Shown here: positions 1-64,000 of the stretch, piece after piece | How the letters are laid out: each line of letters begins with the position of its first letter | How positions within the stretch are numbered: position 1 is the stretch's first letter | IMG/VR virus record: IMGVR_UViG_3300037042_006682 | Span: 32,001-96,000 of that record | Strand: one strand, 5' to 3' | Source of the DNA: a virus | Length of the DNA stretch: 64,000 nt | The notes under the pieces: model-generated | The model's input: the letters and a program-made list of their open reading frames with translations, nothing else | Databases searched by the model: none | Told to the model about the DNA's origin: nothing | Translations under genes and position numbers: made by a program

Positions 1-364
1 AGGCGTCGTCCGCGTAGAGCGTGAAGATCGACGAGGTGAGGTCGTAGTCGTCCATGTCCTCAGCATCGCGGTACCGCTGCATGAGGTCGTCAGAAAGCTG
101 GAGGGCCTGCGCGACGGGGCTGTTCGCGTCGAAGTTGCCGCCGGTCTGCAGGGCCAGGGCCCCCGTGTAGCCGTCCTTGGCGAGGAGCGGGTTGTCCTGG
201 TGCTTGCCCGCGATCACGGCGCCCTGGGTCACGCCGCGGGGCGCCGTGGGGCCCTCCTGGGCCGGCCCGCTCCCACGCCCCAGCCAGCCCCGGATCTTGT
301 CCCAGAGGCCCCCGCCCTTGTTTTCGGCCCCGGTTGGCTGCTGCTGCTGCTTGGGATCCGCCAT
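1..364 (-). CDS. Portal protein, T4 gp20-like (N-terminal part; runs off the window)
   Basis: Manual translation from ATG at 364 (SD GAGGAG/GAGG): MADPKQQQQ...RYRDAEDMDDYDLTSSIFTLYADDA, matching the gp20-type RYxxxxxMD...SxxxxYAD(D/E) motif; directly downstream of TerL. Confidence 0.7.
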   Translation of the reverse strand, partial: MADPKQQQQPTGAENKGGGLWDKIRGWLGRGSGPAQEGPTAPRGVTQGAVIAGKHQDNPLLAKDGYTGALALQTGGNFDANSPVAQALQLSDDLMQRYRDAEDMDDYDLTSSIFTLYADDA

Positions 365-382
365 GCCTCACGCTCCTCGCGC

Positions 383-3300
383 CTAACCCATCAAGAAGGG
401 CAACATGGGGACCTCGGCCTCGCCCTCGGGGCCCGGCTGCCCGGTCACCCACGCGAAATCCTCGGCCTCGGCGCGCCCCTCGCCTGGTTGTAGCACCCCG
501 AGGGGCACCCTCGGAACTTTTTTCAAAAGCCCCGCTACAACGCCCGCTACCGCATCGGCACAGTTGTGTACAAAGACCCCCACCGCCAGCGCGAAGTTAT
601 GATGAATATCTACGGTCATGTCAAAGACCGGCGCCGCCTCCAAGGGCTCCACGTGGGCCACGCAATACTCATGGGGCTGCCCCGGCGGCTGCCAAGACAG
701 GGGCATCAACAGATCCCCTGGCCTCAAGGCATGCGCTTCACAGAAGGTCCCCGCCCACAGCATAACCTCATGGTCAGGCGTGCAATCAAAGAACAGCCCC
801 GTCTCCAGCCAAACGCGGAGCATCTCGCACTCCCCCACTAGGTGCACATTGCGCGCCCACGCGGGCACCACGTCCCCATTGGCATCGCACGCATAGCTCC
901 AAAACTCGCGCCCCACCAGCTCACGTATGGGCACCGCCCTCCCATCCAGCATGGCAATCTTTGTCTCCCCAGAAAGGCAATCCTTCCCACCCGCCACGGG
1001 ATGGTCGATCTTGCCGCGGAGGCGATCGTGCTCTAGGGCCCGCAGCTCCCCGAGCAGGGGCGCGTGGGGGTACAACTCGATGCGCCGCTCGTAGATCGCC
1101 GAGCGCAGGGCCTCGTAGGGCACCATCGTCGCATCCACGCTCAAGATCTCCGAGGCCACGCCGCGCCGCTTCATATGCTGCAGAGTATCGACCGCTTGGT
1201 ATTGATCTGTCGAGAACCCGATCAACACAAACCCGTGTGCCTGGATGTCATAGATCACTGCCCGGATGTCGGCGAGCTGAATCTGCTCCCCCGGCGGGGG
1301 CCGCACCTGCAGCACGAGGTCGATCACGAAGGTCGGCGCGAGGTCCGTGTAGTGATCGCCCTCAGGCGTCCGCCGCACGACCTCCACCCAGCGCTCTATG
1401 TGCCCGCACGCGATCCCCGTGGCATCTCCTGACAGCGAGGTGTCGATGTGGACATAACGCAGGGCCCGCGGATTGCGCAGGGGCGTCCAGGCCTCCTCCG
1501 TAAACCCGCCCGGCAGGCGCCGCACCGAGGCCCTGGCCAGCTGATACCAGTGGATCACGAGGGGCTGCCCATACTGCCACGTCTGGTGATCTGCGGGGTG
1601 GCGCCGCGCCGGGTTCACAGCCTCCTGGATCTTCTCCGTGCGCTGGATGAACACGCTGATGGCCGTCGTGGGGACGCCCGCGATGTCGCGGATCGCATCC
1701 TCCAAGTTGGACTCGAAGTCCACGCGGTACTCCTCGGGAACCGCGATCACGCGCGCCTCGTCGGGGAGGGTCGCAAGGACCACCTCCTCGCCGGGGGGCA
1801 AGATGCGGCTGCGCAGGGAGCTGCCCCCGCAGAGCACCTGGAAGGTGCGCCCGCTGAAGGAGCCCGGCGGCTTGACCTCCCACGTGGCCATCTCCATCGC
1901 GTAGATCGAGGGGTCGTGGTGGGCCGCCGCGAGGCGCCGATCGATGAACGACCCCACCGTGTTCGCGCTCGACACCATCACGATCATGCCGGGGAGGTCC
2001 CCGCTCGCCTGCACGAAGCGCGACTTGATGCGGCGCTCCAGGGAGCGGTACGTGACCTCGGCGTGGTCGTAGTGCGCGAGGCTCTTCTGCTGGCCGTCTG
2101 CCGTGCGGATCTTCTGCTTGGTGGAGCGCACAAAGTTGGTGTTATGCACCACCACCCCATCCGCCACGAAGGTCTGGAACTCCGTCTCGATCGCGTAGGT
2201 CTGCTCGGGGGGCAACGGCGTCACCGCCGTCACGCGGGTCAGGCGGAGGTCGACGGGGAGGTCGGTGACGCGACAACGCTCGGGTCGGACGCCCCAGGCG
2301 GAGTCACGCATACCAGCAATCGCTGCCGCACGCGCCGTTGGGCAAGCCCATCCATGAATGCCTGGTTGATGAATGGTCCATCCCACACGGACGGGATGGT
2401 AGATCCGTTGATAACGATAAGGAACGGCTGCTGTTGCCGTTGGCAGTGCCCCCACATCGCCAACAACCGCGCTCTTGTTCGAGGCGCATAGAACGATGTC
2501 TTGTCCTTCCCCTCGACCACCACCGTCACCCCGTCGGCGCGATCCACCTCGAAGTCCGCCACCGTCAACCGCTGCTGTCCCCCGATCTCGTATGACACAA
2601 ACGGCAGTTGATCCTCGCCCCGGATCGCCACCACCCCCTCCTGCGCCATCAGGGCTTGCACCAGCACCAACTCCGCATCCGACCGACACGGTATCCGCTG
2701 CCCATCCGGCCCCGTCACCCAGTGCGTGTATGTCCGCTTGCGATCTCGGATCGCCTGCGCGTTCCCCGCGGAGATGCGCGTCCGCGACGCCTCCGTGTGC
2801 GGCGTCCCCGGCCTCCCCAAACGCGCCTCGCGTAGACGCCGCCTGTGCGCCTTGCTGAGCGGCTTGCCATAGCGTGGATTGTCCGCCCCCCACATCACGG
2901 GCGGCAATGCCATGCACCCCTCGGCAACCGCCTGTTTGGCCCTCTCTGACATTCGTTCTCGGGCGGCCGGATCCTGCATGAGACGCTTGTGCGCCTCGGA
3001 CATCTTGATCCGCGTCTCCTCGCTCACCGGCTTCTGAATACGCCCTCGCTGTGCCTCGGACATCTTGCGCCGCGTCTCCGCGCTGTGGTGCCATCCCGTC
3101 CGCAGCTTGGCAATCTCGCGCCTCCGCTGCCGCTGCTCCTCGTTCGGCACCCACCCCTTGCAGCCCCGCCGCGCCTCGGACATCTTGCGCCGCGTCTCCG
3201 CGCTGGCCGTCCGCCCCGTGTTGATCTCGCTGAGCTTCTTGCGCGTCTCCTCGGTATGCGTCCGCCCCGTATTCGCCTCGGACATCTTGCGCAGCTCGTC

Positions 3301-5818
3301 TTCGGTATGACGCCGCCTCTTGCCCGCCTCGCTGAGCTTTCCTCGTGTCTCCACTGAGACCTCGCGGCCTGCACACGCCTCGCGCATCTTCTGCTTGGCC
3401 TCCTCCGTATGCTTCTTGCCCTTGCGCGCCTCGCTGATCTTGCGCCGCGCCTCCTCGCTGAACACACGCCCCTTGCCTGCCGCACTCAACTTCTCGCGAT
3501 GTTCGTCCGTCAACGGCTTCCCACGCTTCGCCGCGCTGACCTTCGCCCGCGCTTCTGCACTCAACGTCTGCCCTTTCCTCGGCATCCCGCACCTCAACGA
3601 CCAGTTCGTCCCCGACCCGCACGTCCCGCGCGTAGCGGTACACCAGCCACGCGCCCTCCCGCACCAACACCGGGTGGTCCAGCGAGGGCGCCACCGCGCC
3701 CCCATCATAGGCCAGCTCCACTAAAGGCTGGACCGTCGAGGGGCGGATGGCAAAGCGACCGTACCGCACGCGCTGCGTCGCGTGATCGAGGCACTTTACC
3801 CGCCATCGAGATCGCTCTTCTGGCGCCATTGCCACAAGCGCGCCCACTGACAGATTTGTCTGTAACACGCCGCTTTTACAATGTAAAGCAGAAGTTGATC
3901 GAACACACTCGTCGAGGGCCGCGGCGAAGGCGTTAGTGCCCATGGAGCGCTCGGCGAGGTAGCTCGCGACGATCATCTGCACGTTGTAGGGGAAGTACGT
4001 CGCCTCGGTGTGGACGTCCGGTTTGAAGTGCTCTTGGAAGTACGGGCTGATCGCGAGCTTGTTGTCGATGGCCGACTTGAGGACCTGGCGCGCGAGGACC
4101 AGGTTGCGGCTCACGAGCACGATGCTCATCTCGGAGCCCGGCGACATGCCGTAGGAGGCCTGCGGGTTCACGAGGCAGCTCAGCTCGTAGAGGAGGCGGC
4201 ACATGGCGATCGAGAGGGCGGTCGTGTTGTGTACCACCACGCCATCCGCCACGAAGTTGCGCGGCCCCGGCACCTCCACGTCGTACACGTCCTCCAGCTC
4301 CCCGCTGCCCGGATCGTAGGACACCACCTGGTCCCAGAACAGATCGCCCCACCACGCGCACCACGGCGGCAGCGTGAAGGCCTGCTGCATGCGCACGAAC
4401 TTGGGGCGCCCCTGGTAACGAGACGCGCGCCACGGCGACCAAGCCTCGTTCCGCATCGGCCCCAGCTCCCGCCGTAGGCGTCGCAGCACAGCCGCGTTCA
4501 CCGGCATGATGTCCACGTTGGTGTTGCTGGCGGTCGCCCGCGCCGTTGCGAGGATCGTCGCGCAGCGGTCTTCCTTGCCCAGCACGGGTCCCACCGCCGT
4601 CAGGAAGCGCTCCAGGTTGTCAGCCTCCGTGACGAACAGGCGCCAGGCCGGCTTGGTGCGGAGTTCCCCCTTGTGCGTGTAGGTCTTCTGGCAGGGGTAG
4701 ATCCGCGAGTGTACGCCGAAGCGCAGGAGCAACTGCCCCACGTCGCGCACGAAGCCCTCGCTGGCCAACGTCAGCTCTGCCTTGCACGGCGCCTTGGGCT
4801 CCAAAGAGCCATCCGTCGCCCACAACCGATTGAGGAACAGCCCCAACTGCCGATCGGAAAGGCCAAAGAAGGCGGAAGGCACACGCTTGTCTCGCGATAG
4901 ATGGGCAAGGTCGTATTTATCTCGCACCCACGTCGTCCCGCAAGCACGCCACTCCTCACACTGACGTCCTCTGGTATCACGCGAGGTATCCTGTGCCACG
5001 CTCTGCACCACCAAGCGCATCGCGTCGGAGACCACATGAAAGCGCTCCATCACAGGTCCTGGCTTGTTGCAGAACGTCCAATTACTGCTTGTGCAACTAC
5101 CGTTTGCCAGCATGAACGCCACGAACTCGACCTCGGCGTCCGTGACCTTCAAAGGGTGCTCCGGCGGTGGCAGCGTGCGCGCCGTCCCCACTAGGGATCC
5201 GGGCTGCATCTCGCCCGCGGGCCGATACCCGTCCGGCGTCAGCACGGGGTGGTCCGGCGTGACCTCCACCCGCTTGCCGCTCAGCAGGCGCAGCGTCCCC
5301 ACGGGTTTGCGCCCCGCACATGTAACAATTGCTGGGCGCGTAACGGTACATCCCCTGTCCTGATCATAGGCCGCCACGTGCACCGCCCCCATCTCGTTCA
5401 GGGGCACCTCGCTGATCACACGCTGCTGCCCCAGATGGGGATCGTACAGCGTGCTCCGCGCACCCAGACACTTCCCCCACCCCGTGCTGCCCCCCAGGAT
5501 GACCTCGCGGTAGTGCGCGCCCGGCTCGAAGATCTCGATGAGCTTGCGCCGCAGGACCGGGTAGAGCGTCTGGCAGGACTCCCCCAGGTAGTAGGGATCA
5601 TCAATGAAGGTCGCCATGTCGACGGGGGCCACGCGGTACCGCTTCGCGTAGCACTCGTTGACGATCTCGGGGCGCCCCGCCTGCTCCTCATACAGGAGGG
5701 CCTCGAAGAGGCGCCGCTCATCGGGGGGCAGCGCCGCGAAGCGCCGCAGGAGGGCCGCCCGGCGCTCGGCCGGCGTGCGAACCGTCCGCGCGCGCCCCTC
5801 GGGGGTGCGGACGATCAT
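383..5818 (-). CDS. terL: Terminase large subunit precursor with three inteins (1811 aa; about 668 aa after splicing)
   Basis: Spliced motifs: Walker A GGSTGWGK|TT, Walker B AAALDE|TNF, VSSA coupling motif, nuclease HIDTSLSGD and KD|CAD; precedes the portal gene. Confidence 0.92.
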   Translation of the reverse strand: MIVRTPEGRARTVRTPAERRAALLRRFAALPPDERRLFEALLYEEQAGRPEIVNECYAKRYRVAPVDMATFIDDPYYLGESCQTLYPVLRRKLIEIFEPGAHYREVILGGSTGWGKCLGARSTLYDPHLGQQRVISEVPLNEMGAVHVAAYDQDRGCTVTRPAIVTCAGRKPVGTLRLLSGKRVEVTPDHPVLTPDGYRPAGEMQPGSLVGTARTLPPPEHPLKVTDAEVEFVAFMLANGSCTSSNWTFCNKPGPVMERFHVVSDAMRLVVQSVAQDTSRDTRGRQCEEWRACGTTWVRDKYDLAHLSRDKRVPSAFFGLSDRQLGLFLNRLWATDGSLEPKAPCKAELTLASEGFVRDVGQLLLRFGVHSRIYPCQKTYTHKGELRTKPAWRLFVTEADNLERFLTAVGPVLGKEDRCATILATARATASNTNVDIMPVNAAVLRRLRRELGPMRNEAWSPWRASRYQGRPKFVRMQQAFTLPPWCAWWGDLFWDQVVSYDPGSGELEDVYDVEVPGPRNFVADGVVVHNTTALSIAMCRLLYELSCLVNPQASYGMSPGSEMSIVLVSRNLVLARQVLKSAIDNKLAISPYFQEHFKPDVHTEATYFPYNVQMIVASYLAERSMGTNAFAAALDECVRSTSALHCKSGVLQTNLSVGALVAMAPEERSRWRVKCLDHATQRVRYGRFAIRPSTVQPLVELAYDGGAVAPSLDHPVLVREGAWLVYRYARDVRVGDELVVEVRDAEERADVECRSAGEGQRGEAWEAVDGRTSREVECGRQGACVQRGGAAQDQRGAQGQEAYGGGQAEDARGVCRPRGLSGDTRKAQRGGQEAASYRRRAAQDVRGEYGADAYRGDAQEAQRDQHGADGQRGDAAQDVRGAAGLQGVGAERGAAAAEARDCQAADGMAPQRGDAAQDVRGTARAYSEAGERGDADQDVRGAQASHAGSGRPRTNVREGQTGGCRGVHGIAARDVGGGQSTLWQAAQQGAQAASTRGAFGEAGDAAHGGVADAHLRGERAGDPRSQADIHALGDGAGWAADTVSVGCGVGAGASPDGAGGGGGDPGRGSTAVCVIRDRGTAAVDGGGLRGGSRRRGDGGGRGEGQDIVLCASNKSAVVGDVGALPTATAAVPYRYQRIYHPVRVGWTIHQPGIHGWACPTARAAAIAGMRDSAWGVRPERCRVTDLPVDLRLTRVTAVTPLPPEQTYAIETEFQTFVADGVVVHNTNFVRSTKQKIRTADGQQKSLAHYDHAEVTYRSLERRIKSRFVQASGDLPGMIVMVSSANTVGSFIDRRLAAAHHDPSIYAMEMATWEVKPPGSFSGRTFQVLCGGSSLRSRILPPGEEVVLATLPDEARVIAVPEEYRVDFESNLEDAIRDIAGVPTTAISVFIQRTEKIQEAVNPARRHPADHQTWQYGQPLVIHWYQLARASVRRLPGGFTEEAWTPLRNPRALRYVHIDTSLSGDATGIACGHIERWVEVVRRTPEGDHYTDLAPTFVIDLVLQVRPPPGEQIQLADIRAVIYDIQAHGFVLIGFSTDQYQAVDTLQHMKRRGVASEILSVDATMVPYEALRSAIYERRIELYPHAPLLGELRALEHDRLRGKIDHPVAGGKDCLSGETKIAMLDGRAVPIRELVGREFWSYACDANGDVVPAWARNVHLVGECEMLRVWLETGLFFDCTPDHEVMLWAGTFCEAHALRPGDLLMPLSWQPPGQPHEYCVAHVEPLEAAPVFDMTVDIHHNFALAVGVFVHNCADAVAGVVAGLLKKVPRVPLGVLQPGEGRAEAEDFAWVTGQPGPEGEAEVPMLPFLMG
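563..979 (-). mobile_element. TerL intein 3, mini-intein (139 aa, no endonuclease)
   Basis: CLSGETKIAMLDG...CTPDHEV...VFDMTVDIHHNFAL...VFVHN|C; inserted in the nuclease D-x-x-D motif. Confidence 0.92.
2141..3907 (-). mobile_element. TerL intein 2 (589 aa) hosting an out-of-frame endonuclease gene
   Basis: CVRSTSAL...SLDHPVLV (block B)...TYAIETEFQTFVADGVVVHN|T; the central ~450 aa are low-complexity text read from the alternate frame of the nested gene. Confidence 0.88.
2239..3585 (-). CDS. Nested NUMOD3-repeat + PD-(D/E)xK (TnsA-N-like) putative homing endonuclease, +1 frame inside TerL intein 2 (448 aa)
   Basis: SD GAGGTG then ATG (MPRKGQ); about 13 repeats like HTEETRKKLSEINTGR; C-terminal RSDAE...VADFEV...VVEGK; own TGA stop. 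Confidence 0.85.
   Translation of the reverse strand: MPRKGQTLSAEARAKVSAAKRGKPLTDEHREKLSAAGKGRVFSEEARRKISEARKGKKHTEEAKQKMREACAGREVSVETRGKLSEAGKRRRHTEDELRKMSEANTGRTHTEETRKKLSEINTGRTASAETRRKMSEARRGCKGWVPNEEQRQRRREIAKLRTGWHHSAETRRKMSEAQRGRIQKPVSEETRIKMSEAHKRLMQDPAARERMSERAKQAVAEGCMALPPVMWGADNPRYGKPLSKAHRRRLREARLGRPGTPHTEASRTRISAGNAQAIRDRKRTYTHWVTGPDGQRIPCRSDAELVLVQALMAQEGVVAIRGEDQLPFVSYEIGGQQRLTVADFEVDRADGVTVVVEGKDKTSFYAPRTRARLLAMWGHCQRQQQPFLIVINGSTIPSVWDGPFINQAFMDGLAQRRVRQRLLVCVTPPGASDPSVVASPTSPSTSA
4226..5470 (-). mobile_element. TerL intein 1 with in-frame LAGLIDADG endonuclease (415 aa)
   Basis: CLGARSTL...VTPDHPVLT...FMLANGS...LNRLWATDG...VYDVEVPGPRNFVADGVVVHN|T; inserted in Walker A. Confidence 0.93.
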
Positions 5819-6591
5819 AAGGCCGGGGCCTCAGCCTCCCCCTCCGCCCCCACAATGTCGATGGTCTCGCCCCCATAGAGGTCCCCGTCATCGTCCGTGG
5901 CCAGGACCTTGAACTCCTCCAGCAGGGCGAGGACGCGCCCCCGCGCCGCGGGCCGCTGCAGCACGGCCGCCACCTCGTCCCCGAAGCGCTGCTGCACGTT
6001 GACCACGACGCTCTGCGTCATCACCACGGAGGCCCCCTTGCTGCCGTGGTTGAAGCCGTAGGCCTCCTTGACCATGTGCATGCGGCAGATGGTGTCGACC
6101 ACCTGCTGGGCCGCCTGCCCCACGGCCGGAAGCGGGATCCCCGCCTGCTGCTCGTAGGCCAGGCCCATATCCACCCGGCCCTTCAAGACGCGGTACATCT
6201 CCTCCAGCCGGCTAAACTCCAGCTCCTGGTCCTCCATGCGCTGGCGCAGCCACCCCGCCATGCGGAGCTGCGCGGCCCCCACGAACAACGCACTCGGCAT
6301 GTAGTTGACACGATATTCCTGGAGCTGGTTCTCCAGGGATCTGCGCGTGATCTCCAAACGCTCCTGCGCCTCATTATGGATGAAGGCTGCCGTCGCCTGA
6401 CACGAGTACCCCTCCGAGAGCATATCGCGCACCTGGGGCCAGCACGTGAGGGACTCCAGCTTACGCGCCGAGGCCGTCTTCGTCTTCCACCCACTCTGGG
6501 CGGGCAATACGGGTCGTTCGCGCTTCGAGACCGTAGGGGTCGCTTTGGGCTTCGGGTTCCCCTTCTTACCGACTGATCCAGCCGTCCGCAT
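5815..6591 (-). CDS. Putative terminase small subunit / helical DNA-binding protein
   Basis: Overlaps the TerL start by 4 nt; HTH-like N-terminus and helical body; call is positional. Confidence 0.45.
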   Translation of the reverse strand: MRTAGSVGKKGNPKPKATPTVSKRERPVLPAQSGWKTKTASARKLESLTCWPQVRDMLSEGYSCQATAAFIHNEAQERLEITRRSLENQLQEYRVNYMPSALFVGAAQLRMAGWLRQRMEDQELEFSRLEEMYRVLKGRVDMGLAYEQQAGIPLPAVGQAAQQVVDTICRMHMVKEAYGFNHGSKGASVVMTQSVVVNVQQRFGDEVAAVLQRPAARGRVLALLEEFKVLATDDDGDLYGGETIDIVGAEGEAEAPAL

Positions 6592-6666
6592 CGCTCCGCT
6601 CCGCTCGCAACATCAGCTGTCCACCTACAACGGGGCCGCGCATGCGCATGCGCAGCGCGCGCCCAC

Positions 6667-7221
6667 CTACTCGCCGCGTCCCCCCGCGATCCCCAGCTTC
6701 TCCCGGATCGCCGCGAGATCCGAGCGCAGCCCGCTCAACTGCTCCCGCATCGCGTCCAACTGCGGCTGAATGCGATCCCCCGCCAGCCGCAGGGCCGTCA
6801 CATGCTCCTGCATCACCCGCGCATCCGACGCCATCGCGCTCACACGATCCGAGACAAGGCGCACCTGCTCCTCCATGGCATCCTGCCGCGCCACCGTCGC
6901 CTGCAGGTTGAAGTACAAGGTCCCCGTCATGAAGACCAAGGGCACGATCCAGATGATGATCCGCACCCAGGTGTCCCGCGTGAGCCCCCCCGGCGTCGCG
7001 GGCGGGGGGGGCGGCGGGGGGCCATAGCCCTGCACCGGCCCATAGTACGCAGGCCCCTCGGGCACCGCGAACTGCCCCGTCACATCCTCGTAGGCCCCCA
7101 CTTGGCCGGACCGCCCCACGGGGTGCTCGGGCCCGCCCGAATTGGCGGGGCCCGGCCCATAGCCCCCTGGGCTCGGGGGCGGGGCCATGTGCGGGGGGCG
7201 CGGTCTGCGGCGGTCCATCAT
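6667..7221 (-). CDS. Membrane protein (Pro-rich N-terminus, one TM helix, coiled coil); possibly holin-like
   Basis: IIIWIVPLVFMTGTLYF hydrophobic stretch followed by heptads. Confidence 0.5.
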   Translation of the reverse strand: MMDRRRPRPPHMAPPPSPGGYGPGPANSGGPEHPVGRSGQVGAYEDVTGQFAVPEGPAYYGPVQGYGPPPPPPPATPGGLTRDTWVRIIIWIVPLVFMTGTLYFNLQATVARQDAMEEQVRLVSDRVSAMASDARVMQEHVTALRLAGDRIQPQLDAMREQLSGLRSDLAAIREKLGIAGGRGE

Positions 7222-7290
7222 GCTGCCAGCGTACCCGAACGCCCCGCATCTCCGCAAGGATCGCGTCGATCGCGCCGCGCGGGCGCGGGC

Positions 7291-7357
7291 AAAAAAAAGG
7301 GGCCGGCGACAAGCTAGGACCAGGGGGGGTGGTCGCGTTGCTCAAGTCGCCGGCCCC
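7291..7357 (-). terminator. Intrinsic terminator-like hairpin with a large structured loop
   Basis: GGGGCCGGCGAC...GTCGCCGGCCCC 12-bp stem followed by T8 on the minus strand. Confidence 0.7.
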
Positions 7358-7425
7358 ACAAGCCATCATGGGAGCCAACGCCATCACCGTAGCGGGCCAC
7401 CCCCGCTGCTGTCAAGGGAGAAGCG

Positions 7426-8454
7426 TTAGGGCTTCGCGTTGCCGATGTCGGCCAGGGTGGTCTCGCCGAAGAGGATCTCCGGGGCGCCCCCCGCGAAGGC
7501 CACGAGGCGGACCTGCGTGAGGTCCTGCAGGGCCTTGAGGTGCCCGGCCAGGTCCAGCGTGGGATCGGGCAGCGCCGCGGCCGGGGCCTCCGGGGCCTCC
7601 GCGCCGGCCTGCTCCGCCGCCTCCAACAGGGCCCCGCCGTAGAGGACCTTGCCGTCCTTGGGGTCGACCGCCACGATGCGCCAGCCCGTCGCGTGCTCCA
7701 CCTGCGCGAGGTACTCCGCGGGCTCGTTGCGGTTCATGTTCGTCGCCAGGAACTCCGTACAGATCATCGCCAGAGCGTGCGGCTCGCTCTCCGAAGCCGC
7801 CATGTCGCACGCCTTCTTGATCGCCCGCTCCACCGTGTCGACTTGCGACCGCATGAGGTTCCGGCTCCACTTGACGGGCTTCTGCTGGATCTGGAGCTTC
7901 TCCTCGTCCTCGTCCGCCGCCGCGCTAGTCCCCAGGCCGTTGAGGCGCTCCTGCTCCGCGTCGACCTCGCCCCGCACGAGCTTCTGCACGTCGCGCGTGC
8001 TCAGGCCCTCCACGCGGCCCAGCCAGTGCTCCGCGTTCTCCGCCGTGACCACCGGCGCGAGGTCGCGCGCCTTCGAGGCCCCCAAGCGGTCGATGCGCTC
8101 CTGCAGGGGCGCCGGGAGCGTGCGCCTCCACGCCCAGATCTGCACGAGGTACTGGGCCTTGCGCAGCTCGAAGTCGACCTCCGACTCCACGTACTCCTTC
8201 CACGAGGCGAACCCCCACGTCTGGTACAGCACCTTGTCGTACACGTGCCAGAGGGCCTCGCTCAGCTTCCAATAGTTGCTCTCGACGTTCGCCCGCAGGC
8301 GCTTCACGTCCTTGCGCACCTTCTCGGGCGCCCACTCGGCGAGGCGATCCTCGATCCCCACCTCCGCCGCGGGTTCCCCCACGCACGCCAGCTCCGTGTG
8401 CAGCCGCTCCGTCAAGACCTCCAGCACTGCCAACTCATCCTGCTTCTTCGCCAT
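7426..8454 (-). CDS. Hypothetical DNA-binding protein (DUF3102/partition-like N-terminal helical domain)
   Basis: LYQTWGFASWKEYVESEV...RKAQYL pattern; GGAG SD before MAKKQ. Confidence 0.45.
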   Translation of the reverse strand: MAKKQDELAVLEVLTERLHTELACVGEPAAEVGIEDRLAEWAPEKVRKDVKRLRANVESNYWKLSEALWHVYDKVLYQTWGFASWKEYVESEVDFELRKAQYLVQIWAWRRTLPAPLQERIDRLGASKARDLAPVVTAENAEHWLGRVEGLSTRDVQKLVRGEVDAEQERLNGLGTSAAADEDEEKLQIQQKPVKWSRNLMRSQVDTVERAIKKACDMAASESEPHALAMICTEFLATNMNRNEPAEYLAQVEHATGWRIVAVDPKDGKVLYGGALLEAAEQAGAEAPEAPAAALPDPTLDLAGHLKALQDLTQVRLVAFAGGAPEILFGETTLADIGNAKP

Positions 8455-8509
8455 CACTCCACTCGCTTTCCTTGCGTACGCGCGTACGCAACCCGCCGTC
8501 TGCCTGCCG

Positions 8510-9061
8510 CTAGAACAGCTTCTCTTGCTTCCACTCAAACGATCCTACGTCAACCGCCCCGCCCGTTAAGCGGTGTAGGTGCAGGGCCGCCACCGCCCAG
8601 GCGTCCGCCTGGTTGTGGTCCGCCACGGGCACCCCTTGCTTTAGCACGTGGGGCAGGATCTTGTCCTTCTTGAGGTTCCCCTTGCCGAAGATCTCCTTGC
8701 GGATCTGGCTCACGATGTAGAGCGCGGGCTCCACCCGGCACGCCAGCCACAGCTGCGTCTTCACGACCCCGTGCAGCTCCCCGAGGTCGTTCTGGGCCCC
8801 GCGTGCCCCCCAGGCGAACTGCTCGATGGCCACCCCGCAGGGGGCCGGTGCCGCCCGGTAGGCCCGCACCACCGCCGTCGCGATGTCGAGCATGCGCTCC
8901 ACGCGCTCCCGCGTCGTGGCCGTGCGCTTCAGCGCGTACCCCACGGTCTCCGCCGCCCAGACAGAGCCCGTGGCCCCGTCGAGCGTTACAAGGCCGGCCC
9001 CCCGATCCGAAAGATCGAGCCCGAGCACGCTCCCAAGGGTATTGTCTTGCCCGTTGTGCAT
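8510..9061 (-). CDS. ruvC: RuvC-like Holliday junction resolvase
   Basis: VLGLDLS..G, AIEQ, LGELHGVVK, HNQADAWAVA catalytic pattern. Confidence 0.8.
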   Translation of the reverse strand: MHNGQDNTLGSVLGLDLSDRGAGLVTLDGATGSVWAAETVGYALKRTATTRERVERMLDIATAVVRAYRAAPAPCGVAIEQFAWGARGAQNDLGELHGVVKTQLWLACRVEPALYIVSQIRKEIFGKGNLKKDKILPHVLKQGVPVADHNQADAWAVAALHLHRLTGGAVDVGSFEWKQEKLF

Positions 9062-9128
9062 ATTCAAAACCACCTCTGACTAAAACTCCCTAGGGAGTTG
9101 TGCATAAAACACGCATAAAACGATCATT

Positions 9129-10244
9129 TCAAGGGCATTCAAACAATAAGGTCTGCCACGCCAACACCACGCACGCGGGCACCTGGCCATTGCCCAGGGC
9201 GCGAATGCGCGCCGGGCGCTTGTCACATTTGACGATCACGCGCGGCACCTGCGCCGCACCAGCGGCCTCGGCCGGGTCGGCCGCCCATTGGGTCCCCGTA
9301 ACGTGAGCCTCGCGCCATGCCGCCAGTGCGGGCGCGGCCAGCGGGCCCGGCGCAGTCCAACCCGGCACCCAGCCCATCAACCACTCAACCCAGGCGGGGT
9401 TCAGGGCTCCGCCCACCGATTGAGGGTATGCTCTAGCGATTTCCTCCTCTAAGTCTCCGTGTCCTCCATTCGCCTGCCTAGCGTGCGCAGAAGAAGCTAC
9501 ATTTCCGGGGTATAATCTAGCCTCCAGTTGCTGCACCTCTGTCCGCAGGTTGTGACCGCCCTCGCGGCCGCTATGCCCCGGCCCACCCCGACCATCGGCC
9601 CGCGTAGGCGTCGGGAACATCTGAAAGTGCTTATTGGCGTTGCCCCGCACGGCCTGGATCGGGTCGCCCCGGCCCCCGCGCTCTCCATCGGTGGCGCGGA
9701 TCGTCGGGAACCGCCGCACGACCGTCGCCAGCCCGTCCCCGCTCGTGGGGGAGAGGCCCGCCCGGTTATCATTCCCGCAGACCGTGATCGTGGGCCACAG
9801 CCCCACCGCCGCCATGCCGTCCAGGGAGTTGATCCCACCCCACTTCTTGACGTTTCCCCCGCCATTACAGTGCTTCTGGCCCGCCGTGTCCATCGCGCAC
9901 GGCGTCGGATACGTCGCTTCCAACGATCCAGATCCGCTCGCGGCGATGGGGCGCCCCGGCGTCGAGCGCGCCCAGCACGCCCCAGCACGCATCGTACCCC
10001 AGCGCGGCCAGATCTCCGAGTACGACATCAAGCCCCCGCCCAGTAAGCATTGGGCTGTTTTCCACGAGCACGTGACGGGGTCGTACCTCGCGAAGGATGC
10101 GAGCGAACTCCCGCCAGAGGCCAGATCGGGCTCCAGCGAGACCGCGCCCCGTCCCCGCGGAACTAATGTCCTGGCAGGGAAAGCCGCCCGAAACGACGTC
10201 AACAACGCCCCGCCACGGGCGTCCGTCGAAGGAACGAACATCAT
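9129..10244 (-). CDS. C5 DNA methyltransferase, second polypeptide (TRD repeats, motifs IX and X); start uncertain
   Basis: Repeated (W/F/Y)PT units, LNPAWVEWLMGW (IX), RIRALGNGQVP (X); overlaps the first polypeptide in the +1 frame. Confidence 0.7.
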   Translation of the reverse strand: MMFVPSTDARGGALLTSFRAAFPARTLVPRGRGAVSLEPDLASGGSSLASFARYDPVTCSWKTAQCLLGGGLMSYSEIWPRWGTMRAGACWARSTPGRPIAASGSGSLEATYPTPCAMDTAGQKHCNGGGNVKKWGGINSLDGMAAVGLWPTITVCGNDNRAGLSPTSGDGLATVVRRFPTIRATDGERGGRGDPIQAVRGNANKHFQMFPTPTRADGRGGPGHSGREGGHNLRTEVQQLEARLYPGNVASSAHARQANGGHGDLEEEIARAYPQSVGGALNPAWVEWLMGWVPGWTAPGPLAAPALAAWREAHVTGTQWAADPAEAAGAAQVPRVIVKCDKRPARIRALGNGQVPACVVLAWQTLLFECP

Positions 10245-10434
10245 CCCAAATAGGGAACGGTGGCAGGTGCCCATCATTCTGTCGCTCGCAAAGTCGTCGG
10301 ACGCAAAAGGCGTCCAGCTCCACGGCGCAGACGGTCCGCCAGCCAAGGAGGGATCCCCCGAGGATGCCTCCACCAGCGCCGGCAAAGAGGGCAAGTTCAC
10401 GTAAGCCGTCAACAGCGCATTTGATAGATGCCAT
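9865..10434 (-). CDS. C5 DNA methyltransferase, catalytic polypeptide (motifs I-VIII)
   Basis: LFAGAGG (I), GGFPCQDIS (IV), VENS (VI), HRRERIWIVG (VIII), then a stop. Confidence 0.88.
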   Translation of the reverse strand: MASIKCAVDGLRELALFAGAGGGILGGSLLGWRTVCAVELDAFCVRRLCERQNDGHLPPFPIWDDVRSFDGRPWRGVVDVVSGGFPCQDISSAGTGRGLAGARSGLWREFARILREVRPRHVLVENSPMLTGRGLDVVLGDLAALGYDACWGVLGALDAGAPHRRERIWIVGSDVSDAVRDGHGGPEAL

Positions 10435-10440
10435 GACACT

Positions 10441-11427
10441 TTATGGCTCCTTGCACGCCTTGGCGATGTCCCGCGCGAAGCACGCCGCGCGCTGCGGGCA
10501 CCACTTGGCCTTCCGATCCCCCTTGTAGCGGCACCCCGGCACGCAGCGCGCGGGCCACGGAGGCTTGGGGCCTGCGCATCCCGCCGCCCACCAGGCCTCC
10601 TGCGCGGCCAGCGCGGTCCGCACGTCCGCCACCGTCGCATGCACCTCGGCCACCGCCTCGGGGTCCGGGCGCACGAGGTGCTCCGCAAGGGCCCCCACCG
10701 CCGCGTCGGCCTCCTTGCGGATGTAAATGAGGCGCCCACGCGCGAGCCCCGCCCAGTGCATGTACATCCGCACCTGCAGCGTGTGCTCGCGGAACGGCGC
10801 CCCGCCCACGGCCGGGTCGATCATGGCGAAGGAGCGCGGGCTCACCGTCTTCAGCTCCACGACCTCTAAGGCCCCGTCCGCCCACCGCAAGATCCCATCG
10901 CAGTGCCCCGTGAGGTTGTGGGCGCAGTCCTGGAAGGCCAGCTCCACGTAGCGCCACCCCGCGCCAGAGGGGCAGGGGATCCATCCGTGGGCCAGGGCGG
11001 GTACCGGGGCCCTAGCGCCCACCACCCGCTCGACCGCACGGAACGCGGGCCCCCCCTTGATGATGGCCACATCCCGCTCCCACCACCCCAACAGGGTGAC
11101 CCCCGGCAGCAGGGGCAGCAGCTCCTCCTGCCACGCGCGGTGGTAGGCCGTGCCCACCGCCGTCGCCCACACGTCCTTGGCGTCGTCCTCGCGGACCACC
11201 ATGGGGGGCTCATCGGGCAGCAACACGGCGTGCGCCCGCCGCGCCCCCTCGGCCGCGATCACGGCCCCGCGCGGGCAGAGCCGCCCCAGGCCGCTCGCGC
11301 GGAAGGGCCCGTCGCTCGTGGGGATGGGGTGCCGCTCGCGCCGCACGACCCCCGCGAGGGCGCGCTGCACGGCGTCATCGGGGATCGTGGGACGGGCCCA
11401 CGCGTGGTCCGTAAAAGTCGCGAGCAT
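10441..11427 (-). CDS. Cas4-like PD-(D/E)xK exonuclease
   Basis: N-terminal CPR, GTAYH, GHCDGI, ELKT, QVRMY and a C-terminal Cys cluster. Confidence 0.78.
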   Translation of the reverse strand: MLATFTDHAWARPTIPDDAVQRALAGVVRRERHPIPTSDGPFRASGLGRLCPRGAVIAAEGARRAHAVLLPDEPPMVVREDDAKDVWATAVGTAYHRAWQEELLPLLPGVTLLGWWERDVAIIKGGPAFRAVERVVGARAPVPALAHGWIPCPSGAGWRYVELAFQDCAHNLTGHCDGILRWADGALEVVELKTVSPRSFAMIDPAVGGAPFREHTLQVRMYMHWAGLARGRLIYIRKEADAAVGALAEHLVRPDPEAVAEVHATVADVRTALAAQEAWWAAGCAGPKPPWPARCVPGCRYKGDRKAKWCPQRAACFARDIAKACKEP

Positions 11428-11436
11428 GGCCCCCGC

Positions 11437-11811
11437 CTATCGCTTGAAGACCTCATCAACACGCATGGTGAGACGGTGGACGGGCGTCATGTCGTTCATG
11501 GGGCCGTACATCTGCTGAAAGTGCACATACCAGGCCCGCGCATGCTCGAACCCCTCCAGGATGGCCTTGCGGTCGTCCTGACGGCGCTCCCCGAGGCCGG
11601 TCTTGTCCACGGTGGTGATGGTGGCGCGGGCCACGGGGACATCAGGACCGAGATCGACGCCCGGCAGGGGGCTCGCATGGGGGCTCGCCAGCATGACGAC
11701 GGTCCCCGGCGTGTGAGGGCATCCGCTGTCTTTATCGTAGAGACGGGAGATCGCAGTGGCTTCGCCGGCAAGGATCTTGCCGGTCTCGTAGCGGTCGAGG
11801 GTCACGGGCAT
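11437..11811 (-). CDS. ASCH/PUA-like domain protein
   Basis: ILAGEATAISR...AILEGF...FQQMY pattern. Confidence 0.55.
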   Translation of the reverse strand: MPVTLDRYETGKILAGEATAISRLYDKDSGCPHTPGTVVMLASPHASPLPGVDLGPDVPVARATITTVDKTGLGERRQDDRKAILEGFEHARAWYVHFQQMYGPMNDMTPVHRLTMRVDEVFKR

Positions 11812-11915
11812 CGGGGACTCCTACGGGGGGGAGGACACTGAGAGGCGACGCGGTCCAGGGATCCCCCCCGTGGGGCCGCGGCCCACCCAGAGCGCGACAT
11901 GCGCGGGGCCCCAGC

Positions 11916-11946
11916 ACCGTACCGCGCAGGCCACAGATTTGTCAAC
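11916..11946 (-). promoter_or_regulatory. sigma70-like promoter (GTTGACAAAT, -10 TACGGT)
   Basis: TTGACA-18 bp-TACGGT, intergenic. Confidence 0.6.
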
Positions 11947-13976
11947 CGCTTAAACGGGGGGCGCGAGGGCAACGCGCAGATCGGCGAGCGCGCCCTCCCC
12001 AGCCGCCTCGTGCATATCCAAGCCGATCCCCACGGCATCCCGCAGCAGCAAGGGGTGGATGCGGAGGCCCCCGGGCACCGCGGTGACGAGCGTGCCACGC
12101 CCCTCGTAGGTCACAAGGGCGGCGACGTGCCCCTCAAAGGGGCCATGCCACAACACGGTGGCCCCGACAGCCTCCAGGAGGGACACGAGCGTGGAGGCGT
12201 GCGGGGCACACCCCGTGAGATCTTGGATATGCGGGATGGACATGGCAATCCTCCTAGGCTACTCGCCGCGTGGGGCGAGGGTCGTATTGACCTCAGTATA
12301 CCAACACGCACAGACGCGCTGCCCGCTGGGGGTCCGCCCCACCGGGGCACTCCCCGTCAGGGCGGGATACGTCCGCGCACAGGCGACCTGGCATTGCTCC
12401 ATGCCCAGCGTGGGGGGCCGCACCCCGCAGGCCCCTGCCCCCACCAACAGGCCCCCCGCCAGCAGGAGCCCCCAGCGCTCACCCATGCGGCACCCCGCCC
12501 TCAACAAGAACCGCGAGGGCCCCCTCTGCCGCCATGAGGGCCCGCGCCCAGCGCCCCGCCTCGGGGTTCACGATGAGCCCATTGTCGCACACCGGGCAGA
12601 TCGGCTCGCAGAGCCGGCACTGAGGTTCGTGCACCTGCGGCGGCCCCTCCGGACACTCCATGCACCCCACGCACCCATGCGAGGCATCCCGCAAGGGGCC
12701 CGTGTAGCCACACTCCGCACAGGTGCCCGGCTCCACGGTCTGCCCATCAGGCTCCTCGCCGCGCAGATGGCGGATCACCTCGCACAGCGCGCACTCCACG
12801 ATCGCTAGGCGGTTCATCGCGTCATTCATCTGTCCCTCAGCGCCGCGTCCCGTCGTGCGGCTCGATGATCGCCTGGACCCGCGCCTGGAGCTGCCGCTCC
12901 TCGGCCGGGGTCCACCCGCTGGCCCGCGCGACCGGCGTCGGGGGGGGCGCCTTGCGTACGCGCGTACGCAGCTTCGCGTCGCAGGCCTGCTCCTGGTGCA
13001 GGCGCCGCGTCAGCTCCGCCGCGACCCCCATGGCCTCGTGGCTCACCACCACGAGGAGGGTCGCCAGCAGCACGACGAGGCCGCTCATCACCGCGATCCA
13101 GATGCTCCGCACGTACACGCTCGTGTTCATGGCCGGGGCACCCCCTCGATCGTGGCGTAAAAGGCCGCCACGCCGCGGTGCGCCGTGCAGGCGAGCCCCC
13201 ACCCCGGTATCTGCACCACCTTGTCGTCGCCCACCTGCGGGGCGTCCGTGGTATCTCCTAGCCGCACCACGCGCCCGCAGATCCGGCAGGCCCCCACCCG
13301 CATCGCGGGGTCCGCGGGCCGCGGCGCGTAGGCCTGGTCCTCCCAGAAGGTCGCCCCGCAGGGGCATCGGTAGGCCAGCGTGGTGTTCCCGTTGGCCAGC
13401 AGGGACTGCCCCACGTCCGCCGGGATCGCCCAGCGCCCCGTGTCGGGATCCCGCACGGGGATCCCGCAGACGCTGCAGGTGCAGGGCTCCGTCATGGCGC
13501 CGGGGGCATCCAGGAGCCCGTCTCCAGGCGCGCCCCGAGGTAGCGCGCCACCGCGTCCAGGGGGCTGCTCACGATCCCCGCGACCTGGGGGCAGACCCCC
13601 GAGGGCTCGAACTTGGTGCCCCGCCACGCCGCCGTGAGGTCGTCGAGGCCCCACGCCCCGAGCTGCAGGAGCGTGCTCGCCTGCCGGCAGATCACCTCCA
13701 GCTGCGCCCGCGCATCGTCCACAATCTGCGTCGCCAGCTCGTCCGCCACGGGGTCCGCGTAGCCCTCCACATTTGCCCCCCGGCTAATGGTGATGGTGAT
13801 GTAGATCGGCCGATCCTCCGCAAACGCCATCTGCGCGTAGAGGTCATGCGCGCCGATCGTTAGCTTCGCGGTGCGCCCCACCGCCCCTCGCGCAAGACAC
13901 GCCTCACCCTGCGCCCAGACATCGCGATGTGGATACGCTTCCATGCGGGCAATACTACCACGGATCGCCACCCAAC

Positions 13977-15098
13977 TCACGCTTCACAACGCCCCAAAAG
14001 AATCGCCAAGTACTCATCTGCAATCGCACGATCACTATTCTTCTCCGGCTCAGGCAGCTCTGCATAGGGGGTCTTGGCCTGGCGGTACCACTGCGCGATG
14101 GCCTCGTGCCCCCACGCGAGCCCCGCCCCGCCCTCAGCATCGGTCGTCAGCGCGATGAGCCCCGCGTGCTCCCCCTGCCACGCCATCCAGCGCGCCCACA
14201 CCATGTGGACGTGATCCGCGAGGGCCTCCCGCCGCTCGCGCATGCGCATACGCAGCGCCGCGTCCGCATCGGTCAGGATCCCGATGGCCCACCCCACGTC
14301 CGCCCGCAGGAGGGACTCCAGGACCCGCCGCGCCCACTCCGCCAGCGTGGATGGGGGCACATGTAGCCCCGCCTCGCCGGTCAACAGGCACAGCGCATCG
14401 AACACGGCGAAGGCCGCGGTCTCCTGCGCATCGGCCCGCAGCGCCTCGGCCGGCGGGGCACCCGCCGTCAGCTGGGCCCGCTCCGCCTCGCGCTCCTGCC
14501 GCTGCTTCGTCAGCAGGAAGTCGTGCATGGCCATCATGGCGTTGGCGAACCAGCCCCGCATGAGGTCAAGGTCCGCCGTGGGATAGTGCGCGCAGTAGAG
14601 GCGCGCCCAGGCGTCCGCATCCGGGTTGCAGTGGATGCTGTGGTCGTAGTCGGCCACATCGACCGCGTCCTCGGGCTGGCCCTCGGCGGGCTGGTCGGGC
14701 GTGTCGTCACAATACGGCGCCACGGGGCCCAGGCACCGCGCGGCCAGCCCCTGCGTCACGCGCACCCCGTGCCCGCCCTCGTCGGTCCAGAGGCCCCCGC
14801 TGCCGTCCCGCACCACGCGGCGCACCACGCGCTTCTCGGCGCCATCCGCGCCGTCCTCCTCGAACCAGAAGTACCCCTCCACGCCCGGCTGCACGCCCTC
14901 GAACGTGGCCAGCAGGGCCCGGTCCACGGCCGCCCCGATCGCATCACTCAGCGCATCGTCGTGGTAACTCCGCGAGCCATCTGGGTGCGTCGTCCACCCC
15001 TCCACGGGACCCAGGGCGTCAATCGTCCGGTCCAGGGCCGCCAATCCCTCCGCTGGGGCCGACGTCCCCCCGCTATGCTTTGCCTCCTCACGCATCAA
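13977..15098 (-). CDS. Mosaic hypothetical protein with a C-terminal RyR-like domain
   Basis: LADHVHMVWARWM...TPYAELPEPEKNSDRAIA. Confidence 0.55.
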   Translation of the reverse strand: MMREEAKHSGGTSAPAEGLAALDRTIDALGPVEGWTTHPDGSRSYHDDALSDAIGAAVDRALLATFEGVQPGVEGYFWFEEDGADGAEKRVVRRVVRDGSGGLWTDEGGHGVRVTQGLAARCLGPVAPYCDDTPDQPAEGQPEDAVDVADYDHSIHCNPDADAWARLYCAHYPTADLDLMRGWFANAMMAMHDFLLTKQRQEREAERAQLTAGAPPAEALRADAQETAAFAVFDALCLLTGEAGLHVPPSTLAEWARRVLESLLRADVGWAIGILTDADAALRMRMRERREALADHVHMVWARWMAWQGEHAGLIALTTDAEGGAGLAWGHEAIAQWYRQAKTPYAELPEPEKNSDRAIADEYLAILLGRCEA

Positions 15099-15500
15099 GA
15101 TCCTCCTGATACGTCTCGTACCACTCTAGCATGTCCGCCGATGGCCAGGACATGGACGCATCACTGGGCAGGACAACCGATCCGCGGGCATCGCTGCAGA
15201 TCTGCTTGGCCATCGCCGCCGCCTGCTCGTTCGCCGCGTCCTCGTCGAGCGCCTCAACCCGGAACTCCAGGTCCACCGTCGCCGTCGCGCGTACCTTAAA
15301 CTTCGCCATGATCCGCTCCTTCTGTGGCGTCCTCGCCACGTAGCACTCGCAGTCCGCCGCGCCAGGGTCCGAGGCCCGCTGAAAACGGGCATACCCAGCG
15401 TGCTTCTCAAACGCCAAAAATGGCGCTGTTGCCCGGCACTCGCCATGGTTGGCATCCCCAGGGAGACACCGCCGCCAGTGCCCACACGTCCCGCACGTCC

Positions 15501-16127
15501 TCATCGCGTCACCCCATGCCACGCTACCGCGATGGCGTCGTAGATCACCTTCCGCTGGGCATCGGTGAAGGCCCACCGCACCCCCACGTTTGCGTCCGCC
15601 CACTCCACCGGAGACCCTCCACGCTCCTCGCTCACCGCGCACCAGTCCGCGACCATCTCGTACAGGTAGAGGTCGAGCATCCGCGTCGCATCCACGATCT
15701 TGGCGGGCGGCGCATCTCGGTCCTGCGGGTTGATGCACGCCGCGCGGATCCGCACGTCGGGATCCCAGTGCTCGGGGTGGTGCGGGTTCACCCGCACGTG
15801 CAGCTCCGTCGCTGCCCGCATCCGCCCCTCCATTCCCGGAGGCGGATCGAAGGGCACCCCGAGGTCCCGGCAGCGGTACTGCCACGTCACCCAGATATAG
15901 GGCTCGCGCTCGGGCTCGCGCAGCTTGCTCTGGTCGTGCACCTCCATCCGGCATATCAGCTGCCCCGCCATTGTGTCGGAAAGCGCATCCGCCAGCCGCC
16001 GGCAATACTTCTGCACGAGGTCGATGTGCCGGTAGGTGCGCCGCTCGAAGTGCGCCACCATCTCGTCCACCCGCTGCTGCCACGCCAGCGTCGGCACGTT
16101 CACGCCCTTCACGTCAATCGGCATCAC
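15501..16127 (-). CDS. DUF5662-like HD-fold protein
   Basis: HDQSKL, HVRVNPHHPEHW, EMVADWCA. Confidence 0.7.
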   Translation of the reverse strand: MMPIDVKGVNVPTLAWQQRVDEMVAHFERRTYRHIDLVQKYCRRLADALSDTMAGQLICRMEVHDQSKLREPEREPYIWVTWQYRCRDLGVPFDPPPGMEGRMRAATELHVRVNPHHPEHWDPDVRIRAACINPQDRDAPPAKIVDATRMLDLYLYEMVADWCAVSEERGGSPVEWADANVGVRWAFTDAQRKVIYDAIAVAWHGVTR

Positions 16128-16719
16128 GCTTCTCCTCCGCGTAGGCCAGGGCCTGCGCCAGCGCCCGTCGCCGCACGTAGCGGAAGTCCGGCTGTTGGTA
16201 TCCTTTGTCGTGCGTCCTCAAGACCACGAACCCGTAGCAGCGCAGGTTCATAAAGATCGCGCCGTCCCAGCCCGCCATGGGCTCGCAGCAGGCGTTGCGC
16301 ACCGCCACCCGCACATACCACGCGATCTCCTGCTCAGACACCGCCGCCGTGGCCTCCCCCACCGCGTCCAGGGCCTCCCGCAGGCGATCCGCCGACGCCT
16401 CGCCGTCCGCATAGGCCCGCACCACCCGCAGGGCCTCGGCGCAGGCGGGGTGGGCGTCCTGTGCGCTCTCCCGCGTCCACTGCGCGAGGTCGGCCGCCAG
16501 ATGGCGCCGCCGCCGCTCATCCAACACGTGCTCCACGAGCAGCCACGTGAGGTCGCGGATATCCACGTCGGGGTCCTTCGCGAGGGCCGCCACCTCGGCG
16601 GGGGCCAACTCCGCGCGCCCCGCCCAGAACTTGGCCACCCGCTTGGGGGTCCATACCCCGCTGGGCTTGCGGGCCAGCACCATTGCCTCCGTGAGGCCCG
16701 TCGGGCGCTCCGCGCTCAT
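16114..16719 (-). CDS. Hypothetical protein with an Imm5-like helical domain
   Basis: RHLAADLA...AEALRVVRAYADGEAS. Confidence 0.4.
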   Translation of the reverse strand: MSAERPTGLTEAMVLARKPSGVWTPKRVAKFWAGRAELAPAEVAALAKDPDVDIRDLTWLLVEHVLDERRRRHLAADLAQWTRESAQDAHPACAEALRVVRAYADGEASADRLREALDAVGEATAAVSEQEIAWYVRVAVRNACCEPMAGWDGAIFMNLRCYGFVVLRTHDKGYQQPDFRYVRRRALAQALAYAEEKRDAD

Positions 16720-19700
16720 CGAGGCTCCCCCTCCTGCTGCTGCCCCTCCCAGCGAAACGTCGGCTCGCGCACGGCCCACTCGTGATCCGCCGGGCATCGC
16801 CCCACGAGGCGCTCCGAGAGGCCAACCTCCGGCACCATGAACCCTTGGTGCCGCACCGCATCCACGCGCCGCCCGCACCACGGGCACACGGCCATCCGCA
16901 GGGCCTCCTCGACATCCGCCGCCTTCTGCGCCCCGATCGCACTCAAGGTCGCGCTAATCTGCCCGATAATCCCGATCATACCGTTCTCCTAAACTGACCC
17001 ATACAAGGACAAGCATGGCCTCACCCCCACCATCTTGCCAAAACACACGCCCGAGCACGCGGGATGCACCCCGCTCCAGTGCGCCTCAATCTCGGGCACC
17101 TGCCGCCCGCACTGCTCGCAGACCACGCACTCCCCCAACGGCACGTAGTCCCCGTGCCCCTGCGTGGGGAACTGCGCCGCGGTCGGGTCATCGACCGTCC
17201 CGTCCGGGCGCACGCACCACCAGTGAGGTTGTTTGCCCCACGCCGCATCGTGGTAGTACCCCCGCACGAGACGCAAGGAGGGGTCCGCCTGGCAGCGCGC
17301 CTCGGCCAGCGCCTGGCAGCGCCCGCGCAACGTGCGATCAATCATCCCCGTCATCGGTCCTTCATCTCCAGCATCCTCTTCGTATCCGCTGCTATCACCG
17401 CCCGCGCCCGATCCCGTTCCGCATACGCCGTCCGCAGGATCGCGACCAACGCCGTGATCTTCTCGGCCAAGGTATCACCCGCCGGTCCCCTGGGGACCAT
17501 CTCGCCCACGGCCTCCAACGCCCGATACGCCGCGTCGATGCGCGCCCGCAAGGCCCCCGCCTCCCGCTGCCACTTATCCACCTTGGCGGCCAAGCGCGGG
17601 ATCCCCTGCACGATGTGGCTCCGCCCCACGTCGCAAGGGCAGTGCACACGCGCAACCTCGCAGGCTTCCGTCCACAGCCGTTCGGTGTCCGCTAGCCGCT
17701 CCCGCAGGGACTCCGCCTCGCATTGAGCGGCATCGTAGTGCCGCTTGGCGATTAGCTCCTCGCCAGGATCTAAGAGCACCAAATGGTCGGCATAACCCGT
17801 GTCTATCACTTCACACGAAACGCGCCCAAAGTCCCCACTGGGACCTGTATCCGGATCATGGGTACACACCTCATGCTTCCAGGTGTCCTTGCCCACACTT
17901 TGTTGAAGCGCGTCCACCTCCCGCTTACACCGATCCAACGCCATCTCCAGATCCCGCCGCTGTCCCAGCAGCGACGCGGCAAAGGTCTCCAACCGCTCCG
18001 ACAGGGTCTCCAGGTCCCCCATCTCCCCGCCGTACCCGAGCGCCCGGAACGCCTCGCACACGGCGTGGACGATGCCCTTGTAGGCATGGGCCTTCGCCCA
18101 CCAGTAGTCGACCGAGTTGCCCTTGTAGATCATCGACCGCGCGAGCGGTTCCATCTGCGCCTCGACCGCCTCCAACTCCTCGCGCGCCGCGTCCCGCTCG
18201 GCGGTCAACCGCGCCACCACCGTCCGGTGCAATAACTGGGGGACCGTGGGCGCCGGGGGATCGAGCGGCCGGGCCACCGGCAAATCCGCCGCATGCAGGT
18301 GGTGCCCGCAGTCGAAGCACACTTCTTGCGAGATGTTCACATGCCCCGACCCGCAGATCGGACACGTCACCCAGGCACTTGTGCTCATTGCGTGGCCTCC
18401 TCCTCCAGCAGCGCCACCACCCACCCGAACAGGGCGAGCTGCTCGTCGAGGTCCGCCTCGCCGTACCAGTCGGCCAGCACCTCGGAGTGCGCCCGCAGGG
18501 CCGCCTCAAACCCCACCAGCGCCGCGTAGTGCCCCTGCTCGGCCTCGTGCGCCTGGATCCAGCGGTCAATCACCGTCGACATCGCGCGCCTCCTTGGGAT
18601 CCAGGCCGTACCGCCCCAGGATCTCCCGGCGCAGGGCCCGCGCCTCCCGGATCTGCCGGTTGACCTCGACCAGGACCGCCCAGTCCGCCGCCTCTGCGCG
18701 GGGTGGATCCTCCACCTCATCTGGTGGGCAGATGCAGTAGGAGTCCCGGCGCGCCCCCTCGGGCCACCGATCCCGGCATTGGGGGCACTGGCGCTCGTAG
18801 GGCCACCCGATCGCGCAGAAACACCCGGAAACGTGCTTGTGGCAATACGCCCCCGCCTCGACCTGCCGCTCGTCAATCTCTACGCTCATGGCTCCTCCTC
18901 CGCGAACAGCAGGTCATAGCCGATGGCCGACATGCTCAGGCCCACTAGCGTCGCCAGGTCGCGTCGGCGGTTCTGCCGATGCCGCTCCGTGCGCCGCACC
19001 GACTCCCGCTGCTCCGGGGTGAGACCCTCCCACCAGGCCGCCCGCTCGATCGCGTTGCGCTCCCGCAGCGCCTCCTGCTGCGCCCGCAGGGCAGCATCCC
19101 GCTCGAACGCCTGCGCCCGCCGCTGCCCGAGGTCGCCCCGTCGCCGTGCCTCGCCCATCAAAGGTCCTCCTCAAACAGCAGCAACCCGCGCGCCGGGATG
19201 CGATCATCAAACCCACGCTCGTACTCGTACACGCACATCTCGTGGATGTACTCAACGCCGTCCGTGTGACGAATCGCAATCATGGTCTTGTCCTTAATCT
19301 TGGCCCCGCACCCCGGAGCGCTGCACCGCTGCGTGGGCGGCATCCCATTAGGCACGACCCACGCCGGGTAGGTCTGCAACCCTGGCGTGTTGTTCTCAAA
19401 CTGGTTCATGGGATCGCATAAAGACGCTTGTTCACGCTTGCTGCTCATCTATTGCGCCCCCTTATCGCGCGCTAGCCCCTCACCCACGTGGGCGGGGCAG
19501 TAATCCCACAATCTCTCCCCACCATCGATCACCACCCAGATTCCATCCCTTGCGGGCCAACCACGATCACCTATGTGCCGAGCCCTCTGCTTCTCGCATC
19601 CTGGATAATCGCACCCCACCTTGACGAGGACACACTCTTCAGACCCCTCTCGCACCGCGTAATGGCGCGTCATGGCCGCACCACCCCCATGTCATGCGCC

Positions 19701-21111
19701 GCCAGCCTATGGCGTGCGTACTCCGTCACATCCTCGCAGAGCGGATCGCCCGGATCCTCCCCCTCGGGAAGCCAGAAGTAGCAGTCGCTCTCGGGATGCA
19801 GCCACAGCCTGTATTCCATCGTCAGCGGCTCACTCAAAGTCAAAGTCCCAGGTTCCCTGCGCATCCTCCGTGATGTTGCATAGGCCCTTCCCCAGCCGCA
19901 GGGCCTCGGCCTGCTCCGCCAGTTGCCCCGCCGTGAGGGCCGCCCATCGTAAAGACGGGGCACTCTGGGATCCCCGCAAGCTCCACATGCTCCGCGCTCC
20001 CCGGCTGGATCAGCCGCTGCTTGATGTCGTACTCCCACAGACAGCCATGCCCCGTCGCCGCATCGAAGTTCCAGCGGTCCCAACGGTCATAGTTGCCCGT
20101 CGTGTAGATCTGCCCCTTGCGCCGACTCGTCATGCGGCGCTCACAGAGCGCGGCGGGCTCATGGTCGAAGATGACCACCGCGTCCCCCGACCGGAGCCCC
20201 GCGAGCCACGCCTGGTATTGCGCGTCCCTCATGACGCCACCCTCCGCTCGCTCCCCCGCGGGGATCCGGGGCACCCCCATCTGGCAGAGCACGCACCGCT
20301 CCTCCCCCGCATGCTCCCCCGCGACGAGGGGCCGCGCCGCAACAACGCGGTGCAGGTAGAAGCCGTCAATCTCCGTGGGCTCGCTCATGCGCGCTCCCGC
20401 TTCTCCATCTCCACGATGGCCGTATCGCGCCGCACCCGCAGGGCCTCCTGCAGGGCCCGCTGGCACCCTGGGCAGATGGCCGCGAGGGACTCCGCCGTCC
20501 ACGCGCCCTCCGTGAGCCCCACCGTCGTGTGCATGAAGCCGTGGGCCGTGCCGTGGAGCCACGACACGCAGACCGCCGTCAGCGGGGTCATCCCCGTGGC
20601 GAGGCGCGGGAGCTGGAAGACCGCCCGCTCGCGCCGCTCATAGCCCCCCTCCGCGGAGAACTGCTCCCCGCACACGTCGCACAGGTAGGTCGTCGCCAGG
20701 GGGGTGCTCATGACGCCACCCGGATGCGCGCGGGGCGCCCGTCCACGACATCCCGCAGGGGGTGCAGGGGGCTCACGTCCACGAGCTTCACGAGGTGGCC
20801 CGTGCTCCCCCGCATGTCCATGTAGGTCCCCGCGTCCAGGTTGATGTAGGCGCGGGAGAACTCGTTAAACAGCACGCCCACGGTGCCATCCTGCTCGATC
20901 TTCAAGGTGCGCAGCCCGCGCTCCTGCCCGTTGCCCTCCGTGACCCAGATCGCGAAGGTATGCTCCGCGCGCAAGGCCAGGGCCGCCCCGCGCAGCCGCT
21001 CGATGACCATCCGTAGATCCGCCCACGATGCCGTCATCTGTTGTGCCATGTCGTCCTCCGGGCGCAGCGCCCACCGGCCGGGGGCGCGCCATGCGCACCG
21101 GGCCTCCTGGA

Positions 21112-21142
21112 AACATGCGCACGATCGCCCAGGTTTGTCAAC
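21112..21142 (-). promoter_or_regulatory. sigma70-like promoter (GTTGACAAAC, weak -10 CATGTT)
   Basis: Conserved extended -35 box, intergenic. Confidence 0.5.
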
Positions 21143-21151
21143 ACAAAAGCA

Positions 21152-21892
21152 TCACCCCACCCCGTCGATGGGGTGCAGGCGCAGCGCCCGCCCATCCTGC
21201 TCCAGGCGCACCCCCGGCACCTTGCCCTCCTGGATCCACGTCCGCAGGCTGCCGATCGCCGTGGCCTCCGTGCGGTAGTGGTGCTTGATGCCCGCGAAGC
21301 CGATGTCGGTGAGCGTCGGGACCCGCCCCCCGATGGCCTCCTTGAGCGTGCATCCGGGGTGGGCCCGCACCACTTGGGCGAGGTTGCGGCAGGTCTCCTT
21401 GAACGGGGTCCAGCCCCCGCCGCAGGGGCTCCCCGCCGCAAGAAAGGTCTTCTGCTCCTCACAGAGCCACCGCCGCAGGTGGACCGCGCGCCCATGCCGG
21501 TGGAGGCGCGGGGGGTAGTGCGTGTTGTCCACGAGCTTGTCGATCGCGCTGCCCCCGTAGAGGGCCTCCAGGGGCCGCACCCCGATGACCCCGAGGCCCC
21601 ACGCGCGCACGATGTGGTTGAAGGCCGGCCCCAGGTGCAAGTAGTGGTAGGGCACCGCCACCGAGGCATAGTGCGCGTACTGCCGCCACCACTGGGCCTG
21701 CTCCAGGACCTCGACGTTGAGGCGGACCTTGGCCTCGACCACCCACACGAGGGGGCCCCGCGTGGCCACGATGTCGCAGCTCCGCTCGCCGCCCTTGCCG
21801 TTGCGGACCTCCTGGTACACATCCCAGCCCCCCGCGCGCAGCCAGGCCACCACGGGGGCCGCCACGTCGACCTCGGCGAGCCGGGGCTTCAC
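21152..21892 (-). CDS. PD-(D/E)xK nuclease-like protein (MmcB-related)
   Basis: YQEV...CDIVA...VVEAK...QA. Confidence 0.6.
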   Translation of the reverse strand: MKPRLAEVDVAAPVVAWLRAGGWDVYQEVRNGKGGERSCDIVATRGPLVWVVEAKVRLNVEVLEQAQWWRQYAHYASVAVPYHYLHLGPAFNHIVRAWGLGVIGVRPLEALYGGSAIDKLVDNTHYPPRLHRHGRAVHLRRWLCEEQKTFLAAGSPCGGGWTPFKETCRNLAQVVRAHPGCTLKEAIGGRVPTLTDIGFAGIKHHYRTEATAIGSLRTWIQEGKVPGVRLEQDGRALRLHPIDGVG

Positions 21893-22874
21893 GGGCCATC
21901 CCCGTCGAGACAATCACAGATGTAGTCAAGCCGCCTGGCATCCACTTGGTATCCGTGGGCCCGCGCCTCATCTCGCAGAAGAACCACGCGCTCCCGCAAG
22001 TCCGCCAAGGCCCCCGCCCAGCGCCGCACCCGTTCCTCCTCCTGCTCTGCCGCAGACAAGGGCGCCGGAAGGTCGGGAAAGATCACCATCTGCATGCTCA
22101 TGGCTGGGCCTCCCAGTGCCCGTGGCTCCCGTCCTCGACGCCCACGTAGCCCCGCCCGCAGTCCGGGCACACCAGGGGCCATCCCGCCCGCACCACGAGG
22201 GGGGCCCGCACGCGCTCCCCGCAGGCGCACTCCATCTGGCCCCACCCGTGGTGGGGACAGGGGTCGTCACAGAAATCATCGCAGGTGCAGCGCCCCGCGA
22301 CGGCGAGCGGCACAGGGGCCTCCGGGGGCCGCACCACCCCCGCCAGCGTCCGCCACGCCCCCTCGACCCAAGGCGCAAGCGTCTCCCGGCCCGCCATGGT
22401 CAGCGAGGCCTGGGGGCACGGCACGAAGGCCCCATCGTCGTCGACCTCCCCCGTCACCGCGAGCAGGGCATCCGCCGCCGCGCGCACCCGCGCCAGCTCC
22501 GCCCGCAGGCGCTCCAGCTCCGCCGCCAGCGCCCCCGCGATGGACCCGTCTTCGACCAGCGCCATCACGCGGTCCGCCGCCGGCTGGGCCAGCCACCCGC
22601 GTACCACCCGCTCGTGCGTGCTCGTGCTCATGGCTTCTCTCCTTGCGCACGCGCGTGCGCCGCGTGGACCTCGCGGAAGGCCGCCCCCACGCGCCCCATC
22701 CACGCCGTCTCATCCGCGTTGAGGGGCCAGACCTTGATCTCCACCTGGACGCCCCCCACGCGCTCGATCAACTTGTCGAGGGCCGCCTGGACCTCCGTGA
22801 TGGCCCCCTCGGGGACCCCCGGCCACGGCGTCACGACCCCGTGCGCCGAGCGCCGCTTGTTCCAGCCCCGCTCC

Positions 22875-24179
22875 TCACTCATGGGGCACCTCGCGGATCG
22901 CGCCGTCCTCGATGATCACGGCCCCCGGCCCCCGGTCGCCGACGACCTCGATCCAGACCTGGGCGTCCGCCTGCTCGGCCATCGCGACCACGGCCGCCAG
23001 CGAGGCGTCGTCGAGCAGCGCGCCCTCCCGCAGCAGCACGACGCGGATCTGGGGGTTGGACGCGAAGCCCAGCCCCACCGCCACGCGGAGCTGCTCCGCC
23101 GAGGAGCACTGCGCCAGGGGGATGCCGCCCCACGTGACCCCGCGCTCGTCGAGGCCGAGCCCCACGAGCCCCACCTCGGCCACCGCCGCGGCGACCTTGG
23201 CCTCCCGCGCCGCGTCCATCGCCGCGAGCTGCGCCGTGAGGTCCCCGCTCGCAGCCTCCGCCTGGGCGAGGGCCGCCTGGCTCGCCGCCCACGCCGCATG
23301 CGCGTCCCGCTTCCGCACCACCTCGTTGGCCGCCCGGATCTCGTCCTGGATGTCCCCCACCGTCCGGCGCCCGCGCAACCGCTCCTGCGCCTCTGCGACG
23401 GCCAGCTTCTTCTGCTCTGCGACCTCGCGCAGCCGATCCGCCTTGGCCCGCGCCTCCCCCAGCTTGGCCTGGAGCTGCGCGATCTCGGCCTCCAGCTCCC
23501 GCACGCGCGTGGCCATGGCGTCGGCCTCCCACCGCGTCCGCCCCGCCTCGGCATCGGCAGCCTTCACCATCTCCGTCGCGGCATCGAACGTCCGCAGCTC
23601 GGCCAGGAGGGCCTCCGTGTCGCGCCCCTCCGCGGGCACCACGGGCTCCGCCCCGAGCGCCGCCCGCAGCCGCCCGACCTCGCGGTTGACCTCGGTCCGC
23701 TGGTCGAAGGTCCGCTTGCGCTCCGCGTCGAGGGCCGCCACGTTGGTCCCGAGAATACCCTCCAGCTGCTTGACCTGCCCCTTCACGTCTGCCCGCACGA
23801 AGTCCAGGGGGTCAAAGGTGAGCGCCCCCACCATGCGGTCGAGGATCTTCTGAGGCGACTGCAAGGCGTCCCCCTCCGCGTTGCGGACCACCAACGTGGC
23901 CCCACCGGGCTTGATCACGCGCTCGACGGTGAGTCCCCCGAGGTCTACGCGGATCGTCGCGCGCTCCTCCCCCGCGCGGATCGGCATCTCGGGCAGCGCC
24001 CGGCCCCCGCCCAGAGCGTAAAACAGCGAGTCGAGCAGGCTGCTCTTCCCCTGCGCGTTGGCCCCCCCAATGATCACCGCGTGCTTGGCGGGGTCGAAGG
24101 CGACCGCCCGCAGGCGCTTCACGTTCTCCGCCTCCAGCCGCACCACGCGAAACGTCTTGTCCGTCTGCTCAGCTTCCAC
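22875..24179 (-). CDS. SMC/SbcC/RecN-like ABC ATPase
   Basis: ENVKRL, Walker A GANAQGKSS, long coiled coil, signature-like SSAEQ, LLREGALLD. Confidence 0.8.
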   Translation of the reverse strand: MEAEQTDKTFRVVRLEAENVKRLRAVAFDPAKHAVIIGGANAQGKSSLLDSLFYALGGGRALPEMPIRAGEERATIRVDLGGLTVERVIKPGGATLVVRNAEGDALQSPQKILDRMVGALTFDPLDFVRADVKGQVKQLEGILGTNVAALDAERKRTFDQRTEVNREVGRLRAALGAEPVVPAEGRDTEALLAELRTFDAATEMVKAADAEAGRTRWEADAMATRVRELEAEIAQLQAKLGEARAKADRLREVAEQKKLAVAEAQERLRGRRTVGDIQDEIRAANEVVRKRDAHAAWAASQAALAQAEAASGDLTAQLAAMDAAREAKVAAAVAEVGLVGLGLDERGVTWGGIPLAQCSSAEQLRVAVGLGFASNPQIRVVLLREGALLDDASLAAVVAMAEQADAQVWIEVVGDRGPGAVIIEDGAIREVPHE

Positions 24180-24779
24180 GCGCCACTCCTCTCAGCGGTC
24201 AAGCCCCAGCGTGAGGCCATCCGCCCACTGCTTATCAGCCCTCTGTTGGTCTACAAGCGCATACCAGCCCGCGTCGATCGCCCGCACCGACACCAGGTAG
24301 GCGCAGTCCTCCGCGTGGCGGTTCAGGTGGGCCTCGGCCAGGCCGCACGTGCAGGCCCGCAGCTCCCCGTGGCGGCGCGCGCGGTAGGCCTCGTAGGCCG
24401 CCAGCTCTTCTTCTGACCACTGCGTAATTTGTCGATCCATCATTCCACCTTCCCGAAGCTTGCGATGTCGAAGGAAAACAGCAGGCACGGCTGCACCTGC
24501 CCCTCCTCGCACCACGCCCGGATCGGGCACGTCCCGCGCCGCCTCACGCGCCAGGAGGCCCTCATCACGTATCACGCCCAGGCGCCAGAGCTGCGTGCAG
24601 GCGTCATCGAAGGCCCCCCGCGCCGCCGCCGCCCACAAGAGGTCCGCCGCCTCGGGGGCCATGGGCTGGTGCACCGCCGCCGCCGTGTACTGCGCAAAGA
24701 TCGCGACCAAGGCTTCCTTCGGATTCACCGCCACCGTGCACCTCTCGCTGCGTACGCGCGTACGCAATATCGCCCGTCG

Positions 24780-25322
24780 CTAGAACGGGATCTCATCGTT
24801 TGGATCGCCTGCCCACGCCCCGGCCGTGCCCGCGGGGGGCTCTGCCGCCGGCCCCCAGCACGCCGCGGCCTCCCCCGCCGGGGCGAATCCCGGCAACGCC
24901 TCTTGGCCCGAAGACGAGGCACTCCGCTCCGCCCGCCGCGCCTCGGGAGGGCTCCAGTCCTGCCAGTTGATGATCCCGCGGCACTCAGGGAAACTCGCGC
25001 ACCCCCAGAAGGGCTTGCCATCAGCCTTGCGCATCCGCCGCACCATCTTCCCCCCGCACAAGTGACACGGCGGCCCTACCGCGTCCTCCGCGCGAGGGGC
25101 GGGCGGGGTCGGCACGGGGGCATCCACCCTAGCGGGGGAGGTCGCCTGTGCAGTCTCCCCCCCGCTGCGCTCGAATACGCCCACGACGACAACGCCCTCC
25201 GCACACGCCGCACAGCCCAGCGCCCCCACGGGATCCCAGCCCTCGGCCACAAGGGCTTGCAGGCGCCGCTCCACGAGCACCGCTGTGTCCGGCCCCAGGA
25301 CCACCGCACGCCGATCACGCAT
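24780..25322 (-). CDS. Topoisomerase-type C4 zinc-finger protein with an SSB-like acidic tail
   Basis: CHLCGGKMVRR...FWGCASFPECRG; ends DPNDEIPF. Confidence 0.7.
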   Translation of the reverse strand: MRDRRAVVLGPDTAVLVERRLQALVAEGWDPVGALGCAACAEGVVVVGVFERSGGETAQATSPARVDAPVPTPPAPRAEDAVGPPCHLCGGKMVRRMRKADGKPFWGCASFPECRGIINWQDWSPPEARRAERSASSSGQEALPGFAPAGEAAACWGPAAEPPAGTAGAWAGDPNDEIPF

Positions 25323-26186
25323 CGTGCTGCCCGTCGCGCACCTTGTTGAGCATGGCGATCGTCTGCGTCATCTTCACGCGGTGCTCGCACTCCTTGTCGC
25401 AGGTCTCGCACGCGCAGGCATGCCCCGGATCCCCATCCGTGCGCACCATGCGCAGGTGCCCCCCGAGCGCCCGCTCCGCGTCAGCGAGGACCGCCTGCTC
25501 CGCCAGCGAGAGATCCGCGGGGTCGACCACTTCCTCGTCGTCCTCGCCGTACTCGCAGGTCATGCACTCCGGGCTCTCCCCGCACATGCCATCGCACGCG
25601 TAGGGGCAGTCCACGCCCTCCGCGTCAAACCCTGCGCGATAGGCCTCGATCACGTGCGCGACCAACGCGGCCCCATTGGCCTCCGCGGAGCCCACGTCCG
25701 CCGCCTCGACCTGCTCCGCGGCCGAGATCTCCGCCAGCTTGAGCCCGACGGTCACCCCGAACGCCCGCTTCGCCGCAGCGAACGCCGCCTCCCGCTGCCA
25801 CCGCCCCAGGTTCGCCTCGTCGATCGCATCGGGCCCCTCGATCGCCGGGTGGTCCTTGGAGTACTCTATAAACGCCGCGGCAAACGCCGCCGCGAAGACC
25901 AGCTTGTCCCCCATCGCCATGGGCTCTACCGACGCCTTCTCATGATCGCGTGTCATTCTCACTCCACTTCTCGCAACTGCTTCCGCAGCCCTAGTAGGCG
26001 CGCGTGGATCCGCTCCCGCGCGCGTCGCACTTCAGGGGCCGGCAACCATCGGGAATACCGCCCCGTAAACCGTATCCTCCGCTCCTGGTCCACGTCGCGG
26101 TCGATTGCCGCCTCCGCATCCTCCAAGAGCGCGATCCACGCCCGAATCCGGGCCCGCTCGATCCGTTGCGTTGTCGATCCCATCGG

Positions 26187-26284
26187 TCGGAGCGGCCGGC
26201 CTCGAACCGGCCCCCCGCGGGCGCCAGAGGAATGGCGCGTGGTCGTGTATCCGACGCCCGCGGGCGGGTCCCAACCCCGCCCCG
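26187..26284 (-). ncRNA. tRNA-like RNA (tRNA-Pro-type acceptor stem and T arm, greatly elongated anticodon arm)
   Basis: CGGGGCG/CGCTCCG-A acceptor; GCCGG-TTCGAGG-CCGGC T arm; 15-bp central stem; lies in an intergenic gap. Confidence 0.6.
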
Positions 26285-26358
26285 AAAGCCCATGCCGCCC
26301 ATCCACAAGAGTTTGGCCATTAGTGGTCGAACGCTATAAACGGCATGGGCACGAACTC

Positions 26359-27063
26359 CTACTGCGGATCGCCAGCCCCCAGCTCGGCTTCCGCCTCGCG
26401 CACAATCAACTCCAGGGGGCGCCCCCCCAGCAGCGAAAACAGGTACACCGTGCTCGCCACACTGAGGCCCCGCCCCGCGCGCAGCGCCAAGCGAGCCTCC
26501 TCGCGCATGCGCACGCACGCCTTGTCGGGCAAGCTCACCGTACCTTCCCCCGGCAACACCAGCGGCAACTGGCGGGTCGCCTCCGGGACCTCCGGGGCCT
26601 CCGGCATCGCCGGCGCAAAGGGTACCCCCATGACGGCCTCGATGGCCCGCCGTAGGGGCAGCGTCCACACCTGGGCCCCGCCCAACTGCCGCGACAGGGT
26701 GGCATGGCTCACCTTGAGGCCACTCCGATCGACCTCGTCCCGCAGCCGCTCGTACGTCCACTTGCGCCGCTTCAGCTCCGCGCCGACCGCCGCGCGGAAC
26801 GCCACCCCCTCCGCGGTCTCGCCCCGGCGCAGCATCGCGCGGTCATAGCGGGACCGCCACAGCACCACGTCCCCCATGATGTCCTCCCACCCAGGGATGC
26901 TGTTGAGCCGCTCCACCGTGGCATCCCAGGTGACCTGGCGCGCCGCATCCTCGTCGCGCATCGTGATCATCGTCGCCATCCGGGGATCGCTGGGGAGCAG
27001 GTGGTCCGCCCGCCGTGGGGCAGTTCCCCGTCCATTGTTCGTCTTGCTCTTGCTCTTGCTCAT
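26359..27063 (-). CDS. HTH (XRE-like) domain protein
   Basis: WTYERLRDEV...VSHATLSRQLGG. Confidence 0.5.
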   Translation of the reverse strand: MSKSKSKTNNGRGTAPRRADHLLPSDPRMATMITMRDEDAARQVTWDATVERLNSIPGWEDIMGDVVLWRSRYDRAMLRRGETAEGVAFRAAVGAELKRRKWTYERLRDEVDRSGLKVSHATLSRQLGGAQVWTLPLRRAIEAVMGVPFAPAMPEAPEVPEATRQLPLVLPGEGTVSLPDKACVRMREEARLALRAGRGLSVASTVYLFSLLGGRPLELIVREAEAELGAGDPQ

Positions 27064-27478
27064 CGCCTTCAGCTCCTTACCGCAGCACTCAGCTGTCATC
27101 CGAGGCCACTAGGCCTGGGGCATCGCCCCCAGCATGGCCCGCAGCCACCCCCCAAAGGCGCGCGCCTCGGTCTCCGAGAGCCGCGCCCCGTGGCCCTCCA
27201 CGTTCAGGCGGAGGGTCAACTCGTCACACGCGATCCCGAACCCGCACGTCACGGCCCCGTCATCGGAGGCCCACCCCAGCGCATCCACGAGCTGGAGCGC
27301 CTGGACGTGCTCCTCGCGCTGCTTGCGGGCCGCCTGCGCCGCGCGGTCCGCCGCGCGCCCCTGCGCCGCCACGTCCCGCAGGGCCTCGACCGCGATCCCG
27401 CGCCGCGCCGTTGCCGTAGAAGCCACAGCCGTCGGCGTCTCGCTCGACCGCAGCTTGCGCACCTTCGCCACCTGCTTC

Positions 27479-28222
27479 TTACTCGCCATTAGATGGACCC
27501 TCCTTGTTTGAAACAGATGCTTCTGCTTTCAAAGCACATCTCCGCTTTGCGGAAGCACGCATCTTTATCTTTGTTTCTTCTGAAATAACCCGTCCCTTTA
27601 ATGCAGCACTAAGCTTGTTCTTTGTTTCATCAGAAAACACCCTTCCCTTATGAGCATCACTCATTTTTCGCTTTGCATCATCCGAGTGGCGCTTACCAGT
27701 GTTTATCTTTTTAAGCTTATCTTTCGTTTCATCAGAAACCTTCTTTCCAGCCATGCTCTTTCCAAGTCGTCTGGCACGTTCACGCTGCTCATCAGTTGTA
27801 ATACATTTCAACAATTCACTGTGACGAGTGCGCATCTCATCTGTCCAAACACGATTTCTATTTGCCGCAGCTACAGCCTCTCCAATATAAGCAGGCCGCT
27901 TTCTCCATCCACCGCGTCCACTAACAGAAGGAAGATGGTTATATCGAAGATCAACCGGAGTATTATCTATAAACTCCTGTTCTGCTTCCCTCAAACCATC
28001 AACATCATCAACACGTCTAAGGATTAAGAAATCAAAGCTATCAGCACCAAAAATAGCAAAGTCATGGGTGAGCAGGCTGTTTGAACGTCTGCCCGTTGAT
28101 AAGCAATACAAGTGCTGGGAAATCCTTCTCTTCATGTTCTTTGTTGATCCAATATAAATCATCCAGTTTGTTTTATTTTTAATGCAATAAACACCAGGCC
28201 CTCTGTCGAATACATCACTCAT
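27479..28222 (-). CDS. Free-standing GIY-YIG homing endonuclease with NUMOD3 repeats
   Basis: GVYCIKNK...IYIGST...R...H; HSDDAKRKMS-type repeats; strongly AT-rich relative to its flanks. Confidence 0.9.
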   Translation of the reverse strand: MSDVFDRGPGVYCIKNKTNWMIYIGSTKNMKRRISQHLYCLSTGRRSNSLLTHDFAIFGADSFDFLILRRVDDVDGLREAEQEFIDNTPVDLRYNHLPSVSGRGGWRKRPAYIGEAVAAANRNRVWTDEMRTRHSELLKCITTDEQRERARRLGKSMAGKKVSDETKDKLKKINTGKRHSDDAKRKMSDAHKGRVFSDETKNKLSAALKGRVISEETKIKMRASAKRRCALKAEASVSNKEGPSNGE

Positions 28223-28631
28223 CTAGATCCCGTCCCGTAATAGCAACAAAGCAGCTCAAAGGCATCATCACCCAATCTAACTCGACGTCCGCCGCGGGCG
28301 CCCCCCCGGCGATTGCCACCGCCAGCGCGGGCCGCTTGCCCTGCACGAGGGCCTCCCGCGCGACCTTCACCAGCCAGGCACGCTTGAGCGCCAGGCTGGC
28401 CTTCTCCGTCCGCTTGCACTCGAGCAGCCACCCCACGCCCCCGCCGTGCGCCTCGGCCACGACGTCCCCCTTGGCGTAGGGCGAGCACCCGCTTCCCTTG
28501 ACGCGCCGCCCCCGCATGGCCGCCGCCACGCGCCGCTCCTGCGCCTTGGGCGCCCCCACGTGCGCGTGGTCCCGTCCCCGGTCCTGACGGTCCACGGCGT
28601 CCTCCGCATAGCGCTGGGGCAGGTGCCGCAT
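28215..28631 (-). CDS. Hjc-like PD-(D/E)xK resolvase
   Basis: QERRVA...GSG...KGDV...LECK. Confidence 0.7.
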   Translation of the reverse strand: MRHLPQRYAEDAVDRQDRGRDHAHVGAPKAQERRVAAAMRGRRVKGSGCSPYAKGDVVAEAHGGGVGWLLECKRTEKASLALKRAWLVKVAREALVQGKRPALAVAIAGGAPAADVELDWVMMPLSCFVAITGRDLDE

Positions 28632-29971
28632 CAGACCCCCTTAGCCACGCCGTCGATCATGGCGGCCAGCAGGGCCTCGCGCACGCGCCACCGCGCGCCC
28701 TCCGCAAAGAGCTTCTCGGTGGCCGCCGTCTTCGTGGGGCAGCGCACCGTGTCCTCGCCAGGGAGCCGCACAAACCACTTCGATCCGTCCTTGCCGAAGA
28801 GCCCGTGGCGCTCCGCGAGGTCCAGGACGAAGTCCCGCTCGTCGACCTGCCCCGCCTGGGGCCCCCGCACGATCAGCGTGTAGGCCCCCGCCGCGCGGCT
28901 CGCGAACGTCTGATTCTTCTCGCTCAGGAAGTTGACCCGCACGGACTCCCCCAGCTTGATCTGGCCGTCCGCGCTCACGTCGCCCTTCGCAAACACGTCC
29001 TCCGCCTCCCAGCCGCTCGCCCAGAGCTTGATGCGCAGCATGGCCATGAAGCGCGGGGCGTGCCCCCCAGTCGTCTTCGTCTTCGGCGCCCAGGGGTCCG
29101 TCGCCATGCTGTCGCGCATCTGGTTGATCCAGATCTGGGTCAGCTCGCGCCCCCGGTAGCGGTAGAGGTCATTCGTCGCGGAGACCATGCGCCGCACGAG
29201 CCGCCCGATCAGGGCTGAGGACCCGCCCCGCTTGCCCTCCTTCTCGGCCGCCTCCTCGATCTCCGCGCTCGGGATCATCGTGGCCAGGCTGTCGAGCACC
29301 ATGAGGTCCACGGCCCCCGTCAGCGCCGTGGCGCAGTACATGTCGATGGCCTCCTCCGCGGAGGTCGGCTGGCTGTAGTGCAGGATCCGCGCGTCCACCC
29401 CCAGCTTGGCCGCCCAGGCCCAGTCGATCTTGCCCTCGATGTTGTACAGGGCGCAGCGCAGCTCCTCGTAGGAGTTCTCGCGCATGGCCGCGATGCGCTC
29501 GCGGTACTCCACATCCGTCTCCTGCCGGTCCTTCTTGCCCGCCTCCTGGAAGTACAGGCGCCGCGGGCGATGGGCCCCGGACCGCACGCAATCGCACTCC
29601 CCCTCCACCGCGTACTCCGCCGGCTTCACCAGCTCCCCCGACAGGGGATCGAAGACGTCCTCGGAGATCTGCACAACCCGACGGCTGCGCGGGGGGCAAT
29701 AGCAGTTCGCGCAGAGCTTCTGCGCCTCCCCGATCGCCCGCAACGCCGTGACGGTCTTCCCGCTGTTCTCCATGCCGAACAGCTCGGTCTCGCCCCCCAC
29801 CGGGATGCCCCCGCCGATCGCGAAGTCGAGCGCGAGGCTCCCCGTAGGGATGCGCCGGGTGCCCGGCGGCCGGATGGCCGTCGCTAATCCAAAGGCCCCT
29901 TGGCCGTGTTGCTTGACGATCTGCGCCTGCAGCGCCTTCAGCGCCGCGAGCCGGCTGGTCCCCTCCGCCAT
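28631..29971 (-). CDS. recA: RecA/UvsX recombinase with a Cys-rich insertion
   Basis: IPTGSLALDFAIGGGIP, GMENSGKT, VLDSL, INQMR, TTGGHAPRF. Confidence 0.92.
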   Translation of the reverse strand: MAEGTSRLAALKALQAQIVKQHGQGAFGLATAIRPPGTRRIPTGSLALDFAIGGGIPVGGETELFGMENSGKTVTALRAIGEAQKLCANCYCPPRSRRVVQISEDVFDPLSGELVKPAEYAVEGECDCVRSGAHRPRRLYFQEAGKKDRQETDVEYRERIAAMRENSYEELRCALYNIEGKIDWAWAAKLGVDARILHYSQPTSAEEAIDMYCATALTGAVDLMVLDSLATMIPSAEIEEAAEKEGKRGGSSALIGRLVRRMVSATNDLYRYRGRELTQIWINQMRDSMATDPWAPKTKTTGGHAPRFMAMLRIKLWASGWEAEDVFAKGDVSADGQIKLGESVRVNFLSEKNQTFASRAAGAYTLIVRGPQAGQVDERDFVLDLAERHGLFGKDGSKWFVRLPGEDTVRCPTKTAATEKLFAEGARWRVREALLAAMIDGVAKGV

Positions 29972-29978
29972 GGTGCCC

Positions 29979-30548
29979 TCACTTCACCTGCAGGCAGGTC
30001 TTGTTCGTGATCAACTTCGCGCCCTCGACGGGTTTGCCCGCCTTGAGGCGGTCGCCGATGGCCTTCTTGTTGAGCTTGGGCTCCCACGTCACGATCTCCG
30101 CGTCGTCCTTGTGCAGCTTGGCGAAGACGTCCGGCTCCTCGATGTCGACCGAGGCCGGGTTCTTCTTGATCAGGACGCTCGCGTAGTTCTCGGTCTCCAG
30201 CTTCTGGACCTTCGCGATCTCCATCGCCGCCTTCACGTAGTCGTAGAGCCGGTCCTGCTGCGCCTCCAGGGCGCGCGCGTGCTCGGTCAGGGACTTTGCC
30301 CGGTCGCGGAACATGCGCGCCCGCGTCCCCGCCTCGTCGCCCACCCAGAGGCAGCGGTCGATCTTCGTGGCGAGGTCGCCCTCAGCCGCCTGCAGCTCCA
30401 CGAACAGGGCGTCGGTGACCTCGCCATCCAGCTCGTCGATCGCGAACAGCACCTCGCGGAACCGCGCCACGATCTCCATCAGGCTCGACTTCTTGCTGGG
30501 GACAACAGTGGTTTCTGTGCTTGCTTGCGTTGCGTCCATGACATCCAT
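29979..30548 (-). CDS. Siphovirus Gp157 family protein
   Basis: Coiled coil, then IKKNPASVDI...LNKKAI...LKAGKPVEGAKL. Confidence 0.8.
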   Translation of the reverse strand: MDVMDATQASTETTVVPSKKSSLMEIVARFREVLFAIDELDGEVTDALFVELQAAEGDLATKIDRCLWVGDEAGTRARMFRDRAKSLTEHARALEAQQDRLYDYVKAAMEIAKVQKLETENYASVLIKKNPASVDIEEPDVFAKLHKDDAEIVTWEPKLNKKAIGDRLKAGKPVEGAKLITNKTCLQVK

Positions 30549-30596
30549 CCTTCCGCGCCCCTTGGGCGCTGGTTGACAAATCCGCCGACCTGATCT

Positions 30597-30626
30597 TGTC
30601 TACACCCCGCAAGGGTGTTTGTCAAC
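30597..30626 (-). promoter_or_regulatory. sigma70-like promoter (GTTGACAAAC, -10 TAGACA)
   Basis: TTGACA-17 bp-TAGACA upstream of gp157/recA; an opposite-strand GTTGACAAA lies at about 30572. Confidence 0.55.
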
Positions 30627-30851
30627 GCCTTTTAGCGGGGATCGATCGCCCGCACGGCCCCCGCCGTCAGCTCGCTCGTGCGCACCAAGTAGGCCACAAT
30701 GTCGTCCTCGCGCGGGTCGCATCGCTCGACCGCCACCCAGTCCCGCGAGCGGAACGCGAGCACGCGATGGGGCCGCCCCCGCCACCCCACGAGCTGCCCC
30801 ACGCGGAGCCCCGCCACCCGCCGCCGGGCAGGAGGCGCCATGGCCTCGGCC

Positions 30852-31508
30852 TCATGCTGGGGCATAGGCACCAGGAACAGGAAGGGCTTGATTCGGTGGT
30901 CTGGCTTTGTTCGGTTCACGGCTCCCCAGGACCGCGCGGATGTCGCGGCCGTCTCCTGGCAGATCCAAGCCGATCCCATGCCACCCGTCAACCTTCTCGC
31001 GCGCGAACAGTTCCACACGGCGCTGCGGCCCGTAAAGGCGCTGGATGCGTTTGGCCACCTCATAGGGCTTCGCACTGTGCAGCCCCACAGGCCCCGTCAC
31101 CTCCGCCAAAATCCCCGCATCGACCCGCTTACACCCCTTCCCCCGCACCCCCTCAAGGACAAACTCACAGTTGCCCCGCGTACCATGCCCCATGCCCATG
31201 AACGGCTGGCCCGACCGCGCATAAACCTTGCGCCACACAAAGGCGATCCGACGATAGGAAAAGCCCCACGCCGCCAAAACCTGCACGGCCTCCAGCAACA
31301 GCGGACTCGTCGCCCATAGAAAGCAATTAGCATCGGGGGCACAGATCGCCGCAACGTCGAGCGCACACAGATCCTCTACTGTCAACAAAGGATACTTGTG
31401 CGCTACCCCGCGCTGGCCAGCCCGCGCTTTGTCTTTATATGTCCAAGGGTTGTCTGACAAAACAATACCAAAAGACCCCGCATCCTCGGGGCGCGCCATG
31501 GGGCCCAT
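30852..31508 (-). CDS. MT-A70 family N6-adenine methyltransferase
   Basis: VLSDNPW (DPPW variant), FLWAT, WGFSY, GMGHGTRGNCE, HSAKP, ELFAR. Confidence 0.85.
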   Translation of the reverse strand: MGPMARPEDAGSFGIVLSDNPWTYKDKARAGQRGVAHKYPLLTVEDLCALDVAAICAPDANCFLWATSPLLLEAVQVLAAWGFSYRRIAFVWRKVYARSGQPFMGMGHGTRGNCEFVLEGVRGKGCKRVDAGILAEVTGPVGLHSAKPYEVAKRIQRLYGPQRRVELFAREKVDGWHGIGLDLPGDGRDIRAVLGSREPNKARPPNQALPVPGAYAPA

Positions 31509-32324
31509 CACCCGCACCGCACCGCGTAGCGGCGTCGTGGCCCCGCCCGCCGCCCCTGCGCCGCGCCCCCAGCCGCCAGCTTCGCCCGCGCCCGCACCGC
31601 CGCCCGCCCCGCCTCGCGCGTGGCCTGCCGCGGAACGTCCACCTCCGCGCACGGCGGCGCCAGGTAAGCCACCCCCTTGTGCGGGGTCTCTGCCGCCACG
31701 AGGTAGCGATCCTCCTGCGGGCTCATGGGCGCCCCATGCAGGGCGCTCATGCACGTCCCCACTGGCAAGTAAATGTAAGCAGATCGCCCCGCCGGCACGA
31801 CCGCGACCACCTGCCCCTCGCGCGCCTCGCCACACCCACGTGGCACCCAACGCACCACGTCCCCTACCGCGTGCTTATGCAAATCCATCACAACTTCTCC
31901 TTGTTGGGCGCCTTCCGTGCCCGCTTGGCCGCGATCTTCGCGGCCAACTTAACGGCTGTCTTGACAACCCGCGCCCGCGCCGGCTTAAGAACCGCCACAG
32001 CCTGGGCCCGCGCCTCCGCCTCGATCCCCATGAGCGTCTGGTCCGCCCACGTGTATAGGTGATGCCACCGCCACTCCGGCACCCCCGTCAGGGGGACCAC
32101 CACCGTGGCCCGCGCCTCCCCCCGCACGATCAGCGTGGCCTCCAGCGTGACCTCGGCGTCCGCAGCGAGCCGATTCGCCGTATAGAGGACCGTCAGCATC
32201 ACCCCCTGTTTGGGGTCCCCGTCGATCGCGTAGGTCTCCGTCCACTGCACGGGACGGCGCGCAAACGCCACCCAGTTGCGCTGCGGGACCTCCGCCACCA
32301 GTCCCTCGCTCTGCTCTTCCATCA

Positions 32325-32705
32325 TCACAGTCCCTCCAAGCGCCGCAGGCTGCGTAACATCGCCGCCGTGCTCGCATTATCCGCATGCCAATACGCCAAT
32401 AAAACCTCATGATTTAGACGCACATATGCCTTGAGCTGCTCTAGATGCGCCACCGGCACACGCGGACGCCGCGGCACCTTCAGCACACGCGGATCCTCCT
32501 CAATCGTCACCACGATCTCCGCCGCCAAATTGTTGTATCCTGCCGGATAGGCCTTGATGCTCGCCCCATGGCGGATCCCGCGTTTATTGCGAATATAGAT
32601 GGGATACGGCAACCCCGATTCCGCAGGCAGCACGTTCGCCACCTCAAAGAGATAGTCCCCTGTCACGCGATCAAGCACCTCGCGCATCAACATCCGCATC
32701 CGCAT
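32325..32705 (-). CDS. Hypothetical protein (DUF4160-like)
   Basis: EVANV...SGLPYPIYI...HGASIK...LLAYW. Confidence 0.45.
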   Translation of the reverse strand: MRMRMLMREVLDRVTGDYLFEVANVLPAESGLPYPIYIRNKRGIRHGASIKAYPAGYNNLAAEIVVTIEEDPRVLKVPRRPRVPVAHLEQLKAYVRLNHEVLLAYWHADNASTAAMLRSLRRLEGL

Positions 32706-33397
32706 AGCGCCTCCTACACGAGCGTCGTTACCTGCCCCCCACGGGCAAGCCGCACCTGCTCCTTGATCTGCACCGCGAGCCAATCCTGGATCGCGCTCAT
32801 CGCCGCCGTGGCATCCGCCGCATCGTCCAGGGGCTCCATACACCCCACCTCGGCCCGCACGAACTCAAAGCAATGCTCCATGCGCGGGATCTTCTTGACC
32901 GTGCACCCATAGGTCACGCCAATCACGCGCGCCCAGCACGCCGACGGGAACGTCAAGGTGGGCGTCGGGGGCTTGTGGTCCTTGTCGGCGTGCACCCACG
33001 CGATCTCCGCATCGAGCACACCGCGCGCGGCCCCCGCCAGCGCCTCGAACTGCGCCGTGCGGTTCCCCTCCAGCGCGAACCGCGCCTCCAGGCGCACCTG
33101 CACGCGGATGAACTCCTTGGGCCGGATCTCCGTCGTGGCCTGCGCCTCGACCGTGAGCTGCCGCCCCCCCGTGGCCTGCTCAGCTGCCCGCGCCGGCGCC
33201 GTCATCACGGTCCGCGTGGGGGCACAGCCCGGCTGCGCGTTGGCGTGGACCCCGGCCGTGGCGCGGATCACCGTCGCCTGAACCAGCGCCTTGCGAGTGG
33301 CCTTGCGGTACTTCTTGCTATTTTTCTTGGCTTTTTTGCCGCTCATCGTGTCCTCCAAGAGGTGCCAGCGGCCCCGCACAACACGGGGCCTGCCCAC

Positions 33398-33427
33398 AAC
33401 GTAACCGCTCGAACACAGTTTGTCAAC
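33398..33427 (-). promoter_or_regulatory. sigma70-like promoter (GTTGACAAAC, -10 TACGTT)
   Basis: TTGACA-17 bp-TACGTT. Confidence 0.7.
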
Positions 33428-33441
33428 ACACCGTCCCCCCC

Positions 33442-33993
33442 CTAGGCTTCTTCAACCAAGGCCCCGACGGCCCGCCACCGCCGCTCGATCAGCGCCCGCA
33501 GGCGATCGGGATGCAACACCCTCCGCCGCTGATCGGCGTGGTCAGTAGAGTAACGCTCGTGATAGACCTCCAGCGCCTCCACAACCCCAACGATCTGCGC
33601 CTGGGAGTAGAACGCGCGCCCCCCCCGCGAACGATACGGCGTCGGCGGAAACATGCCACGCCGCGGCCACTCCTTCACGGTGTCCCGCGGGATCCCCAAG
33701 GCCATAGCCATGGTGGTCAACGAGTAGCCACGCACCGGCCCCAAGGGCCCCTCACACACGATCCCCCGCGCGTCCTCGTCCTCCTGCTGCGCCCGCCCCC
33801 AGGCTTCCCGCGCCCGCCGATGGCGCTCCTTCGAGGCCGTCGAGGCCTCGCAAATCGCTTTGTGGTACGCCGCATCTTCCTGGTACCGCCGCCGCTTCGC
33901 CTCAGCCAGCTCCTCGCGGCGCGTCAAATAGTACTGCTGTTGGTACGCCGTCCGGTCCGGCGGCGTCCGCTCCCCTGTCTTTTCCGCTGTCAC
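33442..33993 (-). CDS. MerR/excisionase-like HTH DNA-binding protein
   Basis: YSLTTMAMALGIPRDTVKEWPRRGMFP...GGRAFYS. Confidence 0.65.
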   Translation of the reverse strand: MTAEKTGERTPPDRTAYQQQYYLTRREELAEAKRRRYQEDAAYHKAICEASTASKERHRRAREAWGRAQQEDEDARGIVCEGPLGPVRGYSLTTMAMALGIPRDTVKEWPRRGMFPPTPYRSRGGRAFYSQAQIVGVVEALEVYHERYSTDHADQRRRVLHPDRLRALIERRWRAVGALVEEA

Positions 33994-34032
33994 ACCCCGA
34001 TCCTCTCACAACCACGCACCTGCACCATGACA

Positions 34033-34062
34033 CACTTAACCTACCACTGGAGGTTTGTCAAC
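34033..34062 (-). promoter_or_regulatory. sigma70-like promoter (GTTGACAAAC, -10 TAAGTG)
   Basis: TTGACA-17 bp-TAAGTG, overlapping the helicase 3' end. Confidence 0.55.
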
Positions 34063-37000
34063 GGCCAGGCACCCCTGCGCTTCCTCCCCCGGCAGCGCCA
34101 CCCCCATGCGGCGATAAAATTTGTCGCGCCCCCTTGCCTTGCGCTCGCTCCACGCCACCTTGGGATCCCGCACGTCCACCACCACCGGCGTGGGCTTGCC
34201 CGTGCACTGCCCCGCCCGCCAGGGGCAGTAGTGCGCGCACTTCTCGGGGGCCGGCGTGCACCACCGCCGCACCCGGCCGATCGCCTGCTCCGCATCCCCC
34301 AGGGGGGTCGCCAGCACGATCACGTCCAGGGCGGACACGTCGAGGCCCTCCGCGACGAGCTGGATCGTGCAGAGCAACACGTTCGCGCGCTCCGCCTCCC
34401 GCAGCGCCTCGCGCGTCAGGGTGCGCTTGGCCTCCCCCTCCTCCACGGTGAACCACTGCCCCGTGTAGGGCGCGATGGCCACCGGGAACGGCGGGGGCGC
34501 CACCTCCAGGATCTTGCGCAAGTCCGCCCGGAACGCCCGCAGGTGCTCCAGCCGATGGCTCACAACCATCACCTTGCGCCCCTTGCGCACCGCGATGGCG
34601 ATGTCCTCCGCGATGTGCCGCGTGCGCGCCGCGTCCTCCCCGAGCTGGCTGATCACCTGCGCGCTGTTCATGCGCATCGCGCTCACCCGGTAGTCCCCGC
34701 GCCGGATCCCCGTCAGCTCGCTGTCCGACTGCAGGAGGCGCACCCCGAACGGCATCGACTGGGCCTGCATGGTGTGCAGGATCGGCCCGATGTGGTGGAA
34801 GAACACGGGCTCCGCCCGATCCGCGCGCCGCGGCGTCGCCGAGAGCCCCAGGCGGTACGCCGCCATGAAGCGGTGCGCCACGCTGCTCCACACCTCAGAA
34901 CCAATATGATGACAATTATGAACAACAATACCACCATCAAGAACATAGGATGGATGGCCCGAGACGCTCAAATTGAAGACATCAACGCAATCTCCATCAG
35001 TGCGGAATCCAAGTCGCTCAAAATCCTCTCGTTGCGCAACCGCAACACCAACCACCCTTTCTCCCTCAAAAAACGATCCTTCTTCGCATCGCGGTCCTTC
35101 GTCTTTACTGAGTGAGAATACCCATCCACCTCGATCGCTAGCTTCATCATCGGATGTGCGACGTCTATCTTGTAGCAATTCGGCAACCTGGATGGATTGT
35201 TCTTCGGCCGTGATGTCAGAACAACGAACTCCGCGATCCATCCATCTCCCAGCGCTTCTAGCAACACACGCTGTGGAACAGGCATGTCGCATCCATTCCC
35301 CCCTCGTTTTTTTAACGGCACAAACCCATTCCTCTGTTTGGTCTCCATAACCTTTGCGATCACGCCAAGCATGCGCATAGGGTTCTTGTCGCGCATACGG
35401 AGCGAAGCGCTTTCCCTCAGCGAAGAATCCTTCGCATGTCTTTCTAGCATCATAGAGGAATACACCGTCGAATGATCCAGCATGTAAAGACTGTGTGCTT
35501 TCTGCTGACAAGACACCGAACAAAACCTTCTTTGCCTCCCCATCAGTTTGTTCTCTCCGCAAAAAGCGCAAAAAGGACGACCATTCATAGTCCTCTGTCG
35601 TATCCCCTGTGCCGAACATGTCATCGAGCAGAACTTCCGTCCCTTCCTGACGCTGTTCTCCTTCCCGCAAAACGCACATGTTCCCGGTGTGTTCTTGACT
35701 GCCTTCTCCATGTTCCATCCTCATCCTGGTGCAATCATCAAAACTTACCAGAACGTCTCCACACAACGAACTGGCATGCTTCCATCCATCAACAGTCAAA
35801 AACGGATGGTTCTTGGTACATACAATATCAACACCACACAAAAGGCTAACAACAACACAATCGCTCACACACACGCTCCGCTTAAAAACATGTTCAACAA
35901 CACCTTCCCCAAGAGCATTAAAAACCGTCATCCCAATCACAACATCCCCAATAGCCACCTTGCCATCTGGGGTATCGATCTTCTGCTCAGCGGGAAAGCA
36001 CTCATCTGAAACGAACAGCCCGAACGCCTCGTACAGGGCGCGCGGGTAGCGCTGCGTCTGCACGTCCTTGGCCAGGGACTGGATCATGGCGATCACGAAG
36101 TCCTTGTCACGGTAGTCGCAGGTGTCCTGGCGCACCACGCCGATCCGCGCGGCCGGCAGCACGTCCCGGATGCGGGCCGCCCACTGCTCCAGGAAGAACT
36201 CCTTGTGGACCACCACGAGCGTGGCCCGCCCCAGGCGCCGCGCCAACTCCACGGCCAGGATGGTGTTATGCGTGGGCACGCAATTCCGCGTCAGGTAAAG
36301 GTGGTTCGGCGCATCAACCGCAATGCACGTTGCCAATCCTTTCCCAATGGCCGTCACAGACTCCACCGCACGCCCGACCTTGCGTTGCCAGCCATTGCGA
36401 TAAAACTCCGCCTTCTTGCGTGAAAATCTAAAGGGGCAAATGTCTGCTGGGAGTTTTATGTGTAGTCGAAAGCTATCAAACCATCGCGAGTGCACTCCAT
36501 CCTTTGTGTATCGCGTCTGACGTTTCACCAGTTTGCACGTACCCCCCAGAGAGAAAACAATCCGCTGGACCGCATGGGCGATCTGGTCTGATACCGTAGC
36601 ATACTCAACACTTCCGCCTCCACTTGCATATCCGTCTGTATCAAACAGTCCCTGGAGAAGGGATACCCGTGTTGCGACAGATCCACCTTCGTAAACTGTC
36701 GGAATAAATTTATCGTGTGCGGTCAGCCCGAGCATGCCTAGCTTGCGCATGCGCTTTCTGAACGATCCTTCTTGTTGACCAAATTTGATCGGTGGAGAAA
36801 AGCGATAAACCGCAGTATAGCCAGCACGTTGCTTGAGTGCCATTACACGATTTGGCGGCTCTACTGTCATCATATCTACGATCTCTCTATCGGGTGTGCA
36901 TACAGAGATCCCATTGGTGTTGCAAAAGTGGCCATCCCCAATGAGAACACCGAGCGTGTATGGCTCAAAAATCATTTCGCCATCTACCCCCTCAAGGGGG

Positions 37001-37707
37001 GCCATCGTTGGAAGCCACAGTAAACGCCCAACGCTCGTGCGCAGAGTCTCCCGCGCTAGGTCATGCGTCGAAATCGTAACCGTTGGCGCATCACGCTTAC
37101 GCCGCTTCACCAGCGTCCACAGGTGATCCCCATCACAATCCACGTGCGTTCCATCAGAAAATGCGACGCGGAATAGGTCGCGCTCCCCCTGCGGGAAGAC
37201 ACCCGTCACGCGGTGGAATCCACCATCGGTGCCTGCAGCCTCGTCACCAACACGCACCTCCTCAATGGAAGTCCATCCGCGTCTAAGCAAGACAGGCTCT
37301 CCGTGCGCGAGCGCCTTCCCGCTCCCGCAGCCCGCGCAGAGGATGCCCCCGCCCCAGGGGTGCGCCGTGAGGCGGTGCTCCAGCACGGCCAGGGCCTCCG
37401 CCTGCTGCGCGAAGGGGCCGTCCGCCCGGTAGCGCGAGGCCATGCGCTGCATGGGCTGCCCCATGCTCACCTGGACGATCTCCTCGTTCTGTCCCTTGGC
37501 CGAGGCGCGGTAGAACCCGCGCGGCACCCCGAAGAGCCCCACCTCGGGGCGGTCCCGGTAGAGCATGAGGGGCTTGGGCTGCGCGACCCCCGCCACGTCC
37601 GTGGTCAGGATCGGCTGCACGGTCAGCGCCGTGCGGAGCGCCCGCAGGTTGCCCTCGCTCAGCGCCCCCCGCTCCAGCCACGCCCACCCGTCGATGATCA
37701 CGCGCAT
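34036..37707 (-). CDS. Superfamily 2 DExH helicase (UvsW/XPB-like) with two inteins (about 511 aa after splicing)
   Basis: GCGSGK|T, SDE|CH, GLSATP, EGLDV, QAIGR; SD GGAGG before MRVII. Confidence 0.9.
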   Translation of the reverse strand: MRVIIDGWAWLERGALSEGNLRALRTALTVQPILTTDVAGVAQPKPLMLYRDRPEVGLFGVPRGFYRASAKGQNEEIVQVSMGQPMQRMASRYRADGPFAQQAEALAVLEHRLTAHPWGGGILCAGCGSGKALAHGEPVLLRRGWTSIEEVRVGDEAAGTDGGFHRVTGVFPQGERDLFRVAFSDGTHVDCDGDHLWTLVKRRKRDAPTVTISTHDLARETLRTSVGRLLWLPTMAPLEGVDGEMIFEPYTLGVLIGDGHFCNTNGISVCTPDREIVDMMTVEPPNRVMALKQRAGYTAVYRFSPPIKFGQQEGSFRKRMRKLGMLGLTAHDKFIPTVYEGGSVATRVSLLQGLFDTDGYASGGGSVEYATVSDQIAHAVQRIVFSLGGTCKLVKRQTRYTKDGVHSRWFDSFRLHIKLPADICPFRFSRKKAEFYRNGWQRKVGRAVESVTAIGKGLATCIAVDAPNHLYLTRNCVPTHNTILAVELARRLGRATLVVVHKEFFLEQWAARIRDVLPAARIGVVRQDTCDYRDKDFVIAMIQSLAKDVQTQRYPRALYEAFGLFVSDECFPAEQKIDTPDGKVAIGDVVIGMTVFNALGEGVVEHVFKRSVCVSDCVVVSLLCGVDIVCTKNHPFLTVDGWKHASSLCGDVLVSFDDCTRMRMEHGEGSQEHTGNMCVLREGEQRQEGTEVLLDDMFGTGDTTEDYEWSSFLRFLRREQTDGEAKKVLFGVLSAESTQSLHAGSFDGVFLYDARKTCEGFFAEGKRFAPYARQEPYAHAWRDRKGYGDQTEEWVCAVKKTRGEWMRHACSTACVARSAGRWMDRGVRCSDITAEEQSIQVAELLQDRRRTSDDEASDRGGWVFSLSKDEGPRCEEGSFFEGERVVGVAVAQREDFERLGFRTDGDCVDVFNLSVSGHPSYVLDGGIVVHNCHHIGSEVWSSVAHRFMAAYRLGLSATPRRADRAEPVFFHHIGPILHTMQAQSMPFGVRLLQSDSELTGIRRGDYRVSAMRMNSAQVISQLGEDAARTRHIAEDIAIAVRKGRKVMVVSHRLEHLRAFRADLRKILEVAPPPFPVAIAPYTGQWFTVEEGEAKRTLTREALREAERANVLLCTIQLVAEGLDVSALDVIVLATPLGDAEQAIGRVRRWCTPAPEKCAHYCPWRAGQCTGKPTPVVVDVRDPKVAWSERKARGRDKFYRRMGVALPGEEAQGCLAVDKPPVVG
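34915..36000 (-). mobile_element. Helicase intein 2 (362 aa) hosting an out-of-frame endonuclease gene
   Basis: CFPAEQKIDTPDG...CTKNHPFLT...VFNLSVSGHPSYV...IVVHN|C; splits the DExH box. Confidence 0.9.
34968..35711 (-). CDS. Nested zinc-finger + DUF559/Vsr-like endonuclease, +1 frame inside helicase intein 2 (247 aa)
   Basis: SD GAGG; two CAFCG...FCSxxC fingers; YKIDVA...LAIEVDGYSH...DAKKDRFLREKGWLVLR; own TGA stop. Confidence 0.88.
   Translation of the reverse strand: MEKAVKNTPGTCAFCGKENSVRKGRKFCSMTCSAQGIRQRTMNGRPFCAFCGENKLMGRQRRFCSVSCQQKAHSLYMLDHSTVYSSMMLERHAKDSSLRESASLRMRDKNPMRMLGVIAKVMETKQRNGFVPLKKRGGNGCDMPVPQRVLLEALGDGWIAEFVVLTSRPKNNPSRLPNCYKIDVAHPMMKLAIEVDGYSHSVKTKDRDAKKDRFLREKGWLVLRLRNERILSDLDSALMEIALMSSI
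36265..37314 (-). mobile_element. Helicase intein 1: class 3 (Ala1, WCT) intein with LAGLIDADG endonuclease (350 aa)
   Basis: GK|ALAHGEPV; block B DGDHLW; block F TCIAVD; block G PTHN|T; LGVLIGDG and LQGLFDTDG. Confidence 0.9.
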
Positions 37708-37722
37708 GGGGTCTTCCCTCCG

Positions 37723-37803
37723 TGAGCCAGGCGGGCCTCGAACCCGCAACCTCCCCCTCACTGGTACCGTGGGGGCGCGCTACCTACTTGGCGCCACTGA
37801 CCC
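37723..37803 (-). tRNA. tRNA-like gene with an abnormal anticodon arm (identity unassignable)
   Basis: GGGTCAG/CTGGCTC-A acceptor; GCGC D stem; CCCCC/GGGGG stem enclosing 13 nt; AGGTT variable loop; GCGGG-TTCGAGG-CCCGC T arm; CCA not encoded. Confidence 0.65.
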
Positions 37804-37863
37804 AAACACCCCGTTTTTCCGCACGGGGTCACACGGTCCGTCGCTGCCAACAACGGGTATCGG

Positions 37864-38244
37864 TCATTTTTTCTTGTTCTTTAGCCTGTTGATCTCGTGA
37901 TCAGTGTTCGCTTTTCGACACAAGGCACACCGACATCCGTGTGTTTTGTATCCCGACAATGTTCCATGTGATTCCTCTAAGTCGAATTTAGGCTTATGGT
38001 GCAATCTGTTGTGGCATGTAACGCATATCACAACACACTTGGCTAACTTCTCTTCGCGTCGTTTTTCCGACCAAGACCACACCTTGTGGTCAACCTTATT
38101 TTCTGGGTTTAAGTGGTGTACTAATAAATTCACCGACGACCCACACCACACACAAACGGGATGTTCTTTCATCCATGCGTCGCGTCTCCTCTTAATCCAT
38201 TCACGTTGGTAATCACGTTGCTTTTGGCATACTCCGTATCCCAC
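37864..38244 (-). CDS. Free-standing HNH endonuclease
   Basis: CVWCGS...VHH...CVTCHNRLH, plus a HGT..GY..HGCRC..C finger; AT-rich. Confidence 0.85.
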   Translation of the reverse strand: MGYGVCQKQRDYQREWIKRRRDAWMKEHPVCVWCGSSVNLLVHHLNPENKVDHKVWSWSEKRREEKLAKCVVICVTCHNRLHHKPKFDLEESHGTLSGYKTHGCRCALCRKANTDHEINRLKNKKK

Positions 38245-38271
38245 ACAACACCCAATTATCCACTAATCCAG

Positions 38272-38620
38272 TGGAGGACCTGGCGAGAATCGAACTCGCG
38301 TCCAAGCATACATCCTGCACGTCCTCATCCACAGGCTTGGCGGCGTCGATTGTCCGGGGTGCCGCCGCATCGCCCCTGACCAGGTTTCCCGCCGTATCTT
38401 AGATGGAGCTACTGCGAGTCCTCGCGTCCACCGCACCCTACTTAATGACGTCGGTCCATCGCACTCTAGGGGGAGCACAAAGCCGACGGGCCGAGGCTCA
38501 CGCCGCGGCCTGATACTCCTGCTGTTTGGCATTTGTATGGTGGCGCCTCTATACCCTGTGAGCGCCATCAGGGGCCTGCAAACATGCCATCCATGTGCCT
38601 GTCGAAACCATTTCAGGCCC
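38272..38620 (-). ncRNA. ssrA: tmRNA; tag reading frame AKQQEYQAAA* at 38530-38498
   Basis: 5' GGGCCTGAAATGGTTTCGAC; 3' GGACGCGAGTTCGATTCTCGCCAGGTCC-T-CCA; G3.U70 pair; ACAAAT-GCC resume context; 349 nt. Confidence 0.92.
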
Positions 38621-38650
38621 ACATTCTCCTGCGCACGCGCGTGCGCAGCC

Positions 38651-38722
38651 AAAAAAGCGCGGGGCCCGCGCCATGGAGGCCCAGCGGTGAAGGATCCGCC
38701 GGCCCCCTCGGGCCCCGCACAA
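38651..38722 (-). terminator. Long irregular hairpin plus T6 after the SSB gene
   Basis: GTGCGGGGCCCG...CGGGCCCCGCGC-TTTTTT. Confidence 0.65.
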
Positions 38723-38729
38723 ACACCGC

Positions 38730-39488
38730 CTAGTAGCTCGCGCCCTTGGGCTCATCCCAGGGCTCTTTCCGCTTCGTCGAGGACCGCGCTGCCAGCCGCT
38801 GGAGCTGGTCGAACGTGGGGATCGGGAACTCCTTGTAGTAGTCGTATGGCCCCAGCTCCTTGAGGTGGTCCGGGTTGGCCCCGAGTTCGAGGAGGTAGCG
38901 CTTCACGTCCTGCAGCGCGATGCGCTCCACGAACTGGTGGTCCGAGCCCACGGTCTCGCTCAGCGAGCCCTCGCGGCTCACGTCCCACACGGTCCCCGCG
39001 AGGTCCCCGCCGTTGGCGATGGCCCGCTTGCGGAGGCGCGTCAGCACGCCGGGCTTGTCCTCCGACCCCCGCTTGGCCCCGTAGAGCTTGCGCATGAACT
39101 GGTAGCTCTTGCTGGGGTCCTTGACGCCCTTGTAGGCCGACAAGAGGGCCTTGCCGTTCTCGTACACGACCATGCCCAGGTCGATCACCGTGAACCAGCC
39201 GAAGAAGAGCGGCCAGTTCTTGATCTCGCACAGGGGGCACCCCCGCCCGCCCGCGTTGTTGGGCAGCGCGTTCTTCTCCAGGCAGAGGTAGAGGTCGTGC
39301 TCGTTGTTGATCTTCCAGGTGTCGTGGAAGTACGCGGGGAACGGCATCCCGTCGAGGAAGAGGACCCGCCGCGTCTCCCCGTCCTTCATGTAGAACTTGC
39401 GAAGGCCGAGGTCGCTAGGGTTCTTGTCCTTGCTGTAGTCCTCGGTGCTCTCCCAGCCCGCTTGGGCCCATCCCGTCTGCTGTGTCAT
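38730..39488 (-). CDS. Putative single-stranded DNA-binding protein (gp32-like, Zn)
   Basis: KFYMKDGETRRVLFLD, H..C..CPLC, WDVSREG; next to the primase gene. Confidence 0.65.
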   Translation of the reverse strand: MTQQTGWAQAGWESTEDYSKDKNPSDLGLRKFYMKDGETRRVLFLDGMPFPAYFHDTWKINNEHDLYLCLEKNALPNNAGGRGCPLCEIKNWPLFFGWFTVIDLGMVVYENGKALLSAYKGVKDPSKSYQFMRKLYGAKRGSEDKPGVLTRLRKRAIANGGDLAGTVWDVSREGSLSETVGSDHQFVERIALQDVKRYLLELGANPDHLKELGPYDYYKEFPIPTFDQLQRLAARSSTKRKEPWDEPKGASY

Positions 39489-39560
39489 GGTGTCTCGCCT
39501 TTCCTCGTGTTGCGCTCAGTCAACTGAGTGGGGATCCGATCACAACATGTGATCGCCCCC

Positions 39561-39590
39561 GTCCTACCGCATCCCTTATGGTTTGTCAAC
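39561..39590 (-). promoter_or_regulatory. sigma70-like promoter (GTTGACAAAC, -10 TAGGAC)
   Basis: TTGACA-17 bp-TAGGAC upstream of SSB. Confidence 0.55.
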
Positions 39591-40737
39591 GCCCATCCTC
39601 GCCCACGGGGAGGCCCCACGCGCGCGCCTCCTCCCGCGTCGCCGTGCCGGGGTCCCGGCCCTCCGGCAGCACCACGGGGACCACGCGCGTCCCCGTGCCC
39701 TGGAAGCGCCCCACGACCTCCGCGTTCATGCGCTGCCCCGCGAGGTCCCCGTCCCCGCACGCGTAGAGGGGCTGATCCCCCGCGAGCTGCGCCGCGAGGG
39801 CGAGCTGCGCCTCCGTGATGGCCGCCCCGAGGCACGCCATCGGCGCCCGCACCCCCACCTCGGCCAGCGCGATGGCGTCCGTCGGGCCCTCCACGAGCAC
39901 CACGGACTCCCCCGCCTGATGGAGGTGCGCCCCGTAGAGGAGCTGGCCCTTGGGCATGCCGGCCGTGTGGTAGTACTTCGTGTACCACGCCCCGCACTGC
40001 GGGCACTTGTGCGCCCGCTTGCCCTCGGCGTCCACCAGCGTGCGCCCACAGCGGTAGCACCACTCCCGATCCCAGTAGAGCCGCGCCGTGAACCCCGCCA
40101 GCCGCCCATCGGGCCAACGCACGGGGAACACGAGGCGCCGCCGCCGCTCGTCGTGCCCGAGGCCCCAGCGCCGATAGGTCGCCTCCGAGATCCCGCGCTC
40201 GCTGGCATAGGCCGGCATGGATGCCGCAGCAAAGGCCTCCGCCTCGGCCTCGGGCGGGGGCACATAAGGGCGGGCCTCGCGTGGGGGCGCGGCCTCCCGC
40301 CCATCGAGCCCGAGCTGCCGCCGGGGCATCACCCCCACGTCAATTACGCGCGCCATGCCCTTTAGAGGGCCCCCAGGGTTGTAATCAAGCACGCGCGGGG
40401 GCGGCGCCATCGGCGGGCTCAGATCCTGCGCCTCGTTGAGCGCCGCCAGGTAGTAGCGCCCCCGCCGCACGCCCAGCTCCCAGACCAGCCCCACGAGCGA
40501 TCCGTGCGCCCCGCAGGACAGACAACGATAGGCCGCCCCCTCGCTGTCGACGAAGACCGCGCACGAGGGGTGCTCATCGCGCCCCCCACGATGGTGCCAC
40601 TCCGCCAGGGGGCACGCGAGGTCAATTTTGTCCCCCCGCACCCGCTGCTCCTGAAGCCCCAACGCGTGCAGCACCGCCAGCGCCCGGCGATGACTCCACG
40701 TGCCCCAGTGCCGCCTGGGCAACGCATGATCGTCCAT
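39586..40737 (-). CDS. dnaG: DnaG-type DNA primase
   Basis: CPL..H...D..PS...CLSC zinc finger; RLVFP, GFTAR; TOPRIM VEGPTDA and DGDLAG. Confidence 0.88.
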   Translation of the reverse strand: MDDHALPRRHWGTWSHRRALAVLHALGLQEQRVRGDKIDLACPLAEWHHRGGRDEHPSCAVFVDSEGAAYRCLSCGAHGSLVGLVWELGVRRGRYYLAALNEAQDLSPPMAPPPRVLDYNPGGPLKGMARVIDVGVMPRRQLGLDGREAAPPREARPYVPPPEAEAEAFAAASMPAYASERGISEATYRRWGLGHDERRRRLVFPVRWPDGRLAGFTARLYWDREWCYRCGRTLVDAEGKRAHKCPQCGAWYTKYYHTAGMPKGQLLYGAHLHQAGESVVLVEGPTDAIALAEVGVRAPMACLGAAITEAQLALAAQLAGDQPLYACGDGDLAGQRMNAEVVGRFQGTGTRVVPVVLPEGRDPGTATREEARAWGLPVGEDGR

Positions 40738-40969
40738 GGGGCCCCTAGTTCAGCGGCACACTGGTATCGTTGCACGCGTCGATCACGAAATCCCGGATCT
40801 CCTCCAGCACGGATCCCTCTGCCTCCGTGGTCTCGCCCTTGAGCCGCCGGCGCAAGTGCGCCAGCAACTCATCAATGACGGCACGCAAGGCATCCCCGTG
40901 CAACGCATTGTCCAACGCCTGCCGGTCCTCCGGCAACGCAAACCCAATGGTGACGCGCATCTTGCCTCC

Positions 40970-42274
40970 CTAGAATGGTAAATCGAGGTCGTCCTGCACG
41001 GACGCCGCGGGCAGCGCCGCAACCGGCCCAGGCTTGAAGCCCTCGTCGTTGTAATCAACCTTGCCCGCCCGCGTAATCTCGGTGAAGTTACAGGACGTGA
41101 AATCCCAATTGATCTCCACGGGCCCCTCGCTGTAACCGCGGCGAAACTTCAACGGCACATACCGCATGCGCCGGTCCAACTTCATGTCCGCGTCCTGCTC
41201 CATCGCGAACACCGCGTGGGCGTCCATGCCCACCTGGTCGGAGAAGGCGATCGTCCCGAGGCGCGTGCCGCCGCCCAGCTTCGCGCTGACCTCCTGATTG
41301 CGGTTCTGCTGGCTGAACGCCACAAGCGCGAACTGGTGCCGCTTGGCCATATTGAGCGACCACTCCAGCACACGCTCCGTGCGCTCGAAACGATTGCCCG
41401 GCACCTTGAGGTTGTACAGCGTGTCCAGCAGCACTAACTCGGGGTGAACCGCCCGGATGCGCGTCTCAATGCTCCGCGGCGAGAGATCGTCCTCCTGATC
41501 CATGATCCAGATGCCGTTCACCCCCTCGAGGTCGACGACTACATGCTTGAGGCGCTGCAACTCGAACTCGGTCAGGGTACCCCGTATAAGGCCCGTCTGA
41601 CTCACATGTGCATGCACCGCAAAAAAGCGCTCCGCCACCTCCAGGCGGCTCATCTCCGGCGAGATGATCAGCACCCGGCGCCCCGCCTCTTTCCACGCGT
41701 GCTGCGCAATAAGCACCAAACTAATCGACTTTCCGAGTCCGGGTCGCCCCACGAACATCGTCAACGTCCCCGGCCACATGCCCTGGGTCATGACCGTCAT
41801 GCTCGGCCACGGATAGGGCACCCCCACATACCCCTGGAGCATGCGCTCGTAGGCCGCCACCACCGCGGGCCCCGCCGCAAACAGCGTCTTGGGCGGCGCC
41901 TGCTCCTGCACCGCGCTGCTCTCCACGAGCGCCTGAAGGTTGGTCAGAGCGCCGCTGGGGTCGTTGCCCCGCATGGCCCCCATCGCGTTCTCCAGGCCCT
42001 CGCGCAACTGACGGAAGAGCTTGCGGCTCCGCACCTCTGCCAGCACGTAGCCAGGATCCGTACCGGGATCCTCGGGCGTGACCCCACAGAGGTCGACCAC
42101 AGCCGTAGCCCCCGGCACCCCCCCATAGTCGCGCACGTGATCCGCAATAAACCCGAAGGCCCGCCGCGCCTCGGGCAGATCACAATCCATCGGCCCGATG
42201 CCCGCCCCCACGATCCGGTCATAGTGGTCGCGCGAGACCAAGAGGGCCCACAGCAAGTTGCGATCGAGATCCAT
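40970..42274 (-). CDS. dnaB: DnaB-like replicative helicase
   Basis: GRPGLGKS, SPEM, LLDTLY, FSQQNR, KFRRG. Confidence 0.9.
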   Translation of the reverse strand: MDLDRNLLWALLVSRDHYDRIVGAGIGPMDCDLPEARRAFGFIADHVRDYGGVPGATAVVDLCGVTPEDPGTDPGYVLAEVRSRKLFRQLREGLENAMGAMRGNDPSGALTNLQALVESSAVQEQAPPKTLFAAGPAVVAAYERMLQGYVGVPYPWPSMTVMTQGMWPGTLTMFVGRPGLGKSISLVLIAQHAWKEAGRRVLIISPEMSRLEVAERFFAVHAHVSQTGLIRGTLTEFELQRLKHVVVDLEGVNGIWIMDQEDDLSPRSIETRIRAVHPELVLLDTLYNLKVPGNRFERTERVLEWSLNMAKRHQFALVAFSQQNRNQEVSAKLGGGTRLGTIAFSDQVGMDAHAVFAMEQDADMKLDRRMRYVPLKFRRGYSEGPVEINWDFTSCNFTEITRAGKVDYNDEGFKPGPVAALPAASVQDDLDLPF

Positions 42275-42285
42275 GTGCGCCCCCC

Positions 42286-44301
42286 TTACCTCGGCTTATC
42301 GCCAGTGAAGATCAGCTCTACCACGTCATCGAGCGCGCCCTCGCGGAGGTCGGCCCCTACCATCGCGATCGATACCGAGGTCTCGCTCAACATGTGGATC
42401 GTGCTAGTCTTGAGATACTCCTCCAGCTGGCTTAATTCCCCCCGCCGCCGGGGGATCGCGCTCATATTCGTCGTGATCAGCGTCGTACGGCAGTAGGCGC
42501 CCCGGAAGCGCAGCAGATCGTCTAGCAGGCGCTCCTCGGCCCCCTCCTTGTCGCGCACCCCCTTCCCGAGGTCGTCGAGCACGAGCACGTCCACGTCGAG
42601 GATGCGCTCCCAGAGGAGCTTCTCCCCCTCAAAGCCCTTACTCCCGAACTTGATGTCCTTGAGGGCCGCGGCCTCGATGAACAGCCCCGTGTTCCCGCGC
42701 CGGCGCGCCTCCTTGAGGGCGATCACGGCCGCTGAAGTATTGTGACTAATGACGCCGCTTGACCAAAAAAGATGATCCTTGGGAACTACAAAATCATAAA
42801 CGTCTTGTTTTTTAGATTGCACTACGCTCTTAACCTTAAAATACCTAACAGAAGACATCGAAAGCGACTGTAGCGAAGCAAGATCCTTGTTCCCTGGCAC
42901 TATATCAATCAATGAATCCACAACCCTCTTTAGAACAGATACAGAAATCACTCCTCGCTTAGCTGACGAACTAAAAAGACCGTATAGTTTTTCACCCCAA
43001 AAATACCTTAATCCACGCTTTTCAATCCTTGCAATGGCAAAGCCAGCATCTATTAGTATTCTGTCAATTGTATCCTTTTTTACAGGTACAACAGTCATAC
43101 ACACATTGCTGCTTCTGACTTTATCTGCTGCAACACGCAACAGTTCAACTTTGTCCTTTGTTATATCAGAAAACCCTATGTTCTCCTCAAATGCAACTAA
43201 TGCCTCCCCTGAAATATACAGTCTCCAATACTCACGCTTGATACGCGCCCCATTCGTCGCCATTTTCATACATGGTTTTATTGTTGAATTCACACCAAAC
43301 GCCATTAGTACAATTTGCAGATCCCTAACAAGCCTCTGCGACTTGCTGGTGTACTCGACAACACACCCACAAATCGAGCCATCCCCTGAAAAAAGCGAAC
43401 GCATAAAGCTACGCAAAACACTAGACGGAGAAGACAGTAATGAATCACAGATACAAACACTCTCGCTTGTGCCGCATCCCAATGCAGTCATAAACACATT
43501 CAATTTTTTTCCACCACGTATACTCGTATCAATACATCCGCTCTCTTGAACCACATCATGTCCACGACAAAAACCAAGGCTCTCCATAACGCTAACAACG
43601 TGCTCTGTGGCAAGACTGTTAGAATTTGAAAATACATTCTTACAATTTACCACACGACCCTCAGCTATGAACCATCCGAGCATAGACGCCACGTCACAAT
43701 CAATAACGACATCTCGGTCGCCAATGGTAATGCGCATTGGATCGCCATCGCTGACAACGCAACGAGCATCAACAGCAACAAAATCATCCTCACAAAGATC
43801 TCCCATGCGCACCATGGCATCACCACTATCCCGCCATACACGCACACGGTGTTCCTCTGTCGCCGTGACACACAATCCATTGGACAGTTCCATGCAAAGT
43901 GTAGGCTGTATGCCATCCGCATAAACCTGCGTTGCCACAGCATAATGCCCATCCCCCGCATACACAGGCATTTCCACGGGAGAACACGCCAAAATTGGAC
44001 TCGCCAACGATCCAATCCTATGCAACCGCCCATTGGCTACCACGATCTCTCTATCCGAAAGGCACTTCCCCGTGCCGTTCTTCCCGTGCAGCACGAGGCC
44101 CACGCCGCGCGCCAGCATGTCGTCCAGCGCCACGAGGTAGTTGTACAGCTCCATCTTGTGCAGCCCCGCGCTCACCCCGTCGAAGTGCGCGTCGCGATAG
44201 CGCAAGGGGATCCGCATCCGCTCCATGTCCTTGAGGTTCAGCTGCCGGCGCATCCCACTGCGCGCCTCGGCCACCTGCTCCAGGTCCTGCTCGTCAGTCA
44301 T
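42286..44301 (-). CDS. DnaC/IstB-like AAA+ helicase loader with intein (about 229 aa after splicing)
   Basis: IPLRY, HGKNGTGK|T, VLVLDDLG, LITTN. Confidence 0.88.
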   Translation of the reverse strand: MTDEQDLEQVAEARSGMRRQLNLKDMERMRIPLRYRDAHFDGVSAGLHKMELYNYLVALDDMLARGVGLVLHGKNGTGKCLSDREIVVANGRLHRIGSLASPILACSPVEMPVYAGDGHYAVATQVYADGIQPTLCMELSNGLCVTATEEHRVRVWRDSGDAMVRMGDLCEDDFVAVDARCVVSDGDPMRITIGDRDVVIDCDVASMLGWFIAEGRVVNCKNVFSNSNSLATEHVVSVMESLGFCRGHDVVQESGCIDTSIRGGKKLNVFMTALGCGTSESVCICDSLLSSPSSVLRSFMRSLFSGDGSICGCVVEYTSKSQRLVRDLQIVLMAFGVNSTIKPCMKMATNGARIKREYWRLYISGEALVAFEENIGFSDITKDKVELLRVAADKVRSSNVCMTVVPVKKDTIDRILIDAGFAIARIEKRGLRYFWGEKLYGLFSSSAKRGVISVSVLKRVVDSLIDIVPGNKDLASLQSLSMSSVRYFKVKSVVQSKKQDVYDFVVPKDHLFWSSGVISHNTSAAVIALKEARRRGNTGLFIEAAALKDIKFGSKGFEGEKLLWERILDVDVLVLDDLGKGVRDKEGAEERLLDDLLRFRGAYCRTTLITTNMSAIPRRRGELSQLEEYLKTSTIHMLSETSVSIAMVGADLREGALDDVVELIFTGDKPR
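42739..44064 (-). mobile_element. DnaC intein with LAGLIDADG endonuclease (442 aa)
   Basis: CLSDREIV...ATEEHRV...LGWFIAEG...FSGDG...VYDFVVPKDHLF...ISHN|T; strongly AT-rich. Confidence 0.92.
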
Positions 44302-44887
44302 GGCGTCCACCGCCCTCCGGGCCGTCCCACTCGTCAAAGTTCTTCTTGCGCTCGCGCGCCTCGTCCTTCGCCGCCCCCTTGCGCGGCGCCCGCAGCGCGG
44401 GGACCTCGCCCCGCAACTGCCAGGCGTCGAAGACGCGCCCCCGCGCAGCATACAGCATATCGATCGTGGGGGGATCCCCCTTGGCCGCGCGGGCCATGGT
44501 CGCCTCGACCACAGCGCGCACGAGGTCCCAGCCGTACTCCTGCACGAGCAGCTTGGCCCAGCGCTTCTGCACGACGGTCCAGGCCGGGGGCTGGTAGTCC
44601 TTCCCGTAGCGCTCCTGCATGGCCCCCCGCCATACGCGCGCTACGTCGCCCGCGTTGCGGGCCCGCGCCGCTGCCGCTGTGGCATCCGCCGCCGCGGTCT
44701 CCACCTGCGCCGCCGTCATGGACTCCGCCCCCTCGAGGGCCCGCGGGGCCCGCCCCTCGGGGCGCTGCGCCCGCATCACCGCCTTCAGGGCCCGTGCCGC
44801 GAGCGACCGCGCCTGCGCCTCAGCCGAGATCGCCTGCAGTTCCGCGAGCCCCGGCCGCCGCCGCGTTGTCGTTGGATTCTGTGTCAT
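44294..44887 (-). CDS. Hypothetical protein, possibly replication-initiator related
   Basis: Coupled immediately upstream of the DnaC-like gene; call is positional. Confidence 0.4.
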   Translation of the reverse strand: MTQNPTTTRRRPGLAELQAISAEAQARSLAARALKAVMRAQRPEGRAPRALEGAESMTAAQVETAAADATAAAARARNAGDVARVWRGAMQERYGKDYQPPAWTVVQKRWAKLLVQEYGWDLVRAVVEATMARAAKGDPPTIDMLYAARGRVFDAWQLRGEVPALRAPRKGAAKDEARERKKNFDEWDGPEGGGRHD

Positions 44888-45612
44888 CGTCAGCCCTCAA
44901 CTGTTCGCCGCGGTGATCCACCGCGGCCCTGCTCTCAACTATGACAAACTGCGGGGCCTCGACCGTGAGGACCCGCCCGCTCTCCAGCCGCACCGCGAGC
45001 CGCGCCCACCGCGCGCGCCCCCCGTGCAGCCGCATCCGCCCGTCGATCCGGGCCGTGAACTCCTGCGCCTCCGCCGCGCGCATCGCCTCCACGCAGTCGC
45101 GCCACGTCTCCACGGCCTCGACCACGCCCTCCTCGGGGTGGAGGTCATCCCCGACGATCCGCGCGCGATCCCCGAGGTACGCGGGGCGCGTGGCCCTCAC
45201 AGCGGCACCAGGCGCGCCCACAGGCCGGGGCACACGCGGTCCACGGCCCGCGGCGGCACGCTCTCCGCGCCCAGCCACGCGGGGGCCCGCAGCTCCCGCG
45301 CATCCCACGCCCAGCCATCGATCCGCAGCACGCGCCGGCGCACCACGTTGCGCGAGATCCGGTGCAGGGAAGCCACGCCGTCCGCGCACGCCACGCTGGC
45401 CTTCAGGCGCTCCTGCCAGGGCATCCCAAACCGCCCCGGCGCGATCTCGACGGCGATCCCCGGCGCGACGAGCCCCCGCCGCACCGCGCGGTCCTCGGCG
45501 AGGACCATCGCCCCCGTCGCCAGGCCCATGGCGCGCAGCACGTCGCCGTCAAGCGCCGCAAAGGCCCCGCGCCGCGCCACCGCCGCCTGGGGCCGCCTGG
45601 CCAACGCGTGCA

Positions 45613-45978
45613 TCACGCCCCGCGCCTCGCCACCCCGCCCGCGCTGCGGCGGCTCTTGTTCTCACTCTCCGTGATGTAATCGAGGTCCATGTGGACCCCC
45701 GCCTTGCCCTGGAAGGCCGCCACAAACGACCGCAGCGAGCAGATGAGGTGCGCGTTGCGCCCCACCACCTGCCCCACGTCATCGGGGTGCGTGTGCAGCT
45801 CCGCGATGAGCCGGCTCGCGCCGGGCACCACGTCCACGACCACCCGCTCGGGGTGGTTGACAATGGTCCTCACGACCACCTCGATCAGCCCCCGCAGCTC
45901 CTCGATCACGCCCTGCGGGATGCGTGCCCGCCGGTCCTCGGCCTGCTGTTCCGCCTGCTGTCCTTGCATCTCTGCCAC
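45613..45978 (-). CDS. khpA: KhpA (UPF0109)-like KH-domain RNA-binding protein
   Basis: IVNHPERVVV...HPDDVGQVVGRNAHLICSLRS. Confidence 0.78.
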   Translation of the reverse strand: MAEMQGQQAEQQAEDRRARIPQGVIEELRGLIEVVVRTIVNHPERVVVDVVPGASRLIAELHTHPDDVGQVVGRNAHLICSLRSFVAAFQGKAGVHMDLDYITESENKSRRSAGGVARRGA

Positions 45979-47259
45979 CGTTCCGCCGGGCTAGAAGCCC
46001 AGCTCGCTGTCGGCGCGCTCGCGCGCGGCCACCCGCTCATCCACATCCCGCTTGGTTAGCCCTGCCCGCCGGCGCCCGTTCGTGCATCGCGCGCGCTCCC
46101 GCGCCTCGCGCAACTCCCGCAGCTTGCCCCCGTAGGTCCGCGCCTGGCGCTGGATCCACGAGCCGTCCGCCGCTACGAGTCCCACGCCCGCCCGCAGCCC
46201 CTCGCGAAGGGCCAGCAGCCGTTGACGCACTTGTGGGTTGATCTTGATGCACAGCAGCTCATCCAACAGCATCACCGCATCGTCGTAGCCGTCCACGTTC
46301 AACCTCGCAACACGGGCACATCGGCCGTGCCCCAGCTTACCCGCGCAACCGCCTACCGCGCAAGATCGGGGGTTGCCCCAATCGCAAACGCCCCCAGCGC
46401 CCGTGGGCCCTCCCAGCGCACGGGATGGACCTTATCGAGCACCCGCATGGTCGCCTCCAGGCCCCCCGCCCGGTAGGTCGCGCCCCGCAGCGCGAGCCCC
46501 CCGAGGTCTGCCGTGATCGGCGGCACCCAGGGGCCCACCAGATCGTAGGTGGCCTCCGCGACCACCCAGGCCCCCTCCTCCAGGGGAGCGAACCACCCCG
46601 GCACGTCCGCAGCGCGCTCCCCCCAGCCCCCCACGACCAGCCCAACGGCATGCCGCATGAGGCCGAAGGCCAGCCACTCAAAGCGCTCCAGCGGGGCCAG
46701 CGCCCGCGCCGCCGTCAGCGGCAGGGGGATCTGCCCCAGCAGCGCCCACTCCGGCATCGTCCGCAGCTCCATGGGGCGCCCCCGCGCCACCTCCTGGCCG
46801 TCCGGCCCCAGGTGGACCCAGGTCGAGCCCTCCCACACGATCCGATCCTGCACCTCCAGCGTGAGCCCCGTGGGGCCCCGCATCGCCCGCACCCACAGGC
46901 CGTCCGGGCTGCGCCCCCAGTGCACGCTCGGCGGCGCCATGCTCGGCCCGCTCACGCGCCAATGCGGCCTCATAGCTCGCCTCGGAGATCAATAGGGCCT
47001 CGTGCACATAGGCCACGCACCCGTTTAGCTCGATGGGCACGATGTCCTTGTTGCGGGCATCCCGCTTGGCCGCGTAGCGCATCCGCGCGCGCACCTCGGC
47101 CGTGTGCTCGGCCAGCCGCACCCGCGATCCTGCTGGCAACGTGTAGAACCCCGACGGCCCCACATAGCCCGCGCGCTCCGCCATGTAGCGCGGGACGTGC
47201 CAGGTAGAGGCTCGCCGCGTGCACACCCACGTCCCCGCATCGCGCGGATCTGCCACGGA

Positions 47260-47949
47260 TCATCCCTTTGCCAACTCAGCGCGCATCGCCGCCAACTCGG
47301 CTGCCGCCTCCTCCTCAGCCAGAGCCTCCACCGCCCCCACGGCTTCAGAAGGCACCTCGGGAACCACCTCGGGCGCGGGCAGCCCCAAGGCATCCGCCGC
47401 GCTCGGCGTGAGCCCCCCCTCGGGGCGGGCCGCGGCCTCCGCCGCCAGCTCCTCCGGCGTGAGCCGGTGCACCACGAGGTTCCCCTCGGCATCGCGCTCG
47501 TCGGGCCGCACCCGCACGTTCTGCGGGACGAAGCCCAGTGGGAACTTCACCCCCCGCGGGAAGACCCAGAGGTGGCGCTCCGTGAGGCCCTCCATCACGC
47601 GGTCCGCCGCCGGATACAGCTCGATCGCCTCGGTGTCCTCGCCCAACAGCTCGGCCTTCGCGCGCTGCGCCTCGTCCCACGTGAGGTCCAAGTGGTCCTT
47701 CGTGCCCACCATGGCCAGGTGCGTAAGCATGAGGGGCTCCCCGTTGGGATCCTTGAACATCACCGACGGCAGGGAGTGCGCGAGCACCATGCAGCGATCG
47801 TTGCGCCACACGCGCTCCACGAGCACCCCGAGGTTCTCCCGCGCCACCGCGGGGTCCAGCTCCTCCCACGCGCCCCAGACCTCGCGCGTGAGGGCCTGCC
47901 CGTTCGCCCCCACGAGCGTCAACTTGCGATTAACCGTCCTGCGTCCCAT
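47260..47949 (-). CDS. Conserved phage hypothetical protein
   Basis: TWDEAQRAKAELLGEDTEAIELYPA...HLWV, a motif common in phage proteins. Confidence 0.55.
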   Translation of the reverse strand: MGRRTVNRKLTLVGANGQALTREVWGAWEELDPAVARENLGVLVERVWRNDRCMVLAHSLPSVMFKDPNGEPLMLTHLAMVGTKDHLDLTWDEAQRAKAELLGEDTEAIELYPAADRVMEGLTERHLWVFPRGVKFPLGFVPQNVRVRPDERDAEGNLVVHRLTPEELAAEAAARPEGGLTPSAADALGLPAPEVVPEVPSEAVGAVEALAEEEAAAELAAMRAELAKG

Positions 47950-48407
47950 TGCTCTCAGCTTTCCCGGCCCGCTGGCCGCTGGCCATCACCGCCGCGATCC
48001 ACTGCGGATCGCACAGCTCATCCACCTCGATCGTCTGCATCCGGCCATCATCTAGCGCCAACTCGGCGGCCACCGCCGCCGCCGCCCGATCAGCATCGTA
48101 CTGCCGCGCGATCACGCGCAGCGCCGCCTGGTAGTGCCCCAGCAGCGCCCGTGCGATCTGCTCCACCCCGACCATGCGCTCCCGCGCGTACCGCAGGTTG
48201 TGGATGATCTCGTAGAGCCCCCGGATGTCGGGCTGGTCGAGCCCCAAGAGCCGCGCCTGCGCGAGGCTCAGGCACTCCGCGATCTCGCTCTCGCGCGTCG
48301 CGCGGTACCCTTCTGGCGTCTGCCGCATGGCGTCCGCCTGCGTGTCAGTCATGGAGGACCTCCGTTGCGCATGCGCATGCGCAGCTCAGAGATTAGGGGC
48401 GCCGTCG

Positions 48408-48437
48408 TTATTCCATGGCCGCCGGTGGTTTGTCAAC
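48408..48437 (-). promoter_or_regulatory. GTTGACAAAC promoter-family copy (poor -10)
   Basis: Conserved box, intergenic. Confidence 0.45.
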
Positions 48438-49284
48438 CGGAAAGATCACCCCGCGTCAAGAGCAAACGGAGCCCGGCGATCAACGGTCCATCGCGCCCAC
48501 GCCTGGGTGGTCTCCTCGGCCGCCGGATCGCGATCGTGATGCCAGCAGTGGTAGATCCCGCGGTACCGCTTGCCGCGCCGGGGATCCGCCTGCGGGCGGT
48601 GGCAGCCCGACACCTCGCACGTGGGCCGCGCCAGGTAGTGATCCAGGCAGATCGGCCCCACATCCGTGAGGCGCACCTCGACGTCCGCCTCGCAGTCGTC
48701 GCACTGGCAGAGGATGTCGGTCCCCTCGCTGCGCACCCAGTCGATCAGCCGCCGGTCCACGCCGCGCGGGTAGCGCCCCTCGACATCATCGGCAGGCGCA
48801 ACCGGGCGCAGGGGCACGGGCGGGGCCGTCTCAAGGCCAATAGTCGTCTGCGGCACCGCGCGGAGGAGGTGCCGTAAAACCGCGATCGTCGCTGGGGGGA
48901 GGCTCGGCACTGTAGGGGGAAGGGGCTGCGGAGGGGCGGGCTTCGTTTTCGGCGTATCTGAGCCAGGGCTGGTCGAAGTCGCGATCGTTGTACATCGGCG
49001 TGGACCTCCATGCAGTGGCTTGTGAGCGGCTCCCATTGTGCCTCCCTTGTTAACGACGCGCAACAAACGCGCGATCGCTCGCGGCCATACGACTCAAGGG
49101 CCCCCGCTCACGCAGTGCTACGCAGCACCGCCCTCTTACGCCACCATTCCTACCCATTGCGAAGGGGACCTAACGCTGAACATACCTCCAGCGCTACCAC
49201 CGCCTCCCCTCGCTCGTCAATAGCGACGGTTACAGCCACATCGTTTTTTTATTGTCAAACTGGATCGATGACGGTCACGAGCAC

Positions 49285-50016
49285 TCACGGAGTACGCGGC
49301 ACAGGGGTCGGGATAATCGACGCAAAGCGCCGATTCTTGGTCAGCCCCGAACGCTCGAAGAGCTTCATGCGGTACACGGTCCCACGCTGCTTGAACGCCA
49401 TCCCCTGCCAGGCCTTGAGAGACAACGTCCCCTGCTCCGTAGGGTAAGCACACTTGCCAATCGCATAGCAGGTCAGCGTCGCCTCCAACCCCCCGCACCC
49501 CCGACGACAATCCGTCCACACAGTCAGGCCCTCGCGGATCTGATCTTCCGAAGTCACGCCCGTCCCGCCGTTCACCTGCATGAGCCCGTGATCGCGGCCG
49601 TCCTTAAAGCCCTTGATGCCCCCCTCCTGAAAACCGCTCTCCATGCGGCAGATCACCGTAGCCACCCGGTAGTCCACATCCATCTCCCGCGACACATCAA
49701 CGATGATCCGCGCCAAGACTGATGCCCGCTCAACCACGATCTTATTGGGCAGATAGTCTGGGTTCGTCGCGGCCCAACGGCGAATGTACTCTGCCACCCA
49801 CAACACGTCGCCCTCATAGGTGTTGGTCTCCTCAACCTCATCCATGGCCTCCAGGCGCTGCAGCGCGGCCTCCGTCCGCACCCGCATGCCCACGGGGTTC
49901 CCCTGTTTGTCCACGCTCCCCCCTGCCTGGCCCTTCGTCGGCGTATTCGCCCCCACGCTCCCCGCGGCCACCAACATCAACGCTACCGCACACAACACGC
50001 GCTTCAACTGGTTCAT
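49285..50016 (-). CDS. Exported lytic transglycosylase (SLT/GH23-like)
   Basis: Signal peptide; CRMESGF catalytic Glu; GLMQV; AAGGAGG SD. Confidence 0.75.
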   Translation of the reverse strand: MNQLKRVLCAVALMLVAAGSVGANTPTKGQAGGSVDKQGNPVGMRVRTEAALQRLEAMDEVEETNTYEGDVLWVAEYIRRWAATNPDYLPNKIVVERASVLARIIVDVSREMDVDYRVATVICRMESGFQEGGIKGFKDGRDHGLMQVNGGTGVTSEDQIREGLTVWTDCRRGCGGLEATLTCYAIGKCAYPTEQGTLSLKAWQGMAFKQRGTVYRMKLFERSGLTKNRRFASIIPTPVPRTP

Positions 50017-50196
50017 CTCAACCTCCTTCTCTGTGCCCCGCACCGCCTGCTCTCATGGGGGGGCGTCAGTACAGCCGCGCACGCATATGCGCCTGCCGGG
50101 AGGACGCCCCGCGGCTCCGCCGGGGCTATGTTCGTTGGGGTCTAGGCTATCGGCCCCCGTGGGCCCATGTCAAATTCGTTTCGCTTCGCCACACGA

Positions 50197-50577
50197 TCAC
50201 CCATCACCCCGCGTGGCGTCCGGGGCAGGCGTTGACCCATCAACGGGCGTCTCGGGGAGAAACGCCCTCCACTCCGTGGCCCCTCCGCACCGCGGGCACA
50301 CATGCTCATGGCGCTGCTCCCACGACTGCACCTCGGCCCCCAGCAGGGCCGCCCACCCGCACTCCTCGCGCGTCACCGTGAGGTGCGAGCACCGATGTCG
50401 GAATTGAAACGCCTTGCAGGGGCACACCGCATCCCCATGGCCCTCGCGGAACCACCCCGCGACCTCGTGGGCCTCGCCGGGGTGACTCTTCGAGGGCACG
50501 CGCAGGTGCCACCGCACGATCGGCGGGGCCATGCAGGCCTGGTACTGCCGCATCGGCGGGGGCCTATGCGTCGGCAC
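50197..50577 (-). CDS. SWIM zinc-finger protein
   Basis: CPCKAFQFRHRCSH plus CPRC. Confidence 0.7.
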   Translation of the reverse strand: MPTHRPPPMRQYQACMAPPIVRWHLRVPSKSHPGEAHEVAGWFREGHGDAVCPCKAFQFRHRCSHLTVTREECGWAALLGAEVQSWEQRHEHVCPRCGGATEWRAFLPETPVDGSTPAPDATRGDG

Positions 50578-51005
50578 CGCTCACCCCCGGCACGCCATCA
50601 CCAGCTCGTTGAGGGCCGGCCACAGCCCCTCGAGATCCGCGTGCATCCGCGTGGCCTGGTCCACGACCACCACGCTGCGCCGCGGGAGCAGCGGCATCGC
50701 CCGCGCGGCCTCCGACAGGCTCAGCACGCGCACGCGCACCACCCCCACATCGAAGGCGTGGGCCGGGATCGTCAGATCGTAGACGGCCCCCAGGTGCGCG
50801 GCCTCCATGCGGCACCACTGCGTCACGCGCTCCGCGTCGCCCTGGCCCAGCACGATCGCGACCACCGTGCAGGGTTCGCGCCGCGAGATCGCCAGCTCGC
50901 ACGCCCCGATCACCTCATCGACGAACGGCGTCACGCACATGGATTTCACCTCCACGCCGATCTTCCGCCCGCCCCCGCGCACCTGCAAGTTTGTGGATTC
51001 CACCC

Positions 51006-51386
51006 TCACGGCAGACGGACACCCTGCTTGACACGGTGGTAGAACATGATCCCCGAGCCCACGAACTCCACCTTGCCGCTGAACCGGAAGGTGTCCCCCT
51101 TGCTCACCTCATCCGCGATCGGCTTCTTGAAGGTCACCGTAGCGTAGTTGCCGCTGTCGAACTTCACCGTCAGCACCTTGGGGCTCACGATGTCGAAGAC
51201 CTCGCCCTCGAAGGCGAGCACCTTGCCCTGCACGGCCTTACGGCACTGGTCCTTCTCGTAGGTCGTCTCCGAGCCATCCGCGCACCTGATCAGGGCCGCA
51301 TCGCCCTCCCCGGCCCGCACATGCCCCGCGAGGACGACCGCCGCCGTAAACACCGCAAACGCGACTGCCAGTTGGATCCGCTTCAT
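51006..51386 (-). CDS. Exported OB-fold protein
   Basis: Signal peptide; GKVLAFEGEV...KGDTFRFSGKV. Confidence 0.55.
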   Translation of the reverse strand: MKRIQLAVAFAVFTAAVVLAGHVRAGEGDAALIRCADGSETTYEKDQCRKAVQGKVLAFEGEVFDIVSPKVLTVKFDSGNYATVTFKKPIADEVSKGDTFRFSGKVEFVGSGIMFYHRVKQGVRLP

Positions 51387-52657
51387 TGTTCCACCCCTTG
51401 GTTGGGGGGCCGTCATTCGGCCCCGTACACTGCGGCCACGATCACCATGGCCACCATCATCGCCCCGAGCAGGAACAGCAGGGCGTTCCCCGCCCGGCCG
51501 TTGCCCCGCCCCACAAACAGCGCGCCCCCGAACCCCATAAAGACCAGCCCCACAGCGGCCACCACGACCAACGCCAGGACACGCCCCGTTGTCATGCGAT
51601 CCCAGCCTCGCGCGCCTTGCCCAGCGTGGCCAGGTACTCGCGCGTGAGGCGCCGGCCGCCAGGGAGCTGCAGCGTCGCGCGGATCGCCTCGCGCCCCGCG
51701 TCCTTGCCGCACCCGCTGCACTGCGCCACGTGGACGATGGGCTCCACCAGCAGCGCGAGCCCCGGCATCGTGAGCCCGCACACCTTCTCCCACTCGGCCA
51801 CCACGGCCTCCGCGACCTTCAGCGCCGCGAAGCCCTCGCCCGAGAAGCCCCGGCCATCGGTCGCCTGCTCCACGTGGTAGTCCACGAGCATGGCGTCGGG
51901 CTCATACCCCCGGCAGGTGCCCGTTACCGTGATCCCATGGCGCACGTCCCGCGGCCCCAGCTTGTGGTAGCGCTCGAAGCGCCGCTCCATCAGCGCGAAC
52001 GCCCAGGTGCGCAGGAGCCCATCGCGGGCCTCCGCCGTGAGGAGCCCCCGCGCGTGCTGCTCCCGCATCGCCTCGGCCCCCCCCTCCACGGGGATCCCCT
52101 GCAGCACGTGCTGCACGATCACTTCTTCGATGCCCAAGTTCATGATGCTCCCTCGCCCGGCAGCGTACCACGCCGCCACTGCCCGCGCACCCACCGCAAC
52201 GCCACGCGCTCCCCGTTGACGCAGCGGGCCGTGGCCCCCCGCAGGATGCGCCGCCCCCACGCCGTCCTCGGCTGCGGGAGGGCCCGCGCCGCATCGCAGA
52301 CCCCCTCGCGATAGTAGATGTCATACAACAGCATCGTCGTCCCGCTCCTCTCGTTCCTTCCAACCCCTCATCAAGCACATCATGCTACGCGCGAACGAGG
52401 GGCGCACCTCGTCATCCCCCCCATCCTCGACCACCAACTCCTCCTTGTTCAAGCCGCAGTAGTACACGGCCCCCGCCAGCGTGGGCCGCCACGCCAGGGC
52501 CTCGCACGCCCCGCAACAGCGATCAGGAGGGGAGGTTAACGTGCTGCTGTTACAGGCGCCCGCTTGGTAGTAGTGCTTAGAGATGTTGTTCATGGCTCAG
52601 AGCCCTTTCCGGCGCCAGGCGCCTGGGTTGTCAGTAGAGCCTATGGCTCCACCGAGA

Positions 52658-52687
52658 AAGTTAGCGCATCGCCCCAGGTTTGTCAAC
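52658..52687 (-). promoter_or_regulatory. sigma70-like promoter (GTTGACAAAC, -10 TAACTT)
   Basis: TTGACA-17 bp-TAACTT. Confidence 0.7.
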
Positions 52688-53408
52688 GCGCACCAGGCGG
52701 GGCCGGTACAGGGGCGGGGGGGCCTCCCGCACAAAGCGCTCGGCCAGGCCCTCCGGGGCGAGGCGCGGCCCATACCCCTCCCCACGCGAGAGCACCCGCG
52801 AGACGCACACCGCCCCAACCTCGGCGTAGCGCACCATCCAGAAGGCCGCGGCGACCTTGCGCGCCTGCTGGCCCCCGCACGCCACGACGTCCACCGCGCG
52901 CTCCCCGCAGGTCGCCCGCCAGATGTGCCACTGCTTCTCATTGAGCTTGGGCATGCCCCCTCCTCGCGGTGATGTGCCCGCACCGGGGGCACTCCCCCGG
53001 CCGCATCTGGATCCGGCTCCCCCACTCGTTGTCCGTCTGCGTCGGCGACGTGACCCCCAACGGCACGGCGCACACGACCAACCCCGAGGAGAAGAGCGCC
53101 CCGCACCGCTCACACGTCGTCATCGTCGTCGTGGTCGTTGGGGTACCACTCCACCGCCTGCGCGGCCGTAGCTTGCGCCTGCCCATGCGTCCGCTCCCTG
53201 ATGGGTCGAGTCATCACCATCAACTGCTCCAGGTGCCTGCCCGATTGACAAGCCCCCTTGGGTTGCGGGGGGAAGGGGCGGGGGCCAGCGTGGACCCGCA
53301 CCCCGCGCGCCATCAACGCCGCCCTGGTCTTCCGCGCCAACTCATTTATCGTCGCCAACAGCCGGCACGCCTCACAATCGCAGTATTCGATGGGGGCCTG
53401 CTCATCCG

Positions 53409-53813
53409 TCATGGCTGCACCTCGGCACTGACCCGCCACCGCTTGTCGAGGATCCCCGTGAGGTCCTCCTCGACGTCCCGCACGAGCACGTAACACTTGG
53501 CGCACAACGACCCGCAGTGGCGCCGGATGTTCTCCGCCGTCGCCTTCTGGCAGTCCAGCAGCCGCGCGTTCGCCGTGATCCCCTGGTCCACCAGGTCCTG
53601 CTGGCACCCGTCCAGCGAGTCCTCGGCCGCCGCGAGGCGTTTTTGCACCTCGTCGAGGCGTTTTTGCACCGCGTCGAGGCGTTGCTGCAACGCCGCCCGA
53701 TCATCGACCACCGACATCGCCTTCATCCGGTCCTCGACCACGAACCCTCCCAGCACCAATAACATCACGATCTCGACCGCCATAAGCGTCGTCATAATCT
53801 TCTTCCCGCTCAT
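53409..53813 (-). CDS. Membrane-anchored coiled-coil protein (paralog A)
   Basis: TM helix then DDRAALQQR; 21-bp tandem repeat at 53633-53689. Confidence 0.6.
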   Translation of the reverse strand: MSGKKIMTTLMAVEIVMLLVLGGFVVEDRMKAMSVVDDRAALQQRLDAVQKRLDEVQKRLAAAEDSLDGCQQDLVDQGITANARLLDCQKATAENIRRHCGSLCAKCYVLVRDVEEDLTGILDKRWRVSAEVQP

Positions 53814-54299
53814 GGCGTCACCTGGTCCATTCCATCCACCAGTTCTGCGATGGGCGTCCCTTTGCAAGTGGCCAGTTTTCGCTCTGCCAACCATGCGCTT
53901 GCATCGCGGTCGCGAACGTCCACATCAAACCAGGCACACCACGCACCACAGGGGTCTCCGTCAGCAGAAGACGACAGCGGGCAGTAAATCTTGCGCCACC
54001 CCGTCGTGCCGTCGGCCAGTGCCTGCTCGGTCTGTAGCTCTGGCGCACACCCAGGCGCGCTAATGTGTGTCCTCGCCTTTTTCATGGCAACACCATCAAA
54101 CTAAGGTTGTCCAACACAGCCTTCACCGCCTCTGCCTTCTCAAACTCCCCAGCGGCTTGATACCGCAGCATTACCGTCCTGGTAATCAGCAGCGCCCGGT
54201 TGCCGAACTCCTGCACCGCCGGACGGTCGATCGCCCGCTTTAGCTTCTCCAGGGCGGCGTTGCGTTCCGCTTCCACTGCGCGTATGTCGCGATACTTCG

Positions 54300-54608
54300 T
54301 CATGGCGTCACCTCCGTCGTGTACCCCGCGCAGACCGCCTGCATGCGCTCCCGCCACTCAACGCCCTTCTCCCGCTGGCACGCCTCCAGCTCGTCGTGGA
54401 ACTGCGTGGCGTCCCGCAGCATGTTCGCGTAGTCCTTCTCCACCTCTGCGGTGCGTTTCTGCATCACCGTGATGCGCTCTTGCAACGCCGCGTTGTCATC
54501 GGCGAACTTCCGGGCATCGCTCCACTTGAACGCCGTCAAGATGCCCATCACGAAGACGGCTGCAATCTCGATGGTGAGCAGGGCCGTCAACCCCGTGTTC
54601 CTATTCAT
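54300..54608 (-). CDS. Membrane-anchored coiled-coil protein (paralog B)
   Basis: TM helix then DDNAALQER. Confidence 0.6.
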   Translation of the reverse strand: MNRNTGLTALLTIEIAAVFVMGILTAFKWSDARKFADDNAALQERITVMQKRTAEVEKDYANMLRDATQFHDELEACQREKGVEWRERMQAVCAGYTTEVTP

Positions 54609-57194
54609 GGCTGCTCCTTGTTGGCCGCCGCGCAGACCGCCTTGATCGCCGCCCCGTCCCACCCCTTCCAGTCCAGCTTCCGTGACGCATCATCCTGGAG
54701 GGCGAACACGTCCGCATCCCGGATGGGATCCCCCTCCATCGCGACGATGTACCCGGCGACTGTCAGGTAATGCCGCCCGCAGGCGAACCCCCAATCGACG
54801 ATCGGCTTCTTCTCAGCCGGCGGCGCCTCCGGGGACGACAGCTCCGGCGGAGGCGGCAACGGATCAGTCGGGTAGAGCGCCGTCATGACCGCCCCCCCCG
54901 TCGACACGCGGCGAGGTCCTGGATCAGCATATCCGCCATGTTGCGCAGGAGGTCCCGCCCATCCTCGGTACACCGCTCGCACCGGCACTGGGCCGCCTTG
55001 CGCCGGAGGTAGTCCGCGCACTCGAAGATCGCACGGTCCCGCGCCAGCTGCTGATCCCGCTCGCACTGGCGGGGGCAGGGCGGCGCGGGCGCGGGCTCCC
55101 GCACGACGACCACCGTGTGATCGTGCCCCCCCGACCCCTGGCGCGCGGGCGCCAGGGCCACCCCCGTCATCGCGAACAGCCCCCCGATTGACATCTTGTT
55201 CCGTCCATCCCAGTCTCGTGGCATCACCCCTCCTTCAGCAGCGCCTGCAGCTCGGCGTCTAGGGCGGCGATCGCCCCCGTATGGTCGCTCAGCCACTGTT
55301 CACCGCGATACATCTCAAGGGCCGCCATCTGGTTCTCGTGCTCCATCCAGATCAGGAGCGCCCGCGCCCGGAGCCTCCGCGCCTCGTGCGCCGGCGCGGC
55401 GCTGGGGCCGGCCAAGGGAGCGGGGGGCACCCACCGCCGCTGCTCAGCCGCGCGCGCGCGCTCCGCCGCCCACCGGATGATGTCGGGCGTGCCGGGCCCC
55501 TTGCGGTCGGGGCCGTCGTAGCTGTGGGTGCAGGCCGCGCACAGGGCCCGGCCTGCCTCCGCGATGTTGTCGGCGCAGACCGCGCAGCGGCGCCCCTCGG
55601 CGCGCTGATGGAACAGGTTGCAGGGCCCCACCGGGCGCTGCCCCTCGCACCACGCCCCCTCGTGGACGCACCTCCGGCACTCGTCATCGCTCATGGGGTC
55701 TCCTCGGCGCTCATACGGTTCTTCTCCTTCTGCTTGCGCACCCACGCGAGCCGCCGCAGCCGCCAGCAGCTCCCGCAGGACGCCTTGAGCATCCACTCCG
55801 GGTGCTCGCTCCCCGCCGCATCCCGCGCCAGCGCCGCCGCCACGACCCGATCGAGCCCCGCCCGCTCCGCGTACTGCATCCCGCAGATCGACACGCGCTG
55901 GGGCTCCCCGTCCACGAGGCGATGCCAGTGCAGCACCGGCCCCGTGTCGTACCAGATGCCGCTCCGCACGGCCTATTCGCCCCACCACGTGCATGGCGTA
56001 TCGATCGTCTCCCAGACCTGCTGGTCGTTGACGCCATCGACGAGGACGTTCAGGCGCCGCAGGACCACCCGCCCCCCGGCGTCGCGCTGGACCTCGCACC
56101 AGGAATCCACGACCCCCCCGTAGCCCGCATCCGTCAGCTTCACGACCGCCCAGATGAAGGCCACCGCGCAGACCCCGCAGAACAGCACCCACCCCATGAC
56201 GACCACGGGCGGCAGGGGCGCGGGCCGGTACAGGGCGGCCATGTTGATCACGGCTTCCTCCTCCTCGCCCGTCATGGCCCCACCTCGCCGACGAGGACGC
56301 CACAGCCCGCGCAGGGGGCCTCGCAAGGGGGCCGCCCATCGCTGTACACGCGGACCCACGGGGCCGATCCGCGCCCCGCTTGGGCCTCCTCCAGCCGCCC
56401 ATGCTGGTGCAGGCAGTCCACGCAGTAGAGGACGCCGCCAGGGTCGAGGTAGGCGCAGATGGCCCGCGTCATGTCCCGCGCTCCTGCAAGTCGTAATAGA
56501 TCTCCCCCACTAGGGTGACATCCTCGGTGTAGACCTCGCTAGCCGTGATGATCGTGCGCGCCCCGCACGCCGGGCACTCGAAGACGTCCCCCCGCAGGCA
56601 GTAGCCCGTGCTGCGCATGCGCACCACGACGCCGTTCTTCTGGCACCGCAACTCCACCCGGCACCCCGCGCACACCTTCATCGGCCCCCCTTGCGATCCG
56701 CGTGAACCGCCAACACGATGTCCGCCAGCCCCTCCCAGCGGATGATCGCGGGCATGACCTCCAAGATCAACGCCAGTACCGTGCGGGTCCAGGCCTCCAC
56801 CTCGCCCGCACGCAGCTCTAGGACCCCGACCTGCTCCTGTTCAACCATGGCCTGCACCAGCTCGTTCAGCTGCCGCGTAAGATCTGCCAGCGCCTGCACG
56901 CCCCCCTCCGGGGGGGACTCGTCCTGGCCCACCGAGGCCACCGCATCCTGCTCACCGTCGCTCATCGCTTCTCCTTGAGGGCGCGCTCCACGGCCCGCAG
57001 CCCCTCGGCCACGTCCCGCAGCGCCCCGTTGATGTCCTTCAGCGCGCTCACCACGTCCCGCAGCTCCGCCGGCGGCCCCTCGGAGGCCCGCACGGGCGCC
57101 GGCTGCAGGGCGAGCGCCCCCACGCACAGCACCGCGAGGCCCACGAATCCCAGCACCCGCGCGCGATAGCACGCCCACAATCCGCTCCACGTGA

Positions 57195-57842
57195 TCAGCA
57201 TGTTGCCCCCCGGTGCCAAGCAAAGCTGTACCGCGACCGCTCCCTAGCCCACGCGCGCTTCACGGCCTGGCACTGGGCCCGCGCCCAGCAGTCCATCCAG
57301 GTCGCCCGCGGGCGCCAGTAGCGCCGCAGCGCGGCCATGTCTTCGAGGTTGTCCGCGCTGATGTGGTCCCAGATGTCGGCCCACACCACCCCGTAGTGGG
57401 GGCCGCGCCCCGCGCCCCGCGGGAGGCGGTAGGTGCGGGCATCCCCCTCGACGATCGCCAGGCGGGTGCCCCAGCGCTCCCGCAGCGTCGGCGCCACGAG
57501 GGCGATCACCTCGGGGACCAGCTCCACGACCGTGACGCCCGTCACCTCGGGCCGCGCCAGCATGGCCTCGGCCACGAGCCCGAGGCCGAGCCCGAACACG
57601 AGGCACTCCCCCGTGGCCCGGCGCACCGCCTCGCGGTGGTCGCGCGCCTCATCCGGCGTGTCGCTCATCACGAGGGTGCCCCCGCGCATCAGGCTCGTGT
57701 AGGCGCCCTCGGGCACCCAGCGCCCGCGCCCCTTGACCGTCGCCTTCAGCATGTCGAGCCGCGCGTCGTCCGGCGACACCGTGTAGCGCTCCACGCGCCA
57801 CGCCCCAGCCTGCCCCTCGGGGATGTTGGCCTGCCACTGCAT
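57195..57842 (-). CDS. Class I SAM-dependent methyltransferase (spermidine-synthase-like fold)
   Basis: MSDTPDE, VFGLGLG, VVEL, EGDA, WADIW. Confidence 0.75.
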   Translation of the reverse strand: MQWQANIPEGQAGAWRVERYTVSPDDARLDMLKATVKGRGRWVPEGAYTSLMRGGTLVMSDTPDEARDHREAVRRATGECLVFGLGLGLVAEAMLARPEVTGVTVVELVPEVIALVAPTLRERWGTRLAIVEGDARTYRLPRGAGRGPHYGVVWADIWDHISADNLEDMAALRRYWRPRATWMDCWARAQCQAVKRAWARERSRYSFAWHRGATC

Positions 57843-58600
57843 CGTTCAACCATCGTTCAACCTCCAGCCTCTACGCGGGGAGCCCCGCGCGCAACCTGCC
57901 ACCGTTCAACGCGGGATCCCGATCCCGTGCGCATGCGCGTACGCCAGCGCCTTGGCGCCGATGGCCAGCACGGCGTCGAGCTGCGCCCGGCTCATGGGGT
58001 TCGTCTGCCCGCAGCAGCGCCCCAGGAGGGCCCCCTGGGCCTCCACCATGGTCCGCCGCTCCTCGGGGGTCAGGGCCCCCGCATATCCCCGCACGGCCTT
58101 GTAGACCGCGAGGGCGTCCTTCCAGCTCAGCACACGGTCCATCAGGCATCCGCGCGCGCCGCAAAAAAAGCCACACGCAGGCACTCCGTCGTGCGCTCGT
58201 AGGCGCAGTCCGGGGCGTGCCCCTCGATCTGGTGGCAGGAGCACGGCGCCACCTCAGCCCAGTGCACCCGCATATAGTCAAGGAAGGCATGCGCCTCCAA
58301 CAAGACCTCTTCCTGCGCATGCGCATGCGCGGGCGAACGCATCCACTCCCAGGGCGTCATGCCCGCCCCCGCAGCGCCGCCACCACGACAGCCCGCGCGA
58401 TCCGATCCCGCCCCACCTCGACCTCGGCCACGAGCGCCGCCGGCTTGTCCCCGTGCTCCGCCGCGAGGAGACCCGCCCACATGGGGCCGCCCCGCAGCAC
58501 GCAGGCGCGGCGCCCCACGAACTTACCCTCATGCTCTAGCATCCGTGTGCCCTGCGCATCCATGATGATCCTTCCCCCCTGGCCCCTAGGGCCTGCAAAG

Positions 58601-58630
58601 GCGTTAGCACGCCCCGCCCGGTTTGTCAAC
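58601..58630 (-). promoter_or_regulatory. sigma70-like promoter (GTTGACAAAC, TG-C-TAACGC)
   Basis: TTGACA-17 bp-TAACGC. Confidence 0.6.
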
Positions 58631-61071
58631 TACTCGCGGCCCTGGGCCACCATAAACCGCGTGGCGAGCCCCGCGAACCACGCCACCACGTCCTGCACGG
58701 CCTCCGCGCCCCCCGCCCCGATCACCGCGGCGTCAGCCACCGCGCGCTTGCTCTCGATCAGCTCGATCATGTCAGTGTCGAACGTGTCCTCACCAGCGAG
58801 CCAGTAGGAGTTGATCGACTCGGCCTCGCTGCCGATGCGGTGCACACGCCCCTCGGCCTGGTTCATGTCCGCGGCGTGCCACCCGAACTCCACGAAGGCC
58901 ACGGTCCCCGCGCACTGGAGGTTCAGGCCCACGCCGGCGGCCTTGAGGCTGCACACGATCACGCGGCACGCGGGGTCCTTCCAGAAGCGGTCCACGGCGT
59001 CCGCGCGCTCGCGGTCCGTGCTCTCCCCGCTGAGGGCCACGGCCCCGTAGGGGGCGAGGGCCGCGAGGAGCTTGCCCTGGATGGCCTTGTGGTGCGCGAA
59101 CACCACGAGCTTCTGGCCCTCGGCGCCGTCGAGCCACGCCTCGATCCAGTCGACCGCGCTGGCGAGCTTGAACTCGGCCGCCATCTGGCGGAGGGCGTTG
59201 ATCCGCACGAGGGCCTCGGCGTGGAACGCGCGCTCCGATAGCGAGCCCTTGGCCTCGCGGAGCCACTCGATGGCGTCGCACATGGCGTCCGCGAAGGCGG
59301 CCTTGTCCCGGATCTCGCAGGGCACCACGGTCCGCTGGAGGGCCGGCAACTCTTTTACGACGTCCGCCTTCTCGCGGCGCACCATGCAGGTCGCGCGCAG
59401 GCGGCGGTTCAGCTCGCCGAGGTTGCTGGCGCCGCTGAGGTCCCACCCGTAGCGGCCCTGCGTGGCCTTGCAATACTGCTTCACGAACGCCCAGAACCCG
59501 CCGAACTCGCCGAGGCGCCCGAGCACGTCGAGCTGGTGCACCAGCTCCACGGGGCGGTTCATGATCGGGGTCGCGGTGAGGAGCAGGCGGGACTTAATGC
59601 TCTTCATGAGGGAAAGGCCCTTAACGCGCCCGGACTGTTGCGTTTTCGCGTCCTTGATCGCCTGGCACTCGTCCACGATGATCGCCCGGAAGCCGCGCGC
59701 CGCGACCTCGGGGGTGGGCTCGTACACCGTGCGCTCCCGGCCGCCCTTGCCCGGCGCCTTGACGGCGACCGTGAGCTTGCTGAGCTGCGCGTAGTTCACG
59801 ATCACGAAGTCGCCGCTGAGGTCGATCTTGCCGTTGACCTCGCTGCTCGTGCGCCCCGCCAGAAACTTGTCGATCTCCTTGCGCCACTGGCGCTTGACCG
59901 CCTTCGGCGCGATCACGAGGCAGGGGTAGGCGCCGAGCTGCTCGACCGTGATCATGGCCTGGGGGGTCTTGCCGAGGCCCGTGTCGTCGGTGATGAGGAC
60001 GTTCCTGTTGGCCACGGCGTAGGCGATGCCCGCCTTCTGGAAGGGGTAGGGAGTGACGCCGGCGGCCAACCCGGTCAGGGTCACCTCGGCGTCGGCCGCG
60101 CGGCTCGCCTCGACGTTGGCCAGGGCCTGGGCCACCGTCGCCTGCCCGAACGTGGCCACCGCCGCCGCCACGCGCCAGTTGAAGCGGCCCGCGAGGGCCT
60201 GGACCGCCGTGCAGTTCTCCGCCGTCGCCTTGACGACCCACACCCGGCGCTCGCCGTCCCAGCGGCGGCCCTGGAGGTCCTTGATCGCCGCGGTGGCCTC
60301 GGGGCTGTAGGGGGTGCGCAGGATGAGCTGGCCGTCCACGAGGGTCACATGGTCGGCCTTGGGGGCCTCGGCCTGGGGGGCCGGGGTGGCGGCGTCCGCG
60401 GCGTGGGCCGCGAGGAGGGCGCGGGCCACGGCGGGGCAGGCGATCTCGAAGCGGTCGAGGATCGCGAGGAGGGCCGCGGCGTTGCCGCGCATCGCGGCGA
60501 CCCAGATGCGGCGCGCGCCGTCCCAGCGGCGGCCACTCAGGGCCTTGACCGCCGCGGTGAAGTCGACGTCGTAGTGGGTCTGGAAGAGCAGGTCCTGCCC
60601 CTCGACCCAGGCCACGTACGCGCAGGTCTTGGTGTCGGCGAGGGCGCGGCGGTCCGAGGGGCAGCCCGCGCTCGCCGCGTAGGTCGCGAGGGCCACGGTC
60701 TTGAGGGCGGCGGCGGTCGCGGCGGCGGCGCGCGCCTTGAAGGCCTCGTAGTTGGCGTGGCGGTCCACCCCGACGCGGGGGAGGGCGTCCACGTCGATGC
60801 CGAAGCCCGCGAGCTGGCCCTTGTAGGTGCGGCAGAGGGCGCTGACGCCCGCCACGTCCTCGGCCGTCCAGGCCTCGGGGGCCACGGCGGCAATGGCGCG
60901 GCCGTAGGAGGTGTCCGAGGCGCTGAACCCCACGTCGTCCTTCTTCTTGGCGCCGTCACAGACGCCCGCGAGGGCGCGCACGGCCGCGTGGAGTTGCTGG
61001 GCAAGGGCGAGCAGCTCGTCGGAGGTGAGGGCGGCGAGGGCGGCGAGGGTGATGATCGTGTTGGCTTCCAT
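58630..61071 (-). CDS. SNF2-family helicase with two HARP-like domains (SMARCAL1-like)
   Basis: Two Y...AxK.L.GRRWDG.RR.W repeats; DDTGLGKT, DECQ, TATP, GLNLQ, QAEGRVHRIG. Confidence 0.88.
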   Translation of the reverse strand: MEANTIITLAALAALTSDELLALAQQLHAAVRALAGVCDGAKKKDDVGFSASDTSYGRAIAAVAPEAWTAEDVAGVSALCRTYKGQLAGFGIDVDALPRVGVDRHANYEAFKARAAAATAAALKTVALATYAASAGCPSDRRALADTKTCAYVAWVEGQDLLFQTHYDVDFTAAVKALSGRRWDGARRIWVAAMRGNAAALLAILDRFEIACPAVARALLAAHAADAATPAPQAEAPKADHVTLVDGQLILRTPYSPEATAAIKDLQGRRWDGERRVWVVKATAENCTAVQALAGRFNWRVAAAVATFGQATVAQALANVEASRAADAEVTLTGLAAGVTPYPFQKAGIAYAVANRNVLITDDTGLGKTPQAMITVEQLGAYPCLVIAPKAVKRQWRKEIDKFLAGRTSSEVNGKIDLSGDFVIVNYAQLSKLTVAVKAPGKGGRERTVYEPTPEVAARGFRAIIVDECQAIKDAKTQQSGRVKGLSLMKSIKSRLLLTATPIMNRPVELVHQLDVLGRLGEFGGFWAFVKQYCKATQGRYGWDLSGASNLGELNRRLRATCMVRREKADVVKELPALQRTVVPCEIRDKAAFADAMCDAIEWLREAKGSLSERAFHAEALVRINALRQMAAEFKLASAVDWIEAWLDGAEGQKLVVFAHHKAIQGKLLAALAPYGAVALSGESTDRERADAVDRFWKDPACRVIVCSLKAAGVGLNLQCAGTVAFVEFGWHAADMNQAEGRVHRIGSEAESINSYWLAGEDTFDTDMIELIESKRAVADAAVIGAGGAEAVQDVVAWFAGLATRFMVAQGRE

Positions 61072-61125
61072 TGAGGCCTCCTGGCGCCAGGCGCCGGTTT
61101 GTTGATGGGACCATGCCCACTCAGA

Positions 61126-61155
61126 AACGTAACGCCGCCAGCCGGGTTTGTCAAC
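61126..61155 (-). promoter_or_regulatory. sigma70-like promoter (GTTGACAAAC, -10 TACGTT)
   Basis: TTGACA-17 bp-TACGTT. Confidence 0.7.
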
Positions 61156-61186
61156 AACAGATCAACGGGGGTGTGGGGGGGGGGCC

Positions 61187-61837
61187 TCAGAGGGGGGGCA
61201 GGCCGATGGGCTCCCAGACCGCGGCGCTGAGGCGCACCGTGGGGGCGTGGGTCTCCAGCCACGCGATGGCGCGCCGGCTCGGGGTGTGCGCGATCCCCCC
61301 GCGCCACGCGATGCTCGCGGAGGCCGCCAGCATCCGCGCCGCCACCGCGATGTCCGCGGTCCCGCACCCGTAGGCCCGCAGCTTCGCCGCGAGGGCCGCG
61401 GGGTCCAGGTGCCCCCCGTCGTACCAATAGGCCATCTCCAGGTTCGTCGCGTAGGCCTCGGCCTCGTAGCGCGCCCGCGCCGTGGGGTCCGTCATGTAGG
61501 CCCACTGCCAGCGCCAGCCCCCCGCGTCGTACTGCTCCACGTGCTGGTGCTCGTGGACGCACGTCGCGATCTCCTTGGCCAGCACCGCGGGGTCCTGCGA
61601 GGCGCCCACCGCGTAGGGCAGGTAGATGGTGCGGCCGATCGTGGTCGCATATCTCTTCATGAACGTCTGGGCGTCCTGGATCCCCATGAGGTCCAGGGCC
61701 CACCCCGCCGCCTGCATCGCGTTCGAGCCCCCCTTCTGGACCACCCGGCTGTGGTAGCCGCTGCTCATGTACCCGTACAGGTCGATCACTAGCGCCGGGG
61801 TCAGCGCGTGGTGCTCAGTCGTTGGGCTCGTCGTCAT
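61187..61837 (-). CDS. HExxH metallopeptidase-like protein (DUF4157-like)
   Basis: ATTIGRTIY, VHEHQHVEQ, YEAEAY. Confidence 0.65.
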   Translation of the reverse strand: MTTSPTTEHHALTPALVIDLYGYMSSGYHSRVVQKGGSNAMQAAGWALDLMGIQDAQTFMKRYATTIGRTIYLPYAVGASQDPAVLAKEIATCVHEHQHVEQYDAGGWRWQWAYMTDPTARARYEAEAYATNLEMAYWYDGGHLDPAALAAKLRAYGCGTADIAVAARMLAASASIAWRGGIAHTPSRRAIAWLETHAPTVRLSAAVWEPIGLPPL

Positions 61838-62002
61838 CGTCGCTCCTCACCTCCCCGATCCACGGGGAGCCTAGCCGCCAGGACTCGTCCTCCATCGCCC
61901 AGCGCGCGCGCAGGCGCCGCGCCTGGCGCTCCTCGTACTCCGCCGTCTCTTTGTCCACCTAAATGCGCCTCCAGGTCCAGGACGCGGGCCCCCGGCGCCC
62001 AC

Positions 62003-62377
62003 TCAGGGGACGGTGTCCCCGGCATCGCCCGCATCGACCATCTTGCCGGCGTCGGCAAAAGGGTCCCCCGCGTCCCCGCCGCACTCCGCGGCCGGCACGC
62101 ACGCCTCTTGGGCGGGGCAGCACGCCCAGACCCCCGGCGTCACGGTCGCGCAGTCCGCGACGAGGCCCCAGCGGCGGTCCGCGTCGCAGACCTCCAGGCG
62201 CGTCCCCGCGCACCGCAGGGCCTCGGGCGCGCACCCATCCGGGGCCGCCCTCGTGAGGTCGCACCCCGCGAGCACCATCGCGAGCACCCCGACGCCGATC
62301 CCCGCCCCGAGGCACAGGCCCACCAGGGCCCAGATCCACCGCTTTATGGTGTGCTTGTCGTCGCTCTGCATCCCCAT
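62003..62377 (-). CDS. Cys-rich putative lipoprotein
   Basis: Hydrophobic helix, LAGC lipobox, multiple Cys. Confidence 0.55.
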   Translation of the reverse strand: MGMQSDDKHTIKRWIWALVGLCLGAGIGVGVLAMVLAGCDLTRAAPDGCAPEALRCAGTRLEVCDADRRWGLVADCATVTPGVWACCPAQEACVPAAECGGDAGDPFADAGKMVDAGDAGDTVP

Positions 62378-63054
62378 CGCTCCTTGCGCACGCGCGTGCG
62401 CAGCCGTCAGTTGAGCTTGATCGCCGGGGTCGACGTTACCACGGCCCCCGGCGGCACCGCCACGATCGTCAGCTGGATCACATTGTTGGGCGTATCGAGG
62501 TCCAGCCGCGCCCAATCGTAGGGGGGCACCCCGACCCCGCGCTCCTTCAAGCCGTCCGTCAGCAGCTCCACGGCCTCCTGCAGGGAGAGGCGGTAGACCC
62601 GCGCCTCGCGCACCTCAGCCATCGGCGTCCTCCAGCCCGAGGAAGCCCTCGACGCCCGCCAGCCCGAGGCACGCGGGGCACGTGTCGAGCGCCCACGCGG
62701 GGCTCCGCCACACCCGCAGGCACGCGGGGCACGCCGCGGGGTGCCAGGCGTAGCCCAGCGCGGCCGAGAGCGCCGCCCGCAGGGCCGCCGGGGCCTTGCT
62801 CACCGGGATCACCTCGACGGTGGGGTGCGCCGCCACGTGGGCCGGGGCCCGGATCCGCGCCACGACCGCCTCGGCCGCCGCGCGGTGCGCCGCCTGGACC
62901 ACCACGAGCGGCTGGTCCCCCGCCACCGCGAGGTACCGCGTCACGCGCACCATGGGGATGATGTCCGCCCCAGGGCACCCCCACTGCGGCTGCGCCGCCA
63001 CGATGTCCGCGGACGCCGGCACCAGGGGCTTCTTGCGATTCTTCTTGCCGGCCA

Positions 63055-63693
63055 TCAGAGGAGGCCCCCCGCCTTGGCCTTGGCCCGCACCTCGACCGCC
63101 TTGTCCAGCGAGGGCAGCGGGGCAGGCGGCGCCTCGTAGGCCCGCGCCTTGAGCACGCGCTGCTCCTCCGTCGCCGTGTCCAGCATCCGCGCGAGGTCCG
63201 CGAGGTTCGCCTGGTCGCTCAGCGCCTCGGGGTCGGGGTCCTCCCCGAGGGATCCCGGCAGGGCCGCCACGCTCGTCGCCGCGGGGCGCCCCCCCACGTA
63301 CCCCGGCCGGTCGATCGGCGGGGCCGTCAGCGCGGGGCTCGCCGCCGCCGCGAGGGCGTCCCGCTGCGCCACCAGCAGCTTGAGGAGGTCGCGCACGTCC
63401 GCGAGGTCCCCCCGCAGCTCGGTGAGCTGCCCATCCACGTAGGTCACGCGCTCCCGGAGCACGGCGTAGGCCGTCTCCGCCTTGGCGTCCGCCACGTCCG
63501 CCTTGGCGTCCGCCCCGCTCAGAAACGCGAGGTTGCCCGGCACCAGGGCCGCGAGCAGCAGCAGCGCCTTGCCCGCCAGGAGGAGCCACGCGCGCTTCGT
63601 CCGCGCCGCCGGGGCCTGGCTCGCGGGGCCCGCCCCCGTCACGGTCTCCGCCGCCGCGTCCACTGTCTTCTGCACGTCATCCGCGAGCGTCAT
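63055..63693 (-). CDS. Membrane-anchored coiled-coil protein
   Basis: Hydrophobic segment followed by heptads. Confidence 0.5.
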   Translation of the reverse strand: MTLADDVQKTVDAAAETVTGAGPASQAPAARTKRAWLLLAGKALLLLAALVPGNLAFLSGADAKADVADAKAETAYAVLRERVTYVDGQLTELRGDLADVRDLLKLLVAQRDALAAAASPALTAPPIDRPGYVGGRPAATSVAALPGSLGEDPDPEALSDQANLADLARMLDTATEEQRVLKARAYEAPPAPLPSLDKAVEVRAKAKAGGLL

Positions 63694-64000
63694 GGTTGAT
63701 TGTCCTTGTTAAATCCTGTTTTTAACATCTTCGCTTAACCCCACTAGGGCATCACGGGCAAGGTCTGCCCACAAGTCGGGCAGCACCGGGCGCCCAGCCG
63801 GCAATCCACGCAGGTCTCGATCGCCCAGGGCTCACAGGTGTGTACCTTGCCGCAGGCCGGGCACGGCGCCTCGTAGTTCACCAGATCGTGCTGCGCCGCG
63901 ACCTCCGCCTTCCGCTCCGCCGACATCTCCGTGTAGGGCGGGATCGCCACGGCCCGCAGCCAGGTCTGCGCCTCCGCGGGCGTAGTCCCGATCCCCGCCG

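Follow-up and report, generated by a model that had tools for sequence, protein, structure and literature searches.

A probably mobile intein in a phage terminase gene, with a separate gene for a TnsA-like candidate homing endonuclease overprinted in the +1 frame

The gene for the terminase large subunit (TerL) of a metagenome-derived virus very probably contains a mobile intein that is accompanied by its homing endonuclease as a gene of its own, overprinted on the intein in the +1 frame. The window analyzed here, a stretch of 64,000 nucleotides, is part of a virus record of 161 kb with 67 % GC. In the window, TerL is encoded with three inteins in one uninterrupted frame (Table 1); when the inteins are removed, the Walker A (GWGK|T), Walker B (LDE|T) and C-terminal KD|CAD motifs of the terminase are restored, and homologue searches recovered TerL proteins that are free of inteins. 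The second intein, inserted in the Walker B motif, encloses an ORF that begins after 107 intein codons of the host frame and stops 33 codons short of the intein end. The first-pass annotation of this DNA, made from the sequence alone, had described a 589-aa intein together with a complete 448-aa gene in the +1 frame that possesses its own Shine-Dalgarno (SD) element, ATG and TGA, and these coordinates were confirmed. The dual-coding element that it proposed is also real, given that the +1 frame is under purifying selection, the TerL frame is kept open and the nuclease gene has a conserved start of its own.

Table 1. Features of the terL locus, in window positions
Feature	Position	Strand	Basis or remark
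TerL precursor, 1811 aa, three inteins	383..5818	(-)	single stop-free ORF
Intein 1, Walker A, 415 aa, ordinary in-frame LAGLIDADG	4225..5470	(-)	PF14890 + PF14528; context only
Walker B intein (intein 2), 589 aa, Cys1...His-Asn then Thr	2141..3907	(-)	splicing motifs, empty alleles
N-terminal splicing region, 107 aa: Cys1, block B S-x-x-H78, G-D-E strand	3587..3907	(-)	invariant residues
SD-like GAGGTG	3590..3595	(-)	4 nt 5' of internal ATG; doubles as intein Glu-Val codons; putative function
Overprinted gene P0001, 448 aa, NUMOD3 array + TnsA-like nuclease	2239..3585	(-)	+1-frame ORF, ATG 3585, TGA 2239
NUMOD3-type repeats, about 12 (residues about 6-272), putative DNA-binding array	2770..3570	(-)	PF07460 E 1e-29
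TnsA-like PD-(D/E)xK nuclease domain (residues 273-420; E305, D344, E358, K360)	2326..2769	(-)	fold match
C-terminal splicing region	2141..2325	(-)	first part overlaps unconserved tail of nuclease gene
Intein 3, 139-aa mini-intein, TerL nuclease domain	563..979	(-)	ORF reading; context only

The other two TerL inteins vary independently of the Walker B intein. Both are missing from L001 and from one contig of run X5, which jumps the 417 nt of intein 3, and L002 has intein 1 in a mini form. The allele in run X5, which is an RNA library, retains the Walker B intein; we rejected this allele as a sign of expression or RNA splicing because contigs cannot reveal transcription and the DNA of L001 shows the same absence. 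The portal-like gene that follows terL (starting at window position 364 on the minus strand; G000:C1:29300-32364) contains an intein with what by eye is an in-frame HNH-type nuclease, and this intein is absent from L001 and L002.

The Walker B intein has the residue set of a class 1 cis-splicing intein, namely Cys1, the block B His, the penultimate His, the terminal Asn and a +1 Thr/Ser. It is inserted in frame at a conserved host site, between ...AALDE and TNFV... (GACGAG|ACCAAC), and its block B reads S-L-D-H78; across 13 members of the subfamily, C1, H78, P79, G99, D100, E101 and the terminal H-N are invariant, and the residue following the intein is Thr or Ser. Empty homologous alleles (L013, L014, L016, L018 and many more) read DE-T-N/D-F directly. 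The Pfam profile PF14890 matches the window intein with an E-value of only 0.068. Structure prediction was performed for L068, a natural mini-intein of the same subfamily, rather than for the window protein; the resulting model adopts the HINT fold, with pLDDT >90 in both halves and <50 in the middle, and its best Foldseek matches are inteins (E 3e-6). Block F (window 2141-2215, minus strand) is strongly conserved in the subfamily despite reading Y-A-I or Y-S-I where Y-D-(I/L) is usual, with the Asp retained in L004 and L065, and despite having no block F His. These two residues are common but not universal among inteins, and because block F is without them, the splicing chemistry of the subfamily may be unusual. 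Purifying selection on the splicing regions and their placement in an essential motif suggest that the intein is removed by protein splicing, and a Walker B motif left unspliced should disable packaging.

The overprinted gene encodes an array of NUMOD3-type repeats followed by a nuclease domain. The array is confirmed, although the number of repeats, initially put at about 13, is closer to 12 (11 by motif search and one near residue 263); among alleles, its length spans a roughly tenfold range. The PD-(D/E)xK nuclease that had been proposed to follow the array is supported by structure comparison. An AlphaFold2 model of the domain (pLDDT 86.7) matches Tn7 TnsA (1t0f) with a Z-score of 11.2 and an rmsd of 3.4 over 119 residues (Foldseek E 2.3e-6), whereas other matches score lower (next Z 7.0), including those to Vsr (Z 6.8) and I-Bth0305I (Z 5.6), which are at background level. 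In the alignment, D344 and E358-x-K360 correspond to D114 and Q130-x-K132 of TnsA, which we take to be catalytic positions, the sequence match itself having an E-value of merely 0.4. The motif R301-S-x-x-E305...D344-F...E358-x-K360 is invariant among six aligned homologues, so that both the fold and the E...D...(E/Q)xK residues of a TnsA-like nuclease are present. The TnsA profile PF08722 gave no match to the window protein, and L003 stays under the cut-off (E 6.6e-5), whereas L004 (E 2.7e-10), P0015 and P0020 do match; the window domain is recognized by neither Pfam nor PHROGs. Matches of the window protein to Tail_tube, Talin and MEF2 are weak, fall below the cut-off and were disregarded. 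The encoded protein thus keeps the TnsA-type catalytic residues, and it is under purifying selection. Across the overlap, the three codon positions of the +1 frame have G+C contents of 0.64/0.53/0.82 and those of the TerL frame 0.82/0.64/0.53; by this measure it is the +1 frame that shows the gene-like pattern.

Searches seeded with the TerL exteins and the nuclease yielded one near-identical copy (L006) and 12 divergent homologues (L001, L002, L003, L004, L005, L017, L030, L065, L073, L106, L107 and L108; L107 is a fragment without intein ends). The divergent homologues range from 45 to 67 % GC and their nuclease genes from 216 to 477 codons, all of them in the +1 frame with the host frame open; nuclease identity to homologues from other assemblies is 67-82 %. 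The insertion site is mostly the same DE|T, being one codon off in L004. In annotated phage genomes, a tblastn search for relatives found no match. In the nuclease gene of L030 (L030:2478-3911), the TnsA-like domain is duplicated in tandem, and its second copy has lost the active-site D and K.

High GC3 makes alternative frames poor in stops, and the first-pass annotation had cautioned that the openness of the second frame might reflect nothing else. The caution is warranted for genes of this genome with GC3 of about 0.96, in two of which the equivalent frame is open for 444 and 489 codons, but not for the nuclease ORF, the GC3 of which is 0.815. When the synonymous codons of the nuclease gene were shuffled with protein and codon use preserved, 9.5 stops were expected in the TerL frame where none is observed, and none of the 5000 shuffles was free of stops. 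T is never found in the third position at the 88 sites where it would create a host-frame stop, compared with 39 of the 233 sites elsewhere (p = 1.7e-6). The 12 homologues likewise contain no host-frame stops, against expectations of 3.0-17.5, whereas four nuclease genes that are not overprinted hold 27-50 stops in the same frame. Chance openness is ruled out by these observations, and it is the synonymous choices in the nuclease gene that hold the TerL frame stop-free. Because synonymous changes alone suffice to avoid host-frame stops in this arrangement, the +1 offset may be favored.

Pairwise Nei-Gojobori dN/dS, calculated with each frame treated singly rather than under a dual-frame model, shows that each frame is conserved where it is functional, as the dual-coding interpretation had predicted. 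For the nuclease domain, the +1-frame values against L001, L002 and L005 are 0.18, 0.26 and 0.15, respectively, whereas those of the TerL frame are 2.0-2.3; with distant alleles the nuclease values are 0.44-0.70 against 1.6-2.0. For the NUMOD3 array, the values against the three closest divergent alleles are lower in the +1 frame (0.31-0.42) than in the TerL frame (1.2-1.5). The TerL-frame values above 1 arise because the other frame is constrained and do not signify positive selection. Conversely, TerL-frame dN/dS is 0.12-0.27 in the N-terminal splicing region and 0.06-0.12 over the last 33 intein codons. In the tail of the nuclease gene (L001, L002 and L005; 25-28 codons only), the TerL frame gave 0.31-0.45 and the +1 frame 0.58-1.5, that is, selection tends to revert to the TerL frame there, on few sites.

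The distribution of the Walker B intein is patchy. In the TerL tree, 32 empty, 10 full and 3 mini alleles are interspersed and require 9 state changes. The hypothesis that the intein carriers form one clade is rejected (p-AU 1e-54, 11 rows; the test omits L004, in which the site is one codon off, and L065, which has a long branch and possibly misaligned exteins). L001 and L002 are identical in their exteins (100 %) and differ in the splicing domain (82 % identity) and the nuclease (69 %), whereas the window and L005 share only 62 % extein identity but 81-82 % intein identity. The history of the intein therefore appears to be decoupled from that of TerL, as in homing endonuclease elements, which fits lateral transfer by homing, although the intein trees are mostly poorly resolved. 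Patchy presence can equally stem from repeated loss, and the nuclease might be expressed and selected in phage competition, where it would cut the genomes of rivals, or in some other role, without homing, on an intein that is inherited vertically. We consider this unlikely. The intein and nuclease trees do agree with the extein tree in their deepest split, and TnsA-like domains also occur in phage head-completion proteins (L004 matches phrog_218), but vertical inheritance sits poorly with exteins that are identical yet house differing intein alleles and with diverged exteins whose inteins are nearly identical, and alleles without the nuclease persist, which implies that the nuclease is dispensable to the phage. 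[quoted passage not shown] The deletions that removed the nuclease are multiples of three.

The start of the nuclease gene is conserved as well. The internal ATG is kept in 12 of the 13 full alleles examined (TTG in L065) and is almost always formed by an Asp codon plus G, directly after the G-D-E strand. Upstream of it, a GAGG/GGAGG element recurs by way of different host dipeptides, E-V, W-R and V-R, E-V being used by one subgroup and W-R by another. Since different host codons rebuild the same element, selection seems to act on the SD-like DNA signal. In the window, the short spacing (4 nt) and the sharing of the element with conserved intein codons count against such a signal. No significant or conserved RNA fold was predicted at the nuclease start (z between -1.4 and 0.7), and a hairpin of the kind that masks the ribosome-binding sites of other phage nuclease genes was rejected on this basis. 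The same data bear on a programmed +1 frameshift from the TerL frame, which would produce a fusion of extein, N-terminal intein part and nuclease without a start of its own. Such a frameshift could be accommodated in the subgroup of the window, where the +1 frame is open for 31-70 codons 5' of the ATG, and genuine in-frame fusions of this composition, belonging to split inteins, are found in the distant L111 and L112. Nevertheless, it is very unlikely, given that the upstream open stretch is merely 1-2 codons in L003 and L004, that the ATG and the variously encoded SD-like element are maintained, and that the start has no conserved RNA structure.

Two further explanations have a negligible probability. 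An assembly artefact, with the nuclease truly in frame in a normal intein and displaced by two compensating indels, might be suspected in a metagenome-derived record with repeats that can confuse assembly, but an in-frame fusion would give the second frame no cause to lose stops, the same offset recurs in 12 other assemblies with extein identity down to about 43 %, and the compensating frameshifts envisaged at the outset were not found, as contigs of run X2 span the nuclease gene gap-free and the length differences in run X5 are +9 and +15 nt (run X1, which may be the source sample, was left out of account). Removal at the RNA level, by a self-splicing intron that carries the ORF while the intein motifs are incidental, would be in line with the occurrence of NUMOD3 arrays and relatives of the nuclease in group I intron-like inserts, but Rfam, which may overlook divergent phage introns, matches nothing in window 300-6000 at E <= 1, an intron has no need of an open host frame, and the splicing residues are conserved at the protein level.

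For the mobile intein with an overprinted endonuclease gene, we propose the following cycle. The TerL frame runs open through all 1811 codons, and the two HINT halves would fold around some 450 unstructured residues, splice out and restore the Walker B DE-T of the packaging ATPase. Ribosomes would also initiate inside the intein, as the conserved SD-like element and ATG suggest, to produce the 448-aa nuclease. In co-infection, the NUMOD3 array would bind intein-free terL, which the nuclease would cut or nick at or near the insertion site, and repair would then copy the intein and the nuclease gene together. In-frame deletions have dropped the nuclease in some alleles and generated mini-inteins.

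A profile search with the nuclease collected 1716 representatives at E <= 0.001; among the distant ones examined, some lie in other settings. In L109:1-5007, the major capsid gene (Gp23) is in pieces, with two TnsA-like ORFs and one NUMOD3 ORF in between. The locus also has five matches to group I introns, which are weak (E-values from 3e-5 to 3e-4) and score under the gathering cut-off. In L111:1-3568 (TerL) and L112:1704-6456 (DNA polymerase A), the N-half of a split intein continues in frame into a TnsA-like nuclease; the fusion ends in a stop and the C-half opens a separate overlapping gene. Both are single contigs, in which a frameshift error is possible, and their other frames are closed. 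Group I intron-like inserts and split inteins are typical settings of homing endonucleases. On balance, we lean slightly towards the view that NUMOD3 plus TnsA-like nucleases constitute an undescribed, working family of homing endonucleases that occurs in phages in three states, namely overprinted on contiguous inteins (the window and its 12 homologues), joined in frame to the N-half of split inteins (L111, L112) and associated with group I intron-like inserts (L109), and that the overprinted state is stable and actively homing rather than a short-lived intermediate. If so, the full, mini and empty alleles in near-identical terminases offer a direct test case for nuclease gain, shift and loss.

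The novelty of the layout that the first-pass annotation implied does not hold, since out-of-frame intein endonucleases, including those in phage TerL, are described in preprints of 2025-2026. Gosselin, Arsenault and Gogarten (bioRxiv 10.1101/2025.01.02.630785) reported contiguous actinobacteriophage inteins, many of them in TerL, with the endonuclease in another frame, proposed their origin by invasion of a free-standing nuclease and presented signs of continued transfer. The element described here resembles these inteins: it is a contiguous phage intein, its endonuclease is off-frame, its host is TerL and it bears signs of transfer. An origin through the invasion of a mini-intein by a free-standing nuclease, as suggested initially for the window, is plausible and is the same as the published model. 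With a complete ORF between the splicing blocks, an open host frame and purifying selection on the +1 frame, the Walker B intein belongs with the out-of-frame-endonuclease inteins. The nucleases differ, however. Those of Gosselin et al. are endonuclease VII-like on the same strand or LAGLIDADG/Vsr-like on the antisense strand, and the one in the window, on the same strand in the +1 frame, is none of these types, so that it stands as a variant of the layout; the terms 'NUMOD' and 'Walker B' are absent from the main text of that preprint. Phillips, DeSimone and Gogarten (bioRxiv 10.64898/2026.09.14.751524) described a cyanobacterial dnaX intein with an out-of-frame LAGLIDADG endonuclease, citing an earlier report on the dnaX intein (Gorbalenya 1998, as cited there). 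The likeness extends to the overlapping ORF, which has an SD of its own, to dN/dS that differs by frame and to coexisting empty, mini and full alleles; in contrast, the dnaX host is a bacterial clamp-loader gene and its nuclease is LAGLIDADG, whereas here a PD-(D/E)xK nuclease resides in a phage terminase Walker B motif and the overlap, 216 to 477 codons, is longer.

In fractured genes (Dassa et al. 2009, PMC2677866), split intein halves flank a free-standing Vsr-like or GIY-YIG endonuclease. As in the window, the nuclease gene occupies the intein endonuclease position, a terminase is among the hosts, and the 3' end overlaps the C-terminal intein part. Fractured genes have a broken host frame and splice in trans, whereas here the TerL frame is continuous and the intein contiguous; among the loci considered, the host ORF is broken in L111 and L112 only. 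The nuclease sites differ too, being canonical D...E-x-K here and EDxHD in the Vsr-type nucleases of Dassa et al. A further parallel is the ShiLan insertion in a phage methylase (Arsenault et al. 2025, PMC11855218), in which the host frame is reported to be free of stops and a hidden nuclease to lie in another frame; the nuclease is HNH, and the insertion is not identified as an intein.

The principle of overprinting is therefore already known, and what appears to be new here is a TnsA-like nuclease with NUMOD3 repeats in an intein. TnsA itself depends on TnsB and TnsC, and its C-terminal domain is different. The N-terminal nuclease of Tn7 TnsA (PF08722; PDB 1t0f, 1f1z) has its fold and catalytic positions in common with the window nuclease, but the latter is joined to a NUMOD3 array and, unlike TnsA, has no transposon context. 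We found no paper on a TnsA-like nuclease in an intein or a homing role, in a search that covered the subscription literature thinly. A TnsA-type nuclease is thus added to the few candidate homing endonucleases of the PD-(D/E)xK class, and the allele series makes the model of a free-standing nuclease invading an intein, as well as the homing cycle, testable. More generally, an essential phage gene can bear about 450 codons that are constrained merely against stops, presumably because protein splicing discards the stretch, and that DNA can at the same time encode an enzyme under selection. Gene callers output either the precursor or the nuclease plus a truncated terminase, so that such elements are overlooked or taken for degenerate inteins.

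Other genes in the window carry related elements. A free-standing GIY-YIG + NUMOD3 endonuclease gene (window 27479-28222, minus strand) lies directly downstream of a RecA-like gene and served as a negative control. A DnaC-like ATPase gene at about 42739-44064 (minus strand) has a Walker A intein (GK|C...HN|T) with LAGLIDADG-like motifs that by eye are in frame. A helicase gene (37707-34036) contains a second overprinted intein of the same genome as its intein 2 (window 34915-36000, minus strand), inserted at a Walker B DE|C site; its nuclease ORF (35711-34968), in the +1 frame, encodes a DUF559/Vsr-like protein of 247 aa (PF04480, E 8e-12), and its host frame has 0 stops compared with 10.9 expected.

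What the first reader, a model, noticed from the sequence alone, without database searches (positions are those of the whole stretch)
34915..36000. Second, independent intein with a +1-frame nested endonuclease (helicase DExH intein)
Seen: same architecture and same +1 phase as the TerL case, but a different host gene, intein sequence and nuclease family. The nested gene (35711-34968) encodes two CxxC...FCSxxC fingers and a DUF559/Vsr-like domain (EVDGYSH). It starts after block B at GAGG-N7-ATG and stops inside block F, where intein DVFNLS reads as MSSI*. This segment is much less GC-rich than the genome, so 247 stop-free codons in both frames are hard to explain by composition. Established: Vsr-like EDxHD nucleases act as homing endonucleases. 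Inference: two convergent cases in one genome suggest a general class of inteins with overprinted endonucleases, which gene callers would miss.
Basis: partly seen in the sequence, partly recalled or inferred. Interest (0 to 1): 0.88.

Follow-up and report, generated by a model that had tools for sequence, protein, structure and literature searches.

The report
Helicase intein hiding out-of-frame nuclease
A self-splicing protein insert (intein) in a phage helicase gene carries, one base out of step in its middle, a complete separate gene for a DNA-cutting enzyme that probably spreads the insert; the layout is real and is the normal state of a large phage intein family, though the general idea was first published in 2025.

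Summary
Window 34915-36000 (-) is a 362-residue class-1 intein at the DE|CH motif of a phage SF2 helicase (34036-37761). A 247-codon gene (34968-35711) lies in its +1 frame and encodes two zinc ribbons plus a DUF559/EDxHD Vsr-like nuclease.

Chance is excluded. Synonymous permutation of the nuclease codons left the intein frame open in 0 of 20,000 trials.

The layout is conserved:
- 75 of 80 IMG/VR relatives of the nuclease are nested the same way, always +1.
- Of 106 inteins picked only by their N-terminal junction, about 96 carry a full +1 nuclease.
- Cultured phages CP-T1, MR14 and phi673 have it unannotated.

Substitutions pile up at nuclease third codon positions. AlphaFold gives pLDDT 88 for the nuclease frame. 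The intein frame folds as a HINT domain joined by a roughly 210-residue low-confidence linker.

Likely mechanism (inferred): the precursor is read through and spliced, while the nuclease starts at its own SD-ATG and drives homing at GAYGAR|TGYCAY.

Gosselin, Arsenault and Gogarten (bioRxiv 2025) already described out-of-frame intein endonucleases of other types, and this scan already followed up the TerL case in the same genome. I found no report of this family, nuclease type, frame, site or breadth.

The parts
34036..37761 (-). Host gene: SF2 (DExH) helicase precursor of 1241 aa, carrying two inteins
   Evidence: ORF, translation. Pfam ResIII E 1.7e-12, Helicase_C, Intein_splicing. PHROG DNA helicase.
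34915..36000 (-). Intein 2 (362 aa, class 1), inserted at helicase motif II DE|CH
   Evidence: Cys1 at 36000-35998, His-Asn at 34920-34915, Cys+1 at 34914-34912. C1, H65, H361 and N362 are invariant in 44 relatives.
35707..36000 (-). HINT N-lobe (intein residues 1-98) with block A (CFPAEQ) and block B (TKNHPF, 35800-35817)
   Evidence: AlphaFold pLDDT 95-98. Profile matches to gp41-1, PI-MtuI and BIL domains cover these positions. Foldseek top hit is the gp41-1 intein.
35719..35722 (-). Shine-Dalgarno-like GAGG, 7 nt upstream of the nuclease ATG
   Evidence: Sequence. An SD core lies upstream of the nuclease ATG in 21 of 47 family members against a 16% background, p = 2.5e-6.
34968..35711 (-). 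Nested +1-frame gene: 247-aa zinc-ribbon + EDxHD (DUF559/Vsr-like) nuclease, stop included
   Evidence: Pfam DUF559 E 8e-12. AlphaFold mean pLDDT 88.1. Fold hits 3r3p (I-Bth0305I), 3hrl and 1vsr. Profile against PDB: 3hrl 8.7e-12, 3r3p 1.1e-3.
35508..35678 (-). Two CxxC...CxxxC zinc ribbons of the nuclease (residues 12-68), presumed DNA-binding
   Evidence: Sequence. C48, C51, C64 and C68 are invariant or nearly so in relatives. Weak profile matches to FCS/MYM/L24e-type zinc ribbons.
34977..35279 (-). Catalytic Vsr-like domain of the nuclease (residues 145-245) with E194, D196, H200, D208, K211
   Evidence: These residues are invariant in 78 sequences. pLDDT 87-98. Aligned to 3hrl and 3r3p.
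35071..35706 (-). Intein-frame linker (intein residues 99-310): kept open, but poorly conserved and predicted mostly unstructured
   Evidence: pLDDT mostly 37-53. Majority-residue conservation 0.25, against 0.41 and 0.49 in the HINT lobes. Composition rich in R, S, E and G. No convincing Pfam hit.
34915..35070 (-). HINT C-lobe (intein residues 311-362) with block F (DVFNLSVSGHPSY) and block G (VVHN)
   Evidence: pLDDT 92-97. Family consensus VYNLEVE..P.YFA.G.LVHN.
34968..35070 (-). Stretch where two structured, conserved segments are co-encoded: the nuclease C-terminus (GWLVLRLRN...) and the first strands of the HINT C-lobe (ERVVGVAV...DVFNLS)
   Evidence: G219, W220, R224 and N227 are invariant in the nuclease frame. 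R315 is nearly invariant in the intein frame.
34909..34914 (-). C-extein side of the presumed homing site (TGTCAT = Cys-His of DECH). The N-extein side is GATGAG at 36001-36006.
   Evidence: The junction consensus GAYGAR|TGYCAY holds in 47 non-redundant loci. That set was chosen by requiring DE and Cys1, so the N-side consensus is partly built in.

Best explanation
This is a bipartite mobile element built from one stretch of DNA read in two frames.

**Frame 0 (the helicase frame)** encodes a class-1 intein. A HINT N-lobe and a HINT C-lobe are joined by a linker of about 210 residues that has no conserved sequence. The whole precursor is translated through this linker. The HINT lobes then dock and splice (Cys1, block-B Thr-x-x-His, terminal His-Asn, Cys+1), which restores helicase motif II, DECH.

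**Frame +1** of the linker, running on into block F, encodes an independent 247-aa protein. It has two zinc ribbons, a helical spacer and an EDxHD (Vsr-like, DUF559) nuclease domain. It is translated from its own GAGG-N7-ATG start on the same mRNA. This protein is the homing endonuclease. It is expected to cut intein-less alleles at or near GAYGAR|TGYCAY, so that repair copies the intein and the nuclease into them.

**Why this phase is cheap to evolve.** Any stop in the intein frame needs a T at a nuclease wobble position, and NNT to NNC is always synonymous. The intein frame can therefore be kept open at no amino-acid cost to the nuclease.

**Shown here:** both ORFs, their family membership, the conserved architecture, the selection pattern and the predicted folds.

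**Inferred:** splicing, internal initiation, cleavage specificity and homing.
For: **Both frames are real and non-random.**
- Host frame open in 0 of 20,000 synonymous permutations; the third frame has 19 stops.
- Across 46 relatives, 8.2 stops per locus are expected and none is observed.

**The nuclease is a real protein.**
- Pfam DUF559 above its cut-off.
- Profile hits to 3hrl (8.7e-12) and I-Bth0305I 3r3p (1.1e-3).
- AlphaFold pLDDT 88 with top fold hits 3r3p, 3hrl and 1vsr.
- Catalytic E, D, H, D and K invariant in 78 sequences.

**The intein is intact.**
- C1, H65, H361 and N362 invariant.
- HINT lobes at pLDDT above 92, with a low-confidence linker.
- Matches to gp41-1, RecA and DnaB inteins.

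**The architecture is conserved.**
- +1 nesting at DE|CH in phi673, MR14 and CP-T1.
- 75 of 80 IMG/VR relatives of the nuclease are nested, never in +2.
- In a census that did not use the nuclease, about 96 of 106 informative viral loci and 36 prokaryotic contigs carry a full +1 nuclease.

**Selection acts on the nuclease frame.**
- 41-53% of substitutions fall at nuclease codon position 3.
- Amino-acid identity is higher in the nuclease frame in every divergence bin, for example 0.66 against 0.47.

**Independent initiation.** SD cores are enriched upstream of the nuclease ATG (21 of 47 against 16%, p = 2.5e-6).

**Mobility and the homing cycle.**
- The same intein-nuclease unit sits at the DE|x site of SF2, SNF2-like and clamp-loader-like ATPases.
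- Mini-intein derivatives exist, with or without a nuclease tail remnant.
- Free-standing relatives lie directly 5' of intein-less DExH helicases.
- In one pair the intein is 98% identical while the exteins are 82% and 90%.
Against: - There is no experimental evidence for splicing, for translation of the +1 ORF or for cleavage.
- Only 45% of family members have a recognisable SD, so another route of expression cannot be excluded for some (frameshifting, leaderless or coupled initiation).
- Co-divergence of the HINT N-lobe and the nuclease is weak (Spearman 0.18, though only 1 of 2000 permutations reached it).
- Comparison of intein and extein identity gives mixed signals, so ongoing homing is not demonstrated for this particular phage.
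- The genome holds a single copy, and no close intein-less relative was found in cultured phages.
Confidence: 0.82

Rival explanations
1. The nuclease is real and expressed, but it has been domesticated. It would serve the phage, for example by degrading host or competitor DNA, by excluding related phages or in recombination, rather than driving homing of the intein. The intein merely shelters its gene.
For: - The nuclease frame is under purifying selection across very divergent phages, which also fits a useful function.
- The same window carries many other nuclease genes: GIY-YIG at 27479-28222, an HNH-like ORF at 37864-38244 and the NUMOD3 ORF in TerL.
- Evidence for recent transfer is mixed.
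Against: - The nuclease is almost never found away from one precise site class (DE|C) in P-loop ATPase genes, or directly next to an intein-less DExH helicase.
- Nuclease-less mini-intein derivatives exist at the same site, as the homing cycle predicts.
- The closest characterised relative, I-Bth0305I, is a homing endonuclease (PMC3239194).
Confidence: 0.1
2. The nuclease is not started independently. It would be made by programmed +1 ribosomal frameshifting from the helicase/intein frame, giving an N-extein, HINT-N and nuclease fusion.
For: - Only 21 of 47 loci show an SD core upstream of the first ATG.
- The nuclease frame is often open for several to tens of codons upstream of its first ATG.
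- One contig (L067/L093) and one prokaryotic contig (L263) have the nuclease in frame with the N-extein and the start of the intein; for L067 the sequence shows the full N-extein and HINT-N part fused to it.
Against: - The window has a canonical GAGG-N7-ATG.
- SD enrichment is highly significant family-wide.
- Free-standing relatives start at the equivalent position.
- The stop that opens the nuclease frame lies only a few codons upstream of the ATG in the window (frame open from intein residue 93.3, ATG at 96.3).
- No slippery motif was sought or noticed.
Confidence: 0.05
3. The gene works as a fractured gene. Ribosomes would rarely complete the linker, and the helicase would be assembled by trans-splicing of separately made N and C parts, as in the split-intein loci of Dassa et al. 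2009.
For: - The HINT domain is most similar, among solved structures, to the naturally split gp41-1 intein from those loci.
- In those loci the endonuclease 3' end overlaps the downstream intein part by 6-69 bp (PMC2677866), which recalls the overlap with block F here.
Against: - The intein frame has no stop across 247 overlapped codons, where 11 are expected. The same holds in all 46 relatives tested. Only selection for read-through explains this.
- No start-plus-SD for a separate C-terminal piece was sought or seen.
Confidence: 0.02
4. It is an artefact: either a canonical in-frame DUF559 intein with assembly or sequencing frameshifts, or a chance ORF in low-GC DNA.
For: - In-frame DUF559 inteins do exist in UvrD-type helicases.
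- The record is a metagenome-derived virus contig.
Against: - The same +1 phase, with the intein frame open, recurs in more than 130 independent loci, including three finished cultured-phage genomes.
- Two compensating errors at the same places in all of them is not credible.
- Permutation tests exclude chance.
Confidence: 0.01

Closest known systems
Non-canonical actinobacteriophage inteins with a homing endonuclease in a separate ORF (Gosselin, Arsenault and Gogarten, bioRxiv 10.1101/2025.01.02.630785)
   Same: - An intact splicing domain with the endonuclease encoded between the splicing blocks in a different reading frame.
- The host frame is kept open.
- Origin by capture of a free-standing endonuclease gene is proposed.
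- One of their types is VSR-like with an HHpred link to I-Bth0305I.
   Different: - Their same-strand case is endonuclease VII-like in 'frame 3', and their VSR-like case is on the antisense strand.
- Their hosts are DNA polymerase, minor capsid, TerL and thymidylate synthase, in actinophages only.
- Here the VSR-like nuclease is on the same strand in +1, at the DE|CH motif of helicases and other P-loop ATPases.
- Here it is found in phages of Proteobacteria and Actinobacteria and in contigs from many other phyla, and it is the dominant state of the whole intein family.
Fractured genes: split inteins with an intervening free-standing VSR-like or GIY-YIG endonuclease gene (Dassa et al. 2009, PMC2677866)
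   Same: - The same nuclease superfamily sits between the N and C parts of an intein in phage replication genes.
- The endonuclease 3' end overlaps the downstream intein part.
- The HINT domain here is closest to gp41-1 from those loci.
   Different: - There the host gene is physically broken into separate ORFs that are joined by trans-splicing.
- Here the intein frame is continuous through the whole nuclease gene.
I-Bth0305I and the EDxHD family of homing endonucleases (Taylor et al. 2011, PMC3239194; PDB 3r3p)
   Same: - The Vsr-like catalytic fold and the E-x-D-x-x-H...D motif.
- A phage mobile-element context.
   Different: - I-Bth0305I lies in a group I intron in recA, so there is no dual coding with a host frame.
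- The N-terminal DNA-binding part here consists of two zinc ribbons plus a helical spacer.
In-frame DUF559 inteins at DE|CQD of UvrD-type helicases
   Same: - The same nuclease family (32-43% identity).
- A similar block F/G (VYDITVE...LVHN|C).
- An equivalent Walker-B/motif-II insertion site.
   Different: - The nuclease domain is fused in frame 0 and lacks the zinc ribbons.
- The host is an SF1 helicase.
ShiLan-type insertion with a hidden out-of-frame HNH endonuclease in a phage methylase (Arsenault et al. 2025, PMC11855218)
   Same: An endonuclease gene is overprinted out of frame inside an insertion whose host frame stays open.
   Different: The ShiLan insertion has no splicing domain and is thought to remain in the protein, and its nuclease is HNH. 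Here a complete HINT intein is present.

Membership tests
Class 1 intein (HINT splicing domain) | N-terminal nucleophile Cys/Ser at position 1 and a Cys/Ser/Thr at +1 of the C-extein | tested here: met
   Cys1 (TGC at 36000-35998) and Cys+1 (TGT at 34914-34912). C1 is invariant in 44 relatives.
Class 1 intein (HINT splicing domain) | Block B Thr-x-x-His and terminal His-Asn (block G), with block F upstream | tested here: met
   T62-K-N-H65 (TKNHPF), DVFNLSVSGHPSY and VVHN362. H65, H361 and N362 are invariant.
Class 1 intein (HINT splicing domain) | HINT fold | tested here: met
   AlphaFold pLDDT above 92 for residues 1-98 and 311-362. Foldseek top hits are the gp41-1, DnaB and RecA inteins, probability 1.00. 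Profile E 1e-18 to gp41-1. The Pfam Intein_splicing hit itself is below its cut-off (16.9 against 35.8 bits).
Class 1 intein (HINT splicing domain) | Protein splicing activity | not testable with these tools
   Inferred from intact catalytic residues and from selection to keep the frame open in an essential-looking replication helicase.
EDxHD / DUF559 (Vsr-like PD-(D/E)xK) homing endonucleases | Sequence membership in DUF559 (PF04480) | tested here: met
   E 8e-12, 45.4 bits against a cut-off of 20.6. Profile against PDB: 3hrl 8.7e-12 and 3r3p 1.1e-3.
EDxHD / DUF559 (Vsr-like PD-(D/E)xK) homing endonucleases | Catalytic motif E-x-D-x-x-H followed by D (and K) | tested here: met
   E194, D196, H200, D208 and K211 are invariant in 78 sequences.
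EDxHD / DUF559 (Vsr-like PD-(D/E)xK) homing endonucleases | Vsr-like fold | tested here: met
   Foldseek: 3r3p with target TM 0.70, 3hrl 0.75 and 1vsr 0.44, probabilities 0.91-1.00. E-values are only 8e-3 to 0.16 because the domain is small.
EDxHD / DUF559 (Vsr-like PD-(D/E)xK) homing endonucleases | Site-specific cleavage of the element-less allele, and homing | not testable with these tools
   Inferred from the constant association with the DE|C site and from free-standing relatives next to intein-less helicases.
Inteins with an out-of-frame, same-strand endonuclease ORF (Gosselin et al. 2025) | Endonuclease ORF lies between the splicing blocks in another frame while the intein frame stays open | tested here: met
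   One difference: here the ORF runs on into block F and overlaps about 33 codons of the structured HINT C-lobe.
Inteins with an out-of-frame, same-strand endonuclease ORF (Gosselin et al. 2025) | Same nuclease type, frame and host as the described examples (endonuclease VII-like, 'frame 3', TerL and others) | tested here: not met
   The nuclease is DUF559/EDxHD in +1, in a DExH helicase. The paper lists no helicase host and no same-strand VSR-like case.
Split intein / fractured gene (Dassa et al. 2009) | Host gene interrupted by stops into separate N and C ORFs | tested here: not met
   The helicase frame is continuous over 1241 codons. Openness is non-random.

The most novel reading that the evidence does not exclude
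Overprinting would be the ancestral and dominant design of a large, apparently undescribed intein family, not a rare accident of endonuclease capture. This family targets the Walker-B/motif-II DE|C site of SF2, SNF2-like and clamp-loader-like ATPases in phages, and it occurs in contigs from more than 15 bacterial phyla. About 33 codons would be truly dual-coding for two folded segments, the nuclease C-terminal strand and helix and the HINT C-lobe. Free-standing, overprinted, in-frame (UvrD) and mini-intein forms would all be preserved as stages of one evolutionary cycle. The +1 phase would be favoured because every stop in the intein frame can be removed by a synonymous wobble T-to-C change in the nuclease.
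Probability: 0.5. Interest if true: 0.72.

Novelty: new variant of a known kind. Interest (0 to 1): 0.62.

Why it matters
- **Intein evolution.** It turns the 'splicing domain first, endonuclease captured later' model into something that can be studied. One nuclease family is seen here in four states: free-standing beside its target gene, overprinted in an intein, fused in frame, and lost from mini-inteins.
- **Overlapping genes.** Long, stably maintained overlapping genes are shown to be common in phage mobile elements. This gives a clean natural system for studying dual-coding constraints.
- **Annotation.** Gene callers report either the helicase or the nuclease, never both. The nuclease is missing from the GenBank records of CP-T1, MR14 and phi673.
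- **Tools.** The nucleases are a pool of candidate site-specific enzymes that probably recognise a very conserved ATPase motif. The inteins are compact HINT domains that tolerate a linker of 200 or more residues, which may interest protein engineers.

Tried and rejected
- A megablast of the helicase gene against cultured phages found nothing. The closest cultured helicases are below 30% identical, so no close intein-less allele was available to test recent homing in this phage.
It was replaced by a DNA pattern for DECFPAGT.
- That pattern gives many chance hits in prokaryotic genomes, with the host frame open for fewer than 100 codons. These were discarded.

**The Deinococcus Snf2 intein.** From memory, this spliced intein lies in a gene first annotated as two ORFs. 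I tried to learn whether it belongs to this family.
- The paper (PMC151952) is not held.
- A loose pattern scan of 151 genomes of the order of L258 gave only chance-level hits and one mini-intein.
- The question remains open.

**Weak results**
- Co-divergence of the HINT N-lobe and the nuclease was weak (r = 0.18). I therefore do not claim a single origin as shown.

**Checks on the 'TerL case'**
- I first looked for it at 42286-44451. That gene is an AAA ATPase with an ordinary in-frame LAGLIDADG intein.
- The real TerL case is at 383-5818.

**Rejected readings**
- Chance ORF.
- Sequencing frameshift.
- Split gene.
Full report
**What is there.** The window is bases 32001-96000 of a 161-kb IMG/VR virus record. 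On the minus strand, 34036-37761 is a 1241-codon ORF with ResIII and Helicase_C hits and a PHROG DNA-helicase match.

It carries two insertions of low GC, about 0.50-0.52 against 0.68 for the window. The second, residues 588-949 (window 36000-34915), matches the finding's coordinates exactly. It starts with Cys directly after ...FVSDE. It ends ...GGIVVHN directly before CHHIG, so it splits helicase motif II, DECH. It has the class-1 intein signature: Cys1, block B TKNHPF, block F DVFNLSVSGHPSY, terminal His-Asn and Cys+1.

**The nested gene.** ORF 35711-34968 (-) lies in the +1 frame (offset 2050, remainder 1 mod 3).
- Its 247-residue product hits Pfam DUF559 above the curated cut-off, E 8e-12.
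- It has two CxxC...CxxxC zinc ribbons and the motif E194-V-D196-G-Y-S-H200...D208..K211.
- A GAGG lies 7 nt upstream of the ATG.
- The stop is inside block F, where DVFNLS is read as MSSI-stop.

**More than chance.** With the nuclease protein held fixed, I permuted synonymous codons 20,000 times. The intein frame was never open, with a mean of 11 stops. The third frame has 19 stops. The same test on 46 relatives predicts 8.2 stops per locus, and none is observed in any of them.

**It is a conserved architecture, not a one-off.** A tblastn of the nuclease against cultured phages placed its homologues under plain 'helicase' annotations. These are Corynebacterium phage phi673, Pseudomonas phage MR14 and Vibrio phage CP-T1. 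In all three the homologue is a 212-249-codon ORF in the +1 frame of an intein at ...DE|CF(P/V)AGT...VHN|CHH....

In IMG/VR, 310 stretches encode relatives. Of the best 80, 75 are nested in the +1 frame of a long host ORF, and none is in +2.

To remove the bias of searching with the nuclease, I scanned for the DNA encoding the N-terminal junction DECFPAGT only.
- Of 106 informative viral loci, about 96 have a full-length nuclease homologue in +1.
- Five keep only a tail remnant.
- Two are clean mini-inteins of 130-141 residues.
- One has the nuclease in frame with the N-terminal part.
- Two are unclear.

The same pattern in one-genome-per-species prokaryotic assemblies gave 36 contigs with a full-length +1 nuclease, 34 of them with a clean intein junction. 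They come from many phyla, for example Ktedonobacter racemifer DSM 44963, Verrucomicrobium sp. BvORR106, Victivallis, Blastopirellula and cyanobacterial MAGs. That scan also gave five mini-inteins.

**Where it sits.** In the 47 non-redundant loci chosen by a DE junction and Cys1, the C-terminal junction is almost always VHN|CH.
- The flanking DNA is GAYGAR|TGYCAY. The selection itself fixes the N side.
- The hosts are mostly SF2 DECH helicases.
- They also include SNF2-like proteins (DE|SSILKN, DE|CHRIK) and clamp-loader-like AAA+ proteins (WLIDE|CHxLT; L007).

The unit has therefore moved between ATPase families that share the Walker-B/motif-II DE-x-H sequence. Gosselin et al. proposed the same route, shared nucleotide-binding motifs, for TerL-to-Cas4 switching.

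**Which frame is under selection.** I built codon alignments guided by the nuclease protein.
- 41-53% of differences fall at nuclease codon position 3, which is intein-frame position 1.
- Amino-acid identity is higher in the nuclease frame in every divergence bin: 0.35 against 0.20, 0.49 against 0.33, 0.66 against 0.47 and 0.75 against 0.61.
- In the intein-frame alignment the two HINT lobes are conserved. The linker is not, apart from shadows of the most conserved nuclease motifs.

**Folds.** With a 78-sequence alignment, AlphaFold gives the nuclease frame a mean pLDDT of 88.1. The best fold matches are the I-Bth0305I catalytic domain (3r3p), the DUF559 protein 3hrl and E. coli Vsr. The profile also finds 3hrl (8.7e-12) and 3r3p (1.1e-3) by sequence.

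The intein frame of the same DNA, with 44 sequences, behaves differently.
- pLDDT is 95-98 for residues 1-98.
- pLDDT is 92-97 for residues 311-362.
- pLDDT is mostly 37-53 in between.
- Its HINT part matches the gp41-1, DnaB and RecA inteins.

The nuclease ORF ends 17.7 codons before the intein end here, and 2.7-24.7 codons before it across almost all of the family. Its last 33 or so codons (GWLVLRLRN...) therefore overlap the first strands of the HINT C-lobe (ERVVGVAV...DVFNLS). Both readings are conserved and confidently folded, so this stretch is true dual coding.

**Expression.** An SD core lies 4-18 nt upstream of the first ATG of the nuclease frame in 21 of 47 non-redundant loci. The background inside the same inteins is 16% (p = 2.5e-6). 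The window has GAGG-N7-ATG. This supports independent initiation but does not prove it.

**Relatives in other arrangements.**
- Free-standing homologues lie directly upstream of intein-less DExH helicase genes in L004, L013 and L035. This is the classic position of a free-standing homing endonuclease gene beside its target.
- In-frame versions exist. Five UvrD-type helicases carry an intein ending LVHN|CQD, at motif II DE|CQD, with the DUF559 domain in frame 0 and no zinc ribbons.
- One contig (L067, same contig as L093) has the N-extein, HINT-N and nuclease in one frame and the C part in another. This is either a frameshift mutant or a step towards a split gene.
- Mini-inteins that keep only the nuclease tail (for example L131 and L157) show loss of the nuclease by deletion.

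Together these look like stages of the homing cycle and of endonuclease capture. The order of events was not tested.

**Mechanism proposed.** The precursor is translated through the linker, and the HINT lobes splice, restoring DECH. The nuclease is made separately from the +1 frame, cuts intein-less alleles near GAYGAR|TGYCAY, and is copied in together with the intein during repair.

The +1 phase is the easy one. In this phase a stop in the intein frame needs a T at a nuclease wobble position, and NNT to NNC is always synonymous. This follows from the genetic code. It is my inference, not a tool result.

**Comparison with what is known.** The idea is not new. Gosselin, Arsenault and Gogarten (bioRxiv 10.1101/2025.01.02.630785, version of Oct 2025) report actinophage inteins with endonucleases in separate ORFs.
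- Their types are antisense LAGLIDADG, antisense VSR-like and same-strand endonuclease VII-like in 'frame 3'.
- Their hosts are DNA polymerase, minor capsid, TerL and thymidylate synthase.

Other relevant work:
- Arsenault et al. 2025 describe a hidden out-of-frame HNH in a methylase insertion.
- Dassa et al. 2009 describe VSR-like endonuclease genes between split-intein halves.

I found no paper that joins inteins with DUF559, or that describes a same-strand VSR-like overprint, a DE|CH helicase host or this breadth. The library lacks most subscription journals, so prior description cannot be excluded.

This scan had already followed up the TerL case in the same genome and reached the same 'known kind, new nuclease' verdict. 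I confirmed only that the TerL ORF exists, is +1, is NUMOD3-rich and is unrelated to this nuclease.

**Verdict.**
- It is a new variant of a recently described kind. Its main added value is that it is the rule for a large and widespread intein family, rather than a rarity.
- Function as a homing endonuclease, splicing and internal initiation remain inferences.

Noticed in passing
window 36265-37314 (-): The same helicase has a first intein of 350 aa at the P-loop (GSGK|T). It starts with Ala rather than Cys/Ser and shows a Trp (DHLW), a block-F Cys (ATCIAVD) and VPTHN. By eye this is the class-3 WCT pattern. It has an in-frame LAGLIDADG_3 domain (Pfam E 2.8e-6).
   Followed up: partly
window 383-5818 (-), nested ORF 2239-3708 (-): A 1811-codon ORF, which earlier notes of this scan read as TerL, has Pfam Intein_splicing and LAGLIDADG_3 hits. 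It contains a 489-codon ORF in its +1 frame with four NUMOD3 motifs (E 3.6e-29). That ORF is unrelated to the helicase-intein nuclease. This is the 'TerL case' of the finding, already followed up by another agent.
   Followed up: partly
window 42286-44451 (-): A P-loop ATPase (GKNGTGK|C...SHN|T), next to a DnaB-like helicase gene, carries an ordinary in-frame LAGLIDADG intein in a 1.4-kb GC trough of 0.46.
   Followed up: partly
window 27479-28222 (-) and 37864-38244 (-): There are two low-GC free-standing nuclease-like genes. One is a GIY-YIG + NUMOD3 gene (Pfam). The other is a 126-aa ORF just upstream of the helicase with HNH-like CxxC/HH motifs by eye but no Pfam hit. The replication module is crowded with mobile nuclease genes.
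   Followed up: no
L001 (phi673) 2477-3115; L002 (MR14) 2393-3118; L003 (CP-T1) 2435-3184: Three finished GenBank phage genomes annotate gp43, gp44 and gp10 simply as 'helicase'. Neither the intein nor the +1 nuclease ORF is annotated.
   Followed up: yes
L004 3998-4594; L013 3306-3938; L035 3355-3999: Free-standing homologues of the nuclease end at or overlap the start of an intein-less DExH helicase gene (VVCDECHNF, VICDEIHSG, LIIDEAHRA). This suggests that the helicase gene was the nuclease's target before the intein captured it.
   Followed up: partly
P0040-P0044 (metagenomic and Singulisphaera UvrD-like helicases): These are canonical in-frame DUF559 inteins at DE|CQD of SF1 UvrD-type helicases. 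Several of these proteins hold a second intein at the P-loop. The 2025 survey states that VSR-like endonucleases in inteins were known only from split inteins, so these too may be unreported.
   Followed up: partly
L067 2898-5161 (same contig as L093); L263: In these variants the nuclease is in frame with the N-extein and the start of the intein, and the host frame closes early. For L067 the sequence shows the full N-extein and HINT-N part fused to the nuclease, with the HINT-C and C-extein part in the other frame. This is either a frameshift mutant or a step towards a split (fractured) gene.
   Followed up: partly
L131, L157 (viral) and L264 (prokaryotic): These are mini-inteins of about 136-153 aa at the same site. 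For L131 and L157 the residual match to the nuclease is a 51-codon piece in the +1 frame, where the nuclease tail overlaps the HINT C-lobe. They look like deletion derivatives that lost the nuclease.
   Followed up: partly
locus of P0003 (111-kb ENA contig, no DNA available): This is the closest relative of the window's nuclease (62% identity). There the gene caller called the nuclease and a separate 294-aa ResIII fragment after it, with nothing called for about 2 kb upstream. This is the mirror image of the GenBank mis-annotation.
   Followed up: no
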